64,000 nt of DNA, taken from a virus (lineage: Duplodnaviria; Caudoviricetes). The DNA is taken from the IMG/VR virus record IMGVR_UViG_3300037418_002116. One strand, 5' to 3'. Shown here piece after piece: positions 1 to 64,000 of the stretch. Below the pieces are notes generated by a model that saw only the letters and a program-made list of their open reading frames with translations, was not told the origin of the DNA and made no database searches. The position numbers and the translations under genes are program-made. The first letter of the stretch is position 1, and each line of letters begins with the position of its first letter.

Positions 1-593
1 ATGAAGAGTGACGAATCGGCATCTTTACATGCCAAGCCATAGTCACCACGGGCCGGTGTTGGTTTGTAAATTTTCAATGGCCACTGTGGAATATTCTGTT
101 TTGTCAAGTGAGAACCGTCATCCGAAATGACCGAACCACCAGATGGATTTATTTGTGGGGTTGGGTAGAATTCTCCCGTTACCGAATTCGGATTGGCAGG
201 CGTAGCAGCGCCAGAATAGAGCGAATCATCTGTGTGATAACCGGAACCGGAGTTGCCGATATAGGAACCCGGCGAGGATGCTTCATGCACACGTGGAATC
301 GAGCCTAAAACCATTGGGAATTGAGCCGTGTCGCCATCCAAGAACATGACGAATACCCAAGAATCGGGTTTCAGATAGTTTGGTGAGAATCCAACACCGG
401 AAGTCGAAGCCGAAGGTTGCAGCACCGTTGCCCATGGAAGATCGATGGTCGGAACCTTGTTGCGATCTACAGGATGGAAGCCGAAGCAACGGACTTTCAC
501 TCGCCCGAGCGCCAAAGGGTCTGTAATATCTTCTACCACGCCGATAGCGAAGTCGAATTTTCCCTTACCTAGAAACTGTTCAATCTCTTTCAA
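1..593 (-). CDS. gp5: baseplate hub/spike gp5, N-terminal OB-fold part (runs off window; TTG start)
   Basis: Manual translation (not in ORF track): LKEIEQFLGKGKFDFAIGVVEDITDPLALGRVKVRCFGFH...LPWATVLQP...WVFVMFLDGDTAQFPMVLGS, the gp5/VgrG OB-fold signature; starts immediately after the stop at 594-596. Confidence 0.9.
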   Translation of the reverse strand, partial: MKEIEQFLGKGKFDFAIGVVEDITDPLALGRVKVRCFGFHPVDRNKVPTIDLPWATVLQPSASTSGVGFSPNYLKPDSWVFVMFLDGDTAQFPMVLGSIPRVHEASSPGSYIGNSGSGYHTDDSLYSGAATPANPNSVTGEFYPTPQINPSGGSVISDDGSHLTKQNIPQWPLKIYKPTPARGDYGLACKDADSSLF

Positions 594-2048
594 TTATACT
601 TTCTCCCCGCCCGAGTTCGGCCATACCGGACTTAGCGGTGTTGTTGTGCTTGTAGGAATGGATGGTCTGTCAGGGAAAGTAGCGATATTTTCCGTAACAA
701 CACCTTCATCCGCATTTTCTGTAGGATTCGATGGAAGAACATCTTGTTCGTAAGTGTTCTTTGCACATTGCATAACACAAGCGTAACCATCTGCATTGTA
801 TATATGACGGATGCCAAGTACCAAATACCAACCGGAAACAAACCGATTGATCTTTCCTTCAATATCGTCTGTGGCACCGAATTCCGGAAACTGTAGATCG
901 ATGATATCGCCACAACGTCTGTCAGTATCACCCGGAATAGTCACTTCAACTAGAACATTATCCAATAATCCAAGAGAACCGGCCTTGATATGGAAGAAAC
1001 TTGGTTTCTGGTCTGTATCCACATTGGAGCCAGATTTGTTCGTCATGAAGTAATTTTCCATTGACGTTTTAGCAGAAATCAGTGTATTATCTTGGGAAAT
1101 GAATTTTCCACCACCTTTGCCAGATGTATGACGAAGGTCTGAATAGTTCGAAAAATAATCATAGGAATATGACGTGAATTCCGAGTATATCGGATCAATG
1201 TAATATGCCGTGTTCTCCCAACCGCCCAAGGCACCAGTACGGTCGGCATTGAACAACTGTATGAACTGAAAATCAGTCATTTTAAGCATTTCATATGGCT
1301 TTGTAGACTGTCTAGCACCGCCGCCAGCGCCAGTTCCGGCATCGTCACGTGGTGAACGATTTGGGTCTTCCCAATCCTTCACGACAGCCCAATATTTTTC
1401 CTTAGTCTTATTCGAAGAAATTAATTCATCGACTGTCTTGAAATTAAATTCGCTATCGCAGTCTTCATAGAAAACGTAATTAGACGGTTTGTACGTGGCG
1501 CTCATAGCTTCCTGTGAAAGCCATTCGATAGCCCGAGTAGGCTTCATGGAAGGGATAACAATGGTTCTCTGTCCCTCCGTATCGGATGCGTTCAGTGTCT
1601 TCTTAGACACCAAATAGGACGTATGAATATCCTTGATCATATCGGAAATCGTCTTTTGTCGATATGATTGCTCTATTCGTGTCATAAAATTTTGGAAATA
1701 TTCTTCCGATGCGAGATGAACAATATAGTTGGTCATGCGAGGCTTTGAGCGCACGACATTTTCGATAGAAACAATGCGAAATTCTACATCGATAGATTTC
1801 AATACGGCATCGTGAGGAGTTTTGAATTTGATATGAACGGTTTCCTGTCCCACAATCGGCACGACTGTTGTCAAGGAAAGGGCGTCGGAAAGCACCATGT
1901 CTGCCGTCAAAAACGGTTCGGTTATTGCTTCATAGATGCTGAATTCTTGAACAAGATTCTTGATTTCCCAAGGATCGCCGCCCAAATCACTTTTTATAGT
2001 GATTGTATCGATAACTATACTACCGGCAGGAAGTTTCTGGTCAGCCAT
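594..2048 (-). CDS. baseplate hub protein (gp27-like / late control D family)
   Basis: 484 aa between gp53 and gp5; FSIYE...ADMVLSD, C-terminal IPGD..RRCGDIIDL.FP and SGWYLVLGIRH are typical of gp27/GpD folds. Confidence 0.75.
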   Translation of the reverse strand: MADQKLPAGSIVIDTITIKSDLGGDPWEIKNLVQEFSIYEAITEPFLTADMVLSDALSLTTVVPIVGQETVHIKFKTPHDAVLKSIDVEFRIVSIENVVRSKPRMTNYIVHLASEEYFQNFMTRIEQSYRQKTISDMIKDIHTSYLVSKKTLNASDTEGQRTIVIPSMKPTRAIEWLSQEAMSATYKPSNYVFYEDCDSEFNFKTVDELISSNKTKEKYWAVVKDWEDPNRSPRDDAGTGAGGGARQSTKPYEMLKMTDFQFIQLFNADRTGALGGWENTAYYIDPIYSEFTSYSYDYFSNYSDLRHTSGKGGGKFISQDNTLISAKTSMENYFMTNKSGSNVDTDQKPSFFHIKAGSLGLLDNVLVEVTIPGDTDRRCGDIIDLQFPEFGATDDIEGKINRFVSGWYLVLGIRHIYNADGYACVMQCAKNTYEQDVLPSNPTENADEGVVTENIATFPDRPSIPTSTTTPLSPVWPNSGGEKV

Positions 2049-2614
2049 TACTTAAATATATTCTTCAATTCTTCTTCGATTTGTGGAATGTAGGATGGTT
2101 TAATGAGAGAAATTTCACGCTTACTTTCGTTAAGATCATGTTCATAGTCATAAGCGTAAACTAATTTGCGTTCATCATCCACCAAACCAAGATATGTTGA
2201 TTGATCTACTCTAAGGGAACGCTCTTCAACAATTGTTCCATCATAGTATTGAGTGCGAGGCTGGATAATTTGATAATAAGCATAGATAGTTTGTGTAGCG
2301 ATTGGAACACTACCGTATTTAGTTTCAATGTAATCATCGAATTCCGTTGAAGACAAAGGCCAATCGAAGTAAGGATCGATGATAGAATTCGTGATCAAAA
2401 TCAATTCGGATAGTTCTGGACGACCATAATAGCGGTCTGCCACCACGAAAGGCTTTTCTCCATCACGCACAACGTAGTTGAAGAGAGATTCGGTATACTT
2501 CAATACAACATCCCGAATTTTGTAACGAACCATAATGTTCGTTGACATAACAGGAACACCACTCTTGTTGATATCATATTGTATCTGTGGAAATACGTCA
2601 AAAAAAGCCGACAT
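2048..2614 (-). CDS. gp53: baseplate wedge subunit gp53 (LysM-like)
   Basis: FFDVFPQIQY...YVVRDGEKP..VADRYYGRPELSELILITNSIIDPYFDWPLS motif. Confidence 0.9.
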   Translation of the reverse strand: MSAFFDVFPQIQYDINKSGVPVMSTNIMVRYKIRDVVLKYTESLFNYVVRDGEKPFVVADRYYGRPELSELILITNSIIDPYFDWPLSSTEFDDYIETKYGSVPIATQTIYAYYQIIQPRTQYYDGTIVEERSLRVDQSTYLGLVDDERKLVYAYDYEHDLNESKREISLIKPSYIPQIEEELKNIFK

Positions 2615-3517
2615 TTAGTACCCCGCCTCAATGTCTTCTTTGGTAAGGATGGAAATTTCTTGGAAATTCAACGACATTGTAAGCGACATTGGGATAGATT
2701 CGTCGGCCCGGAAGTATGACTTTGTTCCTTCTGCATGAAAATCGAAATTTGCTCCTACAAGGGCACACGTCACAAATTTGAATAGATATTCATTCGATGG
2801 AATTTCGATTCTCCATACGTCCGGATATTTGAAAATATTGTCTGAATACCCTTGTGCAAAAGACGGATGCATACCGAGCTTGAATTCTTTTGAAATATCT
2901 CGCAAAATATTTGCTTCCTGCAAATTCGAAGGAATAAGTTTATAAGAAAAATCAAAAGTTCTTAAATTTGGCGATGAATACAGAACAGCTTTATATGGAT
3001 TTACTGCTAATCCAGCCCCACGGGCGATTGCTTGTCCATATTTGGTATCTCCCGCAAAGTCTAGTGCAAAGGCTTGTGCGAAAGCAGAGGCTTTATCACC
3101 AAGATTTGTAGCGGAATATTTTTGTAATCCTTCTGCCAAGCTCGATATCAGACTACCTTTTTTTGAGGCTCTCATGGTTGCAGAAATTTCACCGCTGGCA
3201 GTGATAAGTTGATTACCTACCAACCCTAGATCGACATTCTGCCAATCCGCCGAATAATTAGCTTGCAAACCAACCGGAACAGGAAGTGTAATCAAACTTC
3301 CTACACGACCTTCCTTTGGGTCGGATTTGGCATCTGCACGGGAATATTCATAGCGCTGAAAATGAATAATATGCTTCCATTCGGACATCAACGTCTTTGG
3401 GAACGTCAATGGAGCCGTCGTAGCCGATGTTGAAGCGGCATTCATCTTGTCTTCTGCCGCTTGCGAGGCAGACTTTTTGGTAATTGTAACAGATGTTTGT
3501 GGAGTCTTGGTTGCCAT
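2615..3517 (-). CDS. gp48: baseplate tail-tube cap gp48
   Basis: 300 aa from MATKTPQ; NPY...RTFDFSYKLIPSNLQEA..I...FK...P...YPDVW, ending LTKEDIEAGY; late promoter upstream. Confidence 0.85.
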   Translation of the reverse strand: MATKTPQTSVTITKKSASQAAEDKMNAASTSATTAPLTFPKTLMSEWKHIIHFQRYEYSRADAKSDPKEGRVGSLITLPVPVGLQANYSADWQNVDLGLVGNQLITASGEISATMRASKKGSLISSLAEGLQKYSATNLGDKASAFAQAFALDFAGDTKYGQAIARGAGLAVNPYKAVLYSSPNLRTFDFSYKLIPSNLQEANILRDISKEFKLGMHPSFAQGYSDNIFKYPDVWRIEIPSNEYLFKFVTCALVGANFDFHAEGTKSYFRADESIPMSLTMSLNFQEISILTKEDIEAGY

Positions 3518-3543
3518 CAAATGTCCCGTAAATAGTATGAAAC

Positions 3544-3551
3544 TATTTATA
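3544..3551 (-). promoter_or_regulatory. T4-type late promoter TATAAATA for gp48 operon (a variant CCTAAATA at 3552-3559 faces gp4)
   Basis: Exact TATAAATA on the minus strand about 27 nt upstream of the gp48 ATG. Confidence 0.8.
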
Positions 3552-3564
3552 CCTAAATACGGGC

Positions 3565-4062
3565 ATGACGAAGTTTCTATTACCAGAAGAGAACGTACAG
3601 AAACGCCGAAAGGCAAAGAAGAAGTCTAAACTTCCACAACCAAAGTACTTTGTGGCTGAAAATCCTCACAAGTACGTTGGTGATCCAAACTGTATTATCG
3701 CAAGATCGAATCTGGAAAGAAAATTTTACAAAATATTTGACACCAACCCGGCAGTACTGAAATGGGGTTGTGAAGAGATGTACATCAGGTACAAGTCATC
3801 TATTGACGGTACGGTACATCGTTATTTTCCGGATGCTGTTATAGAAATTAAGTCTCGATCAGGCAAAAAAATGCTCTATATGATCGAAATTAAGCCAAAA
3901 AAACAGTGTTTTCCCCCAAAAAATAGCAAATCCAAGCGGTTTTTGACGGAACAAGTCACTTATCAGACGAATCAAGACAAATGGAAAGCAGCCACGGAAT
4001 TCTGTAAATCCCATGGCATGATCTTTCACGTGCTAACAGAAGAGCATGTAGGCGGCTTCTAA
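3565..4062 (+). CDS. gp4: head completion protein gp4 (TnsA-like nuclease fold)
   Basis: NPHKYVGDP..I..RS.LERKF...D.NP.VLKWGCEE...Y....DG..HRYFPD...MIEIKP...Q...N..KW.AA..FC. Confidence 0.92.
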   Translation: MTKFLLPEENVQKRRKAKKKSKLPQPKYFVAENPHKYVGDPNCIIARSNLERKFYKIFDTNPAVLKWGCEEMYIRYKSSIDGTVHRYFPDAVIEIKSRSGKKMLYMIEIKPKKQCFPPKNSKSKRFLTEQVTYQTNQDKWKAATEFCKSHGMIFHVLTEEHVGGF

Positions 4063-4340
4063 GCGTAATATCCGAGATACACTACCGGGATGAACCTCAC
4101 TTCGAAGTCATCGCTTCCGTACAGTTTCTCCAAAATATTCTTCGCCATATCTTCGTTGTGATGACATACCGGCAGACAGCTTGAAAACCTTGGGGGAATT
4201 TTGCCCCACTCTTCCCGGCGCTTCTGAAAGCAAACTCCCCGTTCCTTATGGACAACCCAATAGGAGTTGACGATGCATTCTCCGTTTTTGGGATTCTCCA
4301 ATTTTTCCAACGGCATGAAGAAGAGACGTTCAATGTCCAT
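4059..4340 (-). CDS. hypothetical protein
   Basis: 93 aa, packed in a co-oriented run with overlapping ends. Confidence 0.6.
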   Translation of the reverse strand: MDIERLFFMPLEKLENPKNGECIVNSYWVVHKERGVCFQKRREEWGKIPPRFSSCLPVCHHNEDMAKNILEKLYGSDDFEVRFIPVVYLGYYA

Positions 4341-4545
4341 TGAGAAACACCTTCTTTTTGATGAATTCTTCCATGTCGCCCTGAAATTTCAGGTACACGG
4401 AAATTGGGTATAGGTTTTCGAACCCATGAGCCCGCAGTCGAATGGTTTCTTTGTCATAGTCGATGATCGCCTTGACCTTGTGTCCATCGATTTTGTAGAG
4501 TCGTTCGACATTATTTTTCTCTTCCGAGATAACAACGAACGACAT
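4330..4545 (-). CDS. hypothetical protein
   Basis: 71 aa, overlaps both neighbours. Confidence 0.6.
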   Translation of the reverse strand: MSFVVISEEKNNVERLYKIDGHKVKAIIDYDKETIRLRAHGFENLYPISVYLKFQGDMEEFIKKKVFLNGH

Positions 4546-5015
4546 CAGATTCGAGTTCCATCCGGTCGGACCTTCACTCCATCCTTGTCTGTCGGATCAC
4601 ACGGGTGATGGCCCCAGACCGCAAAATATTTGTCTCGCATCAGCTTCTTTCCATTAATCCAAAAAGCCCAACGTCGGGAAGGCTTTCCAGTTATAAGAAA
4701 TGTCCAAGTTCCCGGCAAGACATTTTGCACGGAATGACGAAATTCGGCGGGCCGATACCTGAACATGCCTGCCCGTAGCGTTTCTTTGAAGGAAAATCCC
4801 TCTTTTGGCGTGATCGACACGTCATCATAGCCACCTTTCAGAATAAAGGTGAGAAACCAGTACGGATGATCATGATAGGCCCGATGATCGTCATCACCAA
4901 GCCAATGATGGAGCCGAAGGGAAATGAAGCCGAAATCGAGAACATACCGATAAAAGTACGGACATTCTTTCAGACCGCCCGGCTGTTTCCATGTGAGTTT
5001 GGGAAGAAATCTCAT
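4545..5015 (-). CDS. cupin-fold (double-stranded beta-helix) protein
   Basis: From MRFLPKL: LRLHHW...DDHRAYHDHPYWF.TFILKGGY.D ... RPAEFRHSV ... TWTFLITG, i.e. HxH plus distal His metal site. Confidence 0.7.
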   Translation of the reverse strand: MRFLPKLTWKQPGGLKECPYFYRYVLDFGFISLRLHHWLGDDDHRAYHDHPYWFLTFILKGGYDDVSITPKEGFSFKETLRAGMFRYRPAEFRHSVQNVLPGTWTFLITGKPSRRWAFWINGKKLMRDKYFAVWGHHPCDPTDKDGVKVRPDGTRI

Positions 5016-5296
5016 TGATCGCTCTTCGCAAATTCCTTGGCGGCATTGACCCAATAATGACCGGCCATGCCAAGAGTACAAGCGAGAATATTGGCGAGAG
5101 CGTCAAGCTTGCCTTCAATGACAGCCAACTCACGTTTTGTCACTTTGTGCGTGGCAGCGAGTTTGTCCGATGAACGGCACAGATTGACCATTCGAACCCA
5201 GATAAGAGCCTGTGTCTTATCAAACTTCCAACCCGCTGGCGCTGACCACTGTTGCGGTCCACTAAGTGAGTCGATTGTTACTTTCTGGATTTTCAT
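5012..5296 (-). CDS. hypothetical protein
   Basis: ATGA-coupled to the cupin gene. Confidence 0.6.
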   Translation of the reverse strand: MKIQKVTIDSLSGPQQWSAPAGWKFDKTQALIWVRMVNLCRSSDKLAATHKVTKRELAVIEGKLDALANILACTLGMAGHYWVNAAKEFAKSDQ

Positions 5297-5732
5297 AAAC
5301 AATTAGCCCCGATTCCACATTCTTTCCGTCTATCTGGAACATATCATAAGGAAGCGGATGGTAATTGTCAATATATTTCTCAATATTTTGAGAATCTTTA
5401 CGGACCAGTGCGACAAGTTTGCCGCCCGGTCGTAAAAAGGTAATAGCGTGATCGACGTGGGGGATTGAATTTTTTGGCGGGCACATAAGCACCGCATCGA
5501 ATCGGCCAAGGAAATCCAGTGAACTATATGACATGGAAAGAAAGTCACGGTTGAACACAATGAAGCTATTCCGAAGCTTCATTGCCAGTTCCTTGTTCAG
5601 TTCAACACATGTGACTCGGGCACCAACGGCAACAGCGGCCATCGCAAGATTGCCGCCGCCAGCCGAGGGTTCCAACACTCTGTCATATTTCTGGATACCG
5701 GCAATCTTGACCATTTCATGGGCCAAGAACAT
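5262..5732 (-). CDS. class I SAM-dependent methyltransferase (N6-adenine MTase-like, NPPF changed to CPPK)
   Basis: 156 aa from MFLAHEM; motif I VLEPSAGGGNLA, VELN, RDFL, FDAVLMCPPK, LRPGGKLVALV. Confidence 0.75.
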   Translation of the reverse strand: MFLAHEMVKIAGIQKYDRVLEPSAGGGNLAMAAVAVGARVTCVELNKELAMKLRNSFIVFNRDFLSMSYSSLDFLGRFDAVLMCPPKNSIPHVDHAITFLRPGGKLVALVRKDSQNIEKYIDNYHPLPYDMFQIDGKNVESGLIVYENPESNNRLT

Positions 5733-5755
5733 CGGTGTTTCCGTTGCGGGAAGAT

Positions 5756-6003
5756 TGGTCCGGTGGGAAGGGTTCGAACCCCCGACACCAAGGCTTTCAT
5801 CCGTGTATTCTGCATCATTAAACATTGGAGCTACCATTGTCCTTTGATGCATACATTAAGGAATTACGGACGTTACTAAGTATCATATCGTCATGCAAAG
5901 TGTTGCAACACCTTACATTATTGTTTGACACCGTTGGCATCTTTAGGTTTCCCTTCGGTTCCTTCTTACGGTCCTTGTGCTCTACCAACTGAGCTACCAC
6001 CGG
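5756..6003 (-). ncRNA. 248-nt tRNA-like RNA with a 179-nt insert replacing the anticodon loop
   Basis: CCGGTGG/CCACCGG-A-CCA acceptor; GCTC-AGTTGGTA-GAGC D-arm; CAAGG/CCTTG stem enclosing 5794-5972; GGGGG-TTCGAAC-CCTTC T-arm; promoter directly upstream. Confidence 0.8.
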
Positions 6004-6012
6004 ATTACGCTT

Positions 6013-6040
6013 GATATAAGCGAGGATTATTGAATGTCAA
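6013..6040 (-). promoter_or_regulatory. sigma70-type promoter for the tRNA-like RNA
   Basis: TTGACA-N16-TATATC ending about 10 nt before the RNA 5' end. Confidence 0.7.
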
Positions 6041-6314
6041 CACCTATTTTGATCTTTTTTGCCGTGATGGTCCTTTCATATCTCTCCATGAGAAGTCTGA
6101 GGATATCGGCAATTTCGGAATCATTACAGGCGACCGTAAGGGTTTTGAGTCCACCCTTGTATGATGGAATATAAACTTCATATAGCATATGTGTCCCTTA
6201 ACCGGTTATGCCCCCGGTTTCCCATAACGAAAGTTCTATACGGTTTCAGGACGTGGTACAACCCCAAAAAAGGTCAGACATTCCATCTTGACACCGTTTT
6301 TGATTGATTCGGCC

Positions 6315-6342
6315 TTGACGATTTCAATATTTTGATTATATT
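6315..6342 (+). promoter_or_regulatory. early promoter TTGAC-N-ATTATATT
   Basis: TTGACG-N16-TATATT, then AGAGGAA SD and ATG at 6364; the same motif recurs at 8645, 9425, 13214, 43921, 45438 and 63968-63995 (minus). Confidence 0.75.
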
Positions 6343-6363
6343 GAAATAAAAAGAGGAATTGAC

Positions 6364-6585
6364 ATGGCACGATTTAAAGATAAGAAGCTCCAAAAGGTGT
6401 TCGACCTTTACAGCAAGACCCCGCCAACGAAGCGTGGTGATGCTCTCTTGGCCAAATACTATTTCAACGGATTGGAATATCCAAATAAAGAAAACTTAAA
6501 GCCAGAACGAGGCACGTTTGCCTATGCGGCTTGGGCAGCGGGCCACGCACTGGCCAAACAAAGAGAAAAGACACAGAATGAATGA
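6364..6585 (+). CDS. hypothetical early protein
   Basis: 73 aa with strong promoter and SD. Confidence 0.75.
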   Translation: MARFKDKKLQKVFDLYSKTPPTKRGDALLAKYYFNGLEYPNKENLKPERGTFAYAAWAAGHALAKQREKTQNE

Positions 6586-7402
6586 CTTTCCAGCGATCAT
6601 TGATTTGAGCGGCTATACGGAGAAGATGCGGAAATCTTTTCTGGAAAAGACTTTCTTCCTCACTAAAATTCCAGCAACCGTCTACATGGATTTCGGATGT
6701 GCCGATGGCAGCATGATCGAATTCATGTTCAAGATGTTTCCGGAATATCGATATTTCGGGTATGACAACGATCCGAAAATGATCGAAATGGCAAAGAAGC
6801 TGAACATTCCGAACGCCTTCTTTTCCACGGACTATGACGCAATTGTCAAGGCCATGAACGACTACGATTCACAAAGAAAGACCGAAGGGAAACCACCGGC
6901 CATTCGAGCGGTCATATGTTCATCGCTCATTCATGAAATTTGTTCATATGCGCAACCGGGAAGCATGACGGTGACGCAATTTTGGAATCGAATTCGTTCG
7001 AATTACCATTACGTCTGCATCCGTGACATGGCGATGACGGAGGAAGCCGAAAAATATGATGTCAGCACTCACGACGTTTGGCAGATTGCCAAATTCTTCC
7101 TGAAAAATGAGGATGATGTCTATATCCTTGGAGATTTTCAGAAGAAATATGGGGAAATCACCAAACTAAAGCAGATGGTTCACTTTCTTCTGAAATATCG
7201 GTATAAGAACAATTGGGAGCGGGAGCTAAACGAGAACTACTTGCCGCTCACGGTCGAAAAAATTCTAGAAGAATTTAGTCACAAGGAAATTGTTTATCAG
7301 AACCATTACCTTCTACCATTTTTGAAAGATCGTGTAAAAACCGATTTCAACATCGATCTTAAAGAAGCGACTCACTTGCAATTGATCGTGAAGTTGCGCT
7401 AA
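6578..7402 (+). CDS. class I SAM-dependent methyltransferase
   Basis: From MNDFPA: motif I YMDFGCADG, acidic GYDNDPKMIEMAKK, ICSSLIHEI, VCIRDM. Confidence 0.75.
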   Translation: MNDFPAIIDLSGYTEKMRKSFLEKTFFLTKIPATVYMDFGCADGSMIEFMFKMFPEYRYFGYDNDPKMIEMAKKLNIPNAFFSTDYDAIVKAMNDYDSQRKTEGKPPAIRAVICSSLIHEICSYAQPGSMTVTQFWNRIRSNYHYVCIRDMAMTEEAEKYDVSTHDVWQIAKFFLKNEDDVYILGDFQKKYGEITKLKQMVHFLLKYRYKNNWERELNENYLPLTVEKILEEFSHKEIVYQNHYLLPFLKDRVKTDFNIDLKEATHLQLIVKLR

Positions 7403-7667
7403 TCTCAATCGTGGTTGTTCTAGTGAGAAGCTGAACATCACCGACGATATGATATTTGGTTTGGCCATGCTTGATTTGAGCAATGGCCTTATCCACAGCC
7501 TTTGCATCATCGAACCATAGCTGGTCGATTGGGTCTTCAACCCATCGAACTTCATTAGCCCATGGGCCGTATTCAACAACGCCAAGCGGCAAATAGATAT
7601 TGCCGTCATTGTCTCGGGCTAACACCCGAGCCGAATGTTGCGTTTTGATCGTTCGGGAAACTAGCAT
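7359..7667 (-). CDS. hypothetical protein
   Basis: 102 aa in a co-oriented overlapping run. Confidence 0.55.
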   Translation of the reverse strand: MLVSRTIKTQHSARVLARDNDGNIYLPLGVVEYGPWANEVRWVEDPIDQLWFDDAKAVDKAIAQIKHGQTKYHIVGDVQLLTRTTTIEISATSRSIASESLL

Positions 7668-7876
7668 CTGGCGAGGAAATCTCCCGGCTTTTGCACAGCT
7701 TTGTGAATTTCATTCAGCTTCGATTGCTGGCCTTCCGGATAAGTTTTGTCGATATCGTGAACAAACACCATGTCCAGATGCGCCTTGATACACGCCGTCT
7801 GTTCAGCATTCAAATCATTAGGTTTGCTCAATTCGAACATCCCCTGCAACCAATAACAAAATTCTACTGCTTTCAT
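7661..7876 (-). CDS. hypothetical protein
   Basis: 71 aa, FCYWLQGMFELS motif, ATGA-coupled. Confidence 0.7.
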   Translation of the reverse strand: MKAVEFCYWLQGMFELSKPNDLNAEQTACIKAHLDMVFVHDIDKTYPEGQQSKLNEIHKAVQKPGDFLARC

Positions 7877-8100
7877 TGTACCTTTTCCAACTTTGAGAAA
7901 TAAGATCGTTTGGCCAAAATGTCGGTCGAATCTCGATTGATACGTAATACCAATCGAGTGCCAATAGCAGGCAGCGAACGATCAAGTTTACTTAGAAGAA
8001 CATGATCATAGAGAAGATCAATCTTTTCATCCACTGTAAGATCATCTAATTTGAAAATAAATTGATCTAACTTAGGTTTATTTTTTGTAAAAGGCCACAC
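7873..8100 (-). CDS. hypothetical protein
   Basis: 75 aa, coupled to the Nudix gene. Confidence 0.6.
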   Translation of the reverse strand: MWPFTKNKPKLDQFIFKLDDLTVDEKIDLLYDHVLLSKLDRSLPAIGTRLVLRINRDSTDILAKRSYFSKLEKVQ

Positions 8101-8645
8101 TATTCATATCTCCAAAAGTATTCTTCAATCATTGCTTTATGCGTTGGGAAAGCGATTTCCGACTCCCAAGGTGTATCTTTGACCACTACCAGTTCGGTTA
8201 CTTCTGTGTCGTGCGGTAGATTTAGATCAATTTCTATGGGCTGAACCTTGCAAAAAATCAAGTTCACGCCATCGACGGTCACGATGTCCATCAATTCAGG
8301 TCGTGAGACATCGTGACCAGTCTCTTCCCTAACTTCACGAATAATCGCTTCCTGCCACGTCTCGCCAAGGTTCTGAAAGCCGCCCGGTAGAGCGAGCAAA
8401 CCCGAATCAGCCCGACGAACCATCAGCAAGCCCCCGCTTTCATTGGGCACCAAAGCGACAACCACGGGCGCTGGATTGCGGAATTTCGGGAAGCGCTCTT
8501 CAAGTTCATTGACTGCTTCCATCAGCCAATTTTGGAAGGCAAATACCTTGCGAATGTCTTGGAAAATATGGGTTGTGGAACAAAGTTTCAGTTCCTTTCT
8601 ATACCCTTCGTTGATTTCTTCCATGGCTTTTTCATAATTTTTCAT
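8100..8645 (-). CDS. Nudix hydrolase
   Basis: Nudix box ALPGGFQNLGETWQEAIIREVREETG; NPAPVVVALVP; IAFPTH. Confidence 0.9.
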   Translation of the reverse strand: MKNYEKAMEEINEGYRKELKLCSTTHIFQDIRKVFAFQNWLMEAVNELEERFPKFRNPAPVVVALVPNESGGLLMVRRADSGLLALPGGFQNLGETWQEAIIREVREETGHDVSRPELMDIVTVDGVNLIFCKVQPIEIDLNLPHDTEVTELVVVKDTPWESEIAFPTHKAMIEEYFWRYE

Positions 8646-8693
8646 TGCAATTCTCTACAATTTTATTATATTGATTCGTGAAAGGAATTTTGG

Positions 8694-8858
8694 ATGTTTC
8701 TTCCCAAAGGAATAGTTCTGGACAGGCGAGGCGGTATCGTCATCTCCCGGCACATGAAGTGTCTGTATGTGCAAGGGTATTATCGGAACCACTTCATTAG
8801 CAGAATGTTTACCAATAAGAAGCAGGCATTCAAGTTCTTCAATCAGTACCCGAAATAA
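8694..8858 (+). CDS. small early protein (54 aa, below ORF-track cutoff)
   Basis: MFLPKGIVLDRRGG...NQYPK*, downstream of TTGCAA-N14-ATTATATT and an AAGGAA SD. Confidence 0.6.
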   Translation: MFLPKGIVLDRRGGIVISRHMKCLYVQGYYRNHFISRMFTNKKQAFKFFNQYPK

Positions 8859-8908
8859 TTCGTGTACCAATTTGACACAGGTCAAATCACGTCTTATATC
8901 AGTCTGTA

Positions 8909-9145
8909 ATGCGAGGACTCATGGTAATGCATAAATCTAAGCCGTCATTGAAAAAGGACTTCGGAACCAAGCCAGCGGCGGCGAAAGCCATTGCGAAGGC
9001 TGGACTTCAACAATTGCCACATACAATCCAGATGAACAGAACCGGTTCTGTCTATCGATTCGAGCCAGTATTCTTGATCGATGACAAGCACATTTGTTAC
9101 GGAAAAGTTAAGTCTTACGGGTTTACCGTTCGGCCTAAACTGTAA
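8909..9145 (+). CDS. basic hypothetical protein
   Basis: TTGACA-N17-TATATC promoter and GAGGA SD upstream; true start probably 8921 or 8927. Confidence 0.6.
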   Translation: MRGLMVMHKSKPSLKKDFGTKPAAAKAIAKAGLQQLPHTIQMNRTGSVYRFEPVFLIDDKHICYGKVKSYGFTVRPKL

Positions 9146-9297
9146 TCGATTCGTGGGCCACCATCGGGGAACCGCTCCATTTTTTTATCTGTGTTCCCCG
9201 TCCTTTCCATCCAAGCTTCGCACTCCCATTTGACGGTAAAACATGCTAGGATGGTCGTGCCGTCGAGAACGACATAAATGTATGTGCTTCTAGCCAC
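9115..9297 (-). CDS. hypothetical protein
   Basis: 60 aa MARSTYIYVV. Confidence 0.6.
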   Translation of the reverse strand: MARSTYIYVVLDGTTILACFTVKWECEAWMERTGNTDKKMERFPDGGPRIDYSLGRTVNP

Positions 9298-9475
9298 GTC
9301 GATTCAACAACTTCCATAAACCGTAGGCGACCGCCGCCACGGCAATCCAAAACCAAAACATCTAAGACTCCTTGATTTTGGCGAATATGCCACAAATAAA
9401 GTTTAAAGTCAATTGAAAATGTCATTGACTTCTTATACAGAACGATTATATTAAAAAAGGAAACAGGAGTTCAAC

Positions 9476-9577
9476 ATGCGTTCCTTGAAAGAAATTTTGA
9501 CCGACAAAGGTAATTGGGCGATGTTGATTGCCGGTGCGCTGGTCGGTCTGTTTCTCAAATGGTATTTTGGGATTTGA
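9476..9577 (+). CDS. 33-aa single-TM protein
   Basis: MRSLKEILTDKGNWAMLIAGALVGLFLKWYFGI*, after the early promoter at 9425 and a CAGGAG SD. Confidence 0.6.
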   Translation: MRSLKEILTDKGNWAMLIAGALVGLFLKWYFGI

Positions 9578-9580
9578 TCG

Positions 9581-10096
9581 ATGGAATGGTCCGAAAAACA
9601 GATTATGGCCGCAAGAGCCATTACGTTGATTCGCCGGAAGCTAGAGCCCAAATGTGAGGGTTGTGGTGTTGGTGCAGATCGTCCGAATTGTGCCAACGAT
9701 CTTGGCGGCTACTGTCAGCGCCACGACCAAGCGAATGTGATCGCCTACCGTGAAGTGATCGAGTCCATTTCGCAGGCGGCGGAATTCCCGTTGGAATTCA
9801 ATCGGCGTTGGGATTTGTACATGCCGTTATATCTCTATAACGATTTTTCGGAAACGGAAATTGCGTTGTTGCGAGATTTAGCGGACACTCCCGACCAGAA
9901 ACTTTCGTCTCGCAAGATCGATGAACGCTTTGCCTCATTGCGGGAAAAGCAGGCCGCTTCGTTGTCCTATCAGTATGATATGTGGACAACGAAACTGGAC
10001 AGGCGTGGCCGGGAAGTTCTGGCATGGGCAGACGAGCAAGAGGAAAAAGCTTTGGCGGAAATGTCCGACGAAGCGAAGAAATTAAATTTAGAATGA
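9581..10096 (+). CDS. hypothetical protein with Cys cluster
   Basis: 171 aa; CEGC...NC...YC.RHD. Confidence 0.7.
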   Translation: MEWSEKQIMAARAITLIRRKLEPKCEGCGVGADRPNCANDLGGYCQRHDQANVIAYREVIESISQAAEFPLEFNRRWDLYMPLYLYNDFSETEIALLRDLADTPDQKLSSRKIDERFASLREKQAASLSYQYDMWTTKLDRRGREVLAWADEQEEKALAEMSDEAKKLNLE

Positions 10097-10371
10097 TATT
10101 GAAATCATGTGGAGGCCATGCCACATGATCGGAAGCGAGAGGGAACAGTGAATGATTCCCCTCAAATCAGGCCACACCATCAGTTCAGTCGAATGGCCGA
10201 TGGATTTCCTCTCGCTTCCCTTCTATTCGTCGCCGTAGTCGTCGCCGTCGAATATCAATTCATATGGTTCGCTAGTTGTATATGGGTCTTCTATTTCAAC
10301 CATTCCGTCGAAATAGACTACCTTGTCAACTTTGCCATTCCAGACGTATTTTGTGCCGTCCGATTCCGTGG

Positions 10372-10620
10372 CTATTCCACGTCGGATGAAAGGGATGAAG
10401 ATCGTTGTTCCTCCAAAAGGATAGGCTCTTCGTCAGCCACCTTTTCTGGTATGCTACGTTTCATAAGAACGACTGTGTGTGGCTTGGAAGCCTTTTCACC
10501 ATATTCCATGGTGATGACTTCCCAACCTTCCGAACCAAATTTGTTCAGTGCGTTCTCGAAAGCTGATGGATTGGTTGTAATAGTTTTGTCGATTGTCTCG
10601 ACACGAAATTCCCACTTCAA
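10372..10620 (-). CDS. DUF4177-like small protein
   Basis: MKWEFRVETI...ENALNKFGSEGWEVI...VVLMKRSI pattern. Confidence 0.6.
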   Translation of the reverse strand: MKWEFRVETIDKTITTNPSAFENALNKFGSEGWEVITMEYGEKASKPHTVVLMKRSIPEKVADEEPILLEEQRSSSLSSDVE

Positions 10621-10647
10621 AAAAATTTTTCCTTCTGTTACGTGACT

Positions 10648-10827
10648 CTATGTAGTCATTCCGTAACCGATGGCATAGGAAATCACGATACCCACAATGG
10701 CGAGTATGCCTAGACCAATCATAGGAAACAGGGAAATCATATCCGGCACACTGGCGAAAATGATCAGGATGGCGAAGGTGATAAACATCATCCCGCCACC
10801 AATGAGAATACGTTTCAAATGAACCAT
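10648..10827 (-). CDS. two-TM membrane protein (59 aa)
   Basis: Manual translation MVHLKRILIGGGMMFITFAILIIF...LGILAIVGIVISYAIGYGMTT*. Confidence 0.55.
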   Translation of the reverse strand: MVHLKRILIGGGMMFITFAILIIFASVPDMISLFPMIGLGILAIVGIVISYAIGYGMTT

Positions 10828-11080
10828 GAAAAAACCTTAACGAATGGGGTAGGGAATGCCAGCATGAATATGGTGATCGCAAAAAGGCCGGTAGGGATGG
10901 CTAATTCGTACCATCCTCGTTTAAAAGCAAACCATGTTCGTTCACACCAATATAGGCAGAACAAAACGATACAAACTGTCTGAAACCACATCATATTTTC
11001 GATGTATCACATGTTTCTTTGATTGTCAAGATTGACATTTTCGAATCGTGGTTTATGTTTAGGCCATAACGGAGAGAGAA

Positions 11081-11338
11081 ATGAAACCTGAATATGAAAT
11101 AGAAGATTGGTGCATCGTCAATCGATCCTATCGCTATGTCGATTTTGTGAGCCCTGCAAACGCCTATCTCATGGGGCATATAAAGGATCACCCAAACTGC
11201 ACACCCGGCAAGCTGCACATCACATCACGCATCGTGACGGTGCATTCGGATGACGTGATCGAAACCCGCAATTCGATCTACCGGCTTGGAAAAATTCGGG
11301 AGCATTACAAAAAATTTCGAGGGACGTTGAATGGCTGA
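11081..11338 (+). CDS. hypothetical protein
   Basis: 85 aa, GGAGAG SD; IEDW...GHIKDHP...LHITSRIV...VIETRNSIYRL. Confidence 0.75.
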   Translation: MKPEYEIEDWCIVNRSYRYVDFVSPANAYLMGHIKDHPNCTPGKLHITSRIVTVHSDDVIETRNSIYRLGKIREHYKKFRGTLNG

Positions 11339-11561
11339 AAAGATCACCACCAAGGCGGCATTGCTCCGTCTGCGCATGGCTGGCTATCTGGTGGAGGATA
11401 TGCGTCCAACGCCAAAGAAAGCGCCTGTAATTCGGTTCTATGACGATCTAAGCAGGCCGGACATTCTCATTGTCAACGGCGAAGTCGATTCGGCCATGAT
11501 CGACAATCTTTGCAAAAAAAGCTGGCTGAACACCATGCTTTCATCCATGGGTATGGAATAG
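11331..11561 (+). CDS. hypothetical protein
   Basis: Overlaps the upstream gene and ends at a terminator. Confidence 0.65.
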   Translation: MAEKITTKAALLRLRMAGYLVEDMRPTPKKAPVIRFYDDLSRPDILIVNGEVDSAMIDNLCKKSWLNTMLSSMGME

Positions 11562-11563
11562 AA

Positions 11564-11598
11564 AAAGGAGTCAGCAGGGGGGATTCGCTGACTCCTTT
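11564..11598. terminator. bidirectional intrinsic terminator
   Basis: AAAGGAGTCAGC-N11-GCTGACTCCTTT 12-bp stem between converging genes. Confidence 0.8.
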
Positions 11599-11644
11599 CA
11601 TTCTCAGAAGACGCTTGTTAACGTGGCCCGCAAACAAGCGAACC

Positions 11645-12031
11645 CTATGTAACAAGCCTTGGCGCTTTCGTCAACAGCGTTTCATACGACTGGCGTAGCG
11701 TATCCAGTTCCGTGGCCTTCTTGACAATCTGTTGCAGAATTTTATTTTTCTGTGATTCGAACACGGCAAGGGAAATGAAATTCAAAGCGGGCGTCGGCAC
11801 GAAATCATCCATGTTGCTGACAAAGAGGCTTCCCTGTCCATAACTTTCGACGTTCCCTCTCTTGCCATAGCCATTTGCCTTACAATCAAAGTGTTCGCCG
11901 TTGTATTCGACATCAAATTGAAGGTCTTTGTCCTGTTTCCGGTAAGGCCAGATGATCACAGAAAAATCCATCCAAACCCGAGCGCCCGGCTTAATCTTGG
12001 CTGAAAACTTAATGTTAGGCTCTGCCTTCAT
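11645..12031 (-). CDS. hypothetical protein
   Basis: 128 aa. Confidence 0.65.
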   Translation of the reverse strand: MKAEPNIKFSAKIKPGARVWMDFSVIIWPYRKQDKDLQFDVEYNGEHFDCKANGYGKRGNVESYGQGSLFVSNMDDFVPTPALNFISLAVFESQKNKILQQIVKKATELDTLRQSYETLLTKAPRLVT

Positions 12032-12423
12032 TCCTTTGACCCATTCTTTTTAATCGGTGGATTTTCATAACGAACATCCAATTTAGAGTGACCACCGATA
12101 TGACGTTCCGGCTTAGCGAGAATGTCATAGAAGAGTTGCATGGTCGATTCATAGACCTGTGGACGGAAAGCGCTTATCGAGAATGAAGGCTCAATCATAG
12201 CCCGGCTTCCATCTAGAAAATTACACCAGCGCTGATGATTTACGATTTCTACCAAAAGAATACCCAAGCCACTGCCATCAGAAAATTTGCTCGTTTCGAT
12301 GACATCTCTTACGGTGTAAGTTTGTCTGTATTCTGGAATAACCAAACTAAATGTCTTGGGATCGAAATAGTTTCTGAAATTTTGAATGCAGACGACCTTA
12401 TCGCCTGCTTTAAACTCATGCAT
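12028..12423 (-). CDS. hypothetical protein
   Basis: From MHEFKAGDKVVCI. Confidence 0.65.
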   Translation of the reverse strand: MHEFKAGDKVVCIQNFRNYFDPKTFSLVIPEYRQTYTVRDVIETSKFSDGSGLGILLVEIVNHQRWCNFLDGSRAMIEPSFSISAFRPQVYESTMQLFYDILAKPERHIGGHSKLDVRYENPPIKKNGSKE

Positions 12424-12613
12424 CGTAGTGTTTTTCCCATTGCCTTCTATTAAAGGATTGTGCCCGACGATAGAGAGACATAGCTTCGTCCAAACTCTTC
12501 GAAAGATCGGCATTTGACAGCTTCTCCAAATTTGCCCGTGCCCGGTCCCTCAAATTGTGTGGAATGCATAGGGACAATATAATCTCTCGAATGGCGCTTT
12601 GTCTATCGATCAT
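12416..12613 (-). CDS. hypothetical protein
   Basis: From MIDRQSAI; ATGA coupling. Confidence 0.55.
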   Translation of the reverse strand: MIDRQSAIREIILSLCIPHNLRDRARANLEKLSNADLSKSLDEAMSLYRRAQSFNRRQWEKHYDA

Positions 12614-12849
12614 TGGGCTTTTCTGTGTGCGTCCAGCCATTCCAGCAAGGGAATGCGGGGTGCCCAATAGGCTTGTGTGGCTGGATTGCGAGTGCCGGGA
12701 ACCGTGAAATATTCCCGGCTCTGCCGATTGTAATCTTCTTGCACGTATTTGTCATAGGCAAGGCGCTCACCCGGCGTCATGGAGCGGTAAATGGCTTGCT
12801 GGCCATCCCGGTTGATGTGGACCCAAATCTGTGAATCGGGAATGTTCAT
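12610..12849 (-). CDS. hypothetical protein
   Basis: 79 aa; ATGA coupling. Confidence 0.6.
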   Translation of the reverse strand: MNIPDSQIWVHINRDGQQAIYRSMTPGERLAYDKYVQEDYNRQSREYFTVPGTRNPATQAYWAPRIPLLEWLDAHRKAQ

Positions 12850-13130
12850 GCCAACTTAGTCTCCAAAAAATTTGCAATCTCTTCGAAAGATTGTCCAGTA
12901 TCATTCATGAGCATCATAGCCGACGTTATAGCGAGACTTATGCCATACCATTGCTCACAGTTTTCGTAGGTATGCTTTTCCTTAAGCTTTAACGCCAGCC
13001 CAAGGGCGCAATAGGACTCTGTCTTGGTTTGTGGAATGAATTCGGCCATCTTGCCGACACATTGACTATAGGCACCAGAACGAAGAGCGCCAATGAGCTT
13101 TTCTGTTCTTTGTCTCTGTATTGGAGTCAT
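12846..13130 (-). CDS. CxxG...ND paralog, subfamily C (1)
   Basis: LIGALRSGAYSQ..G...YCALGLA...MNDTGQSFEEIANFLE; clearly homologous to 27042..27356. Confidence 0.8.
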   Translation of the reverse strand: MTPIQRQRTEKLIGALRSGAYSQCVGKMAEFIPQTKTESYCALGLALKLKEKHTYENCEQWYGISLAITSAMMLMNDTGQSFEEIANFLETKLA

Positions 13131-13261
13131 AGATTAATCCATCTGACAAATACAATTATGATGTTCAAAGGAACATACGATAGAATCGACAGAAAAGTCA
13201 AGAGGAAAAAGGCTTGACGCCTTAAAGGATTATGTTATATTAATGCAACGGGAGGGATGAA

Positions 13262-13480
13262 ATGCCATATCACCTGACATCCGGAATGCTTCTGTCCATC
13301 GATGACATGGCAGATATCAATGAATGCATAGAGCTTCTGACCAAGGTGGAAGCGAGATTGCACAGCATTGGGGACCGGAAGCAACATCCTCGCATCATGG
13401 CTTTTGCCACCAACTTGACGGCGCTCAAAAGAGATATCGAGGATTTTCACGATAAAAATACCCCGGTTGATCAAGCGTGA
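13262..13480 (+). CDS. hypothetical early protein
   Basis: Promoter TTGACG..GTTATATT at 13214-13241 and GGAGGGA SD. Confidence 0.7.
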   Translation: MPYHLTSGMLLSIDDMADINECIELLTKVEARLHSIGDRKQHPRIMAFATNLTALKRDIEDFHDKNTPVDQA

Positions 13481-13539
13481 ATCAATCGGCGTTAGAAACC
13501 GTTTGATCAACCGGGGAGAGTGGCCTTTCAGCCGAAACT

Positions 13540-13632
13540 AAAAAAGACCGGTGGTTGGAGGGCGCTAACCGTCTTTCCCACCGGTCTTTATCTTAGCGCT
13601 CGGGGAGGGGGACCAATCCGAGTATCGCTAGG
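13540..13632 (-). ncRNA. candidate small RNA with anti-SD loops
   Basis: TTGACG-N17-TAAACC promoter; hairpin CTCGG-(ATTGGTCCCCCTCC)-CCGAG; 12-bp terminator stem AAAGACCGGTGG/CCACCGGTCTTT with CCCTCC in its loop and a U-tail. Confidence 0.55.
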
Positions 13633-13848
13633 ACAATGCGGTTTACGACGAATCGCTGCAACCGTCAAGTCATAGATGCAGCGCCAATGAAATTTGCAGG
13701 ATCATCAGAATGACCAGAAATGGCATCGTAACAAAGTAGCCGAGCTTCGAACCAAAGGCGAAGGAACCGATCATGAAAACGCACAGAACAAGCTCACAAA
13801 AGGCTATAAGCACCAAGCCCGGCCCGAAAAGATTGATGGAAATGTCGC

Positions 13849-14067
13849 TCACTCTTCCACTTCTTTCTTGAACCAACCGATTCGGTTCATCATCTTCTCT
13901 AGGTCTTCCGGGGAAGATGGTGGACCATCAAAATTTTCTTCGCCCAACAAGAGCGCCAGAAAAATTTTTTTCTTGTCATAGTGTTTGAATTCAACCCACG
14001 ATCTTCCTTCGCCATAGTGGCGCAGATTGCGAAGGCGAACCACGTCACCGGGACCGATAGAAATCAT
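13849..14067 (-). CDS. hypothetical protein
   Basis: 72 aa. Confidence 0.6.
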   Translation of the reverse strand: MISIGPGDVVRLRNLRHYGEGRSWVEFKHYDKKKIFLALLLGEENFDGPPSSPEDLEKMMNRIGWFKKEVEE

Positions 14068-14131
14068 GCTTCAAGTGCCTCCACCAGTTCAGCAAAGGTT
14101 TTTACGCCTTTCTGAAACACAGGTTCAGTCA

Positions 14132-14353
14132 TCAGAAACTCCAATAATGAGTCGGGTTGCCGTTGTCGGGGAAACCAAACCAATTGACGGGCTCACCTTT
14201 CTTTGGGTCTGGAATGACTGCCTTCCTTGGAAAGTCGCTCTTATCAGACTTCATGATCAATGTAAAGCCATGGAGTGAAAAGTTTTCATCAATGGCAATC
14301 CAATGTGGACCACTGGCCCGAAAAGTTTTTGATCCTACTTTCCATTCAGACAT
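14132..14353 (-). CDS. hypothetical protein
   Basis: 73 aa ending PTHYW. Confidence 0.6.
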   Translation of the reverse strand: MSEWKVGSKTFRASGPHWIAIDENFSLHGFTLIMKSDKSDFPRKAVIPDPKKGEPVNWFGFPDNGNPTHYWSF

Positions 14354-14356
14354 GGG

Positions 14357-14713
14357 TCAAAGTTTCCCCAAATCGGCAGACGCCTTTTCGATAAAGGAAT
14401 CGAGAAATTTCAGCACATCGTCATGGCTTCGGTAGGACCAGTCATTGAAACCGGCAAGGCTGGAATAGCCATAATTGGTCGCAAGATGTTGTTTAAGCGC
14501 ATCCCAAATTTCACAATCAAAAGTTCGATGTTCGATGGCTTTGTGGATTGCCCCTTCAAGACACCAGCACACGGCAGTCTTGTCATAGGCAGAGACTTTC
14601 TCGCCCTTGGAATCACGGGCGAACGTACCGATTGTCCAATTCTTTTCATCGGTCAAAATCTTGCGAGCCTGAATAGCGGTTTGGAGTGTTTCAGGATGCA
14701 TCGTTCTCTCCAA
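14357..14713 (-). CDS. array paralog A6 (DUF6197-like)
   Basis: NWTIG..A.DSKG...AVCWCLEGAI...FNDWSYRSHDDVL. Confidence 0.85.
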   Translation of the reverse strand: MERTMHPETLQTAIQARKILTDEKNWTIGTFARDSKGEKVSAYDKTAVCWCLEGAIHKAIEHRTFDCEIWDALKQHLATNYGYSSLAGFNDWSYRSHDDVLKFLDSFIEKASADLGKL

Positions 14714-15026
14714 TCAATTCGTCCAGCTTGGCCAGTACGGCGGCATGTGTGGTTTTCTTGTCATCATTGAAACCCATCATGTAGCCGCCCGGAAACAACG
14801 GATCGATTTCGTCATAGAGCGCAACGAATTCGGATGAATGATGCGGGATCACCGCCTTGTTGAAGGCACCTTCAAGGCACCAGCACACGGCTTTGGGCGA
14901 AAGGGAACGAACGTCCCTTCCCTTGTCGTCAACCGCATAATGTCCCTGAACCCAAGCCTCTTTTTCGGCAAGCAGAGCCCGCATGTCTTTGAGTATGGCC
15001 TTGGCCTTGTCGGACAGTTTTTTCAC
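14691..15026 (-). CDS. array paralog A5
   Basis: AWVQG..A.DDKG...AVCWCLEGAF...FNDDKKTTHAAVL. Confidence 0.85.
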   Translation of the reverse strand: MKKLSDKAKAILKDMRALLAEKEAWVQGHYAVDDKGRDVRSLSPKAVCWCLEGAFNKAVIPHHSSEFVALYDEIDPLFPGGYMMGFNDDKKTTHAAVLAKLDELIGENDAS

Positions 15027-15394
15027 GTCTCGATTTCCCTTGAATGATTTTCGATAGCCCGGTCGATCACGGCAATGACATCTTCATATTTCGTGGTGTA
15101 TGCATCATTCCATGAAGGAATAGAGACATAGCGTGTCAACGTCGGATCGATGGCTATTGCAAGAACCGCCATGGTTCTGGAAAATTCCGACTCTCCCGTC
15201 TCACAAAGAGGCATTTTTCGAGCTACCAAGGCCACGGCACCAGTCAGACACCAGCAAACCGCTTCGCCCGATTCATAGGAGACAACCCCACCATCGTCCT
15301 GTCGGGCCGATGCCCCTTGAGTCCAGCGTTCGGGAGAATTCAAAACTTCTTCCTTCACACTTTTCAGAATTTCGAGTGTCTTCGTGTCTTTCAT
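15023..15394 (-). CDS. array paralog A4
   Basis: From MKDTKTLE: RWTQG..A..DDG...AVCWCLTGAV...WNDAYTTKYEDVI. Confidence 0.85.
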   Translation of the reverse strand: MKDTKTLEILKSVKEEVLNSPERWTQGASARQDDGGVVSYESGEAVCWCLTGAVALVARKMPLCETGESEFSRTMAVLAIAIDPTLTRYVSIPSWNDAYTTKYEDVIAVIDRAIENHSREIET

Positions 15395-15609
15395 CCGATT
15401 TCTTCCATCAAATACTTTGCCGCCACATAGGGACAATCATCGGAATGTTCCACGGTATGTGAAGAATTGATTGAATATTCGTTACAATATTCGCACCGAT
15501 AATGAATATTCCGGCCCCGGTCATCTTCCTGAACGGCCCGTTCGATGATCGTCTCACAGACCAGTTTCAGCTTGGCCGTTTCAATCTTGTTCAACAAAAG
15601 ACTTGCCAT
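15391..15609 (-). CDS. unrelated Zn-finger-like protein interrupting the array
   Basis: YRCEYC...VEHSDDCPY. Confidence 0.7.
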   Translation of the reverse strand: MASLLLNKIETAKLKLVCETIIERAVQEDDRGRNIHYRCEYCNEYSINSSHTVEHSDDCPYVAAKYLMEEIG

Positions 15610-15611
15610 GA

Positions 15612-15962
15612 TCACACCCTTTCAGATTCCTTTGCCCGCTCAATCGCTTGGTCGAGCATGGCTATGACTTCGGAATGTTCCCGGTCGATTTGATCATTCC
15701 AGAGGGTCAGGGGATAGTCGATAATTCTCCGGATCACCGCCCGAGCCGACTCATAGGTATCATCCCACACAGGCATCGAAAGGTTGTGATCGCTCAAAAT
15801 CTTTTGGACACCGCCAGCCAAGCACCAGCGACACGCTGCCGGATCATTGACGCCAACCCCTTCACCATCGATGGTGATGGCCATATTGTACTGTGTCCAA
15901 CGGCTTGGGTCGGACAGAAGCTCACGGGTTTCCGTGAGAATTTGTGATGTTGGAATGGTCAT
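15612..15962 (-). CDS. array paralog A3
   Basis: RWTQY..A...DG...ACRWCLAGGV...WNDQIDREHSEVI. Confidence 0.85.
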   Translation of the reverse strand: MTIPTSQILTETRELLSDPSRWTQYNMAITIDGEGVGVNDPAACRWCLAGGVQKILSDHNLSMPVWDDTYESARAVIRRIIDYPLTLWNDQIDREHSEVIAMLDQAIERAKESERV

Positions 15963-16318
15963 TTTATTTTGTTCGCCTTTGCTTTTTCGGAAAGCTTTTC
16001 TTTCGCTATGGCCTTGTCGAGAATATTGATCACATCGTCATAGGTGCGACCGATATTGTCGTTCCAAATGGCGATGGAAACGCCAGCGGCATCAGCGGGC
16101 CGAATGGCATTGGACAGAGCCCATAGGCCCTTGGACCAGCGCTCATTGATGCCACCACAAACATGAGCCAAGGCCCCGGAAAGACACCAGCACACGGCGT
16201 CGGGATGACCCCAACCAACCGAATTGCGATTGGCATCATGCGCCATTGCACCCTTGGTCCACTTGTCCGGCGAGGAAAGCAGCGCCTTGGTCTTTTCCAG
16301 ACTTTCCAACTTGTTCAT
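15959..16318 (-). CDS. array paralog A2
   Basis: KWTKG..A.DAN...AVCWCLSGAL...WNDNIGRTYDDVI. Confidence 0.85.
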   Translation of the reverse strand: MNKLESLEKTKALLSSPDKWTKGAMAHDANRNSVGWGHPDAVCWCLSGALAHVCGGINERWSKGLWALSNAIRPADAAGVSIAIWNDNIGRTYDDVINILDKAIAKEKLSEKAKANKIK

Positions 16319-16674
16319 CAGTTTGCCGCCCGATTGTCCATCATCGTTTGTGCCGTTCGTGCCAGCGCAATTGCCTTGTCGAAGATTTCCATGACATCGG
16401 CGTGAGTCGTTTCCGGCTTGTCGTTGAAGCGATGCATTTGGTCATTGCCCGGAATGACTTCATAGAGAGTCCGGCGAGCATCGTCATAATCTTTTGTGGG
16501 AGAGGCAAAGCCGGTGACTCGAAGCAGCGCCCCATTCATGCAGAAGCGGCAGGCATAAGGGTCTAGGATGGCCGTTGAGACACCATCGGAATCGGTTGCA
16601 TTCGAGCCCTTGACCCAGAATTCAGGCTTGGAAATCAGTTCCTTGGCCTTTTCGAGAACCGTAACAGTTTGCAC
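16318..16674 (-). CDS. array paralog A1 (GTG start)
   Basis: GAAAGGGGA SD before GTG at 16674; FWVKG..A.DSDG...ACRFCMNGAL...FNDKPETTHADVM. Confidence 0.85.
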   Translation of the reverse strand: MQTVTVLEKAKELISKPEFWVKGSNATDSDGVSTAILDPYACRFCMNGALLRVTGFASPTKDYDDARRTLYEVIPGNDQMHRFNDKPETTHADVMEIFDKAIALARTAQTMMDNRAAN

Positions 16675-16700
16675 GTCTAATCCCCTTTCGAAAAATTTCA

Positions 16701-16865
16701 TGGTGTGGGGAGGAGTCGAACCTTGCCACTAATGACGTATTCGGTCCACGGGTTCTAAGTCCGCAACTAAACGTCACTGCACAGACCTCTTGGCTACTAA
16801 CTGATTTCCAGACAGGTAATGCGCACTTCCTGCTTTCTATCGAGCTTTGACCTCACTGTCACACC
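16701..16865 (-). ncRNA. 165-nt tRNA-like RNA heading the paralog array
   Basis: GGTGTG/CACACC-A acceptor-like stem; AGG-TTCGACT-CCT T-loop; internal TGACGT/ACGTCA helix with a CT-TAG-AA loop; TTGACA-N17-TAAATG promoter at 16873-16901. Confidence 0.6.
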
Positions 16866-17144
16866 TGATGCTCATTTAAGGATTATATGAGGGAATGTCA
16901 ATAAAGAAAAAAGCAATAGAATCATTCAGACGAAGGGGGAAACGTGATAGATCGTTTAATGTTGTTTTCGCCAACGAAGACTCATGAGTTTTCATCCTTT
17001 TCCGTCCAGATGCATTCCGGATCATGTAGGATCGAACCATCACGATTGCGAGGTGCACCACAACAGTTGCAATAGCTTTCTGGCAAGCCAAGCTTTTCCC
17101 GGTGTTCCCGGTCACGCTTTGCCGATAGTTGGGCCAAGATTTCG

Positions 17145-19074
17145 CTAATGGATTTTGTCATACCGAGTCCGGAAAGGTCGATTGAAGGAAGCTCCGCTTC
17201 CCCTGCCCATCAATAGATCATTTCGTGTCGGTCGCCAGCCTTCCGAGAATGTGCCATCAGCCCGATAGATTTGCAGTGGGATATATGGATGATAAACCTC
17301 AAAGCCGCTCTTGTATCGGATGAATGTTCCAATCAATCTGTCGTCCTTATCGAAATCCTGTCGTGAAGTCTCCACTTCAAAGATTTCGGCCATCGCCTCT
17401 AACAGTTCATCAACCCTATCAGTCATCATTCCCGCCAATCTTTGGAATAATAGAAATAATTAACGAAAAAGCCCAGATCGAAACGGACTGTCGATTTCCA
17501 GTTGTGCCATCGTTCATGTACCTGAACACGCTCTAGCCATGCATAACGCTGCTTGTCTTCCAAGAACACGGGACGCCACGCAAACCAATAGCGCCCTTTT
17601 TCGGTCCAGTCGAGTTTCCGGTACAGCCATGATTCGGTTAGCCAGTCGGAAAAGCTTGGGATACGGAATTGCATTATTTTCGTCCGATATAATGGCTATT
17701 GATTCGCTTGCGAGGCTTGGGCTTGTTCAAGCCATTCACATAATCAAAATGGCCATACCACGGGCGAGGATCACACAGTGAGACAGTGCGCCCGTTGCCG
17801 ATTCCAAAATAATTCATTCCCCAATGCCAGCGAGGAATTTTAGCTTTTTTCGCAGCCCATCGATGATGGCCAAACACGGCATAATTGTTCATCATCGTAT
17901 CCCCGAAAAAATCATGCAAGCCACGATGGCGAGGGGAAACCAGATATACCAGTAATCGAAGGATGCAAGGATCATGCGTAATTCCACCTTAGAATGCAAA
18001 AATATCCAGTCTAACTATAGGTCGAACGATTAATAATTGCAAGCATATCTTGTTTCTCACACAAACGGCATTGTGTCGTCTTGTCATACTCATTCGGGTT
18101 GCCGAGACGATGAAACAATGAACAATCGGTATCGCAGCGAAGCCGTTTGTTGTCAAAGATTTGGTTGTCGGGAAAGACCGAATTACGGTTCATTGGCGGT
18201 TTGTGTCGCCCTTGGCATATGATCCGGAAGGTTCGAATTGGATGCAATAGGCATTGTACAATCGCTTTGGATTGTCAGCCAATACTTGGAGAGCCGCAGC
18301 GTTACATGTTTCGGGATCATAGTAATAGTTTGGCATGATCGCTTCACCATGGGCAAACATAACGATGAGATAGAATACAGTGTTCATCTCAATAGTTCAA
18401 TATACTTTGTGATTTGCTTTTGCACATGACCAATATCTTTCTCTGCTTTGATAGAGAAATCATAACCCAAATCGTTCCGGTCATGGTCCGATATGCGGAG
18501 GACGAAATGCCTTCCACCAATTGGGAAATAGAAATAGTTTGAATTGGAAGTCTTGGCTTTTTCTTGGCGAAACTTAATGTTCTTGGATGCCAGAAACTTG
18601 GCCATGATAACGGAGAAAACTGCGATCATAATTTAAATCCATGGCCATTCATGGTGTGGAAATCATTGGGGATAAGCCTTCAACACCACGGCCATTCAAG
18701 CCGGAAGAAGGTCCAAGCCGAAGTGGCCAAATAGGTTTTGCCGTTCGACTCGTCACGATAGATTCCAACGGGTTCACCCGTCACCTTGTCCACAAACATG
18801 CAGCGATCAAGACAAGTCATGGGACGGCCAAAGATCGTCATGGGTTTGCCGAAAATTTTCATACCCAGAACGGACTCGTTAGAAAGGCAATGAGCGCATA
18901 GAGAGTGCAGAGCCCAACAAATGCCCAAACTCCCTTGGATGTCGAACGATATTTGTGTTCCACATAGGCAGGAAGCCAGAGCGTGAAACCAGCCACCGCT
19001 ACGAGTAACAAAGGCCATGAATGGACAAGGGCACTAAGTAAGTTCGCCCAAAGTGTCGAGAAATACCAAATCAT
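17145..19074 (-). other. run of small hypothetical ORFs (17145-17438, 17426-17674, 17674-17919, 18190-18387, 18384-18629, 18680-18862, 18859-19074)
   Basis: Co-oriented, tightly overlapping ORFs; no family recognised except 18190-18387 (two-Cys family, see findings). Confidence 0.6.
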
Positions 19075-19589
19075 GCAGTGACAACCGGAATGGTCAAGCC
19101 ATGGCCATGAGCAAATGACTCAAAGTTCCGCTTGATAGTTGCACCAAGGGTTTCCGGTGAATTCGGAGTGTGAGCATGTTTGTTATTGATCGCCGGATCA
19201 TCGTGACAATACTGCAAATCTTTTATGTTCTCCATGTTCAACTTTGAAAATAAAAGTTTCAATGCGTTAAACGAATCAATCTTTTTTTGGCTATCCAACC
19301 AAACGATTTCTCCCCGAAAAGACATCTCCCCGTCAAAGTGCCATTTCTTGGCTTCGGAACCCTCTATCAGCTTCGGTTTCCTAAGAACAGTGTCGATAGT
19401 TCCGATGTTCGGCATATGGTCGAGGATTTCTTGCGGGATAGCATGGCCAATGGCACAACGTTTTCCATCAGATGGACTCAGATAGACGCAATTGCCATTT
19501 TCCCAAGCCGGTTGCCAGTCCTGCTTTGCCATGCCGAGATAAGCAGCATTGAACACTTCCTGTAGGGATTCATAGGGTTTGATAGTCAT
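19071..19589 (-). CDS. paralog B3 (CAIGH...LQxxHD)
   Basis: YESLQEVFNAAYLGMAKQ...C.Y...DGKRCAIGH...LQYCHD...GLTIP. Confidence 0.85.
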   Translation of the reverse strand: MTIKPYESLQEVFNAAYLGMAKQDWQPAWENGNCVYLSPSDGKRCAIGHAIPQEILDHMPNIGTIDTVLRKPKLIEGSEAKKWHFDGEMSFRGEIVWLDSQKKIDSFNALKLLFSKLNMENIKDLQYCHDDPAINNKHAHTPNSPETLGATIKRNFESFAHGHGLTIPVVTA

Positions 19590-19608
19590 TCAGTCGCACC
19601 CGGAATGG

Positions 19609-19992
19609 TCAGAGGACTATCGGAATAGTCAGCCCAAATTTTTCGGCAAAGTGTTCCAATCGTTCCTTCATTGATTCCGGAGTAAAGCCATTGTCATGAA
19701 CGCCTTGCAGTAGCTTCAAAACATCCACTGAAACGTTTGCAAACAGAGCTTGCCAGTCGGAGTCAGCAACGATAGCAGCGCCTACAGAGGCGAAGCGAAC
19801 TTGATTCGTCACCAGTTCATCGGGAACACAATGGCCAATAGCGCATTTCATATCGCCGTTGCTACGATATGAACACGTCGTCCGGTCCCGGTTCGGATTG
19901 AATTGCATAGCCCGGTGAAAGCCTTGTGCAGCCAAACCACGATAGGCAACGTCGAAAACTTCCTGTAGGGATTCATATGGTCTAATGTTCAT
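19609..19992 (-). CDS. paralog B2
   Basis: YESLQEVFDVAYRGLAAQ...CSY...KCAIGHCVPDE...LQGVHD...GLTIP. Confidence 0.85.
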   Translation of the reverse strand: MNIRPYESLQEVFDVAYRGLAAQGFHRAMQFNPNRDRTTCSYRSNGDMKCAIGHCVPDELVTNQVRFASVGAAIVADSDWQALFANVSVDVLKLLQGVHDNGFTPESMKERLEHFAEKFGLTIPIVL

Positions 19993-20438
19993 GGAGTCGA
20001 CTCCAGTTCAGGAGTGGTCAGAGAACCATTCTCTTCCGGAATGGTCAGACCACGTTCAGCGGCGAAATTTCGCATGGCAGCTTCCACATCGAAAGTTTCT
20101 TTTTCATGGCCATAATACTTGTCATGGCAGTTCTGCAAATCTCGCAACTGATTCAAATCGACGTTAGCGAACAGTTCCCGCCATCGTGGTTCCTCAAAGA
20201 ACACACTTATAATCGCACCAACAACAAATCCCCCATTATCACCATGGATAATCAGTTCATCGGGGACACAGTGACCGATGGCACATTTCTTGCCATCCTT
20301 GTTCAGATACTCACAACCCAACCCATCTTGCGATGTGGCCCGTTCCCAATTCTGGCTTTTCATACCAAGCCAAGCCTTGTCGAAAACTTCCTGCAAATTT
20401 TTGTAAGGAACAATTTCAGTTTCGGTGTTCATTTTCAT
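19989..20438 (-). CDS. paralog B1
   Basis: YKNLQEVFDKAWLGMKSQ...CEY...KCAIGHCVPDE...LQNCHD...GLTIP. Confidence 0.85.
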   Translation of the reverse strand: MKMNTETEIVPYKNLQEVFDKAWLGMKSQNWERATSQDGLGCEYLNKDGKKCAIGHCVPDELIIHGDNGGFVVGAIISVFFEEPRWRELFANVDLNQLRDLQNCHDKYYGHEKETFDVEAAMRNFAAERGLTIPEENGSLTTPELESTP

Positions 20439-20661
20439 TTCCCTTCGGAATTTCCCATGTAGTTTCTGAATTCCCTTTCGGGAAACAATCGAGCAACACC
20501 CAAGCGTTGTAATGTCCGTCTAGGGAAGCCCTTTGAGTCAGTCGGATTGCATCCATAGCTTTGGTGCAAGATGATAGATCATTGAATTCGGCAGTTAGAG
20601 CCGGTGAACCAGCACCGCCATCAGCATGAGAGAACAACAGAAAGATGAGAACAAATTTCAT
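20416..20661 (-). CDS. small two-Cys protein with hydrophobic N-terminus
   Basis: MKFVLIFLLF...FNDLSSCTKA...LLDCFP. Confidence 0.7.
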   Translation of the reverse strand: MKFVLIFLLFSHADGGAGSPALTAEFNDLSSCTKAMDAIRLTQRASLDGHYNAWVLLDCFPKGNSETTWEIPKGNENEHRN

Positions 20662-21170
20662 TCTTTATCGATCTTCGAATCGATCTTCGAATCGATCTTA
20701 TAGAATGGTGTTCCCGGCCCGCCTTCGATCATCGCTTCAAGCAGAGTGCCGATTTCATGGGGTTTGATTGTCGAATCATCATTCAGAGCAGCGAGTGAAG
20801 AATAGTTTTCACCATTCCACAAAATCGAACCATTATAGTTGGTTCCATCATTTTCGAACATGCCGAGAGAGTCAGCGACATCCATTGGCAGGACCAGCCT
20901 TTCCTCCCCATAGTACCAATTGCCGTGTCTGTTTGTGGCTTCCACACCCAGAGCATCACACATATGCCCAAGGCAACAGCGACCGCCAACGGCATTTCTA
21001 AGCTTACCCTTGGCTTTTCTAAGCTCCGGATTTTTCAGATAGTCGATGACTTTCCGGCGATTCGCCATGATTTCATCATCAGAATGAGCCTTGCCAACCT
21101 CAAATTCATCAGTTGCCATTTTCAAAATGCCTTTTGCAAACTTATTGCGTGAAACTATGATTCCATGCAA
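20658..21170 (-). CDS. CxxG...ND paralog, subfamily C (3)
   Basis: VIDYLKNPELRKAKGKL...GGRCCLGHMCD...LAALNDD...HEIGTLLE. Confidence 0.75.
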   Translation of the reverse strand: MHGIIVSRNKFAKGILKMATDEFEVGKAHSDDEIMANRRKVIDYLKNPELRKAKGKLRNAVGGRCCLGHMCDALGVEATNRHGNWYYGEERLVLPMDVADSLGMFENDGTNYNGSILWNGENYSSLAALNDDSTIKPHEIGTLLEAMIEGGPGTPFYKIDSKIDSKIDKE

Positions 21171-21336
21171 AGATTCGTCATTGGACTAGGCGTCGAATGA
21201 TGGATTCTTGCATGATAGGTGTGAAAGTTGAAGTTTCTGTGCGAACTTTCGAATTTCCGAACTTTCTATAGGATGACAATGAGAATGTCAAGAGGGAAAC
21301 CACCATAGAATCGAATCTATCGAGGATTCCCGTTGG

Positions 21337-21738
21337 TCACTCGCTTGATATGATTCCCTCAGAATACTTTGCATCCGGATAGAATGTATATGAATAACAT
21401 CCTTCGGCATTGAAGGTCATAAACAGTGTTTTGCCAGTATATGGAACCTTATCTGTGCCAGTATATTTGTACAAATCAATGGCCGAGAAAGTATAATCGT
21501 GCCCATCGCTTAGATAACGACCTTGTAGAAGCATCAGTTCCGGTTTGGTCAAGCTTCTAATATAATGAAAATCGGGGTTATTGGCGATCTTTATGCGCAG
21601 TTCATCCGATTTGGTACAGGCAGCATCTTGGGCAACAGTGGTTTGACTCATTGCTCGGGCAGATAGTGTCATGAAAAGAAGGACGAGGAATGCGAGAAAA
21701 AGTGTAATGATTACAATGGCTTTGCCAGATCGAGACAT
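21337..21738 (-). CDS. predicted secreted or membrane-anchored protein
   Basis: From MSRSGKAIVIITLFLAFLVLLFMTLSARA: signal or TM segment followed by a soluble domain. Confidence 0.65.
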   Translation of the reverse strand: MSRSGKAIVIITLFLAFLVLLFMTLSARAMSQTTVAQDAACTKSDELRIKIANNPDFHYIRSLTKPELMLLQGRYLSDGHDYTFSAIDLYKYTGTDKVPYTGKTLFMTFNAEGCYSYTFYPDAKYSEGIISSE

Positions 21739-21961
21739 GAGAAACCTTGGTTGGTTAATGTGATTATGATGATTGTCCAGAGCGCCATCAGCACAATGAA
21801 TGCGATTTTGCGGCGAATAGACCATGGTCGAGAATACGACATATTATTGTGATTCATTGAGTTTATTCGTGGATTATTGCAAGGAAATCTTTGTTAATGC
21901 AAAAATGTTCCATTGAACAGACTCCTTGTTTTCGGGCATTTCGGAAAAATACCACGTAAAT

Positions 21962-22015
21962 ATAACCATCCGGTTATTATATAACTACCCGGTTATTATA
22001 TAACTCTATAGTTAT
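21962..22015. repeat. three tandem 16-bp palindromes ATAAC-N6-GTTAT at 19-bp period
   Basis: ATAACCATCCGGTTAT-TAT-ATAACTACCCGGTTAT-TAT-ATAACTCTATAGTTAT. Confidence 0.85.
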
Positions 22016-22242
22016 GGATCGACGGTATAGGCAGCACACCGCAGTTCTGTTTGTATATCTTCCACGATATACCGTTCCATCATCGGTTTCATGTGACCCA
22101 ATTCCGTCAAGCATTCTTTTTCCGTATCGAAATACATTCTTTCCGAGATAACGGACGTGCCCACAGAAGTGCCCATGGAAGTACCCGGAGTCCCTGTATA
22201 GATTGTAGCTATCAGAATAAAAATTGTAGATGGAACCATCAT
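22012..22242 (-). CDS. small two-Cys protein with hydrophobic N-terminus
   Basis: IFILIATI...YFDTEKECLTEL...LRCAAY. Confidence 0.7.
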   Translation of the reverse strand: MMVPSTIFILIATIYTGTPGTSMGTSVGTSVISERMYFDTEKECLTELGHMKPMMERYIVEDIQTELRCAAYTVDP

Positions 22243-22247
22243 TTTGC

Positions 22248-24817
22248 CTATAGTTTTCCGTATTCGATTGGAGGCAGTTTTTCTATTTCTTCGTCGCTGA
22301 ATTCGGATAGACCGGTGGACATATTTGTCCCGGTGGACATATCTTTCTCAATTTCTCCGAAAATTCTTCGAATTTCTTTAATGGAAAAGTACTTCCCTAT
22401 CTGGTGTTCCTTTATTCCAAAACCTTTATAGTATTCGATTTCATCGGGAGTTAATTCTGGAAAAGGTTCACAGTAATTTTCCGGATCGAATTCCTTGCAC
22501 CATTCACCATGAGCCTTAAATTCTTCGACTGTCGGTGGATGGCTTAGATAAGGTTCAACTGGTTTCAGGAGGTTAAAGTAACTCAAATCAAGGCATCCAT
22601 CGGAACCGATTATCCAAGCACTTTGGACTCCATCAGACCATGTTCGAATTTCAATGATTTGGCGTGAGCCATCATTTTTTGTTTCAGCCCACCAGTAACC
22701 ATTCTTTATTGTATTATTTTGCATTCAATTCCCTTTCTAATTGTTCACCAGTCATACACCGCATATTTCGAGGATCATCGAGGCATGAAGGAACGCCAGA
22801 CGGGACGCCATACGTTGTACATGAAGATAACATAATCATCACGACTACCCATAAAGTTGGGGATGCGAAGCATCCTTTTCCCATTCCCATTCCTTTTCCC
22901 ATTACTTTGTGTCCGAACTACTATCTTTGACATGAAGAAATGGCGGTATGTTTCTTCTATTGGTTTTCAGGTGTTCCAAGAGTTTTTCTTTTTTCTCCAA
23001 TTCATCCTTAACCCATTGTTCGGCCAATTCTTCGGACTCAAAAAACATTGGTCTATATGATGAGTTTGATTCCATCACGATTGACCAATAATAGCTAATC
23101 CGCTCATATCCCCGCATTGAATACCGTTCGAGTCCCCATCCCAATTCAGCACCGCCATTCTGTGCCGTTGGATAGATTCGATAGGTTCCAAGTGGAAACT
23201 CTGCTTTCGGACGATTTTCGGGGTTTTGTTGTTGTTCAGGAACCGGGATTGGTTCCCTTTGTGGTTTATATGGAGTGCCAAATAAAAATTCTAATATCGA
23301 CATCTATTTTCTCGTTGATTTTTGTATTTCTGATTTGATCATTTCGAATATGAAGTAAAAGAAAATTACTGGCCATATCAGAGACAATAGGATTGCATTT
23401 CTTTTCTCTGATGCCGACCGGTGAGGCGAGAATATACTTCCAAGAGAAAGCAGGAAATACACGGGTACGGCACCCATCGCCCAAAGGATTATGATTATGA
23501 AAATACTCATTCGAAGTTTATTCCTATTCTTTCAGGCTACGTTGGATATCTCTAAGGACGCCCAAGAGTTCGAACCACATGGCCCACATTCCCGTGTAGA
23601 TAGCCGTTTCCATATTGCCGTGATAGGCCGATATCAGGGACGACACCGCCAAGAGGGCAACAAAAATTGCCGTGATCAGTTTAAAGATTTTGACAGTATT
23701 ACTCATTTCACCTACTGTATTCTTCCAATGATTTGTTGATCATATTTCTCATTCGGATTAATTCGACGCACACATTTTGTGGACCATTCAATGCGCCAGT
23801 TCCGCAACCATCTGCCATATACTTTGTGATGGCTTCAATGGACTTTAGATGCATACGAATCAAATAATCGCAATGCGTTGGCGGTATTGCTTTTCTCTCA
23901 GTCATCGTCACCATCGTTTTCCGAATCGTCTATTGTTTCTAATGTATATGTGTATCGATGGCACACATAGTTCATCGCTTTGTAACGGGCGATGTGATCA
24001 CCGATTCCCGCCTGTGGACTCCAGTCGGTTTCAGGGATCACCACGGGACCAGATGTTGGAATGCCGTTCGGTGCAAGGCAAAGCCACACATAGGAATATG
24101 CTGGCAGCTTGTTCCGATTGGCCTTGCGGTATCTCTTGTTTTTGTTTTCGATATTCCGAGCCTTGTTGATATAGAAATCAGGATCATCGAACTTACAAGG
24201 TTCACCATTCTCTGTATCGCAAGAACAATTCGGCCATATGCAGTTTCCGAGATTACCCATTAATATATTCTTCCGATCTTGAAAGCATACAGACTTTTCC
24301 GACCGCCCGAAAAATAAACGGTCTTGTCGCCATTATCCTTAGTGTTGATGGCCCTTTGAATAAATGGAATAAATGGTTGCACTTTAATGTATTCAGTCGT
24401 TAGTTTGCCAGTATATCGAATTTGCACTTAACTGTCTGCCGATCTTAGCATCATATAGTTTGAAAAGACGAGGCGTGAGAACGTGTTTTTCGCCATTCTT
24501 CAAAGTATAGATCGATTTTTCAATGAATGGAATATATCTTGGGTCTTTAATCTTGGACATTGGTTCAGATATGACATGTTACGGGCGATAATGCGTCAGA
24601 TATGATGAGTTTCACCCGAGTTTCACCATGTGTCGTCATACTCCGTTCCCGGCTTCACCAAGAACGTTCCGCAGACCATGCATTTCGCCACCATTTCGGA
24701 CCCATAGGTTCCCTTCTGCCAATCGGCTTCTTCGATTTCGAGCTTGGATTCGCAACGGGAACATGTCATCAGAATTGGCTTGGCAAGAGACTTTGTGCCA
24801 CGTTCAAGCAGTTTCAT
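22248..24817 (-). other. run of hypothetical ORFs (22248-22724, 22714-22902 with lipobox-like LSSC, 22902-23303, 23304-23510 TM, 23524-23706 TM, 23708-23914, 23898-24260, 24623-24817 Zn-ribbon)
   Basis: Gap-free co-oriented ORFs from the ORF track. Confidence 0.6.
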
Positions 24818-25301
24818 TTTTCACGTCTGGAATAGTTAGATTGAACCACTTGGCGAATAACTCCAAATTTTCACGCATTTTTTCCGGTGAATCTTCTCTA
24901 AGAAAAACCGCCGTGTCATGACAATGCTGCAATTGTCGCAATGCTGAACGTGAAATATTTTCGAATAATTTCGTCCATCGAGGATCGCCAGTAAACCGAG
25001 CAACATCAGTGTCCAACATCACGAGCAATGTCTTACTGTTGTTTGCATCATTCACAAATTCGTCCGGTACACAGTGGCCAATGGCACATTTGCGATTGTT
25101 TACCTTGTCACGATACAGGCAGGAATTGGATGTAGTTGCCGAGCTACCATAGGAGCGAAGAAAACCTTGGCTGGCGAGCCCGATATAGGCTTTGTTGAAA
25201 ACTTCCTGTAGATTTTCATATGGGACAATGTAGTCCAATTCCTTGAGGTATTTCGGACCAATATTGTGCAGTACAAATTCAATTTCAGTTTCACTTACCA
25301 T
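24804..25301 (-). CDS. paralog B4
   Basis: YENLQEVFNKAYIGLASQ...CLY...RKCAIGHCVPDE...LQHCHD...NLTIP. Confidence 0.85.
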   Translation of the reverse strand: MVSETEIEFVLHNIGPKYLKELDYIVPYENLQEVFNKAYIGLASQGFLRSYGSSATTSNSCLYRDKVNNRKCAIGHCVPDEFVNDANNSKTLLVMLDTDVARFTGDPRWTKLFENISRSALRQLQHCHDTAVFLREDSPEKMRENLELFAKWFNLTIPDVKNETA

Positions 25302-27066
25302 CTTGCTTTTGCCTTTGCGTCTAATTCTTTTAATTGTTCTTGTTCTGAAACATCTATCAATTTGTCGCCAAGCACAAAGGAGACAAAGAAAAGACCCAGA
25401 ACAATCGGGATCAGCCCGAGAATGATTGGATGTTCGATCAAATATGGATAGCCGGTATCCAGTAAAAACATGATACTATGCCAAGACAATAGGCTGACAA
25501 ATGCCAAAGAAAGCACCATCAAAGCCAGAGCGAAGATCGTCAATGCAATGAAGATGAGCCCGAGAGAGATGCGATTGACTACAGCGTCAAAGGATAGGTT
25601 CTTGTTTTTATATTGCATTTCTTGCTTTCAATGGGTTTCGGGTTCATCGCCATCATCGTAATGGATTTTGCCATAATCAGCCGGAATCGAACGCTTGACG
25701 GCTTCATTGATAATCCTATCAATATCGAAATGCATTTCTGAAAAGTCTGAATTTCGAGCTTCTTTCCGCTCTTCTTCCAAGCGTTCATCCGTCAATGGAA
25801 CATAATACAATTCACCCGGATAGAACCATGGCCGTTTGAATTCTTGTTCTGGTGAGTCAAAAGACGTTAGTCGCTGGATGTATGGGGACAATCCATTGTC
25901 CGAAGGCCGTTCAATAGCCTCTCTTTGCCACACAGAAGGCCGCAGGAGACGTTTCCGAGTTGGTAGGACAGCACCAGCACCCAGAGCCCTAAAATGCCTC
26001 CAATTACCGCTATTCCTATCGTTGGAATAAGCAGGAGCAATGCCGTCACAACAGCACCCGCCGCAATGATGAGCAATCCAAGTCCGAGCCGAATGAAGAA
26101 AGCCAGATTGATTTCTGGTAAGTTCATTGTCGCAATTTCACCCGTTTTTCGTCTCTTCGTTGCGCTTCCATTTCCTTATGAAAACGACGCTTTTCCAGAT
26201 AAGCCAGCCCTACGATGATAGCGCCCGTTATGCCCACGAACCAAGCCATCAGTGTTTCGTTTCGTGTATGTGTGCCGGATAATCGAGCGGCGCATTGCGC
26301 TCAATCAATCTCTGTTCGATTTCCTTCGCCATTGCCGCACAGCGTTCGACATAGGCGTTTGTTCGCATGACATAGATTGCATGATCAATTTCGGCCCGTT
26401 TCTTGCCGAAATAGGAACCCGCCGCAAAGCCGATTGAACAACCTACACAAAGAAAGAGAAAGCTCATTTCGACTCCTTTTTGGGTTTACTGGAATAATCG
26501 ATTTTCAATTCGCTTGCGCCCATGGCGTCAAGTGTTGCATTGATATCGAGGATTCGTTCCTTGGTGATGTACAATTTTCCGGTCTTTCAGCATGTTCCCG
26601 CCGATAGTACTCAATCAGACAAATTTCCTTCGATGGCCAAGGCCCATTGAACAAACCAATGCCGTTGTCGAAATACCAATCGCCCGACTCCGTTCCCCGG
26701 ATCATGAGGATTTCGGTGTGCACGGCAGGCAGTTCGATTGCCTCGATTTCGCCTTCGTCATTCATCCGATGTGCCATCACATTTTAGCCCCTATTCGTGC
26801 GGAAATCCATCGTTGTAATTCTTTTCGGATTTGATCGCAGACGGCAGCGGCCTTGCCCACCAGCGGGAGTCGATCACCTTGACGGCACCGGTTATGAACA
26901 GAGCAAAAAACCCAAGCAGCGCACCCAGAATGATGACCAGAACAGCGGAACCATATGTCGCCGGTTTGGTCCAATGCCAGATTGACCAAATGCCAGCCAC
27001 GGCATGGGCAGCGAACAAGAGAATGTAAGGACCAATTCCGATCATAGAAATTTTTCTTCTATCCAA
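25295..27066 (-). other. run of hypothetical ORFs, several membrane proteins (25295-25618, 25628-25933, 25867-26127, 26249-26467, 26505-26780, 26791-27066)
   Basis: Co-oriented packing; hydrophobic segments in 25295, 25867 and 26791. Confidence 0.6.
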
Positions 27067-27356
27067 TTGGCGATGAATTGAAAATCTTTTCCGCCGTCAT
27101 TCAATTGAATTATATCACCAAGATCATAGTGATTGAAACCATAGAATTCAAGGTCGCTTGCGAATTTCGTATTCGACAATTCTTTTCTTTTGATCATTCT
27201 TGCCAGACCAACGGCACAGTAGCAGTTTTGCTTTTCGTCTGGATCAAAGAATTCAAATATGCCAAAGGTTTGTTTGTATTTGCCCGAGCGCAGAGCGTTC
27301 ACAAATTCCCTTTTGTGGCCTTTCCGTTCTTCATCTGTATATTGCTCTATTGACAT
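27042..27356 (-). CDS. CxxG...ND paralog, subfamily C (2)
   Basis: FVNALRSGKYKQTFG...YCAVGLA...IIQLNDGGKDFQFIANWIE. Confidence 0.8.
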   Translation of the reverse strand: MSIEQYTDEERKGHKREFVNALRSGKYKQTFGIFEFFDPDEKQNCYCAVGLARMIKRKELSNTKFASDLEFYGFNHYDLGDIIQLNDGGKDFQFIANWIEEKFL

Positions 27357-27373
27357 GTATTTACAGCCTTATG

Positions 27374-29368
27374 TTACAGCCATATCACTGGCGTGTGCTG
27401 ATTGTATTGCCCGAGCTTGCGCAAATGATCAATTGCCGACAACGTGCAATTGGCCGTTCGCTTCTTACCATCAAAGGCAATGAAGGAAATTGGCGACAAA
27501 ACACCATCCTTACAAAGCGCATCGATAGAGCCTTTGTGTTGGTCTTCAACCGCCGTTAGAATTCCTGATTTGGCACATTCAATCAGATATTGCGCCATGG
27601 TAGGTTTTTCGACATCGCCGCCGCTCATGTCATTCATAAGTTCACTCTTTCTTGGTTAGAAGTTCCTTGGCCGCATCGCCCAATGAACCGGGCGAAATTT
27701 TTGTGATCACCGGTTCACGACCAGACGCAAAATTTTCCCGCACATTCGCCTGACATTTTTCGATCGTCGCCAAAACGTCCGGAGTGATGTTCAGATTGGT
27801 CGTATAATGGTTATTGAGTTTGGCCGATTCATCAACCGTAATCCTCGCATCGGACAAAGCGTTACAGGCTTGAATAGCCTGAACATAAGCCGGTGTGGTG
27901 AGACGGGATTGAGTGCATGAGGACAGATTGTAGAAACAGAATGCGCCGACGCAAGCGAGCGCCACATAAAAGCACATTTTGTTTAAAGGGATATCGTCCG
28001 GTCTGGTGGTCATTGGTGATTCCATTGGTTCAAATTTTCCCATATTCATCACATTTTTAATTAATTGTCAAGATTGAATCGGAAGCGACTCGATAAAATA
28101 TCGTTCGGCATCCTCTAGTTTTTCGAGTTTTGATTCCGGACCATAGAACATGTTCTCTTCCGAGTGTTCGGCCCCTTCTAGAAACCAATAGCCGACAATT
28201 GGCAAAGCATGTCGATCATCGATAATTTTCACAATCATATCAGGCAGACCAACAGCCTTTAGAGCTTCTTCAAATTTTGGCCTGTCGTTTCGATTTTCAT
28301 TCCAAATTTTATTATACAAATCGATGTTGTCGCATTGAAGTTTGGTCATGACATGAGCGCAATAAACCGTGCAGCCTTTGATTTCCCGTTCGACTGTCTG
28401 CCACCAAACACCATTGACTTGATAGCGGAGCCGTTCCCACTCCCCGATTTCCTCATTCAGAGAATCACACCATATCCAAAAACAGCGTTTGCCATCTATG
28501 GTGCATTCACCAAAGTATGGTTGGCCATCCCAACGGAACCACGTTTTTAGTTCCGTAGGTTTTTCGATTTGTGGTTGGAAATCTGCCCGTGTTTGTTCTG
28601 ATAGCTTAATAATTCCACACACGGTTCATTTCTCCATTTTCTCAATCAAATCGGGATGTTTGGCAATGAATGCTTTGCATTCTTCGACATGGGCCGCAAT
28701 TGCCTTTCGAACATCATCGACAATCGCTCTTGTATAGCCCATGTCGAGACAAAAAAAGATCGCTGAACCAAAGTGCCCGTTATACTCGATTTGAGACACC
28801 ATCGGCAATCTGGCGAGCTTTTGTTCAAGCTCTTCCGGGCGATCTTCCTTGTGCAGTGAGCTAATGCTTTCCGTGTGATGAATCGCTAGGAAATCATCCA
28901 ACGGTATTTCGAGCGAACATTTGTACTGGTATATTTCAAGAGGATACATATTCGCCCTTCTCTTGAAATTGCAGAACGCCATAAAGTTCAGTCAGCCGAC
29001 CGCATTCGAAATCCCACACATAATGATTTTCAGCGATCTTTTGCGCTTGTGGCATATCTTCCATTGAAAGTCCGGCTTCAACCAAATCGAAGCCGAATTG
29101 TAGATTGGAGTGAAAGCCGGAATTGTTCCGGATTTTCACGAATTTCCGAAGCTTTTTGATCATTTCGTCATGCGCTTTTGTCATGGTCCAATTTCCCCTT
29201 AACGATGGCAGCGCATTTCGGATGGTAATATTCTCGAAATGGCTTGCCGTTTTTCACCATGCGAAAACAAACCGTGCCTTTTGGCTTCCCGCAATGCGCA
29301 CAGACACGTGCGAAAAATTTTTGTGTTGAGGGAGCTTCCGACATGATTCGAGTCCTTTTCCCGATCAT
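27374..29368 (-). other. run of hypothetical ORFs (27374-27637, 27642-28052 with lipobox-like LSSC, 28068-28622, 28626-28982, 28936-29184, 29168-29368)
   Basis: Co-oriented packing. Confidence 0.6.
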
Positions 29369-29417
29369 ATAATGAGAATGTAGAGAAAGTCAAGATCGTT
29401 GGGCTTCGATATTGGCA

Positions 29418-29425
29418 TATAAATA
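29418..29425 (+). promoter_or_regulatory. late promoter TATAAATA for gp54 operon
   Basis: Exact match 30 nt upstream of the gp54 ATG. Confidence 0.85.
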
Positions 29426-29455
29426 GATTCACATCAACCGAGAATCTATCCGAAA

Positions 29456-30007
29456 ATGCCATTTAATATCAACGATTTCCTTGCGAACCTGAACAAAGGC
29501 GGCGTTGCCAAATCAGCCAATTATGAGGTTATGATTCAGCGCCCGTTCGGCAACACATCCGGACAAGAGCGTGACATGATGTTTCGTGTCTCGAATTGCA
29601 CAACGCCGGGCCGTCGTATCGAGACAACAGATATCCAAGATTATTCCATGGAGCGCTTTGTTGGGTACAAAACTTCGTTTGAAGATGTATCCATGCGCAT
29701 CCTGCTTTCGGAAGATTTGAGAGAAAAGGAATATTTCGAAGAATGGTTAGACGCAATCGGTGGAAACTATCGTCTAGACCAGTTGAATTCCCAAATGTTT
29801 GATATCGGTTTCTATGACGACTACGCTCTAAATACAGTTGTCCAAATTACACAATTCGACGCCACAGGCGAACCAACCCATCTCCATATATTAAAAGAAG
29901 CTTACCCAATATCTGTAGGATCATTGGATGGTTCATGGGACGCCGACGAAATAATGTATTTGGACGTTATTTGGAAATACAGATTCTATACTTCCCTTAT
30001 TCTATAA
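29456..30007 (+). CDS. gp54: baseplate tail-tube initiator gp54
   Basis: FNINDFLANLNKGGVAKSANYEV...TPGRRIET...FEDVSMRILLSEDLREKEYFEEW...AYPISVGSLDGSW. Confidence 0.85.
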   Translation: MPFNINDFLANLNKGGVAKSANYEVMIQRPFGNTSGQERDMMFRVSNCTTPGRRIETTDIQDYSMERFVGYKTSFEDVSMRILLSEDLREKEYFEEWLDAIGGNYRLDQLNSQMFDIGFYDDYALNTVVQITQFDATGEPTHLHILKEAYPISVGSLDGSWDADEIMYLDVIWKYRFYTSLIL

Positions 30008-30023
30008 CCCTAGAGGATAAATT

Positions 30024-30734
30024 TTGACACTACCTACAATTGCTGTCGCTACTTACACGACAAATTTGATCAGTGACAACAGAAAAATTGAATTCAGACC
30101 ATTTCTTGCCAAAGAACAAAAAGCTTTGCTTATGGCCATTGAAGGCAACGATATTAAAGAAATTGTTCACTCTGTCATGAACGTTTTGAAGGCTTGCATA
30201 CTCACTCCCGGCATTGACGTTTTCAAGCTTCCTTCATTCGATATTCAACATTTGTTCTTGGAATTGCGCAAGCGTTCCGTTGACGAAGTGATAGAGCTAA
30301 AAATGCATCACCCAGAAAGTGATCATTCCGAATGCCAACATGCACAAAAACTGACATTGAACCTCAATTCTGTGACAGTGGAACGTGATCCGACACATAC
30401 GAAAAAGATCAAGATCAATGACGACATTGGTGTTGTCATGAGATATCCAAACTCGAATATGTTCGAAAAGTATTCAGGCGGAACAGTGCAAAATGTGTTC
30501 GGCCTAATTTCAGAATGTGTGGAATCCGTATTCGACAAAGAAAATGTGTATTCGGATTTTACTTTACCACAAATTTCGCAATGGCTTGAACAGCTTACAC
30601 CCGAGCAGTTGCAAGTGATTACAAACTTCTTCCATACCATGCCTTCATTACATTTCGATATCAAATACAAATGCAGTGGATGTGGTCAAAATGTAGAACA
30701 TCGTTTGGAGGGACTATCTGATTTTTTTATCTAG
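30024..30734 (+). CDS. gp26: baseplate hub subunit gp26
   Basis: LPTIAVATYT...IEFRPFLAKEQKALLMA...FDIQHLFLELRKRSVDEV...VMRYP...FFHTMPSL...C..CG..V...LEGLSDFF. Confidence 0.9.
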   Translation: MTLPTIAVATYTTNLISDNRKIEFRPFLAKEQKALLMAIEGNDIKEIVHSVMNVLKACILTPGIDVFKLPSFDIQHLFLELRKRSVDEVIELKMHHPESDHSECQHAQKLTLNLNSVTVERDPTHTKKIKINDDIGVVMRYPNSNMFEKYSGGTVQNVFGLISECVESVFDKENVYSDFTLPQISQWLEQLTPEQLQVITNFFHTMPSLHFDIKYKCSGCGQNVEHRLEGLSDFFI

Positions 30735-30736
30735 GG

Positions 30737-30898
30737 ATGTGTCATGATAGCCTAGAAAATCATTATATGCAGAACTTCTATCTCATGTTCGACTACAACC
30801 AAAACATGGAATATTGGGACGATATGATACCTTTCGAGCGTGAAATATACATGACCATCCTAGCACAACGCATTGAAGAGAGAGCGCATGACAGATAA
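30737..30898 (+). CDS. gp51: baseplate hub assembly catalyst gp51 (53 aa, below cutoff)
   Basis: MCHDSLENHYMQNFYLMFDY...DDMIPFEREIYMTIL.Q.IEE, directly after gp26. Confidence 0.85.
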   Translation: MCHDSLENHYMQNFYLMFDYNQNMEYWDDMIPFEREIYMTILAQRIEERAHDR

Positions 30899-32789
30899 CA
30901 ACAACGGAACAGCACAAACACCATCACAAGGCAAGGTAGAGCTTCCAAAGCCCCCAAAACAAGACATTTGGGGGCGTGATCTTCCTTTGCCAAACGTCAA
31001 CCAAAAGCAGGATGACGAAAAGCGTGATAAGCTGATTGTGAATTCCATTGAAAAGGTCGTTGCCGAAAATTCCGAAATTTTCTCGGATATCGTTAAGCAG
31101 TTCAAGACATATACCGACTCCATTCGTTCATCGAACCAAAATTTTCTATTGAAGCAAGGCCGTGTCATGCTTGCGGAAATGCGCAAGTCGTTTCTGGAAA
31201 CCATGGCCGATGAAGCTGGCAAGTCCGGAGATGAAGCCAAGGCCGGAACCGTCAATTACACCTTGCGAGTTGTGACCAACAATCTGGACCGACTTATCAA
31301 AGAACAGGAAGAAGCCAACAAGGCAGTCCGTGATAGATTAGACAAAGCTAATAAAACCGCTTCCGACAATTTACAGACGGTTCAAGCCGATTCGAAGGAA
31401 AACGAGAAAGATCGTAAGGCCCGTGCGAACGCAGAGAAAAAGGCTGAAATCGCCCGCAAAAGGAAGGATGCCGAAGATCGAGAAAATGAGAAAGAAGGAA
31501 AACTTCTAAAGGGTATCAAAAAATTTATTTTTGGCCAGACCGCAGCCGAACGCCGGGAAGAAGCCAAGAACAAGCCTAAGCGTTCTGGTGGCCTACTCGA
31601 CTCCATGGGGTTGGATTTCTCGTTTAGCGGGATTCTTTCTATGATAACCAAAATTGGGCTTGGTGCAGCCGGTCTATTTGCTGTTCTAGGGACTAAGGGC
31701 ACAGAAGAATTATTCACTAAACTTGCGCCTGTTTTTGGTACAATTATCAAAGATATTACCGAACAAATCATTGAACCAATGATTCAAACGATCTTTTCGG
31801 CTGTTAAGAACATGATTTCGGACAGTATCGCTAATTCCCTTGGCGTGTCTAATGGTCCGGCAACCGGTAGCGAACCGCCGCCAATCGCCGGGACACACGA
31901 TGTTAAACGTGGTCCAGAGGATGCTCAATGGTTAGCTGACCATCCGGCAGCTATAGCTACACGTGGCATAGGTCGAGGCATGGAGCATTTATACGATTTT
32001 GGTAATCTAATGTATGATCGTTGGATGAAGATGAACGATATTAAACACGGTTTCATCGCTCAGCCACAAGAACCCGTGATCTTGAATTCCAATGAATATG
32101 ACATGCAACAGCAAGCGGAAAATGGCGCTGGCGCTCTTGCCGCTGGTGAACGCAAGGCACGTTCATTGGACGAAGCACCTTTGCCATATTTGAAGCCAGA
32201 AATCGACAAAAATCCATTGTCGAAAGCCGATATGCTGACTGCGAAAATGGCACAGGAAGATGAAGCCAAAGCAAGAGCATCACGCATCTATGATGCGCAG
32301 AATGCCAAGCTTGCCCGTGAAGACGCATTGCCACAATCTTTCAAGGATTCCGTGAACAATTTCTTTGGCACAGTCGCAAAGAAACTGGACGATGAACGCA
32401 AAAAGGAAAAGGCCGATATTGCCGACAAGAAATCGCAACTCGGAAATGCCTTTGGTTCATGGGCCGATAGCCTCGAAAGTACGATGCACGACACGTTTAA
32501 GAGCTTCTATGATGCCGTCTCGGGCGGTGCACAAAAGAATGCTTTCCAGTCGATGTTAGACTCGATGGACTCGTTGAAACACAATGATTTCAGCGACATG
32601 GTTGATTCAATGGATAAATACAAAGCTACAACTAACAAGATGAAGGCGGCTTCACAAATGAAACAAGCGCCAACACCTATTATAGTTCAAGCACCAAGTA
32701 CAGTCAATCAGTCAACAACCGTATCGAATGGAACGACAATCAATTCTTCTGTTTCTGTAGGAAACAATAGAAAGTTCCTTGGAAGATAA
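30888..32789 (+). CDS. gp29: baseplate hub / tail tape-measure gp29-like
   Basis: About 633 aa, coiled-coil with a hydrophobic patch; C-terminal APTPIIVQAPSTVN; follows gp26-gp51. Confidence 0.7.
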   Translation: MTDNNNGTAQTPSQGKVELPKPPKQDIWGRDLPLPNVNQKQDDEKRDKLIVNSIEKVVAENSEIFSDIVKQFKTYTDSIRSSNQNFLLKQGRVMLAEMRKSFLETMADEAGKSGDEAKAGTVNYTLRVVTNNLDRLIKEQEEANKAVRDRLDKANKTASDNLQTVQADSKENEKDRKARANAEKKAEIARKRKDAEDRENEKEGKLLKGIKKFIFGQTAAERREEAKNKPKRSGGLLDSMGLDFSFSGILSMITKIGLGAAGLFAVLGTKGTEELFTKLAPVFGTIIKDITEQIIEPMIQTIFSAVKNMISDSIANSLGVSNGPATGSEPPPIAGTHDVKRGPEDAQWLADHPAAIATRGIGRGMEHLYDFGNLMYDRWMKMNDIKHGFIAQPQEPVILNSNEYDMQQQAENGAGALAAGERKARSLDEAPLPYLKPEIDKNPLSKADMLTAKMAQEDEAKARASRIYDAQNAKLAREDALPQSFKDSVNNFFGTVAKKLDDERKKEKADIADKKSQLGNAFGSWADSLESTMHDTFKSFYDAVSGGAQKNAFQSMLDSMDSLKHNDFSDMVDSMDKYKATTNKMKAASQMKQAPTPIIVQAPSTVNQSTTVSNGTTINSSVSVGNNRKFLGR

Positions 32790-33398
32790 ATGCAATATTG
32801 TACATATTTGACTCTGTATAGAGGAAATAAGTTACCTCCATTTTATATTGGATATACCTCAATCGCAAAGATAGAACGTGGCTATAGAGGAACAGTTACA
32901 TCGAAGCAGTACAAATTAATATGGAAACAAGAGCTTAGAGATAATCCAAATCTATTTAAAACAGTGATTATCTCTAATCATGATTCAAAAGAACAAGCTA
33001 AGCAACGTGAAACAGAACTTCAAAGTTACTTTTCTGTTCACACTAACCCAATGTACATCAATAAAATAATAAGTGGAGCATTACTATTTGCTCCCGGTCA
33101 TTCAGAAGCTACTAAACAAAAAATCCGATTAACAAAATTGGGTTCTAAAAATCCATTCTATGGGAAGACACATTCAGAAAAAGTTAGAAGTAATATTTCC
33201 AATAGTGCCAAAAATAAATCAGATAAACATAGAACAAAATTATCGGCCAAAATCAAGCTTTTGAACGCAAATAAACGCAAATCCATAACGGATGGATACA
33301 CAACTTTTGACAGTGTAAATGAATGCGCTAAATATTACAACATACATAGAAGGTCTGTTCTTAGAAAAGTACACGCCGGGCAATTTAGGTATCTGTAA
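32790..33398 (+). mobile_element. free-standing GIY-YIG (Seg-like) homing endonuclease with NUMOD3 motifs
   Basis: YCTYLTLYRGNKLPPFYIGYTS...RETELQ...YINK; GHSEATKQKI and GSKNPFYGKTHSEKVR; AT-rich. Confidence 0.85.
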
Positions 33399-34117
33399 TG
33401 CCATCATATACAATTCAAAAAATTCTTGAAGATGCCGCCAAAAAGAACCAAATCTTTCAAAAAAATGAGGAATCCCATAAGTGGTTTTACGAAAGAAGTA
33501 GAAGAACACTAACCAGTTCTTCTAAGCTCATTCGTGAATACTCTCAATCAGATTTGAGAACCACAACACAACTTCAAATTGGTTGTCTTTATTTCTTCTT
33601 TTATGACCCTAAGTGGAAAGACGAGCTACCATATTATGATCGCTTTCCATGCGTGTTTCTGACTGATGTTTGGAAGGATGCAGGCGGGCGCACACAGGTT
33701 GCCGGATTGAACCTCCACTATCTTCCCTACAAACAGCGAGCATTGCTGATGGATGCATTGTTGGACCTAGAAAACAATGCCACGCTCACGAAAGATAAGA
33801 AGCTCAAAATTTCGTATGGCATTTTGAAGAAAGCGGCAGCTTCGAAGTGGTTTCGGCCAACATACAAGCGCTATCTCAAATCACATGTCCGCTCACGTCT
33901 TGTCAAAGTTCCTTATGAGGAATGGACAGTAGCGGCATTCCTACCAGTTCAAGAATTCGAAAAGGCCACGACACGTGATGTTTGGGCCGATTCCGTTCGC
34001 CGGATTCAAGGCAAACCAAGAAAGGCTAAACCACGTTCAGGCAATACCAGTTCCGTTAAGCCAGCTTCGGTGCCATCAGTGAAACCAAGACGAAATAGAA
34101 ATACACCAACGAAATGA
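33398..34117 (+). CDS. gp2: DNA end protector gp2
   Basis: G.LYFFFYDPKWKDELPYYDRFP...GLNLHYLP...R..L.D.L...YKRYL.SHVRS...W..A.FLPV..F.KA. Confidence 0.92.
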   Translation: MPSYTIQKILEDAAKKNQIFQKNEESHKWFYERSRRTLTSSSKLIREYSQSDLRTTTQLQIGCLYFFFYDPKWKDELPYYDRFPCVFLTDVWKDAGGRTQVAGLNLHYLPYKQRALLMDALLDLENNATLTKDKKLKISYGILKKAAASKWFRPTYKRYLKSHVRSRLVKVPYEEWTVAAFLPVQEFEKATTRDVWADSVRRIQGKPRKAKPRSGNTSSVKPASVPSVKPRRNRNTPTK

Positions 34118-34791
34118 AAGGTTTCTTTATCACCAACATAGAGAATTCAGCTTCTTACCAGATTGGGAAAGCAAATGTTGCCAGAGCTAACGACTTTGGC
34201 AACTTGAAAGCTGAAATATTTGAAGGTGTTAAAGGGAGCGAAGCCTATCCTATTTTCGAAAAAGAGAAAATAAAATTTCTCGATATCAAGTACCAATCAG
34301 AGCTTTTCAAAGAACGCAACAAAGAGAAAAAATACGATGAACAACCCGGTCAGGCTGGTTGTTTCGCTTCTCACTATTTGTTGTGGAAAAAATGCATAGA
34401 CTTAAACGAGACTATTGGTATTTTCGAATATGACGCCAAACAAACAAGAACTTTGCCAAAGAATATAGATTTTGAATCGATATTACACCTTGGCGGTTGG
34501 CATCCCATCAAAGATCAAGATGATGCAACTCTTATAAATGGAACAAGAGGATTGCACGAATACTTGGGTTACAATCGTTGGGGTTTCAAAAATGTAATGA
34601 TTGGATTGTATGCTTATCTATTGAAGCCGAATGCAGCAAAGATATTGGTAAAAACAGCAAAAACAAAGGGTTGGTTTCCGGCTGATAGATTTATGTCAAC
34701 AGACATAATTCAAATGAAAAAGCAAACATATAGTCCATTTCTATTTACAGCCGTTCCAATAATGAGTTTAACAGGTAACTATAATGTATAA
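34114..34791 (+). CDS. glycosyltransferase family 25-like
   Basis: FITN; GCFASHYLLWKKCI...IFEYDA; GLYAYLLKPNAAKILV...PADRF. Confidence 0.75.
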   Translation: MKGFFITNIENSASYQIGKANVARANDFGNLKAEIFEGVKGSEAYPIFEKEKIKFLDIKYQSELFKERNKEKKYDEQPGQAGCFASHYLLWKKCIDLNETIGIFEYDAKQTRTLPKNIDFESILHLGGWHPIKDQDDATLINGTRGLHEYLGYNRWGFKNVMIGLYAYLLKPNAAKILVKTAKTKGWFPADRFMSTDIIQMKKQTYSPFLFTAVPIMSLTGNYNV

Positions 34792-36367
34792 TGGCATCGA
34801 ATTTCTAAGGGGCACGGGCGAGCAAATCGACTATACCCCGGAGATGCAAGCAGAAATCGTAAGATGTTACAACAGTTATGAGTATTTCGTAGAGAATTAC
34901 ATTAAGATTGACGATAACTCTGGTAATCTCAATCTAATCAAGCTGTATGACTATCAAAAGCGACTACTTAAGCTTATTCACTCAAACAAATTCGTTATTT
35001 GTAAGTTCCCTCGCCAGTGCGGTAAGACTACTTCGATGGCGACCTATATTGTTTGGTGTATCATCTTCAAAAAGCGTTTCAAGGTTGGTGTTGCCGCCGA
35101 TAAGGACGAAACGGCGACCGAAATTATGGACCGTGTGAAGACTGCTTACGAAAATCTGCCATATTGGATGCAACAAGGCGTCAAGAAATGGGACGCTCAC
35201 AAGGTCGTGCTTGAAAACGGCTCCCGTGTGGACGCTTCCGCTACCACCAAGAAAACCATGCGTGGTAAGACCTACAATCTTGTTTTGCTTGACGAATTTG
35301 CGTTCGTGGACCAGAACATCGCTGACCCATTCTTTACCGCTATCTACCCCGTTATTTCGAAGAATGATCCGACCAAGCGTATCGAGGAACAGACCAAACT
35401 TATCATCATCTCGACACCTAACGGCATGAATCACTTCCACAAGCTCTATGTGGAAGCCGAAAAGAAACAGAACACGTTTAAGAACATTGAAATTCGCTGG
35501 TACGAAGTGCCGGGCCGTGATGAAAAGTTCAAACAAGAAACAATCCGGAACATTGGCGACGACCGTTGGGAACAAGAATATGACGGCTCATTCCTTGGTG
35601 CCTCCACCAGCTTGATTCCGCCTAAGAAGCTGAAAACGCTTACTTGGGAAACACCGTTCGAAACATTCGAGGATATGGAATTTTATCGCCAGCCCGAGCC
35701 CGGTCACACATACTTCATTTCCGTTGACGTGTGCCGTGGTCGTGGTCTGGACTATCACGCTATGTCGATCATCGATATCACGCAACTGCCATATGTTGTG
35801 TGCGCCACCTATCACAACAATATGCTGGATACGATGTTGTATCCGACTCTGATTGTGAACATGGCTAAGCGCTACAATGAAGCGTTTGTGCTAATCGAAT
35901 TGAACGACATTGGTAAGCAAGTCGCTGATATCTGTGTTGAATTGGAATATGAAAATATGCTTTCAACCGTGACCAAAGGACGCTCCGGACAGGTGTTGAC
36001 GGTTGAATCGGGTAACGCCATGGGTCTAACCATGTCGAAGCCGGTGAAATCCACAGGCTGTTCTAACCTTAAGTCATTGATTGTAAACGATCAATTGATC
36101 CTGAATGACTACAAATACATTCAGGAATTGACCACGTTTGAAATTGCTTCTGGCCAGTACAAAGCGGCCCCCGGTGCGCATGACGATATGGTCATGTCTC
36201 TTGTGACATTTGCGTGGGCAACGACCGAAGTTTACTTCCAAGATTTGTTGGATGCTAACATTCGTGAAATGCTCTTCACAAAGCGCATCCAACAAATGGA
36301 AGATGACTTGGTGCCTGTAGGATTTCTAGGCGATATGAGCGGTGATGATACGCCAGTTGATTTTTAA
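34784..36367 (+). CDS. gp17: terminase large subunit gp17
   Basis: LYDYQ; Walker A FPRQCGKTT; Walker B LVLLDEFAF; ISTPNG; nuclease SVDVCRGRGLDY; GAHDDMVMSL. Confidence 0.97.
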   Translation: MYNGIEFLRGTGEQIDYTPEMQAEIVRCYNSYEYFVENYIKIDDNSGNLNLIKLYDYQKRLLKLIHSNKFVICKFPRQCGKTTSMATYIVWCIIFKKRFKVGVAADKDETATEIMDRVKTAYENLPYWMQQGVKKWDAHKVVLENGSRVDASATTKKTMRGKTYNLVLLDEFAFVDQNIADPFFTAIYPVISKNDPTKRIEEQTKLIIISTPNGMNHFHKLYVEAEKKQNTFKNIEIRWYEVPGRDEKFKQETIRNIGDDRWEQEYDGSFLGASTSLIPPKKLKTLTWETPFETFEDMEFYRQPEPGHTYFISVDVCRGRGLDYHAMSIIDITQLPYVVCATYHNNMLDTMLYPTLIVNMAKRYNEAFVLIELNDIGKQVADICVELEYENMLSTVTKGRSGQVLTVESGNAMGLTMSKPVKSTGCSNLKSLIVNDQLILNDYKYIQELTTFEIASGQYKAAPGAHDDMVMSLVTFAWATTEVYFQDLLDANIREMLFTKRIQQMEDDLVPVGFLGDMSGDDTPVDF

Positions 36368-36798
36368 TCAACAAACTTGATCAACTCACCCTCAACGGTA
36401 TCTATCCACAAGACGGCTTTTTGCGCTCCGATTTTCATGGTTGAAACAAACCATTTGTCTGGGTTTGAATGACCAAGGTTATCACAAATAATCCAGTCAA
36501 ATGGCTTCTCTCGATGAATAACCTTTTGTAGCCAAAACTGGTAACCGCCAGACTTTGGCATAACAGTTACCTTTTCAGATATGCCGTAACCTTCCATGAT
36601 ATATGGTCTGCACTCGATATAAAGGACATTTAGCCCTTCATCAGTCAGCTTGTTGGCATATTTTGCCATCCAAGTTGATGCTCCACACATGCGAGGCAAA
36701 GCAAACTTCCACAATCGCTTTGTATCACCATGAATTTCTTCTGTCAGGCGAATTCTCTTCTCAATTGCATCGAATACAGATGTATCAAAAGTGTCCAT
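36364..36798 (-). CDS. small degenerate P-loop protein resembling a terminase ATPase
   Basis: From MDTFDTS: FALPRMCGASTW (compare gp17 FPRQCGKTT) and FDWIICDN. Confidence 0.55.
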   Translation of the reverse strand: MDTFDTSVFDAIEKRIRLTEEIHGDTKRLWKFALPRMCGASTWMAKYANKLTDEGLNVLYIECRPYIMEGYGISEKVTVMPKSGGYQFWLQKVIHREKPFDWIICDNLGHSNPDKWFVSTMKIGAQKAVLWIDTVEGELIKFVD

Positions 36799-37545
36799 TG
36801 ATCGTAAAATGCCTTTTAACGTTATCGGGAATATCATTCCATTGCGAAGAACGCATGGAAATATGATTCAGATACCGACTGTTCATGAAACCATTATGAA
36901 AATAGCCAATGATCAGTGCCAATTCATATGTCGTTATGTCTTCTTTTGGTTTATATTTGACCGAAATTGATTTGTCGAACAATCCAGTCACTACAGATTT
37001 GTTCGAACCTTCGATATGATCACCCAAACCAACAAATCTCCATCAGAGGAAGTTTTGCGGCGTCGAATGATTTACCTTGATCGGTGAATTTCTTACGGCG
37101 AAGTTCGATTTGCTTTTCTGTCAAACCAATCCAGTGCGCCGTATATTCGATATTGTTCGAACCCAAATACTTGATTAATTTATCGAGTTTGTCGAAATTA
37201 GCTTCGTTGAAGAATCTTGTTTGCATCTTCTCTGTTGTCGTCCTTTCCAATGAAGAATAAACCAGACATGGTTGCGAGTTGTGTGATGAAGAATACTTTC
37301 ACCGTTTCTTCTTCAAATGGTGACGTATATTCATCATACATTAGTCCAAATATTTGTACACCGTTGTCGTCGAGGTGATACAATTCAAAAAACACATCAT
37401 GCTGAATAGAATTACAACAAAGAATAGTTCCCTCAAACCCTTTTCTGATTGTTGTTATCACATCTTCGTCTGTACCAGTGAATTTTGTTATTTCTATGAT
37501 GCGCTTGTTGTTATAGCGCCCGATTAGGTCGTGAATTTTTGCCAT
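36785..37545 (-). other. three hypothetical ORFs (36785-37027, 37020-37250, 37198-37545)
   Basis: Co-oriented overlapping ORFs. Confidence 0.6.
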
Positions 37546-37604
37546 TTGATAGCCTCTTTCTTATTGTTTGGAACATTGTAAATGTTCTTAGTGAGCTAAA
37601 CATA

Positions 37605-38246
37605 TCAAACACCAAACTCTTCTTTGAATTGCTGTCTAAGCTTGGCAAATTCTAATAATCGATCCTTCGTATGTCCTTGAAAAACTTGAAGTGTTCCGAA
37701 TTCATCAACCACAAGAATACGATACTTATTTATGGAAATACCGGTGCGTTCCCGAAACATTTCGGCATACACATTTACTTGCATTCGATAGCCTTCGACG
37801 TATTCGGCCTTCTTTTCTTTCGTGGTTCCCTTGAAATCCACAATTTCAGGCTCTTCGAACACGCCCATTAGATCGGTGCGCCCGGCTGTTTTCAGTCGTT
37901 TGGAGTACAATGGTGTTTCAATGCACCATGCCTCTTTCATGTTGTCGTCAAGATGCTTGCGAAGCGTATTGAACAACGACCGGTGAAACGGAGTCGGTGG
38001 CGATACCGGTTGGCCAGAGATATAATCCTCCATCATCTTGTGAATGATGTTGCCACGTTCCGCCGCTCGATTGCGGGTAAATTCCGCCTTCTCTTCGCCT
38101 AGACGCTTACGCCACTTTTCGAGCCCTTCCTTGGCCCGGAGCGCCAGCACGGTCGTGACACTTGGAAACTTACCATCTGGTGTGATGTAAAAGCGCTTTC
38201 CATCTTCCTGAACCGATTGGATATCGGGTAAATTGAAATCTCTCAA
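37605..38246 (-). CDS. PD-(D/E)xK exonuclease (RecB/Cas4-like)
   Basis: FPSVTTVL...W.KR.GEE.A...RG..IH...E..; ETPLYS...AGRTD...IVDFK. Confidence 0.85.
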   Translation of the reverse strand: MRDFNLPDIQSVQEDGKRFYITPDGKFPSVTTVLALRAKEGLEKWRKRLGEEKAEFTRNRAAERGNIIHKMMEDYISGQPVSPPTPFHRSLFNTLRKHLDDNMKEAWCIETPLYSKRLKTAGRTDLMGVFEEPEIVDFKGTTKEKKAEYVEGYRMQVNVYAEMFRERTGISINKYRILVVDEFGTLQVFQGHTKDRLLEFAKLRQQFKEEFGV

Positions 38247-39464
38247 TTTTCTTCGGAATCCGGATGATCTTCCCGGTGAATTTCATAGGCATAAGAAATG
38301 CCTTCCCAATTATCGACGCCAGCGGCTTCTAGCGAGGATAGCCATGCGTCACGCTTAAGCAATTCAGTATACTCTTCAATAGGAATGGAAACTGTTGGAA
38401 TAGCGATAAGTTCTTTCGTCACTTCTCTATTTCTTTCTAGCTCTTTGCGAGCCTCTTGTTGTGCTTGTCTCAATGCGTCTGTGTAGCTGTAACTAGAAGT
38501 CATTTTGTTGGTTCGTATCCGTATGCTAAAATCTCTTGCTCGTTGGCATAACGGAGCGTTTCAAAATAGAATTCTTCGTCATCGTCTTGTGTCCACCCAT
38601 CACCACGGAAATAATGACCGGTGACGCCTTCCATAACATAGAAACCGGGCTGTAAACCTTCATCCAACATCCCTAGATCGTTGAACCAATAATCGATGCC
38701 AGCGCCTTCCGCCATCCAAAAGGCAGCACCATCATAATCATAGACTTCGATATTGTATTCGAGCCTGCCACGGTAATCCTCGACTAAGCCCATGATTTCA
38801 AAAACAATCATGCCTCTATCTTTGTATGAAGGAGGATCAAAATCGGTGTTGTCTTCTGTTCCTGTAATTTCTAGGAAAAATTCGTCTATTTCGTCGCTCA
38901 TTTCGTCTCTACTAATCTCGCCTCATAATTTGGTTGCCGATAGCTAGGGCAAGACAGATAAAAACGGCAACGCCAACAAATCCCAAATATATCCATTGTG
39001 CAATTTGAGAAACAGCGATTATGTATATGAAACCGGCAGATAGAAATATGACAGCCGAGCCGATTAGAAAGGCTTTAAGGTCTTTGTTCATTGCAAACCA
39101 GTTTCTATACCTTGTTTAAAAGCATGGATGATTTCACCCATCTTCTGTGAGGCTCCAATTGGATTGAACAAAAAGGACAACACAATCAAGAACGCCGCAA
39201 GTGCTAAAATGTCTCTCATTTTTCTTTCTTTCCCCATGCAAACCATTCATGGTCATACTTATCAACGCATTGGTTTGGCCATTCGGCATCTTGTTTGTAG
39301 ATCAATTGTGGAATGAATTGTGGATATTCGTGATTAAGTTCTAGACATGCAATGCGCATGTGATCATTCCATTGATCATCTTTAAGCTTAGTAATTTCAT
39401 ATTTGTTGATGGTGCAGAAAACAAAAAGCAGGACGCACCAAAACCCAAGAACAAAGTGTTTCAC
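38243..39464 (-). other. hypothetical ORFs (38243-38503, 38500-38901 acidic, 39216-39464 TM and others)
   Basis: Co-oriented packing. Confidence 0.6.
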
Positions 39465-40114
39465 ATCGTTTCCAATATTACTTTCACTCGGGAAGCATCG
39501 ATCTTTCCCTGATATTTCTTCATAATTTGACCGACAAACCAGTTTTTAAGGTTTGTCTGCTTTTGTGCCTTTTCCCATTGTTCTGGGTTGGCTTCGATCA
39601 CTGCTTTGAGCGCATCGAAAATCTCATAATCATGAACTTCTGCAAACACATGGCGAGTCCGAACAATGTCGTAATCTTCGGACAATTCAGGTAGCATGGC
39701 CTTTTTCTGATTGAATGTGAGTGTATCATTGACCAGTCGAATAAGCTTGCGCTTATCAGCGATCACATCCAAAGCCCTTGTGCCGGTTTCCTTGGCTATC
39801 TGTGCGATAGGTCCAATGAAGAGTTTGATTGCGTCTTCCTTGTTGTCGAAGGCGCTGAAAAGGTAACAGAAATTAATCCAGTCGGTTTCAAAGAGATTGC
39901 CGAGCGCTTCCGATGTTTTCCAGTCGATTGAGAGCCCGTATTGACTTTTCAGATAATGGATTGGTGGTTCAGCGAACCAAAATTTTCGGATATAGGCGGC
40001 ATCAGTTAGCTTCGACCAAGACGTAACGAAACCAGTCGTCACATTCTTGGTCTTGCCAGTAATCCAATCACCCGTGATTTCGATATCGAAATGCACGATT
40101 TCATCATCACTCAT
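39461..40114 (-). CDS. protein with C-terminal GatB/YqeY domain
   Basis: LKAVIEANPEQWEK...LKNWFVGQIMKKYQGKIDASRVKVIL matches the GatB tail pattern (FFVGQVMK..GKA.P..V). Confidence 0.75.
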   Translation of the reverse strand: MSDDEIVHFDIEITGDWITGKTKNVTTGFVTSWSKLTDAAYIRKFWFAEPPIHYLKSQYGLSIDWKTSEALGNLFETDWINFCYLFSAFDNKEDAIKLFIGPIAQIAKETGTRALDVIADKRKLIRLVNDTLTFNQKKAMLPELSEDYDIVRTRHVFAEVHDYEIFDALKAVIEANPEQWEKAQKQTNLKNWFVGQIMKKYQGKIDASRVKVILETM

Positions 40115-40126
40115 AGAGTGTCTTTC

Positions 40127-40912
40127 TTAAAGGTCTAGGTCTTCTCTCGACAGAATCCACTCACGGCAAATGCCCGAGCGCACAATGTCATCAACGCCGA
40201 ATTCAACTGATTTGAATGAAGGCATGTTTTCTAGAATTCTAATCGCCTCACGACCACCAGAAATCTCATATTTCTTTACCAAATCGACCTGTTTTGTGTC
40301 GCCGGAAACAATAACACGACAATTTTCACCGATACGGGTTATAACCGTATGAATTTCATGCATTGTGCCGTTCTGGAATTCGTCCAGTATAACAATTGCA
40401 TCCTTGAATGTCAAGCCTCTTAGGTATGATGTTGTCGTAAATTCGAGAACACCCATTTTCTTTAGATTTTCGTATGCATTTTCACGATTGAACAATTCGG
40501 CGCACACACCTGTGTAGGCCATTTCATAGATTTTAGATTTTTCGGCAAGCGAGCCGGGCAAGAAACCGGAATCTTTTGTAGGAGCCGCTGAACGAATGAC
40601 GATAACTTTTTTGAAGTCAGAACCGGGAGTGAGAACAGTTTTCAAAGCCAGATAGAGAGCGCAATAAGTTTTGCCTGTACCGGCTGTGCCATACATCAAA
40701 ATATTGTAGTCTTTGCGGAAGGCATCGAACGCCTTTTTCTGATTAGTTGTCTTTGGTTGCACATCCACCAAGGTCATTGGTGTTCTTGGTTCGTGATAAT
40801 GCTGAATGGTTTCTTTCTCTTTTGTTGCACCACGGCCACGTTTTACCGTTTTGTTGTACTTTCTTTTTGATGTTGGTGCGGCTTCAAAGAAATCGTCTAA
40901 AAAGTTGTCCAA
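40127..40912 (-). CDS. phoH: PhoH-family ATPase
   Basis: PKT.NQ..AF; GTAGTGKT; GFLPGSL.EK; YLRGLTF...LDEFQN; TRIGENC..IVSGD..Q.D; DDIVRSG. Confidence 0.95.
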   Translation of the reverse strand: MDNFLDDFFEAAPTSKRKYNKTVKRGRGATKEKETIQHYHEPRTPMTLVDVQPKTTNQKKAFDAFRKDYNILMYGTAGTGKTYCALYLALKTVLTPGSDFKKVIVIRSAAPTKDSGFLPGSLAEKSKIYEMAYTGVCAELFNRENAYENLKKMGVLEFTTTSYLRGLTFKDAIVILDEFQNGTMHEIHTVITRIGENCRVIVSGDTKQVDLVKKYEISGGREAIRILENMPSFKSVEFGVDDIVRSGICREWILSREDLDL

Positions 40913-40983
40913 TTTGTTTTCCTGTTATTATTGTTATATTGGCCATGACGAAATATATTTCTATTATATGATGATTATATCCA

Positions 40984-41226
40984 TCAAATTTCCCCCAAAT
41001 TACCTGAATTGATTGTAGAACCGTGATTGTTCTTTTTGATGCGGTTGAGCAAGCTCTTCCAACCGTTATCGGTCTTGATCCCGCCAACATCATGCACCAT
41101 TGAAGCATTAGTGATGATTTGAAATTTGTCTGGATTTGCTTTAAGGTATTCTTCACGCTCTGCAATCGTCATTTCCAGCGTGATTTCTTCCTGTGTATTT
41201 CTGTCTTCGAACGTGTAGAAAGGCAT
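40984..41226 (-). CDS. FmdB-like small protein (Cys-less)
   Basis: MPFYTFEDRNTQE...MTIAEREEYLKANP...DNGWKSLL.RIK pattern; late promoter upstream. Confidence 0.65.
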   Translation of the reverse strand: MPFYTFEDRNTQEEITLEMTIAEREEYLKANPDKFQIITNASMVHDVGGIKTDNGWKSLLNRIKKNNHGSTINSGNLGEI

Positions 41227-41257
41227 TATGTCCTTGTTTTTCCTTATAAAAATGAAT

Positions 41258-41299
41258 ATGCCCCTACATTACCTCTCGAAAGGCAATGGGAAGGGGCAT
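41258..41299. promoter_or_regulatory. leader hairpin between late promoter and FmdB-like gene
   Basis: ATGCCCCT/AGGGGCAT outer stem with inner CATT/AATG and CCT/AGG pairs. Confidence 0.45.
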
Positions 41300-41326
41300 T
41301 GGGTCAATATTCTGTTTTCATGTCTA

Positions 41327-41334
41327 TATTTATA
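41327..41334 (-). promoter_or_regulatory. late promoter TATAAATA
   Basis: Exact match in the intergenic gap upstream of the 41226 start. Confidence 0.65.
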
Positions 41335-41354
41335 ATCCTGCCGGGCACACCGAT

Positions 41355-41918
41355 TTATTCCATATCGATGGAACGCCATGAGGGACGCTTGAAATTCACA
41401 AATTGTTTTGTGGAGGCATTAAAAAAATAATTTTTAACGGCGTTGTTGAGGATATCCCACTCAAACACAACGCATTCGTTCACATGCATACGAGACGGTA
41501 TCGGATATTGAATCGCAATATTGTTGTTCAGTCGATCCGAAAACAATCCCTTGGCACCGGCATTTTGAAATCCTCGAAATTTCAGATTTACCATCAGCCT
41601 AAAATTGGGTCTGATCCAGTCATCCGAGCCAGAAAGATTTTTCTTCACAAATTTCTGACATTGCTCTTGGCAGCACTCCATATCGGGTATCATGTTGATA
41701 GGGAACATTTTAACGGAATGTGCGTGGATATAGAATTGTTCTTTTTCGTTGAAATTACAATAAACGGAATTCTCAAGTCCCACATTGTCAAGCATCGTTT
41801 TGGCGGAATTCGCAAACTTACATGCGTTTCCACCATCGGCATCCCAAGCGAGAATTTGGAATTTTTCATCTTCCGTTGGAAGCCAGCTTTTTATGGTTGT
41901 GATAACTTTTGAAGCCAC
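41355..41918 (-). CDS. hypothetical protein
   Basis: 187 aa. Confidence 0.65.
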   Translation of the reverse strand: MASKVITTIKSWLPTEDEKFQILAWDADGGNACKFANSAKTMLDNVGLENSVYCNFNEKEQFYIHAHSVKMFPINMIPDMECCQEQCQKFVKKNLSGSDDWIRPNFRLMVNLKFRGFQNAGAKGLFSDRLNNNIAIQYPIPSRMHVNECVVFEWDILNNAVKNYFFNASTKQFVNFKRPSWRSIDME

Positions 41919-42463
41919 GTCGGTTTACCAATTCGTGTTGATGCTGTTGTATCGACCAAAACTTTGGCCGTTTCGATTTTGCCATAGGCATATGTGATTT
42001 CTATCACATAACAATGATCTATTATCATCCTTCCAAGCCTGCTGAAAGTCCTACCAGAATCAGTCGGTATCAACAATCGTATTGGGCGATTATCAATGTC
42101 AACGAACTTGTATTGGCGCTCTTTCCCATTGGAAGCAGTTGTATATTTGTATTTAAAATGAACAAGCGTTGTAACCGAAAGTTCTTTTTCCCAACGTTTC
42201 ACCAGTTTTTGCAAAATACTTTTGTTTTGAATGACTTGTAGCAACACACACTCTCGTGTGTATCGGCGGTCGTCACCTAAATCAAAGCAGACCAATGTTT
42301 TGGCGGGCGGCAGGCGGTTTAAATCATGGTAATGGACGCCACCATTTTCTGTCACATGGACAAGAGAATTATACGTGTATGCCCAAAATTGTACAGAATG
42401 AGGCACCACGAAATCGCTTGGTGGTTGCATAGAATCTCGAAAATTTGAAAGTATAAATAACAT
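41891..42463 (-). CDS. hypothetical protein (start probably near 42430)
   Basis: 190-aa ORF. Confidence 0.6.
   Translation of the reverse strand: MLFILSNFRDSMQPPSDFVVPHSVQFWAYTYNSLVHVTENGGVHYHDLNRLPPAKTLVCFDLGDDRRYTRECVLLQVIQNKSILQKLVKRWEKELSVTTLVHFKYKYTTASNGKERQYKFVDIDNRPIRLLIPTDSGRTFSRLGRMIIDHCYVIEITYAYGKIETAKVLVDTTASTRIGKPTWLQKLSQP
42452..42459 (+). promoter_or_regulatory. late promoter TATAAATA
   Basis: Exact match, then TAGGAG SD and TTG start at 42484. Confidence 0.85.
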
Positions 42464-42483
42464 ACTAACATAGGAGATTTAAT

Positions 42484-42963
42484 TTGTCAACACTCACACC
42501 AGAACAGCGGGACGCTATCATCAAAACAATCTATGGTGAAGCAAGAGGCGAACCGGAAAAAGGTATGCGAGCCGTGGCCCATGTCATCAAAAACAGAACA
42601 GCTGATTACCGTTGGCCCGATGATCCGGAAGCCGTGGTTAAGCAGCATCTACAATTTTCGTCATGGAACACAAATGACCCAAATTATGCCAAAATTCAGG
42701 CGCTTCCAAAAACAAACACATTCTATCAGTCAATCGGCCACATTGTGGACGAAGTATGGGCTGGCGAACCTGATTTCACCAATGGAGCGGTCTATTATTA
42801 TGCGCCAGCGGGTATGCCCGGCCATAAAGCACCAAGCTGGTGGTCTACAGCCGTAGCGGAATCTGGTGGCCAGATTCAGGTTGGTGGTCAGTATTTTGCC
42901 GGTAAGGTTCATACACAGAAGCCAGCGGCAAAAATTGTAAAGAGAACAGCTAAGAAAGCCTAA
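42484..42963 (+). CDS. SleB / Hydrolase_2 cell-wall hydrolase (candidate endolysin)
   Basis: IYGEARGEPEKGMRAVAHVIKNR...WP....VVKQ..QFS.WN...GAVYYY. Confidence 0.9.
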   Translation: MSTLTPEQRDAIIKTIYGEARGEPEKGMRAVAHVIKNRTADYRWPDDPEAVVKQHLQFSSWNTNDPNYAKIQALPKTNTFYQSIGHIVDEVWAGEPDFTNGAVYYYAPAGMPGHKAPSWWSTAVAESGGQIQVGGQYFAGKVHTQKPAAKIVKRTAKKA

Positions 42964-42965
42964 TT

Positions 42966-43718
42966 TTGATGAGCTTTAAAAATTTCTTGATTGAATCCGC
43001 AACGGCAGAGGCAGCAAGAAGTCTTGGATTGACGTATTTTGGTTTTGGAAAATACGGCAAGGATGGACGTGTGGAATATATCGTGCATGATGGAAAACTC
43101 ATTCCATTCAATGCTAAAGTGAAACAAGAAATTGGGGATACTGTTCCAACCAACAAGTCCCTTAAACCTATTCAGGATGGAACAAAGGTTTTCAATGGTG
43201 AACCAAGAGCGATTGAAACCCAGATTTCCAAGCAAACATCTGGCGCTATCGGTGAACATATTGCAGTTGCCTATCTCAAATCGATAGGCATTACCGATGC
43301 TGAACCTCTGAATATGCGTACTTCCAATTTTCCAGTTGATTTGATTGGCGATCATATGCTTTGTGAGGTTAAAACCGGACTGGTATCTAACCAGAAAGGT
43401 GCGCAACACTGGCGAGCAACCATCGGACAACCGGGCAAGGCCGAAACGGAGTGGCTTAAAAGCGCTTCTAAGGAAGAAAAAGCAGCTTGGAACAAGCGCA
43501 AAAATCAAGAAATTATGGACCGCAAGAATGCCGTCCTGAAAGATATGTCAAAAAAATACGGAACCCCTATGAAAGCCCGAACTTTGACAACAATCCTGAA
43601 TCCTGATACACATACGGTTGACGTATTTTTGTTCGAAGGCTTCCATTCGAGCATAAAATGGAATTCCGAGGAAGCGAAGCGCTCTTACGTGGGGACGTTC
43701 AAATACCATGCAGACTGA
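42966..43718 (+). CDS. PD-(D/E)xK nuclease-domain protein with SFKNFLIE N-terminus
   Basis: GAIGEHIAVAYL...NFPVDLI.D..LCEVKTG nuclease core. Confidence 0.65.
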   Translation: MMSFKNFLIESATAEAARSLGLTYFGFGKYGKDGRVEYIVHDGKLIPFNAKVKQEIGDTVPTNKSLKPIQDGTKVFNGEPRAIETQISKQTSGAIGEHIAVAYLKSIGITDAEPLNMRTSNFPVDLIGDHMLCEVKTGLVSNQKGAQHWRATIGQPGKAETEWLKSASKEEKAAWNKRKNQEIMDRKNAVLKDMSKKYGTPMKARTLTTILNPDTHTVDVFLFEGFHSSIKWNSEEAKRSYVGTFKYHAD

Positions 43719-43917
43719 ACAAGATAATGTTCCAAAAAACGTTGTGGACGAATTCACCAACGCACTGAACGATCACGAAAAAGAATTGCGCAAACAAATG
43801 ACGCATCATCTGGACCATCTTGAAGGCCAGAACGGAACAAAAGAGCCGGAACACAACGTCCATCACATCGACGTTGCCGATTCCGGTGTGGACCCTTCCA
43901 AAATTTCCTCAAAGTAG
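43708..43917 (+). CDS. His-rich acidic small late protein
   Basis: Overlaps the upstream gene. Confidence 0.6.
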   Translation: MQTEQDNVPKNVVDEFTNALNDHEKELRKQMTHHLDHLEGQNGTKEPEHNVHHIDVADSGVDPSKISSK

Positions 43918-43920
43918 CGG

Positions 43921-43948
43921 TTGACATCCTCAATATTTCGATTATATT
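43921..43948 (+). promoter_or_regulatory. early promoter
   Basis: TTGACA-N16-TATATT with AGAGAGGAA SD. Confidence 0.75.
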
Positions 43949-43972
43949 AATCTCGACATAGAGAGGAATTCG

Positions 43973-46834
43973 ATGATTTGGGATGACGCCCGGTATGATC
44001 GTTTTTTGGATGGACGTGAATCACGCCGTCTAAAGCAGGATGCCCACAATCTAGACAAGCTGGATCGCCAAATGGCGGCGGCAGAAGCGATGATTGGCGA
44101 GCTTTGCAAGGAAGGCAAGCAAGTTTTTTACATCTATCCAGTGGGCGGCAAGTACCGTGAAGGCCCTCGCCACGAGCTTATCGATTTCCTCATTCGCAAT
44201 AGGTATGTGTGATGACTGCCGCCCAATTCGAAGCTTTTGCCAATTCGTTGCCAAATGGTTTTTTGAAGACATGGAAGGCAAATTCTATGATCGGACAAAT
44301 CCAGATGTACGGCGGCGTGGAACAGCTTGGCTTGGAGTGGGTTGAAAATTGCCTTCTGATGGAAGGTTTCACCAATGCGAACTGCATTGAAATCTACAAA
44401 TTTTTGAGGGACACAAAATGACCAAGACACAGAAGCAGAAGCGTCGTTCCGAGATTATCAAGCAGCTTTCGGACCTTTCTCGCAATGGTTGGGCTGGCGC
44501 ACTCGAATGCGACTACAAGCCGCTGGAAAAAGAGCTTGCGGAACTGGACGCATGACACCGCTCACCAAGAAAATTCTGTTCACCATCGCACAGGCCGTCG
44601 TCATTGGCGCTCTCACTGGTGCGATCACATCTTATTTTGTTGCAAACGCTGTTATGAAGGCAAACGGGTATTGACATGCATATTATTGTTTCAGATCAAT
44701 GGCTTAACGATTGCGGGATGTCTCGCCTTTCCGGCGTTTCGCTGAAAGTTATCAAGCATACGCCCATGTGGTCGAAAGGCGAATCGATGTATGAAGTCGA
44801 ATTGCCGGAAGGTCGGTCGTGGGTTGTGTGGTCGATTCGTGGCGTGAAGGAAGTCGATGATCCTTCGCCCATCGTTCCGGCTTCCGAACCCAGACCAGAG
44901 ATTCGAACGGATTACCTTTCCGTTGTCGAAGCCAGAAAAAAGGTGAGGCGTCGTGGCAAAAAATCAGACCAAACAGCTTAAATCGAATCTTTTCGATAGG
45001 CCACGTTATGCCTTTGATGAAGAACATCTTTTTCACCATTGGCATGACGAGAAAGAGCGGGAAGAATTCGAAACCGAAACATTTCCGTGGTGGTCGCCGG
45101 TTTGGAACGAAGATCGAGGAACAAAAAATTGGCGACTCGTGAATCCACACGGGAATCTCTTCGACTTTGCTGAATTCTACAGACCATTCTTTGATACGGA
45201 TTATCCGGGTTACAGGCCGGAATACCGTGCGAATCTTTCTACCGGTTCTTGTTACGAATGGACGCCCGTCTTTTTCCTTCATTGGATGAAGGCCGTCGTC
45301 TATGATCGCTCCATCTATCTGTGGAATCAGAACGAAAAAAGATTCAAGGCCGAATTTCCGAACAAGAAACCAGACCAGATCGCCCGCATGTGCGACGAAG
45401 AAAACGCAAAATATTTTGAATCGTTGCGTGGTGAGTGTTGACTCTCTCTATATTTCTATTATATTGGTGAATGTAGAGAGGAACGAATGACCTACGAAGT
45501 CCTTTATGAAAACCGTGGTGATCGCTGGCCATTGTGCAATGTCGCTCTGGTGACCAATGACAAGGACAAGGCGTTCGAATATTGCCGGAAGCTTTCCGGT
45601 CCTCTTGCCCAAGCCATTCACTATGCCATCACCAGCGAAGATGGTGTTACCCACTGGAACACCAAGGAAAAGGGTTTGTTGTAATGTCAATTGCTCTTTC
45701 GTTTGAAGCCAAGTTCGAAGACGGCGTTATGCGCTGGCAGTCCAGCGGTCGTGTTCCGCCCGAAGAGTGGGTTGAAAAGGCCATTCGGGAAGGCTATCCG
45801 GTCGATAAGGCCAAGTGTGACGCCGCCCGTTCCGCCGAGTTGAAGGAATTCTTCGCAGCCTATCGCAAGGCACAGGCTGAGAGAACGCCGGAACAGATTG
45901 CCGAAGAGCGTATGGAGGCACGTGCAGCCATGGGCGCTGGCGTGAAGATGGTCAACATCTTGACGGGCGAGGAATTCACCACGTGATAAAAGATGTGAAA
46001 TATCTTTATTTCGATATCGACTCGGAATGTGTCTATCGTAAACCAACAGACCATTACGAATCCTTCCTGCCAACCATCGATTTGACGGAAGGATGGTTGG
46101 TGTTCGTGGAATACACGGTCTATGATTCGAACGGACCTTCACCCGGAACCTATTATGAAGTCATTGACTTGTATCCGGATGCCGAGTCGGCCCGAGCGCA
46201 AGCCATTCGAATCAAGGAACGTCAATGGGGCGATATCGGTCCTGAACCTGTCAAGGCTGATGGCAGCAAGGTCTATGAATCATGGAAGAATTGGGGACAA
46301 AGTTTCTCAAAATGCGTCATGGTCAAGGTAACCGTCACTGACAAAAAGCCCATCTTGCGGGAAGAGTTTAGGTGATCGGCAAGCATTTCAAGATTGTTGT
46401 TCCCGAACATTACAAAGAATCAGGCTTGCTTGTTCGGGAACATGTTGTGCGTTTCAAGGTGATCGATGTTGAAGGCGACACCGCTCTTGTGATGTATCGC
46501 AATGGAAATGTCGGTTCCTTGAAGATAGAGAATTTTCAGGATGATCCTGATTATCTCATTTACGACAGACGAGGGAACAAAATCCCAATTCAGAAAAAGG
46601 CAGCACAAAAGTACAGCGCAAAGAAGCGAAAGAGGAAAAGCGATGTGGAATTGCAATGCCAAGGTAAATGAACGACAACTGTTCGGAACTGCCCGATATT
46701 CGTTCGTTGGAGGCTATTCAGACGGATATTTCGGCAAACCCAAAGCTCTTGCGTATTCATCCGACAAGAATATGAATGCCAAAGCCTATAACGAAGGCTT
46801 TGTCGAAGGCAAGAAAGACAAAGAAACCGTCTAA
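43973..46834 (+). other. early gene island (43973-44212, 44209-44421, 44676-44981, 44953-45441, 45487-45684, 45684-45986, 45983-46375, 46372-46671, 46643-46834 and smaller ORFs)
   Basis: Coupled plus-strand ORFs driven by promoters at 43921 and 45438. Confidence 0.7.
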
Positions 46835-47397
46835 TTCAGAACCGTTATGAAGGCGGTTTTTAAATTCTGTGCAGTCGCCGGGCGAAATTTTCTGTTTTGT
46901 TCGGCGTCTGGATACATGAAAATGAATTCCACATCCGGATATTGTTTGGCGAACCAATCCAGATACAGCATCCGATTGGCGCAATCTGCTAGTGATGCTC
47001 GTGTTTCCGGGCCATAACCATTGGTGGAATCATAGATATTCGCCATGTTCAGTTCAGCATCCTCGAATAGGAAATCGAAGCCGATGCAGTAGAGGGACGT
47101 ATGCCCGGCCTTGATCGCTTCACGCATAGCGACCATACCGGCGTTCTCTCGATTTCTGTAAGGCGAGTAGGCGAACGGTTCGTATTGTTCATCCTCTGGT
47201 GGCACAATGAACCGTTCCTTTGGGAAGGATGACTCCAGAATTTCCCCAATGATCTTGTCATCGATAGCGACCAGAAAATCAGGTTTGAAATCACGATAGG
47301 CCGCATTGCAGGCATACATAGGCCCGAGCAATTTGAAGTGCGTTAGATCGACTTCTTTGCGTGTCTTGCCATTACCAACGATTATCGCAGTGGTCAT
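46831..47397 (-). CDS. DUF115/MptE-like or sialyltransferase-like Rossmann protein
   Basis: IIVGNGKTR...YACNAAYRDFKPDFLVAIDD...NAG..AM..A...GH..LY.IGFDF. Confidence 0.6.
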   Translation of the reverse strand: MTTAIIVGNGKTRKEVDLTHFKLLGPMYACNAAYRDFKPDFLVAIDDKIIGEILESSFPKERFIVPPEDEQYEPFAYSPYRNRENAGMVAMREAIKAGHTSLYCIGFDFLFEDAELNMANIYDSTNGYGPETRASLADCANRMLYLDWFAKQYPDVEFIFMYPDAEQNRKFRPATAQNLKTAFITVLN

Positions 47398-47566
47398 TCG
47401 TCGTCATCGCCTCTATAAGGGTAAATGCTACCCGGCAGTTGTTCATCATGTTCTTGTTGTTTTCGTTTACGCTGTTCTCTGATTTCATCTTTCGATGGTT
47501 TCTTATAATCAGAATAGCCGGAATCATCGTAATCCAGCTTATGGCGTTTATATGATTTACCCATCG

Positions 47567-48247
47567 TTAGACAGTCTTCTTTTGTCCTTTTGGACGACCG
47601 GCTTTCTTCACAGGCGCATTAAAAACAGTTTCCACAATCGCTTGATTGCTCTTCAATGTTGCGGCATCCAAGGCAAGATCGCCATCGCTCTTAAACGAGT
47701 CACCCAATACAGAATCGTCAAACCCCTCGAAATCTTCTCCCAACAAGTTCGAAGAGCTTTCCAAAGGGGCGGTAACGACCGCTTTCTCTTTTTTTGGCTT
47801 TTCAACTTCCGGCCCCCATTTGGCAACCAAGAGAGGGAAAGCTTCGCTGATGAGCGCACGTGTGATGGTTTTGTTTGGCAGCGCACGATGGTCCTTCACA
47901 TAGAGCAACAGCTTGGCGTCCTTTGGATGCAGTGTTTGCAGTAGTGAAATGAACATCGTTTCACGTTTAGCAGGCTTCATATGTGGATATGGGCCGGTCG
48001 AATTGAAGTGCTGTAGCAAGCGAAAATCTTGCCAGATACGACCGTCCAAAAGAACGGCATCATCCTTGCAAGGCTCATAGGGCGGCTCACCTTCCGGAAC
48101 AAGCCATTTGATATTGGAATCAAAGACATAGCCCAAGAACGCTTTCAGATTTTTGTTAGAGTATTTGTGGAGAACAGCGATCTTCTCTGATTTGGTTGGA
48201 GCCTTATCGGCTTCTTCAAAGATCGTGTATAGTGCTGGTAGTGACAT
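47567..48247 (-). CDS. conserved T4-like hypothetical protein (DUF6433-like)
   Basis: K..KI..L.KY...L...FD..I.W..PEG.PPY...RE.MFI.LL..LH..DA.LL. Confidence 0.65.
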   Translation of the reverse strand: MSLPALYTIFEEADKAPTKSEKIAVLHKYSNKNLKAFLGYVFDSNIKWLVPEGEPPYEPCKDDAVLLDGRIWQDFRLLQHFNSTGPYPHMKPAKRETMFISLLQTLHPKDAKLLLYVKDHRALPNKTITRALISEAFPLLVAKWGPEVEKPKKEKAVVTAPLESSSNLLGEDFEGFDDSVLGDSFKSDGDLALDAATLKSNQAIVETVFNAPVKKAGRPKGQKKTV

Positions 48248-48433
48248 TTATGGAAGCTTCTCTATTCTTGAATCGCCGTTAGTAACTGGAATGAAATACC
48301 ATTTGTCCAATTCGTTTTTGAAACCAGATGCTTCAAGATTAGCTTTGGTAAGTTCCATTATTTCGTTTTGTTTAGAAGTCGGCAATTGTCCTACATGAAC
48401 ATAATAAACATAACGTTGAATATCGTAATTCAA
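48248..48433 (-). CDS. hypothetical protein
   Basis: 61 aa. Confidence 0.6.
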   Translation of the reverse strand: MNYDIQRYVYYVHVGQLPTSKQNEIMELTKANLEASGFKNELDKWYFIPVTNGDSRIEKLP

Positions 48434-48435
48434 GT

Positions 48436-49287
48436 TTAAAATTCCTCTAAGTTTTCTACTAGATTCCGAAGTCCTTTATCCATGAAATACTTCATTAGCT
48501 TCATGCCACGACCACCGGTTATTGTACTATTATCTATATAGCATCGATGAACTTCTTCGATAATGTCTTCTGGAATCTTGAAAAGAGAAATCAAACTCTC
48601 ATTTCGATTGTAATTCTGCATCACTTCGGCGTTGAATACGTTCTCGGGCACTGATGCAATCCATTCATTCACCTTGGCATCGGTAAGGCGCTTTTGACGC
48701 TTATCCGGATTGACGAATGTATCGTCATCCGACAGCACGTTTGGAATGCCGTCGCCAAGATCGCCACGAATGATGTGTTCGATCAAGAATGAGCCGGGAT
48801 TGTCACACTTCATGAGCGACGACAAGCGAGGCGAATACATGGCGATACCGGGAATGCGCTGTAGCTGCAAAAAGTCCTTATCATTGGAAATGATGATATG
48901 CGGGCCGGGCTCACGTGTGCAGATGGCACCAATGATATCGTCGGCTTCCGCCCGGTCGACTCGGATCACCTTGTAAGGAAAGAATTCCTTGATTTCGTTG
49001 TGGATGGTATCGATGATTTCGAAGAGCCGATTCCAGTCAATGGTTGACTGCTTGCGAGCCGCTTTTCGAGATGCTTTGTAATGTGGGAAAATCTGCTTGC
49101 GCCAATAATTCTTGGCATCGATGCAGATTACCACTTCTCCATATTGTTTGTGGAACTTCCTCCGAACAGAACGAATGACGTTCAGGACAATGTGTCGTGT
49201 TGCATTCTCGTCTAGTTCAATGTGTTGTTGCATAGAAATCATGACGGAGCTTACAGCAACCGCCGAAAAATCAACTAAAATACTCAA
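48436..49287 (-). CDS. rnh: RNase H / 5'-3' exonuclease (T4 rnh family)
   Basis: ILVDFS; IDAKNYWRKQIFPHYKASRK; EADDIIG; IISNDKDFLQL; RGDLGDGIPNVLSDD. Confidence 0.95.
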   Translation of the reverse strand: MSILVDFSAVAVSSVMISMQQHIELDENATRHIVLNVIRSVRRKFHKQYGEVVICIDAKNYWRKQIFPHYKASRKAARKQSTIDWNRLFEIIDTIHNEIKEFFPYKVIRVDRAEADDIIGAICTREPGPHIIISNDKDFLQLQRIPGIAMYSPRLSSLMKCDNPGSFLIEHIIRGDLGDGIPNVLSDDDTFVNPDKRQKRLTDAKVNEWIASVPENVFNAEVMQNYNRNESLISLFKIPEDIIEEVHRCYIDNSTITGGRGMKLMKYFMDKGLRNLVENLEEF

Positions 49288-49598
49288 TCTATATCTTCTT
49301 TATTCTCTTCTTTCAAAAGCATCTCTACAAGCTCTTCATGACCATCAATGGTATCTTGGCAATGATAATACTTACCAACATTGCGCATAAGTGCAGAGTA
49401 CAAATAATCTGTCACGTAATCGAAATCTTTCAAGAAACGTTCGTTGAGTTCGAAACCGTGGCCTTCAATCTGATTTAGTAATTGTTCTGAATAGTGTTCT
49501 GAAATTTCTGAAATATCTTCTTCGGTAAAGTCTGTAATGTCATCCTTTTTGGTGAGTGATGACTTCTTTAGGACAGGGAAAACTCGAAGGTTCTTCAT
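49284..49598 (-). CDS. hypothetical protein
   Basis: 104 aa, acidic. Confidence 0.6.
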   Translation of the reverse strand: MKNLRVFPVLKKSSLTKKDDITDFTEEDISEISEHYSEQLLNQIEGHGFELNERFLKDFDYVTDYLYSALMRNVGKYYHCQDTIDGHEELVEMLLKEENKEDID

Positions 49599-49626
49599 TT
49601 TTACTCTCTTTTCTGAATTATTTAGA

Positions 49627-50715
49627 TCAAAAAACAGAGAGTAGGATATCGTTCTTGTTTATTCTTCCATTTTGGGCCACGGCTTCGGTTGTGGTGAGGC
49701 TGTTCCAAAGCTTGTTCAGTTCCCGCTTTCCGGCCTTCGCCGCTACCGGTACGGTTTCGTGTGGCTTGCGAATGGTCTTCTGTTTGGATGTCTTCAAATC
49801 GACATTGACGAGTGTCGAACCCTTGATCGCCAACTTCTGTCCAGATGAAGCCTTGTAGATCGCCAGCTTGCGTGTCTTGGTGTTGAAGGTGACCAGTTCG
49901 GTTGCGCCGATAATCTTGGTAGGTGAGATGGAAGCGATGTTCAGTGTCTTTTCTTCGGCTTGATACTTCAAACCCTTGATTAAATTTTCGACTGAAACCT
50001 TGCGCTTCTTTCGGGGTGCACGGACACGCTTGCGGTTCTCGACAATGGACTCGGCCCCTTCTGTGAAGGATCGAACCAAGGCGATGTAGGCTTCCCGTTG
50101 CGCCTTGGTCATCTTGAAACCTTCTTTCAGTTCCTTGACCTTTGGAATGGCCTCTAATTCGGCCAAGAGAGGCTTATAGTAAGCTCCAATGTGTGTGATG
50201 GCAGAAAGGGGCAGGGACTCGGCCTTGACCCAATTTTGGAACACGAAATCGGTTTTATAATCATTCCAAATGAAATGATCGATTTCGTCTTCAAGCTCTG
50301 CGATGTACCAGAATTCGAAAACAGGCTTGGATGGTTCTTTTGGCTTTTCGACCGGAGCCGGGATGGTGGACAGAAGGAATTTGATGTTTCGATTATAGAA
50401 ATCGATGGTTTGGTCTGTGAGAATGCAGTTGCGGGAGCGCATACGGGCGACCCAACCAAGCGTAGTCGTGACCTTCATGTCATCGACTTTCTTGATCTTT
50501 TTCAGCGTATCCTTATCATTCTTTTCGAGATATTCATGAAGGAATTCAATAGCTTCCTTGCGCCCGAAAACATAGTTGTAGAAGTTTAGAGCATCACCTA
50601 ATGCACTGTTAGAAGTTAGATTGGAACCGGGGGACGGTTCTGTTCCAACATACTGCTTACTAAGTATTTGTGCCGCTGCACGACCGATATGTGGTGTATT
50701 TCCTTTACGAGACAT
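49627..50715 (-). CDS. conserved basic hypothetical protein
   Basis: 362 aa; KIIGATELVTFNTKTRKL..Y...KG.TL...S.QKTIRKP. Confidence 0.75.
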   Translation of the reverse strand: MSRKGNTPHIGRAAAQILSKQYVGTEPSPGSNLTSNSALGDALNFYNYVFGRKEAIEFLHEYLEKNDKDTLKKIKKVDDMKVTTTLGWVARMRSRNCILTDQTIDFYNRNIKFLLSTIPAPVEKPKEPSKPVFEFWYIAELEDEIDHFIWNDYKTDFVFQNWVKAESLPLSAITHIGAYYKPLLAELEAIPKVKELKEGFKMTKAQREAYIALVRSFTEGAESIVENRKRVRAPRKKRKVSVENLIKGLKYQAEEKTLNIASISPTKIIGATELVTFNTKTRKLAIYKASSGQKLAIKGSTLVNVDLKTSKQKTIRKPHETVPVAAKAGKRELNKLWNSLTTTEAVAQNGRINKNDILLSVF

Positions 50716-51244
50716 TCTTTACTAGTTCTGTTATTGTATTAAAAGCGGCCTTGACGCCACTATTCAACTTATCATAAGTTTCTCTATCTATAATTTTGAA
50801 ACCGTTGGGGTAATATGCACCATCTTGCTGTAAAAAGCACAGCGGATTGTCTCTATTCCAGACAATATGAATGTATTCGCCATAATTCTTTTCTGGAACC
50901 AATACGCCTGTTGCGCCGGGTTTGGCATTCATTCCTTCACCGATGTTAACAACATAGATTTTTTCTTCTGCGATGGTAAGTCCTTCAAGATGTTTCTTCA
51001 CGATGCGTTCGATTGCCCAATCTTGATCTTTGTAGAAATAACCGTGACCAGCTATCTTGTCGGTGAAGTGCTTAATTACTGCATCGGTAAGCTTGCGTGA
51101 AGCTTCATCGATATTTTCAATTACCAATTTCGAGGTCATATATAAAAATTTTACCCTTGTAGATATGTTCGTATTTCTGAAAAATTTTAAGAACGTCTGC
51201 CTTGTCCAGACCACCATTGCCGCAGCCGGGCCACGGGAATGCAA
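50705..51244 (-). CDS. hypothetical protein (start probably MTSKLV near 51139)
   Basis: ORF track. Confidence 0.55.
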   Translation of the reverse strand: MHSRGPAAAMVVWTRQTFLKFFRNTNISTRVKFLYMTSKLVIENIDEASRKLTDAVIKHFTDKIAGHGYFYKDQDWAIERIVKKHLEGLTIAEEKIYVVNIGEGMNAKPGATGVLVPEKNYGEYIHIVWNRDNPLCFLQQDGAYYPNGFKIIDRETYDKLNSGVKAAFNTITELVKNVS

Positions 51245-51590
51245 CGGTCTTGATTTGGAGTTTGTTCATTTGCTCAAATGCGAGCGGTAGATTACGCTCG
51301 ATATATTCGAGCTTTGACGGATTGCGCCAATCGATCTTTGTAGCGAAAAACATGATGTATTTCGGACCCATCAGCTTCTTTTTGAGCGTGATGAATTTTG
51401 GCTTCAACAGCCTTGGTCCAGCATACAGGAGTCGTCTTGAAAAAATATTGTAGGCTTCGCATTCTTTCGGAAATTTTTCCTTGAAGCGAAGCGCTACACC
51501 TTTACCCATTACACCAACAGAGTTGGTTGTATTAACGATGCATTCGGCATCAGCACACAGAACGTCGCCAATCTTGATTTCTATTGTCAT
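51117..51590 (-). CDS. macrodomain ADP-ribosyl glycohydrolase, DarG-like
   Basis: IVNTTNSVGVMGKGVALRFKEKFP...FATK.DWRNPSKLEYI...VAFPWPGCGNGGL. Confidence 0.88.
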   Translation of the reverse strand: MTIEIKIGDVLCADAECIVNTTNSVGVMGKGVALRFKEKFPKECEAYNIFSRRLLYAGPRLLKPKFITLKKKLMGPKYIMFFATKIDWRNPSKLEYIERNLPLAFEQMNKLQIKTVAFPWPGCGNGGLDKADVLKIFQKYEHIYKGKIFIYDLEIGN

Positions 51591-51598
51591 GCATTTAT

Positions 51599-52109
51599 TT
51601 ATTCACTCTTTTTGCGATGGACAAACAGATACCATGAAGTGTCGGAATGATGCGTCGTTCGCTCCATGAATTCGTCAATTTCTGCTTCATCATTATAGGT
51701 TCTGATGATAGTCTGATAGAATTCACCATCTTCATCATCAAAATATGATGTTATTGATCTACCCAGAAATGGAGTCCTGATTTTAGCAACGCCGCCCAAC
51801 TATTCTTCCTCTTTGGAGGGATTTGCCTTTATTTATTCTTTAAGGCTCTGGCGGCTCTTTTCTTACTGCCGATTTTGCGACGACCTTTGCGTGGTCGATT
51901 CTTGTGAGCATGTGGCATTAAACTTCCTTCTCGATTACAGTTGTGCTAATCACATGCCAACCTTGGATGCATTCAGCTTCATATTCTTCTTTCAACCATG
52001 GGTCTGCCATGATTTGTTCAATGATATCGGACTTTTCCGGCTCATAGGCAAATGCCATTGACCAGTCATCACCCGATTCTGTACTTCCATTAACCATCCA
52101 AATTTGCAT
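51599..52109 (-). other. small hypothetical ORFs (51599-51799, 51918-52109)
   Basis: Co-oriented. Confidence 0.55.
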
Positions 52110-52112
52110 ATA

Positions 52113-52373
52113 TTATTCCTGTGGTATGTTTATGCATTCTGTGCCGACTACCGGACCATTTTCCACATAATCCGAGGATGGAGCCTTGGCCATCTTGGCG
52201 AACGCTTGACAATCGTCAACGGTAGCAAACGGTTCAGAGACAACGTGAACGTCTATCTTGGCCGGTACATCGATCAAATTGGTGTTGTCGTTGTTCGTAT
52301 CCACATGCGCTGGCATGAGGATAGCGACTATGAGATAGAATTTTGCAACAGCGATCATCGATCTTCCTTCCAA
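52113..52373 (-). CDS. small two-Cys protein
   Basis: FYLIVAIL...PFATVDDCQAFA...GTECI. Confidence 0.7.
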   Translation of the reverse strand: MEGRSMIAVAKFYLIVAILMPAHVDTNNDNTNLIDVPAKIDVHVVSEPFATVDDCQAFAKMAKAPSSDYVENGPVVGTECINIPQE

Positions 52374-52537
52374 TAGCAGCCGCCATTTAGTTCACTTAGC
52401 TGATGGCCGTCGTGTAAGGCCAAATCCGCCATATGATGGAAGGCAGCTTCACAGGCTTCCATATCTTTGAATGGCTGGATTTCCGAATAGGACAGTTGCC
52501 CGCCCCAAAATGTAACGAAAATTAAAACGAGATGCAT
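52355..52537 (-). CDS. small two-Cys protein
   Basis: MHLVLIFV...PFKDMEACEAA...GGCYW. Confidence 0.7.
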   Translation of the reverse strand: MHLVLIFVTFWGGQLSYSEIQPFKDMEACEAAFHHMADLALHDGHQLSELNGGCYWKEDR

Positions 52538-52697
52538 TTATATTCCAAATTTCTTTGCGAAGACTCGAAGGCGAACAATGATCGGTGGAGGCGGAACGCC
52601 CGGTGACCAAGCGTTATAGTATGAGCAAAAACAGCCATGCTCTCTCATGCCGATGCAATCTTCGCAGTCATATGATGGATAGAGAAAGTTCCGGACG

Positions 52698-53000
52698 CTA
52701 AACTTGACGGCTATTCCAAACCCTAAGTGCTTCGTCCTTTGAAAGGTATTCCAGATTTCCAATTTGGCAACTATCACATTCTATTCGCCAGCCGCAGGCT
52801 TGATTGTCTCGCATCCATGGCTTTGCACCACAAAACGGACACGGCTTTGGAGTTTCAGGTTCAAATTTTGTATATGAATTTCTAAAATCGTATTCGAGCA
52901 ATCTCGCAACAGCTAATGCTTGCGGCGTCATAGATCGCTCTAATTCTTCTAAGCGTTTACGAGCTTGTTCTTTATAGCCCTTGGAAAATTCGACCGTCAC
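52698..53000 (-). CDS. Lar-family restriction-alleviation Zn-ribbon protein
   Basis: KPCPFCG...RIEC.SC...SKDEALRVWNSR. Confidence 0.75.
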   Translation of the reverse strand: MTVEFSKGYKEQARKRLEELERSMTPQALAVARLLEYDFRNSYTKFEPETPKPCPFCGAKPWMRDNQACGWRIECDSCQIGNLEYLSKDEALRVWNSRQV

Positions 53001-53182
53001 GAACGTTTATTCCAACCCTGTGCCGCATACACATCAGCGGCATAATCAACGCATTTCTTTTCGGGATTGGTCTGGCGTACAGTTCCGATAAAACCCAAAT
53101 CTTTGCCGCAATTGACACAGATACAATGACAGGCCAGATTTTCTTTATATTCCAGATGCTTACAAAAAAATTTCTTGAACAA
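52997..53182 (-). CDS. small Cys/His protein
   Basis: KKFFCKH...CICVNCGK. Confidence 0.6.
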   Translation of the reverse strand: MFKKFFCKHLEYKENLACHCICVNCGKDLGFIGTVRQTNPEKKCVDYAADVYAAQGWNKRS

Positions 53183-53445
53183 CTATGATCCTGCTTTTCG
53201 GCACATGCGATAGACAGACCAGTATGGAGGCTTGCGCCCGAATATGCGCTTGTATTCAGAGTTTGGAAGGTATTCCCAAGACAAGTCTCGCTTGTTCTTG
53301 AAGCGCCATTTTGGATAACCGAAGAACACCACAAGCCACCACGGCGTGACATACAGAGGCAAGGGGCTTGGATATGATGATTTTTCAGTCTTGGAATGCC
53401 AGACTTCTACTTGGTCAAACACTTGGTGCGCCTTATTGGAGATTT

Positions 53446-53530
53446 TGGAGGCGTCAGTGGGATTTGAACCCACACTCCGTAGAGACTTCCGCTTTGCAGG
53501 CGGATACGTTAGCCATTCCGTCACAACGCC
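53446..53530 (-). tRNA. tRNA-Cys(GCA) with a 14-nt variable arm
   Basis: GGCGTTG/TGACGCC-U73-CCA; TCCGC-CTGCAAA-GCGGA; variable AGTCTCTACGGAGT; GTGGG-TTCAAAT-CCCAC. Confidence 0.9.
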
Positions 53531-53536
53531 ACTTGT

Positions 53537-53845
53537 CTATTTATCTTCCACAAATTTCAATTCGTCAAGAGTTTTGAACGAAATATAGCTGGCGTTATGG
53601 TCATTCACATAACCAGCGCCATCAACTCTGTAGATTTGAATGTGAATCGTAACTCTATCGTTATCATCCACATCGATATCATCCGTGATAATGGCACGGC
53701 GTTTGTGGTCACGATACCAGATTTCGATATGCTTACCAGCAAGGTAGGTTACTAACCATTCCTTGTAAGTTTTCCGAGCATACCAGAACGAATTTCGAAG
53801 TTCAAAGAATCTTTCGTTTACAGTCGGTCCAAAGTGTGTCGCCAT
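53537..53845 (-). CDS. hypothetical protein
   Basis: 102 aa overlapping the glycosyltransferase stop. Confidence 0.6.
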   Translation of the reverse strand: MATHFGPTVNERFFELRNSFWYARKTYKEWLVTYLAGKHIEIWYRDHKRRAIITDDIDVDDNDRVTIHIQIYRVDGAGYVNDHNASYISFKTLDELKFVEDK

Positions 53846-54786
53846 TGTTTTAGGCGTCCTTCAATGTTATATTCAGAATTAGCATACCTTTTTTGCAAAG
53901 TCAAGTTATTTTGCACCATAGGTTGATGATAGTTATCTATCACTTGCAAAAGGTAATTTGCGAATGTCGTCATATGTTGTGTTGGGTCTTCATTCCATCG
54001 ATAGGTGAAGCCGTATGACGACAGAGTTTCCGGCAGAGCGCCATAATCCGGAGCGATAACCGCACACCCCGCCGCCATAGCCTCTATAGCGGCAATACAG
54101 CTTGTTTCAGGCCATATGCACGGGTAGGCGAAGATATCTGCCATCGTCAACGCAACCCTCACAGCGTCGTTAGAAACGGCCCCATGACTGGTTATCTGTG
54201 GATGGTCGTTGGCGATGTCGAACAGCGCCTTGTATGGTTGGTCACGATGTCCCCAACCATAAATTTCAAATGATGAAAATATGTCCAGATGAACGTTCGG
54301 ACGGAGCTTGGCGATTTCGAGGAACACCGGAATCAGAAGCTCTAGGCCACGATGTGGAGTCGTGTGGTAGATCAGCCGGATTTTGTCGTCTTTGCGCTTT
54401 GGTGTGTCGTCAAACGGAACAATCGCATTGCGGATGACAGAGCTTCCTTTGAAGGGAACCCCGAGCGCCAGATTGTAAGTGTTGAACTGATAGTTCGACA
54501 CGAACACCAATTGATCGAAACGAGAGCGGCTTAGCTCATTCCGCAGATGAGCGGATTCCGGATCATCCCATGTGTCGTTCAGGATGAGAATTTTCTTTTT
54601 TCCCGGCACCAGTGTGCGAACCCGAGAGGAAATAAACTGAAATTTTTCAGTGTATTCCGGGCCGAGTCCTTCGGTGATTCGTTTGTACATAAGTTCAGAC
54701 CCACCACGGGAATTTTTTGACAATCCCGTGAGTGGGTCTATGTGATCGTCCGCAAGTGATTGCGGCTTACTGATTTGATATTCCAA
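53818..54786 (-). CDS. GT-B glycosyltransferase (GT4-like)
   Basis: RGGSELM; YHTTPHRGLELL; FAYPCIWPETSCIAAIEAMAAGC...GALPET. Confidence 0.88.
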   Translation of the reverse strand: MEYQISKPQSLADDHIDPLTGLSKNSRGGSELMYKRITEGLGPEYTEKFQFISSRVRTLVPGKKKILILNDTWDDPESAHLRNELSRSRFDQLVFVSNYQFNTYNLALGVPFKGSSVIRNAIVPFDDTPKRKDDKIRLIYHTTPHRGLELLIPVFLEIAKLRPNVHLDIFSSFEIYGWGHRDQPYKALFDIANDHPQITSHGAVSNDAVRVALTMADIFAYPCIWPETSCIAAIEAMAAGCAVIAPDYGALPETLSSYGFTYRWNEDPTQHMTTFANYLLQVIDNYHQPMVQNNLTLQKRYANSEYNIEGRLKQWRHTLDRL

Positions 54787-54800
54787 GCTCTAACTTTCTG

Positions 54801-56237
54801 TCAGAGTTTTGCATTTTCTCTGACTTGATCGAGATTCCATAATTGTAGAATCTTACCATTTTCAAAAACTTTTGTCAAGGAATTTCGCATACCTTTGATA
54901 CCAACATCCCGTTCATCAATTGTGATGTACTTTCCGTCGATTGTATCTTTTGTGACCGCCAAGCGACCGGCCTTGGATGCCTTGCCCATGTCGCTCTTGG
55001 GTTTCTTGTACACGTCAACCCAACCGCTGCCCATATCCATGGCATTGCACTTCATGGCGTATTTGAGCGAGTCACGATTGACTTGCTGTAGCAGAGCGCC
55101 GCCCATGCCGAACACGATGTTGTCAGCAGACCAGCCATGATCCCGGTAATTTTCCAAGATCGCATGGATTGTGGCCTTGCCGACGCCATCACCTTGAAGG
55201 ATGCGCACGGACGGATGCAGGACATGGAAGCCCTTCGAATTTTCGGTATAACCGAATTTCTGCCCGAGCAATTCGATCACGTTCAAGGTGACTTCGACTG
55301 GATCACCGGAGTCGGGCCGAACCACAAGCAATGCGCCCGAGTCAAGCACTTCCTGTTTGAGCTTGTCGCCCCAAATGTTCGACACAGCATTGTAGATGTC
55401 ATAGGAATCCGACACGACAGACACGATTGCGCCCGGTTTGCCGAACTGTTTCAGCATATTCCGGTAAGCGTCTTCCTCATGCTCTTCGCCCCATGACGTG
55501 ATGGTGGAGTGTTCAGCCGCCGACACGGAAAAGCCCGCCATGTCACAGTTGTACTCCCAATAGGCACCGACAATCGCCGGAACGGTATCTGTGCCCATGA
55601 AATTGACAAGATGCGCCATCCCGCCAATCTTGGCCGACTCGAAGGATGATGCGCCACGGCAACCGAAATCATGGAGCTTGAACGGAATTTGTTCGGCTGG
55701 ATTGTCAGAAGTTTCCAGCAAAAATTTCCAGATATCTTTTTTAATTTCCCGTGACAGGGTAGCGACGGTCGATGGATACCAGACGGCCCGCAACAGCGCC
55801 GTTTCGACATAGCTGGTAAGCCAGAAGAAATCCGGATGAGTGTTGCGGATTTGAACTTGCGGCGTATGCAGCGGAACTACTGTCCCTTCCGGCAAGGCTT
55901 CGATGGAGAGTGGCATATAGCCTAGCTTTGCCAGTGCAAGCCATCCTTCCTTGTTGAAGGGGACGCCATGCTTCGCAGCAAGCTTCGCCGCCCATTCGAT
56001 TTGGTATTCATTTGGCACATACAAAAGCTCTTGCAAGAACGGCTGTAGGCCAAAGTGAACCACTTCCGGTTCCTTGCCAATCAAGCCCTTTTGATCGCTG
56101 AATGGAAATGCCGTACCACGAGTTTCAATGTAGGACGATACATATTTCGTGCCCGGTGGATATTGCAGCCAATGGCTGAATTTGTATGAATCACCCGACA
56201 GGATGATATTTTCGAATATAGATTCTCTAGCTGACAT
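54801..56237 (-). CDS. nadV: nicotinamide phosphoribosyltransferase (NAMPT)
   Basis: DSYKFSH..QYP; FGLQ; LHDFG.RG; HLVNF.GTDT; AAEHS; VVSDSYD; VRPDSGDP; ILQGDG; FGMGGALLQ..NRD. Confidence 0.96.
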   Translation of the reverse strand: MSARESIFENIILSGDSYKFSHWLQYPPGTKYVSSYIETRGTAFPFSDQKGLIGKEPEVVHFGLQPFLQELLYVPNEYQIEWAAKLAAKHGVPFNKEGWLALAKLGYMPLSIEALPEGTVVPLHTPQVQIRNTHPDFFWLTSYVETALLRAVWYPSTVATLSREIKKDIWKFLLETSDNPAEQIPFKLHDFGCRGASSFESAKIGGMAHLVNFMGTDTVPAIVGAYWEYNCDMAGFSVSAAEHSTITSWGEEHEEDAYRNMLKQFGKPGAIVSVVSDSYDIYNAVSNIWGDKLKQEVLDSGALLVVRPDSGDPVEVTLNVIELLGQKFGYTENSKGFHVLHPSVRILQGDGVGKATIHAILENYRDHGWSADNIVFGMGGALLQQVNRDSLKYAMKCNAMDMGSGWVDVYKKPKSDMGKASKAGRLAVTKDTIDGKYITIDERDVGIKGMRNSLTKVFENGKILQLWNLDQVRENAKL

Positions 56238-56243
56238 TTTGTT

Positions 56244-56276
56244 CTCCTAATTGGGAGGGATTTTTGGGTCTATCCC
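56244..56276 (-). promoter_or_regulatory. leader motif shared with nadM (GGATAGACC loop plus CTCC-N6-GGAG SD hairpin)
   Basis: GGGATAGACCC-AAAAATCC-CTCCCAATTAGGAG-AACAAA-ATG. Confidence 0.65.
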
Positions 56277-56281
56277 GGTTT

Positions 56282-57337
56282 CTATTCTGTTACTTCATAG
56301 TGTTTCATGACATAGCCCTTTGTAGCGTCACCTTTTTGATATGACTTTACTCGGGCTCTCTTGGCTTCGCACTTTGTGCATTGCCAACGTTCAGGCTTAT
56401 ATTCTTCAAACGTGTGATCGCATGTTTGGCTTCCGCCGATTGTTCGATAGAATGGCTTGCACCAGTGACGCCTTGGTGAAGCTCTTTCATGTGCCGTCTC
56501 GATATACTTCCGAATGGTTTTGACTTCATTCAGATGAATGGTAACGACGGTGTGTGCCATGTAAGCAACTTGCTTGCCTTTTATGAAACCACGCTTCGGT
56601 GCCACATCTCGCAATTCGATCACTTTTTGCGACTGATACAGGAAAAGGATCATGGTGATGAGATTGCGAAGATCACCAGCACCATCCGGCAAAATTTCCC
56701 TAAGCTTGTTTTCTGGCAATTCGGAAATGTTGAGAAAGTGATATTTCTCAACAATTTCATTCCGCATTTCCATGGGAATATCGTTGTCGGAAGAGCCGAG
56801 CATATGAGCGGCTTTCATGCGCCTTGACATGACCACTTCATCCGGGCGACCTTCCGAAGGACCAATCACAATGGCGTAAAGCAGCACCGCTGGCGCTCTG
56901 CCGTCCATACCTTTCGATATGGCGAAAATCATGTTGCCAACGACAAGATATCCGACTCGCCAGTCACGCTTTTCATCGTTGCCGGTCTTTGGACGCCCAA
57001 AAGCTTGCAAGAACAAATCAACATCGAATTCGTAATACGACACGTCGAAGTGTGGTATCGCAAATTGTTCGTTCTTGAACAGAAGTTCCGGAGCCTCTTT
57101 GATGAAATCGGCCATGATTTCAGAAGACTTTTCATCAAAAATAAACTGCTTTGCCTTTGGAAGAGCATACTTGATCGCATTGACCCATTTGTTTTGAACG
57201 CCTCTCATGGTATCTTTTGGTGAAAAGCGTCTCATTTCATCAAGCAAAGAACCTTCGTTCTTGGAACGACCAAGTTCACGCAAAACGTCGTCAATATTCC
57301 GAGGCGGTTTATTGAGAATGGATGCCGGATTTGCCAT
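56282..57337 (-). CDS. 351-aa hypothetical protein inserted in the NAD operon
   Basis: C-terminal SPRRHWC...C.H...WQC.KC...YQKGD..KG.V.K.Y.V. Confidence 0.8.
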   Translation of the reverse strand: MANPASILNKPPRNIDDVLRELGRSKNEGSLLDEMRRFSPKDTMRGVQNKWVNAIKYALPKAKQFIFDEKSSEIMADFIKEAPELLFKNEQFAIPHFDVSYYEFDVDLFLQAFGRPKTGNDEKRDWRVGYLVVGNMIFAISKGMDGRAPAVLLYAIVIGPSEGRPDEVVMSRRMKAAHMLGSSDNDIPMEMRNEIVEKYHFLNISELPENKLREILPDGAGDLRNLITMILFLYQSQKVIELRDVAPKRGFIKGKQVAYMAHTVVTIHLNEVKTIRKYIETAHERASPRRHWCKPFYRTIGGSQTCDHTFEEYKPERWQCTKCEAKRARVKSYQKGDATKGYVMKHYEVTE

Positions 57338-57340
57338 AGC

Positions 57341-64000: not shown

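Follow-up and report, generated by a model that had tools for sequence, protein, structure and literature searches.

What can a phage gain from a tRNA gene whose anticodon loop has been opened by a long stretch of structured RNA? The question is raised by a 64,000-nt stretch of viral DNA (hereafter the window, meaning the whole stretch that was analysed), the source of which is described as a T4-like soil phage. On its minus strand, from 6003 to 5756, the window encodes a 248-nt RNA that has the arms of a tRNA and 172 additional nucleotides in the midst of them.

A tRNA-Phe opened at the edge of its anticodon loop

We numbered the RNA from nt 1 (6003) to nt 248 (5756). The 5′ half of the tRNA (nt 1–31; 5973..6003, minus strand) consists of the acceptor 5′ strand, U8-A9, the D arm, A26 and CAAGG; the 3′ half (nt 204–248; 5756..5800, minus strand) consists of the loop strand, CCUUG, GUGUC, the T arm, the acceptor 3′ strand, A73 and CCA. 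The acceptor stem is CCGGUGG/CCACCGG, followed by A73-CCA; the D arm is GCUC-AGUUGGUA-GAGC, in which AGUUGGUA forms the loop; GUGUC is the variable loop, and the T arm reads GGGGG-UUCGAAC-CCUUC. Five base pairs of anticodon stem, CAAGG/CCUUG, enclose 179 nt. These are the insert itself (nt 32–203, 172 nt; 5801..5972, minus strand), whose structure is indicated by folding and by covariation within its subtype and the whole of which is covered by RNA contigs, and the anticodon-loop strand AUGAAAG (A32, U33, G34, A35, A36, A37, G38; 5794..5800, minus strand), which lies single-stranded between the insert's closing helix, P1, and the anticodon stem. The insert enters between nt 31 (G31) and nt 32, just where the anticodon loop opens on its 5′ side, and its removal leaves a 76-nt tRNA with the loop A-U-GAA-A-G. 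ARAGORN run in intron mode reports a tRNA-Phe(GAA) with a 172-nt insert at position 32, and in its default mode it does not call the element; the Rfam tRNA model (RF00005) scores it at 15.1 bits, below the gathering score of 29. The RNA as a whole folds far better than shuffled sequence (z = −5.4), and none of 200 shuffles folded as well.

An earlier note on this DNA had described such an RNA, and its observation is correct in each detail that could be checked. The acceptor with A-CCA, the D and T arms and the CAAGG/CCTTG stem around 179 nt are all present, on the minus strand, as are the helices that it listed within the insert: CCGU/ACGG, the AAGGUGUU/AACACUUU hairpin, GUAU-GCAUCA/UGAUGC-AUAC and ACAAUGG/CCAAUGU. 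The Phe-like AU-GAA-AG loop that it expected from excision is indeed that of the joined exons, a 76-nt tRNA-Phe on which ARAGORN in intron mode agrees. It also placed a sigma-70 promoter about 10 nt upstream, and there we find an exact −35 TTGACA (6040–6035), a 16-nt spacer and a −10 TATATC (6018–6013); this sigma-70-type promoter (6013..6040, minus strand) ends 9 nt before nt 1 of the RNA. Every relative for which upstream sequence is available has an exact TTGACA with a TAnAnn −10 element at a distance of 16–17 nt. A consensus promoter scan did not flag the site in the window, because the −10 hexamer lacks the final T.

Directly upstream of the element lies a conserved 53-aa ORF (6027..6188, minus strand), the stop of which overlaps the promoter; C-terminal peptides resembling that of this ORF are encoded upstream of the element in two relatives, L001 and L015. 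Two other relatives have a predicted gene for a cyclic-phosphate-processing receiver domain (cREC_REC) one or two genes upstream of the element (L009, 1252–1587; L013, 1257–1568). No cREC gene was seen adjoining the element in the window.

The tRNA body is conserved in a family of 13 elements

We traced relatives of the element from homologues of the downstream methyltransferase (see below) by protein and DNA searches, and found 13 elements, 12 of them complete, in related phage contigs. The window, L009 and L015 make up one subtype, with inserts of 171–173 nt; L001, L010, L011 and the partial L014 make up a second, with inserts of 114–146 nt. Further members are L013, in a complete 242-kb phage, and L058. 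L016 and L106 each carry a tandem pair, in which an upstream 'a-type' element is followed by a 'b-type' element that precedes the methyltransferase. The a-type elements (L016, 3874–3627; L106, 774–1023) contain a second insertion, a 29-nt D loop with a CCUU...AAGG hairpin.

Across the 12 complete elements, 251 of 252 cells in the tRNA stems are paired, with double-sided changes at 16 of the 21 stem base pairs; when the partners were shuffled 1,000 times, 181 cells were paired on average, and at most 198. These pairs were counted on register-exact parses rather than on the MAFFT alignment, in which one anticodon-stem strand was misaligned. A helix of 3–5 bp joins the ends of the insert in all 13 elements, with a 5′ linker of 0–2 nt. 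The site of the insert is constant and the loop strand is 7 nt long in every member, and in all eight methyltransferase-adjacent elements tested, ARAGORN in intron mode reads the joined exons as a 76-nt tRNA-Phe. These data show that the cloverleaf and the short insert-closing helix have been kept by selection in the 13 elements.

Conservation is not uniform within the loop strand. Position 33, which is almost invariably U in elongator tRNAs, is U in seven elements, A in four and C in two. At position 37, 12 elements have A and one has G, and the T loop is UUCGAAY throughout. G34, A35, A36 and A73 are each invariant in 13 of 13 elements, and CCA also never varies; the four nucleotides constitute the universal identity set of tRNA-Phe (PMC9976931).

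Searches by other routes did not extend the family. Neither a blastn search against phage GenBank nor an exact-pattern scan of viral contigs found an element, and a pattern with a short insert found nothing in viral contigs. A pattern scan of metagenomes returned five ordinary tRNAs with chance spacing and one odd locus, L004 (JACCDR012314753.1, 684–895, minus strand), which has a tRNA 5′ half, two tandem repeats of ~65 nt and a T arm, and an acceptor strand that mismatches the 5′ half. In a scan of a genome collection, 61 of 62 matches failed the cloverleaf filter. The remaining match, L170 (Pirellulales MAG CAVTEK010000008.1, 6880–7102, minus strand), is a bacterial tRNA-Phe gene split by an insert of ~160 nt; a copy of the 7-nt anticodon loop CTGAAAA flanks the insert at either end, as a target-site duplication would, CCA is not encoded, and there is no Rfam match. 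We rejected L170 as a member of the phage family and regard it as a different kind of interrupted tRNA-Phe.

Apart from the known element, no further split tRNA was found in the window or at the loci of its relatives. Two other tRNAs are unusual in their own ways. The window's tRNA-Cys(GCA) (53446–53530, minus strand) is 85 nt long and, in the Rfam alignment, has an extra stretch of 11 nt in the variable region, which is unusual for Cys. At 2641–2714 of L037 (the same as 539–612 of L043; phage G003), ARAGORN calls a tRNA to which it assigns no type, with a short anticodon loop and hence an 'anticodon' of two bases (ga).

The insert is structured and varies between subtypes

P1 pairs 5971–5968 with 5804–5801 and closes the insert. 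Within it, P2 (AAGGAA/UUCCUU) pairs 5964–5959 with 5863–5858, an 11-bp hairpin pairs 5918–5908 with 5903–5893, and a 3′ domain occupies 5854–5805. P1, P2 and the 11-bp hairpin show covariation within the window's subtype, and CCGU/ACGG and the AAGGUGUU/AACACUUU hairpin covary in relatives. An alternative helix in the window's fold, CGUCCGU/ACGGAUG, was rejected, as relatives give it no support. Comparison of the untranslated a-type pair is also telling: among 21 variable sites, we counted three compensatory pairs, eight one-sided changes that keep pairing and none that break it. The earlier note had entertained a pseudo-tRNA disrupted by an insertion; with a closing helix in all 13 elements and helices that covary within subtypes, the insert is not such a lone disruption.

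Insert lengths range from 114 to 173 nt across the family, and only position, closing helix and approximate size are common to the different subtypes. The best 5-mer, ACGAU, occurs in 10 of 13 inserts, a level that is reached by 8% of shuffles. We found no match to any Rfam family, the group I intron (RF00028) included, for the window's element at E up to 10 or for eight relatives at E up to 1. Together with an empty search in the tmRNA mode of ARAGORN, this bears out the expectation that the RNA is neither a known group I intron nor a known tmRNA.

In all members, the 3′ junction is preceded by G; the 5′ junction follows either G31 or a purine (G or A) of the linker, never U. By-eye reading of the junction sequences yielded no bulge-helix-bulge that could be drawn. 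No 4-nt stretch at a distance of 3 nt after nt 31 is complementary to the 4 nt before the 3′ strand of the anticodon stem, and the junction sets a linker of 0–2 nt against the 7-nt strand, beside a helix of 3–5 bp.

The unspliced RNA is present in rhizosphere metatranscriptomes

In 15 rhizosphere metatranscriptome runs, 33–57% of the element's sampled words were present. For four runs, we compared contigs with the region 5500–6300 of the window. Contigs of these runs (5765–5986, 5765–5967, 5840–5993 and 5819–5986) are continuous through the insert, and they extend 36 nt into the 3′ half (to 5765) and 14–21 nt into the 5′ half. No spliced joint occurs in the RNA contigs of these runs, from which a 76-nt spliced tRNA would probably escape by its failure to assemble. 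Three of the four runs leave the flanks bare; in the fourth, separate contigs of low depth cover the methyltransferase gene and stop at 5749. No RNA contig bridges the junction between CCA and the methyltransferase, a point on which the contigs, with parts of the flanks uncovered, are uninformative either way. Contigs do not give transcript ends, strand or abundance; what can safely be said is that RNA with the insert occurs as a discrete species, close to the 248 nt predicted. The transcript that the earlier note called for has thereby been found, in its full-length, insert-bearing form.

The contigs of three runs differ from the window by C>T at 5871 (RNA nt 133, G>A), which is the base found in L009 and L015, and by T>C at 5918 (nt 86, A>G), which converts an A-U of the long hairpin to G.U. 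Both changes look like strain variants that keep the structure.

The element overlaps the reading frame of a methyltransferase

Immediately downstream, the element adjoins a gene for a small methyltransferase. Its reading frame (5262..5852, minus strand) is open from 5855 and has ATGs at 5852, 5837 and 5825, all of them inside the insert; it passes through the tRNA 3′ half, continues directly after CCA with NLPATETP, and goes on to VLEPSAG and the motif IV sequence MCPPK. The codons of NLPATETP vary mostly at third positions, and no in-frame start codon lies between them and the insert. The same arrangement is seen in eight of nine methyltransferase-adjacent elements, in which the open frame extends 28–52 codons ahead of A73 and the insert contains ATGs. 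Substitutions at codon positions 1/2/3, summed over seven pairs that are not independent, number 44/38/39 in the 5′ exon and 5′ part of the insert, 20/27/42 in the last 60 nt of the insert, and 12/15/29 in the tRNA 3′ half; an excess at third positions is found in the latter two regions and not in the 5′ part. Since the frame is open, has no later in-frame start and shows this excess, we place the probable start of translation in the insert. As judged from these patterns, the methyltransferase of most members is probably translated from there and on across the tRNA 3′ half. The candidate start codons, and with them likely ribosome-binding sites, are located in the 3′ domain of the insert, beside the 3′ strand of P2; in the window's subtype, the ribosome-binding sites before the in-insert ATGs look weak. 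Position 33 falls at the third base of an Asp or Glu codon, and it varies even in the four elements that have no overlapping reading frame.

Two members depart from this arrangement. In L013, a terminator, a promoter and the methyltransferase's own ATG intervene between RNA and enzyme. In L058, an HNH endonuclease-like ORF (about 1150–1480) lies between them, and the methyltransferase has its own start, MTRSLPAT... From these phages, in which RNA and enzyme are separate transcription or translation units, we see that the extension is dispensable for the enzyme and that the RNA retains its form where it carries no coding overlay. The N-terminus of the small RNA methyltransferase 5bxy aligns to LPATETP.

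A structural model of the methyltransferase has a class I Rossmann fold (pLDDT 90), and its top Foldseek matches are TrmN, M.TaqI, RsmD-like proteins, PH1948 and Trm11. On the strength of this model, we assign the predicted fold with confidence to the nucleic-acid base N-methyltransferase group. The protein has no target-recognition domain. SAM motif I (VLEPSAG) and the TP motif are conserved in the phage clade; the latter lines up with FxTPP in distant homologues, which also have NPPF. In place of a canonical motif IV, (D/N)PP(Y/F/W), the window's clade has MCPPK or MCPPR, L058 has CPPA, and L016 and L106 have NPPH, sequences that suggest an altered substrate or chemistry. Strikingly, this alteration goes together with the RNA. 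Among 80 methyltransferase loci found by a profile search, the RNA element is present at all five with CPPK, CPPR, CPPA or NPPH as motif IV, and at none of the 72 with NPP[F/Y/W]. Given this co-occurrence, we conclude that the RNA belongs with the methyltransferase subclade in one conserved module.

The earlier note missed both this module and the frame that starts inside the insert. It had the RNA heading a methyltransferase-cupin run, of which the methyltransferase is indeed directly downstream, and the 'cupin' is a weak lead only. That name refers to a 178-aa protein encoded two genes after the methyltransferase (4545–5081, minus strand), which is 64–70% identical across all loci, and hence more conserved than the methyltransferase, and has invariant His/Asp clusters (DDDHRAYHDHPYWF, HSVQ and GHHPCDP). 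It has no Pfam match; its fold model is unusable (pLDDT 42), and an atlas search gave weak similarity to cupins and cysteine dioxygenases.

A proposed stable, non-decoding mimic of tRNA-Phe

We consider it moderately probable that the RNA is a stable, unspliced and non-decoding mimic of tRNA-Phe, akin to a natural tRNA scaffold and partnered with the methyltransferase. The element would be transcribed from its own sigma-70-type promoter, beginning at tRNA position 1 or no more than about 3 nt away from it. In the transcript, the tRNA body would serve as a scaffold that recruits the cell's enzymes for tRNA end processing and protects the RNA, so that a discrete species ending near CCA would accumulate. 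The insert would prevent decoding on the ribosome, and G34, A35, A36, A73 and CCA would stay available to readers of Phe identity, most simply PheRS. Because, in most members, the methyltransferase probably starts in the insert 3′ domain and the tRNA 3′ half is probably translated, the primary transcript could have two mutually exclusive fates: it would either fold and be cut to the stable RNA, which would behead the methyltransferase message, or be translated. The RNA would then most likely be a substrate, a handle or an operator of the methyltransferase. Structure, expression of the unspliced form and association with the methyltransferase are matters of observation; for processing, charging, the switch and the partnership with the enzyme, we infer from these.

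Three findings lead us to propose that the RNA may still be read as 'Phe', most simply by PheRS, and yet is not built for the ribosome: position 33 is free to vary, the four identity nucleotides are frozen, and a complete 242-kb relative (G003) has, besides its element, a canonical tRNA-Phe(GAA) that agrees with the joined exons of that element at only 40 of 76 positions. Of the mini-synthetases mentioned in the earlier note, only a mini-HisRS was found, and nothing related to Phe. Counting against the mimic, the joined exons form a perfect 76-nt tRNA-Phe and the loop strand is exactly 7 nt, as an intron would predict.

The interpretation offered in the earlier note holds in part. Of its suggestions, the tmRNA-like RNA finds no support (see below), a self-splicing intron is unlikely, and a non-decoding tRNA-like RNA is the best fit. 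Its idea of an aminoacylatable decoy, or an analogue of the stable RNAs of T4, is closest to what we favour: the identity set and CCA are invariant, position 33 is free and the full-length form is seen. The RNA is putatively chargeable, and its likeness to T4 is a loose one, to species 1 RNA.

A bolder extension would make the locus a natural chimera of tRNA and mRNA as well as an RNA-enzyme pair. The same nucleotides would both form the 3′ half of a non-decoding tRNA chargeable with Phe and encode the N-terminus of its partner methyltransferase. To that enzyme, with its catalytic motif altered to CPPK and no target-recognition domain, the stable RNA (perhaps in the form of Phe-RNA) would be a substrate or guide of its own. 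We think this rather unlikely; if it were true, the phage would be using tRNA identity outside translation.

Precursor, leader or relic

The strongest competitor to the mimic is an intron-containing tRNA-Phe gene, in which the full-length RNA is a precursor and proteins excise the insert at 31/32 to give the 76-nt tRNA-Phe: once an endonuclease had cut, the ends would be healed and sealed by phage or host enzymes of the Pnkp/Rnl or RtcB type. Such splicing would account for joined exons that are called as tRNA-Phe in all eight methyltransferase-adjacent elements tested, for the fixed insert site, the 7-nt loop strand and the G before every 3′ junction, and it has a possible parallel in the unexplained tRNA 'introns' of Lak megaphages (PMC6784885). 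The predicted cREC genes near the elements of L009 and L013 could likewise be read in this sense. It fits poorly with the RNA contigs, in which the unspliced form was assembled in four of four runs and no joint was seen, with the change of U33 to A or C in six of 13 elements, and with junctions at which no bulge-helix-bulge could be drawn by eye. To our knowledge, protein-dependent tRNA splicing has not been described for bacteria. Excision would moreover cut the methyltransferase frame off from its probable start, structural selection acts on the insert in its own right, and the complete relative already has a canonical tRNA-Phe. Protein-dependent splicing, the form in which the earlier suggestion of an unusual intron best survives, is therefore in our view unlikely, if still a serious contender. 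A self-splicing intron, whether of group I or of a new class of ribozyme, fares much worse. Group I introns are known in the anticodon loops of bacterial tRNAs, and they end in G, as does the insert in every member. They also have U before the 5′ splice site, where the family has G or A and never U, and their P3–P9 core needs about 200 nt or more; the inserts go down to 114 nt, which is below any group I intron that we know of. Given these lengths, the want of a shared motif or of any Rfam match within the E values above, and the base at the 5′ junction, a group I intron or other conserved ribozyme is very unlikely, and the accumulation of unspliced RNA speaks against it as well.

A different possibility is that the element acts mainly in cis, as a leader: the methyltransferase mRNA would begin with a tRNA-Phe mimic that holds the start site, the enzyme (as a tRNA-binding protein) or tRNA-processing enzymes would set the level of translation, and the stable RNA would be a by-product. 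The thrS operator acts likewise for ThrRS. Start codons and likely ribosome-binding sites in the insert 3′ domain, the strict linkage of the RNA to the methyltransferase subclade, always upstream of it, and a predicted transcription start that coincides with tRNA nt 1 are all as this would have them. We nevertheless judge it improbable as the main function. The terminator, promoter and separate ATG of L013 and the HNH gene of L058 come between RNA and enzyme, and in L016 and L106 the a-type element is followed by another RNA rather than by an ORF; all of these elements keep the full tRNA body, GAA, A73 and CCA, and an operator would need neither an encoded CCA nor a perfect acceptor stem. Because RNA and methyltransferase are separate units in L013 and L058, a cis-regulatory link cannot be the whole function. 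As for a decaying tRNA pseudogene that was disrupted by insertion and has no function, the failure of standard tRNA finders to call the element is what one would expect of it; 13 elements that keep every stem through compensatory changes, a conserved promoter of their own and RNA in RNA libraries are not. That reading is already contradicted by the covariation and expression data, and we give it next to no credence.

Returning to the non-decoding mimic, interrupted tRNA genes have been noted in phages before and have not been explained, and a family of 13 with strong covariation, RNA evidence and a conserved protein partner gives a basis for their proper study. The combination of frozen G34, A35, A36, A73 and CCA with a free position 33 and a swappable insert points away from decoding and towards the use of tRNA identity outside the ribosome, be it for charging, for modification, as a decoy or as an operator. 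The overlap, on the same strand, of a tRNA 3′ half and a probably translated frame is unusual, and suggests a simple switch between folding and translation. As such elements are invisible to standard annotation, tRNA counts for metagenomic phages and some 'methyltransferase' gene starts are likely to be wrong.

Comparison with known systems

Like tmRNA (ssrA), the element has tRNA-like halves parted by a long structured region that holds the start of a reading frame. It differs in having G-C rather than G.U at 3:70, a full D arm and an anticodon stem, and in lacking a tag frame that ends before the 3′ half; the frame of an ordinary gene runs out through the 3′ half instead. The tmRNA mode of ARAGORN (-m) found nothing in nine elements, and there was no significant match to the Rfam tmRNA models; with the G-C pair and the D arm, this leaves the suggestion of a tmRNA-like RNA unsupported. 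YrlA-type Y RNAs are tRNA-shaped non-coding RNAs of bacteria and phages that are unspliced partners of a neighbouring protein, Ro60. Unlike theirs, the ends of the phage RNA are not permuted, and its partner would be a methyltransferase; the element has no match to the Y RNA model RF02553, and no Ro60 gene occurs in the parts examined.

Of the stable RNAs of T4, species 1 RNA (rnaC; AF158101, 70908–71046) is comparable as a small stable RNA of a T4-type phage, likewise of unassigned function, with a T arm (loop UUCGAAU) and an acceptor-like closing stem around extra hairpins. It lacks the D arm, anticodon stem, anticodon strand and CCA, and it sits in a tRNA cluster rather than before a methyltransferase. 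We rejected rnaD as an analogue, since it is not tRNA-like (z = −0.8).

Engineered tRNA scaffolds (the approach of Ponchon and Dardel) carry structured RNA of up to about 250 nt in the anticodon arm; tRNA enzymes process the products precisely, and the products are protected from decay (PMC3753655). They share with the element the acceptor, T and D arms and the replacement of the anticodon loop by structured RNA (PMC3753655). They are man-made and drop the anticodon loop, whereas the phage RNA keeps the seven 3′ nucleotides of the loop, with an invariant GAA. By analogy, we think that the natural RNA may gain stability as the scaffold does.

The closest report is that on Lak megaphages (Devoto et al. 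2019, PMC6784885), with tRNA introns described as 'enigmatic'. There too, tRNA genes of phages are interrupted in the anticodon region, by sequences of no known intron class, and are missed by finders run in bacterial mode. The Lak inserts were predicted with tRNAscan in eukaryote mode and are polymorphic for presence and absence, and the available excerpt of the report gives no expression, covariation analysis or partner gene for them (PMC6784885). In the present family, by comparison, the insert is at 31/32 in all 13 elements, the RNA is observed in unspliced form, position 33 is variable and there is always an attached methyltransferase. We rate the element as a variant among the tRNA-like RNAs and interrupted tRNA genes of phages, one that matches no described RNA family. 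What is unusual about it is the signature of Phe identity, the evidence for the unspliced form, the fixed enzyme partner and a tRNA half that is probably translated.
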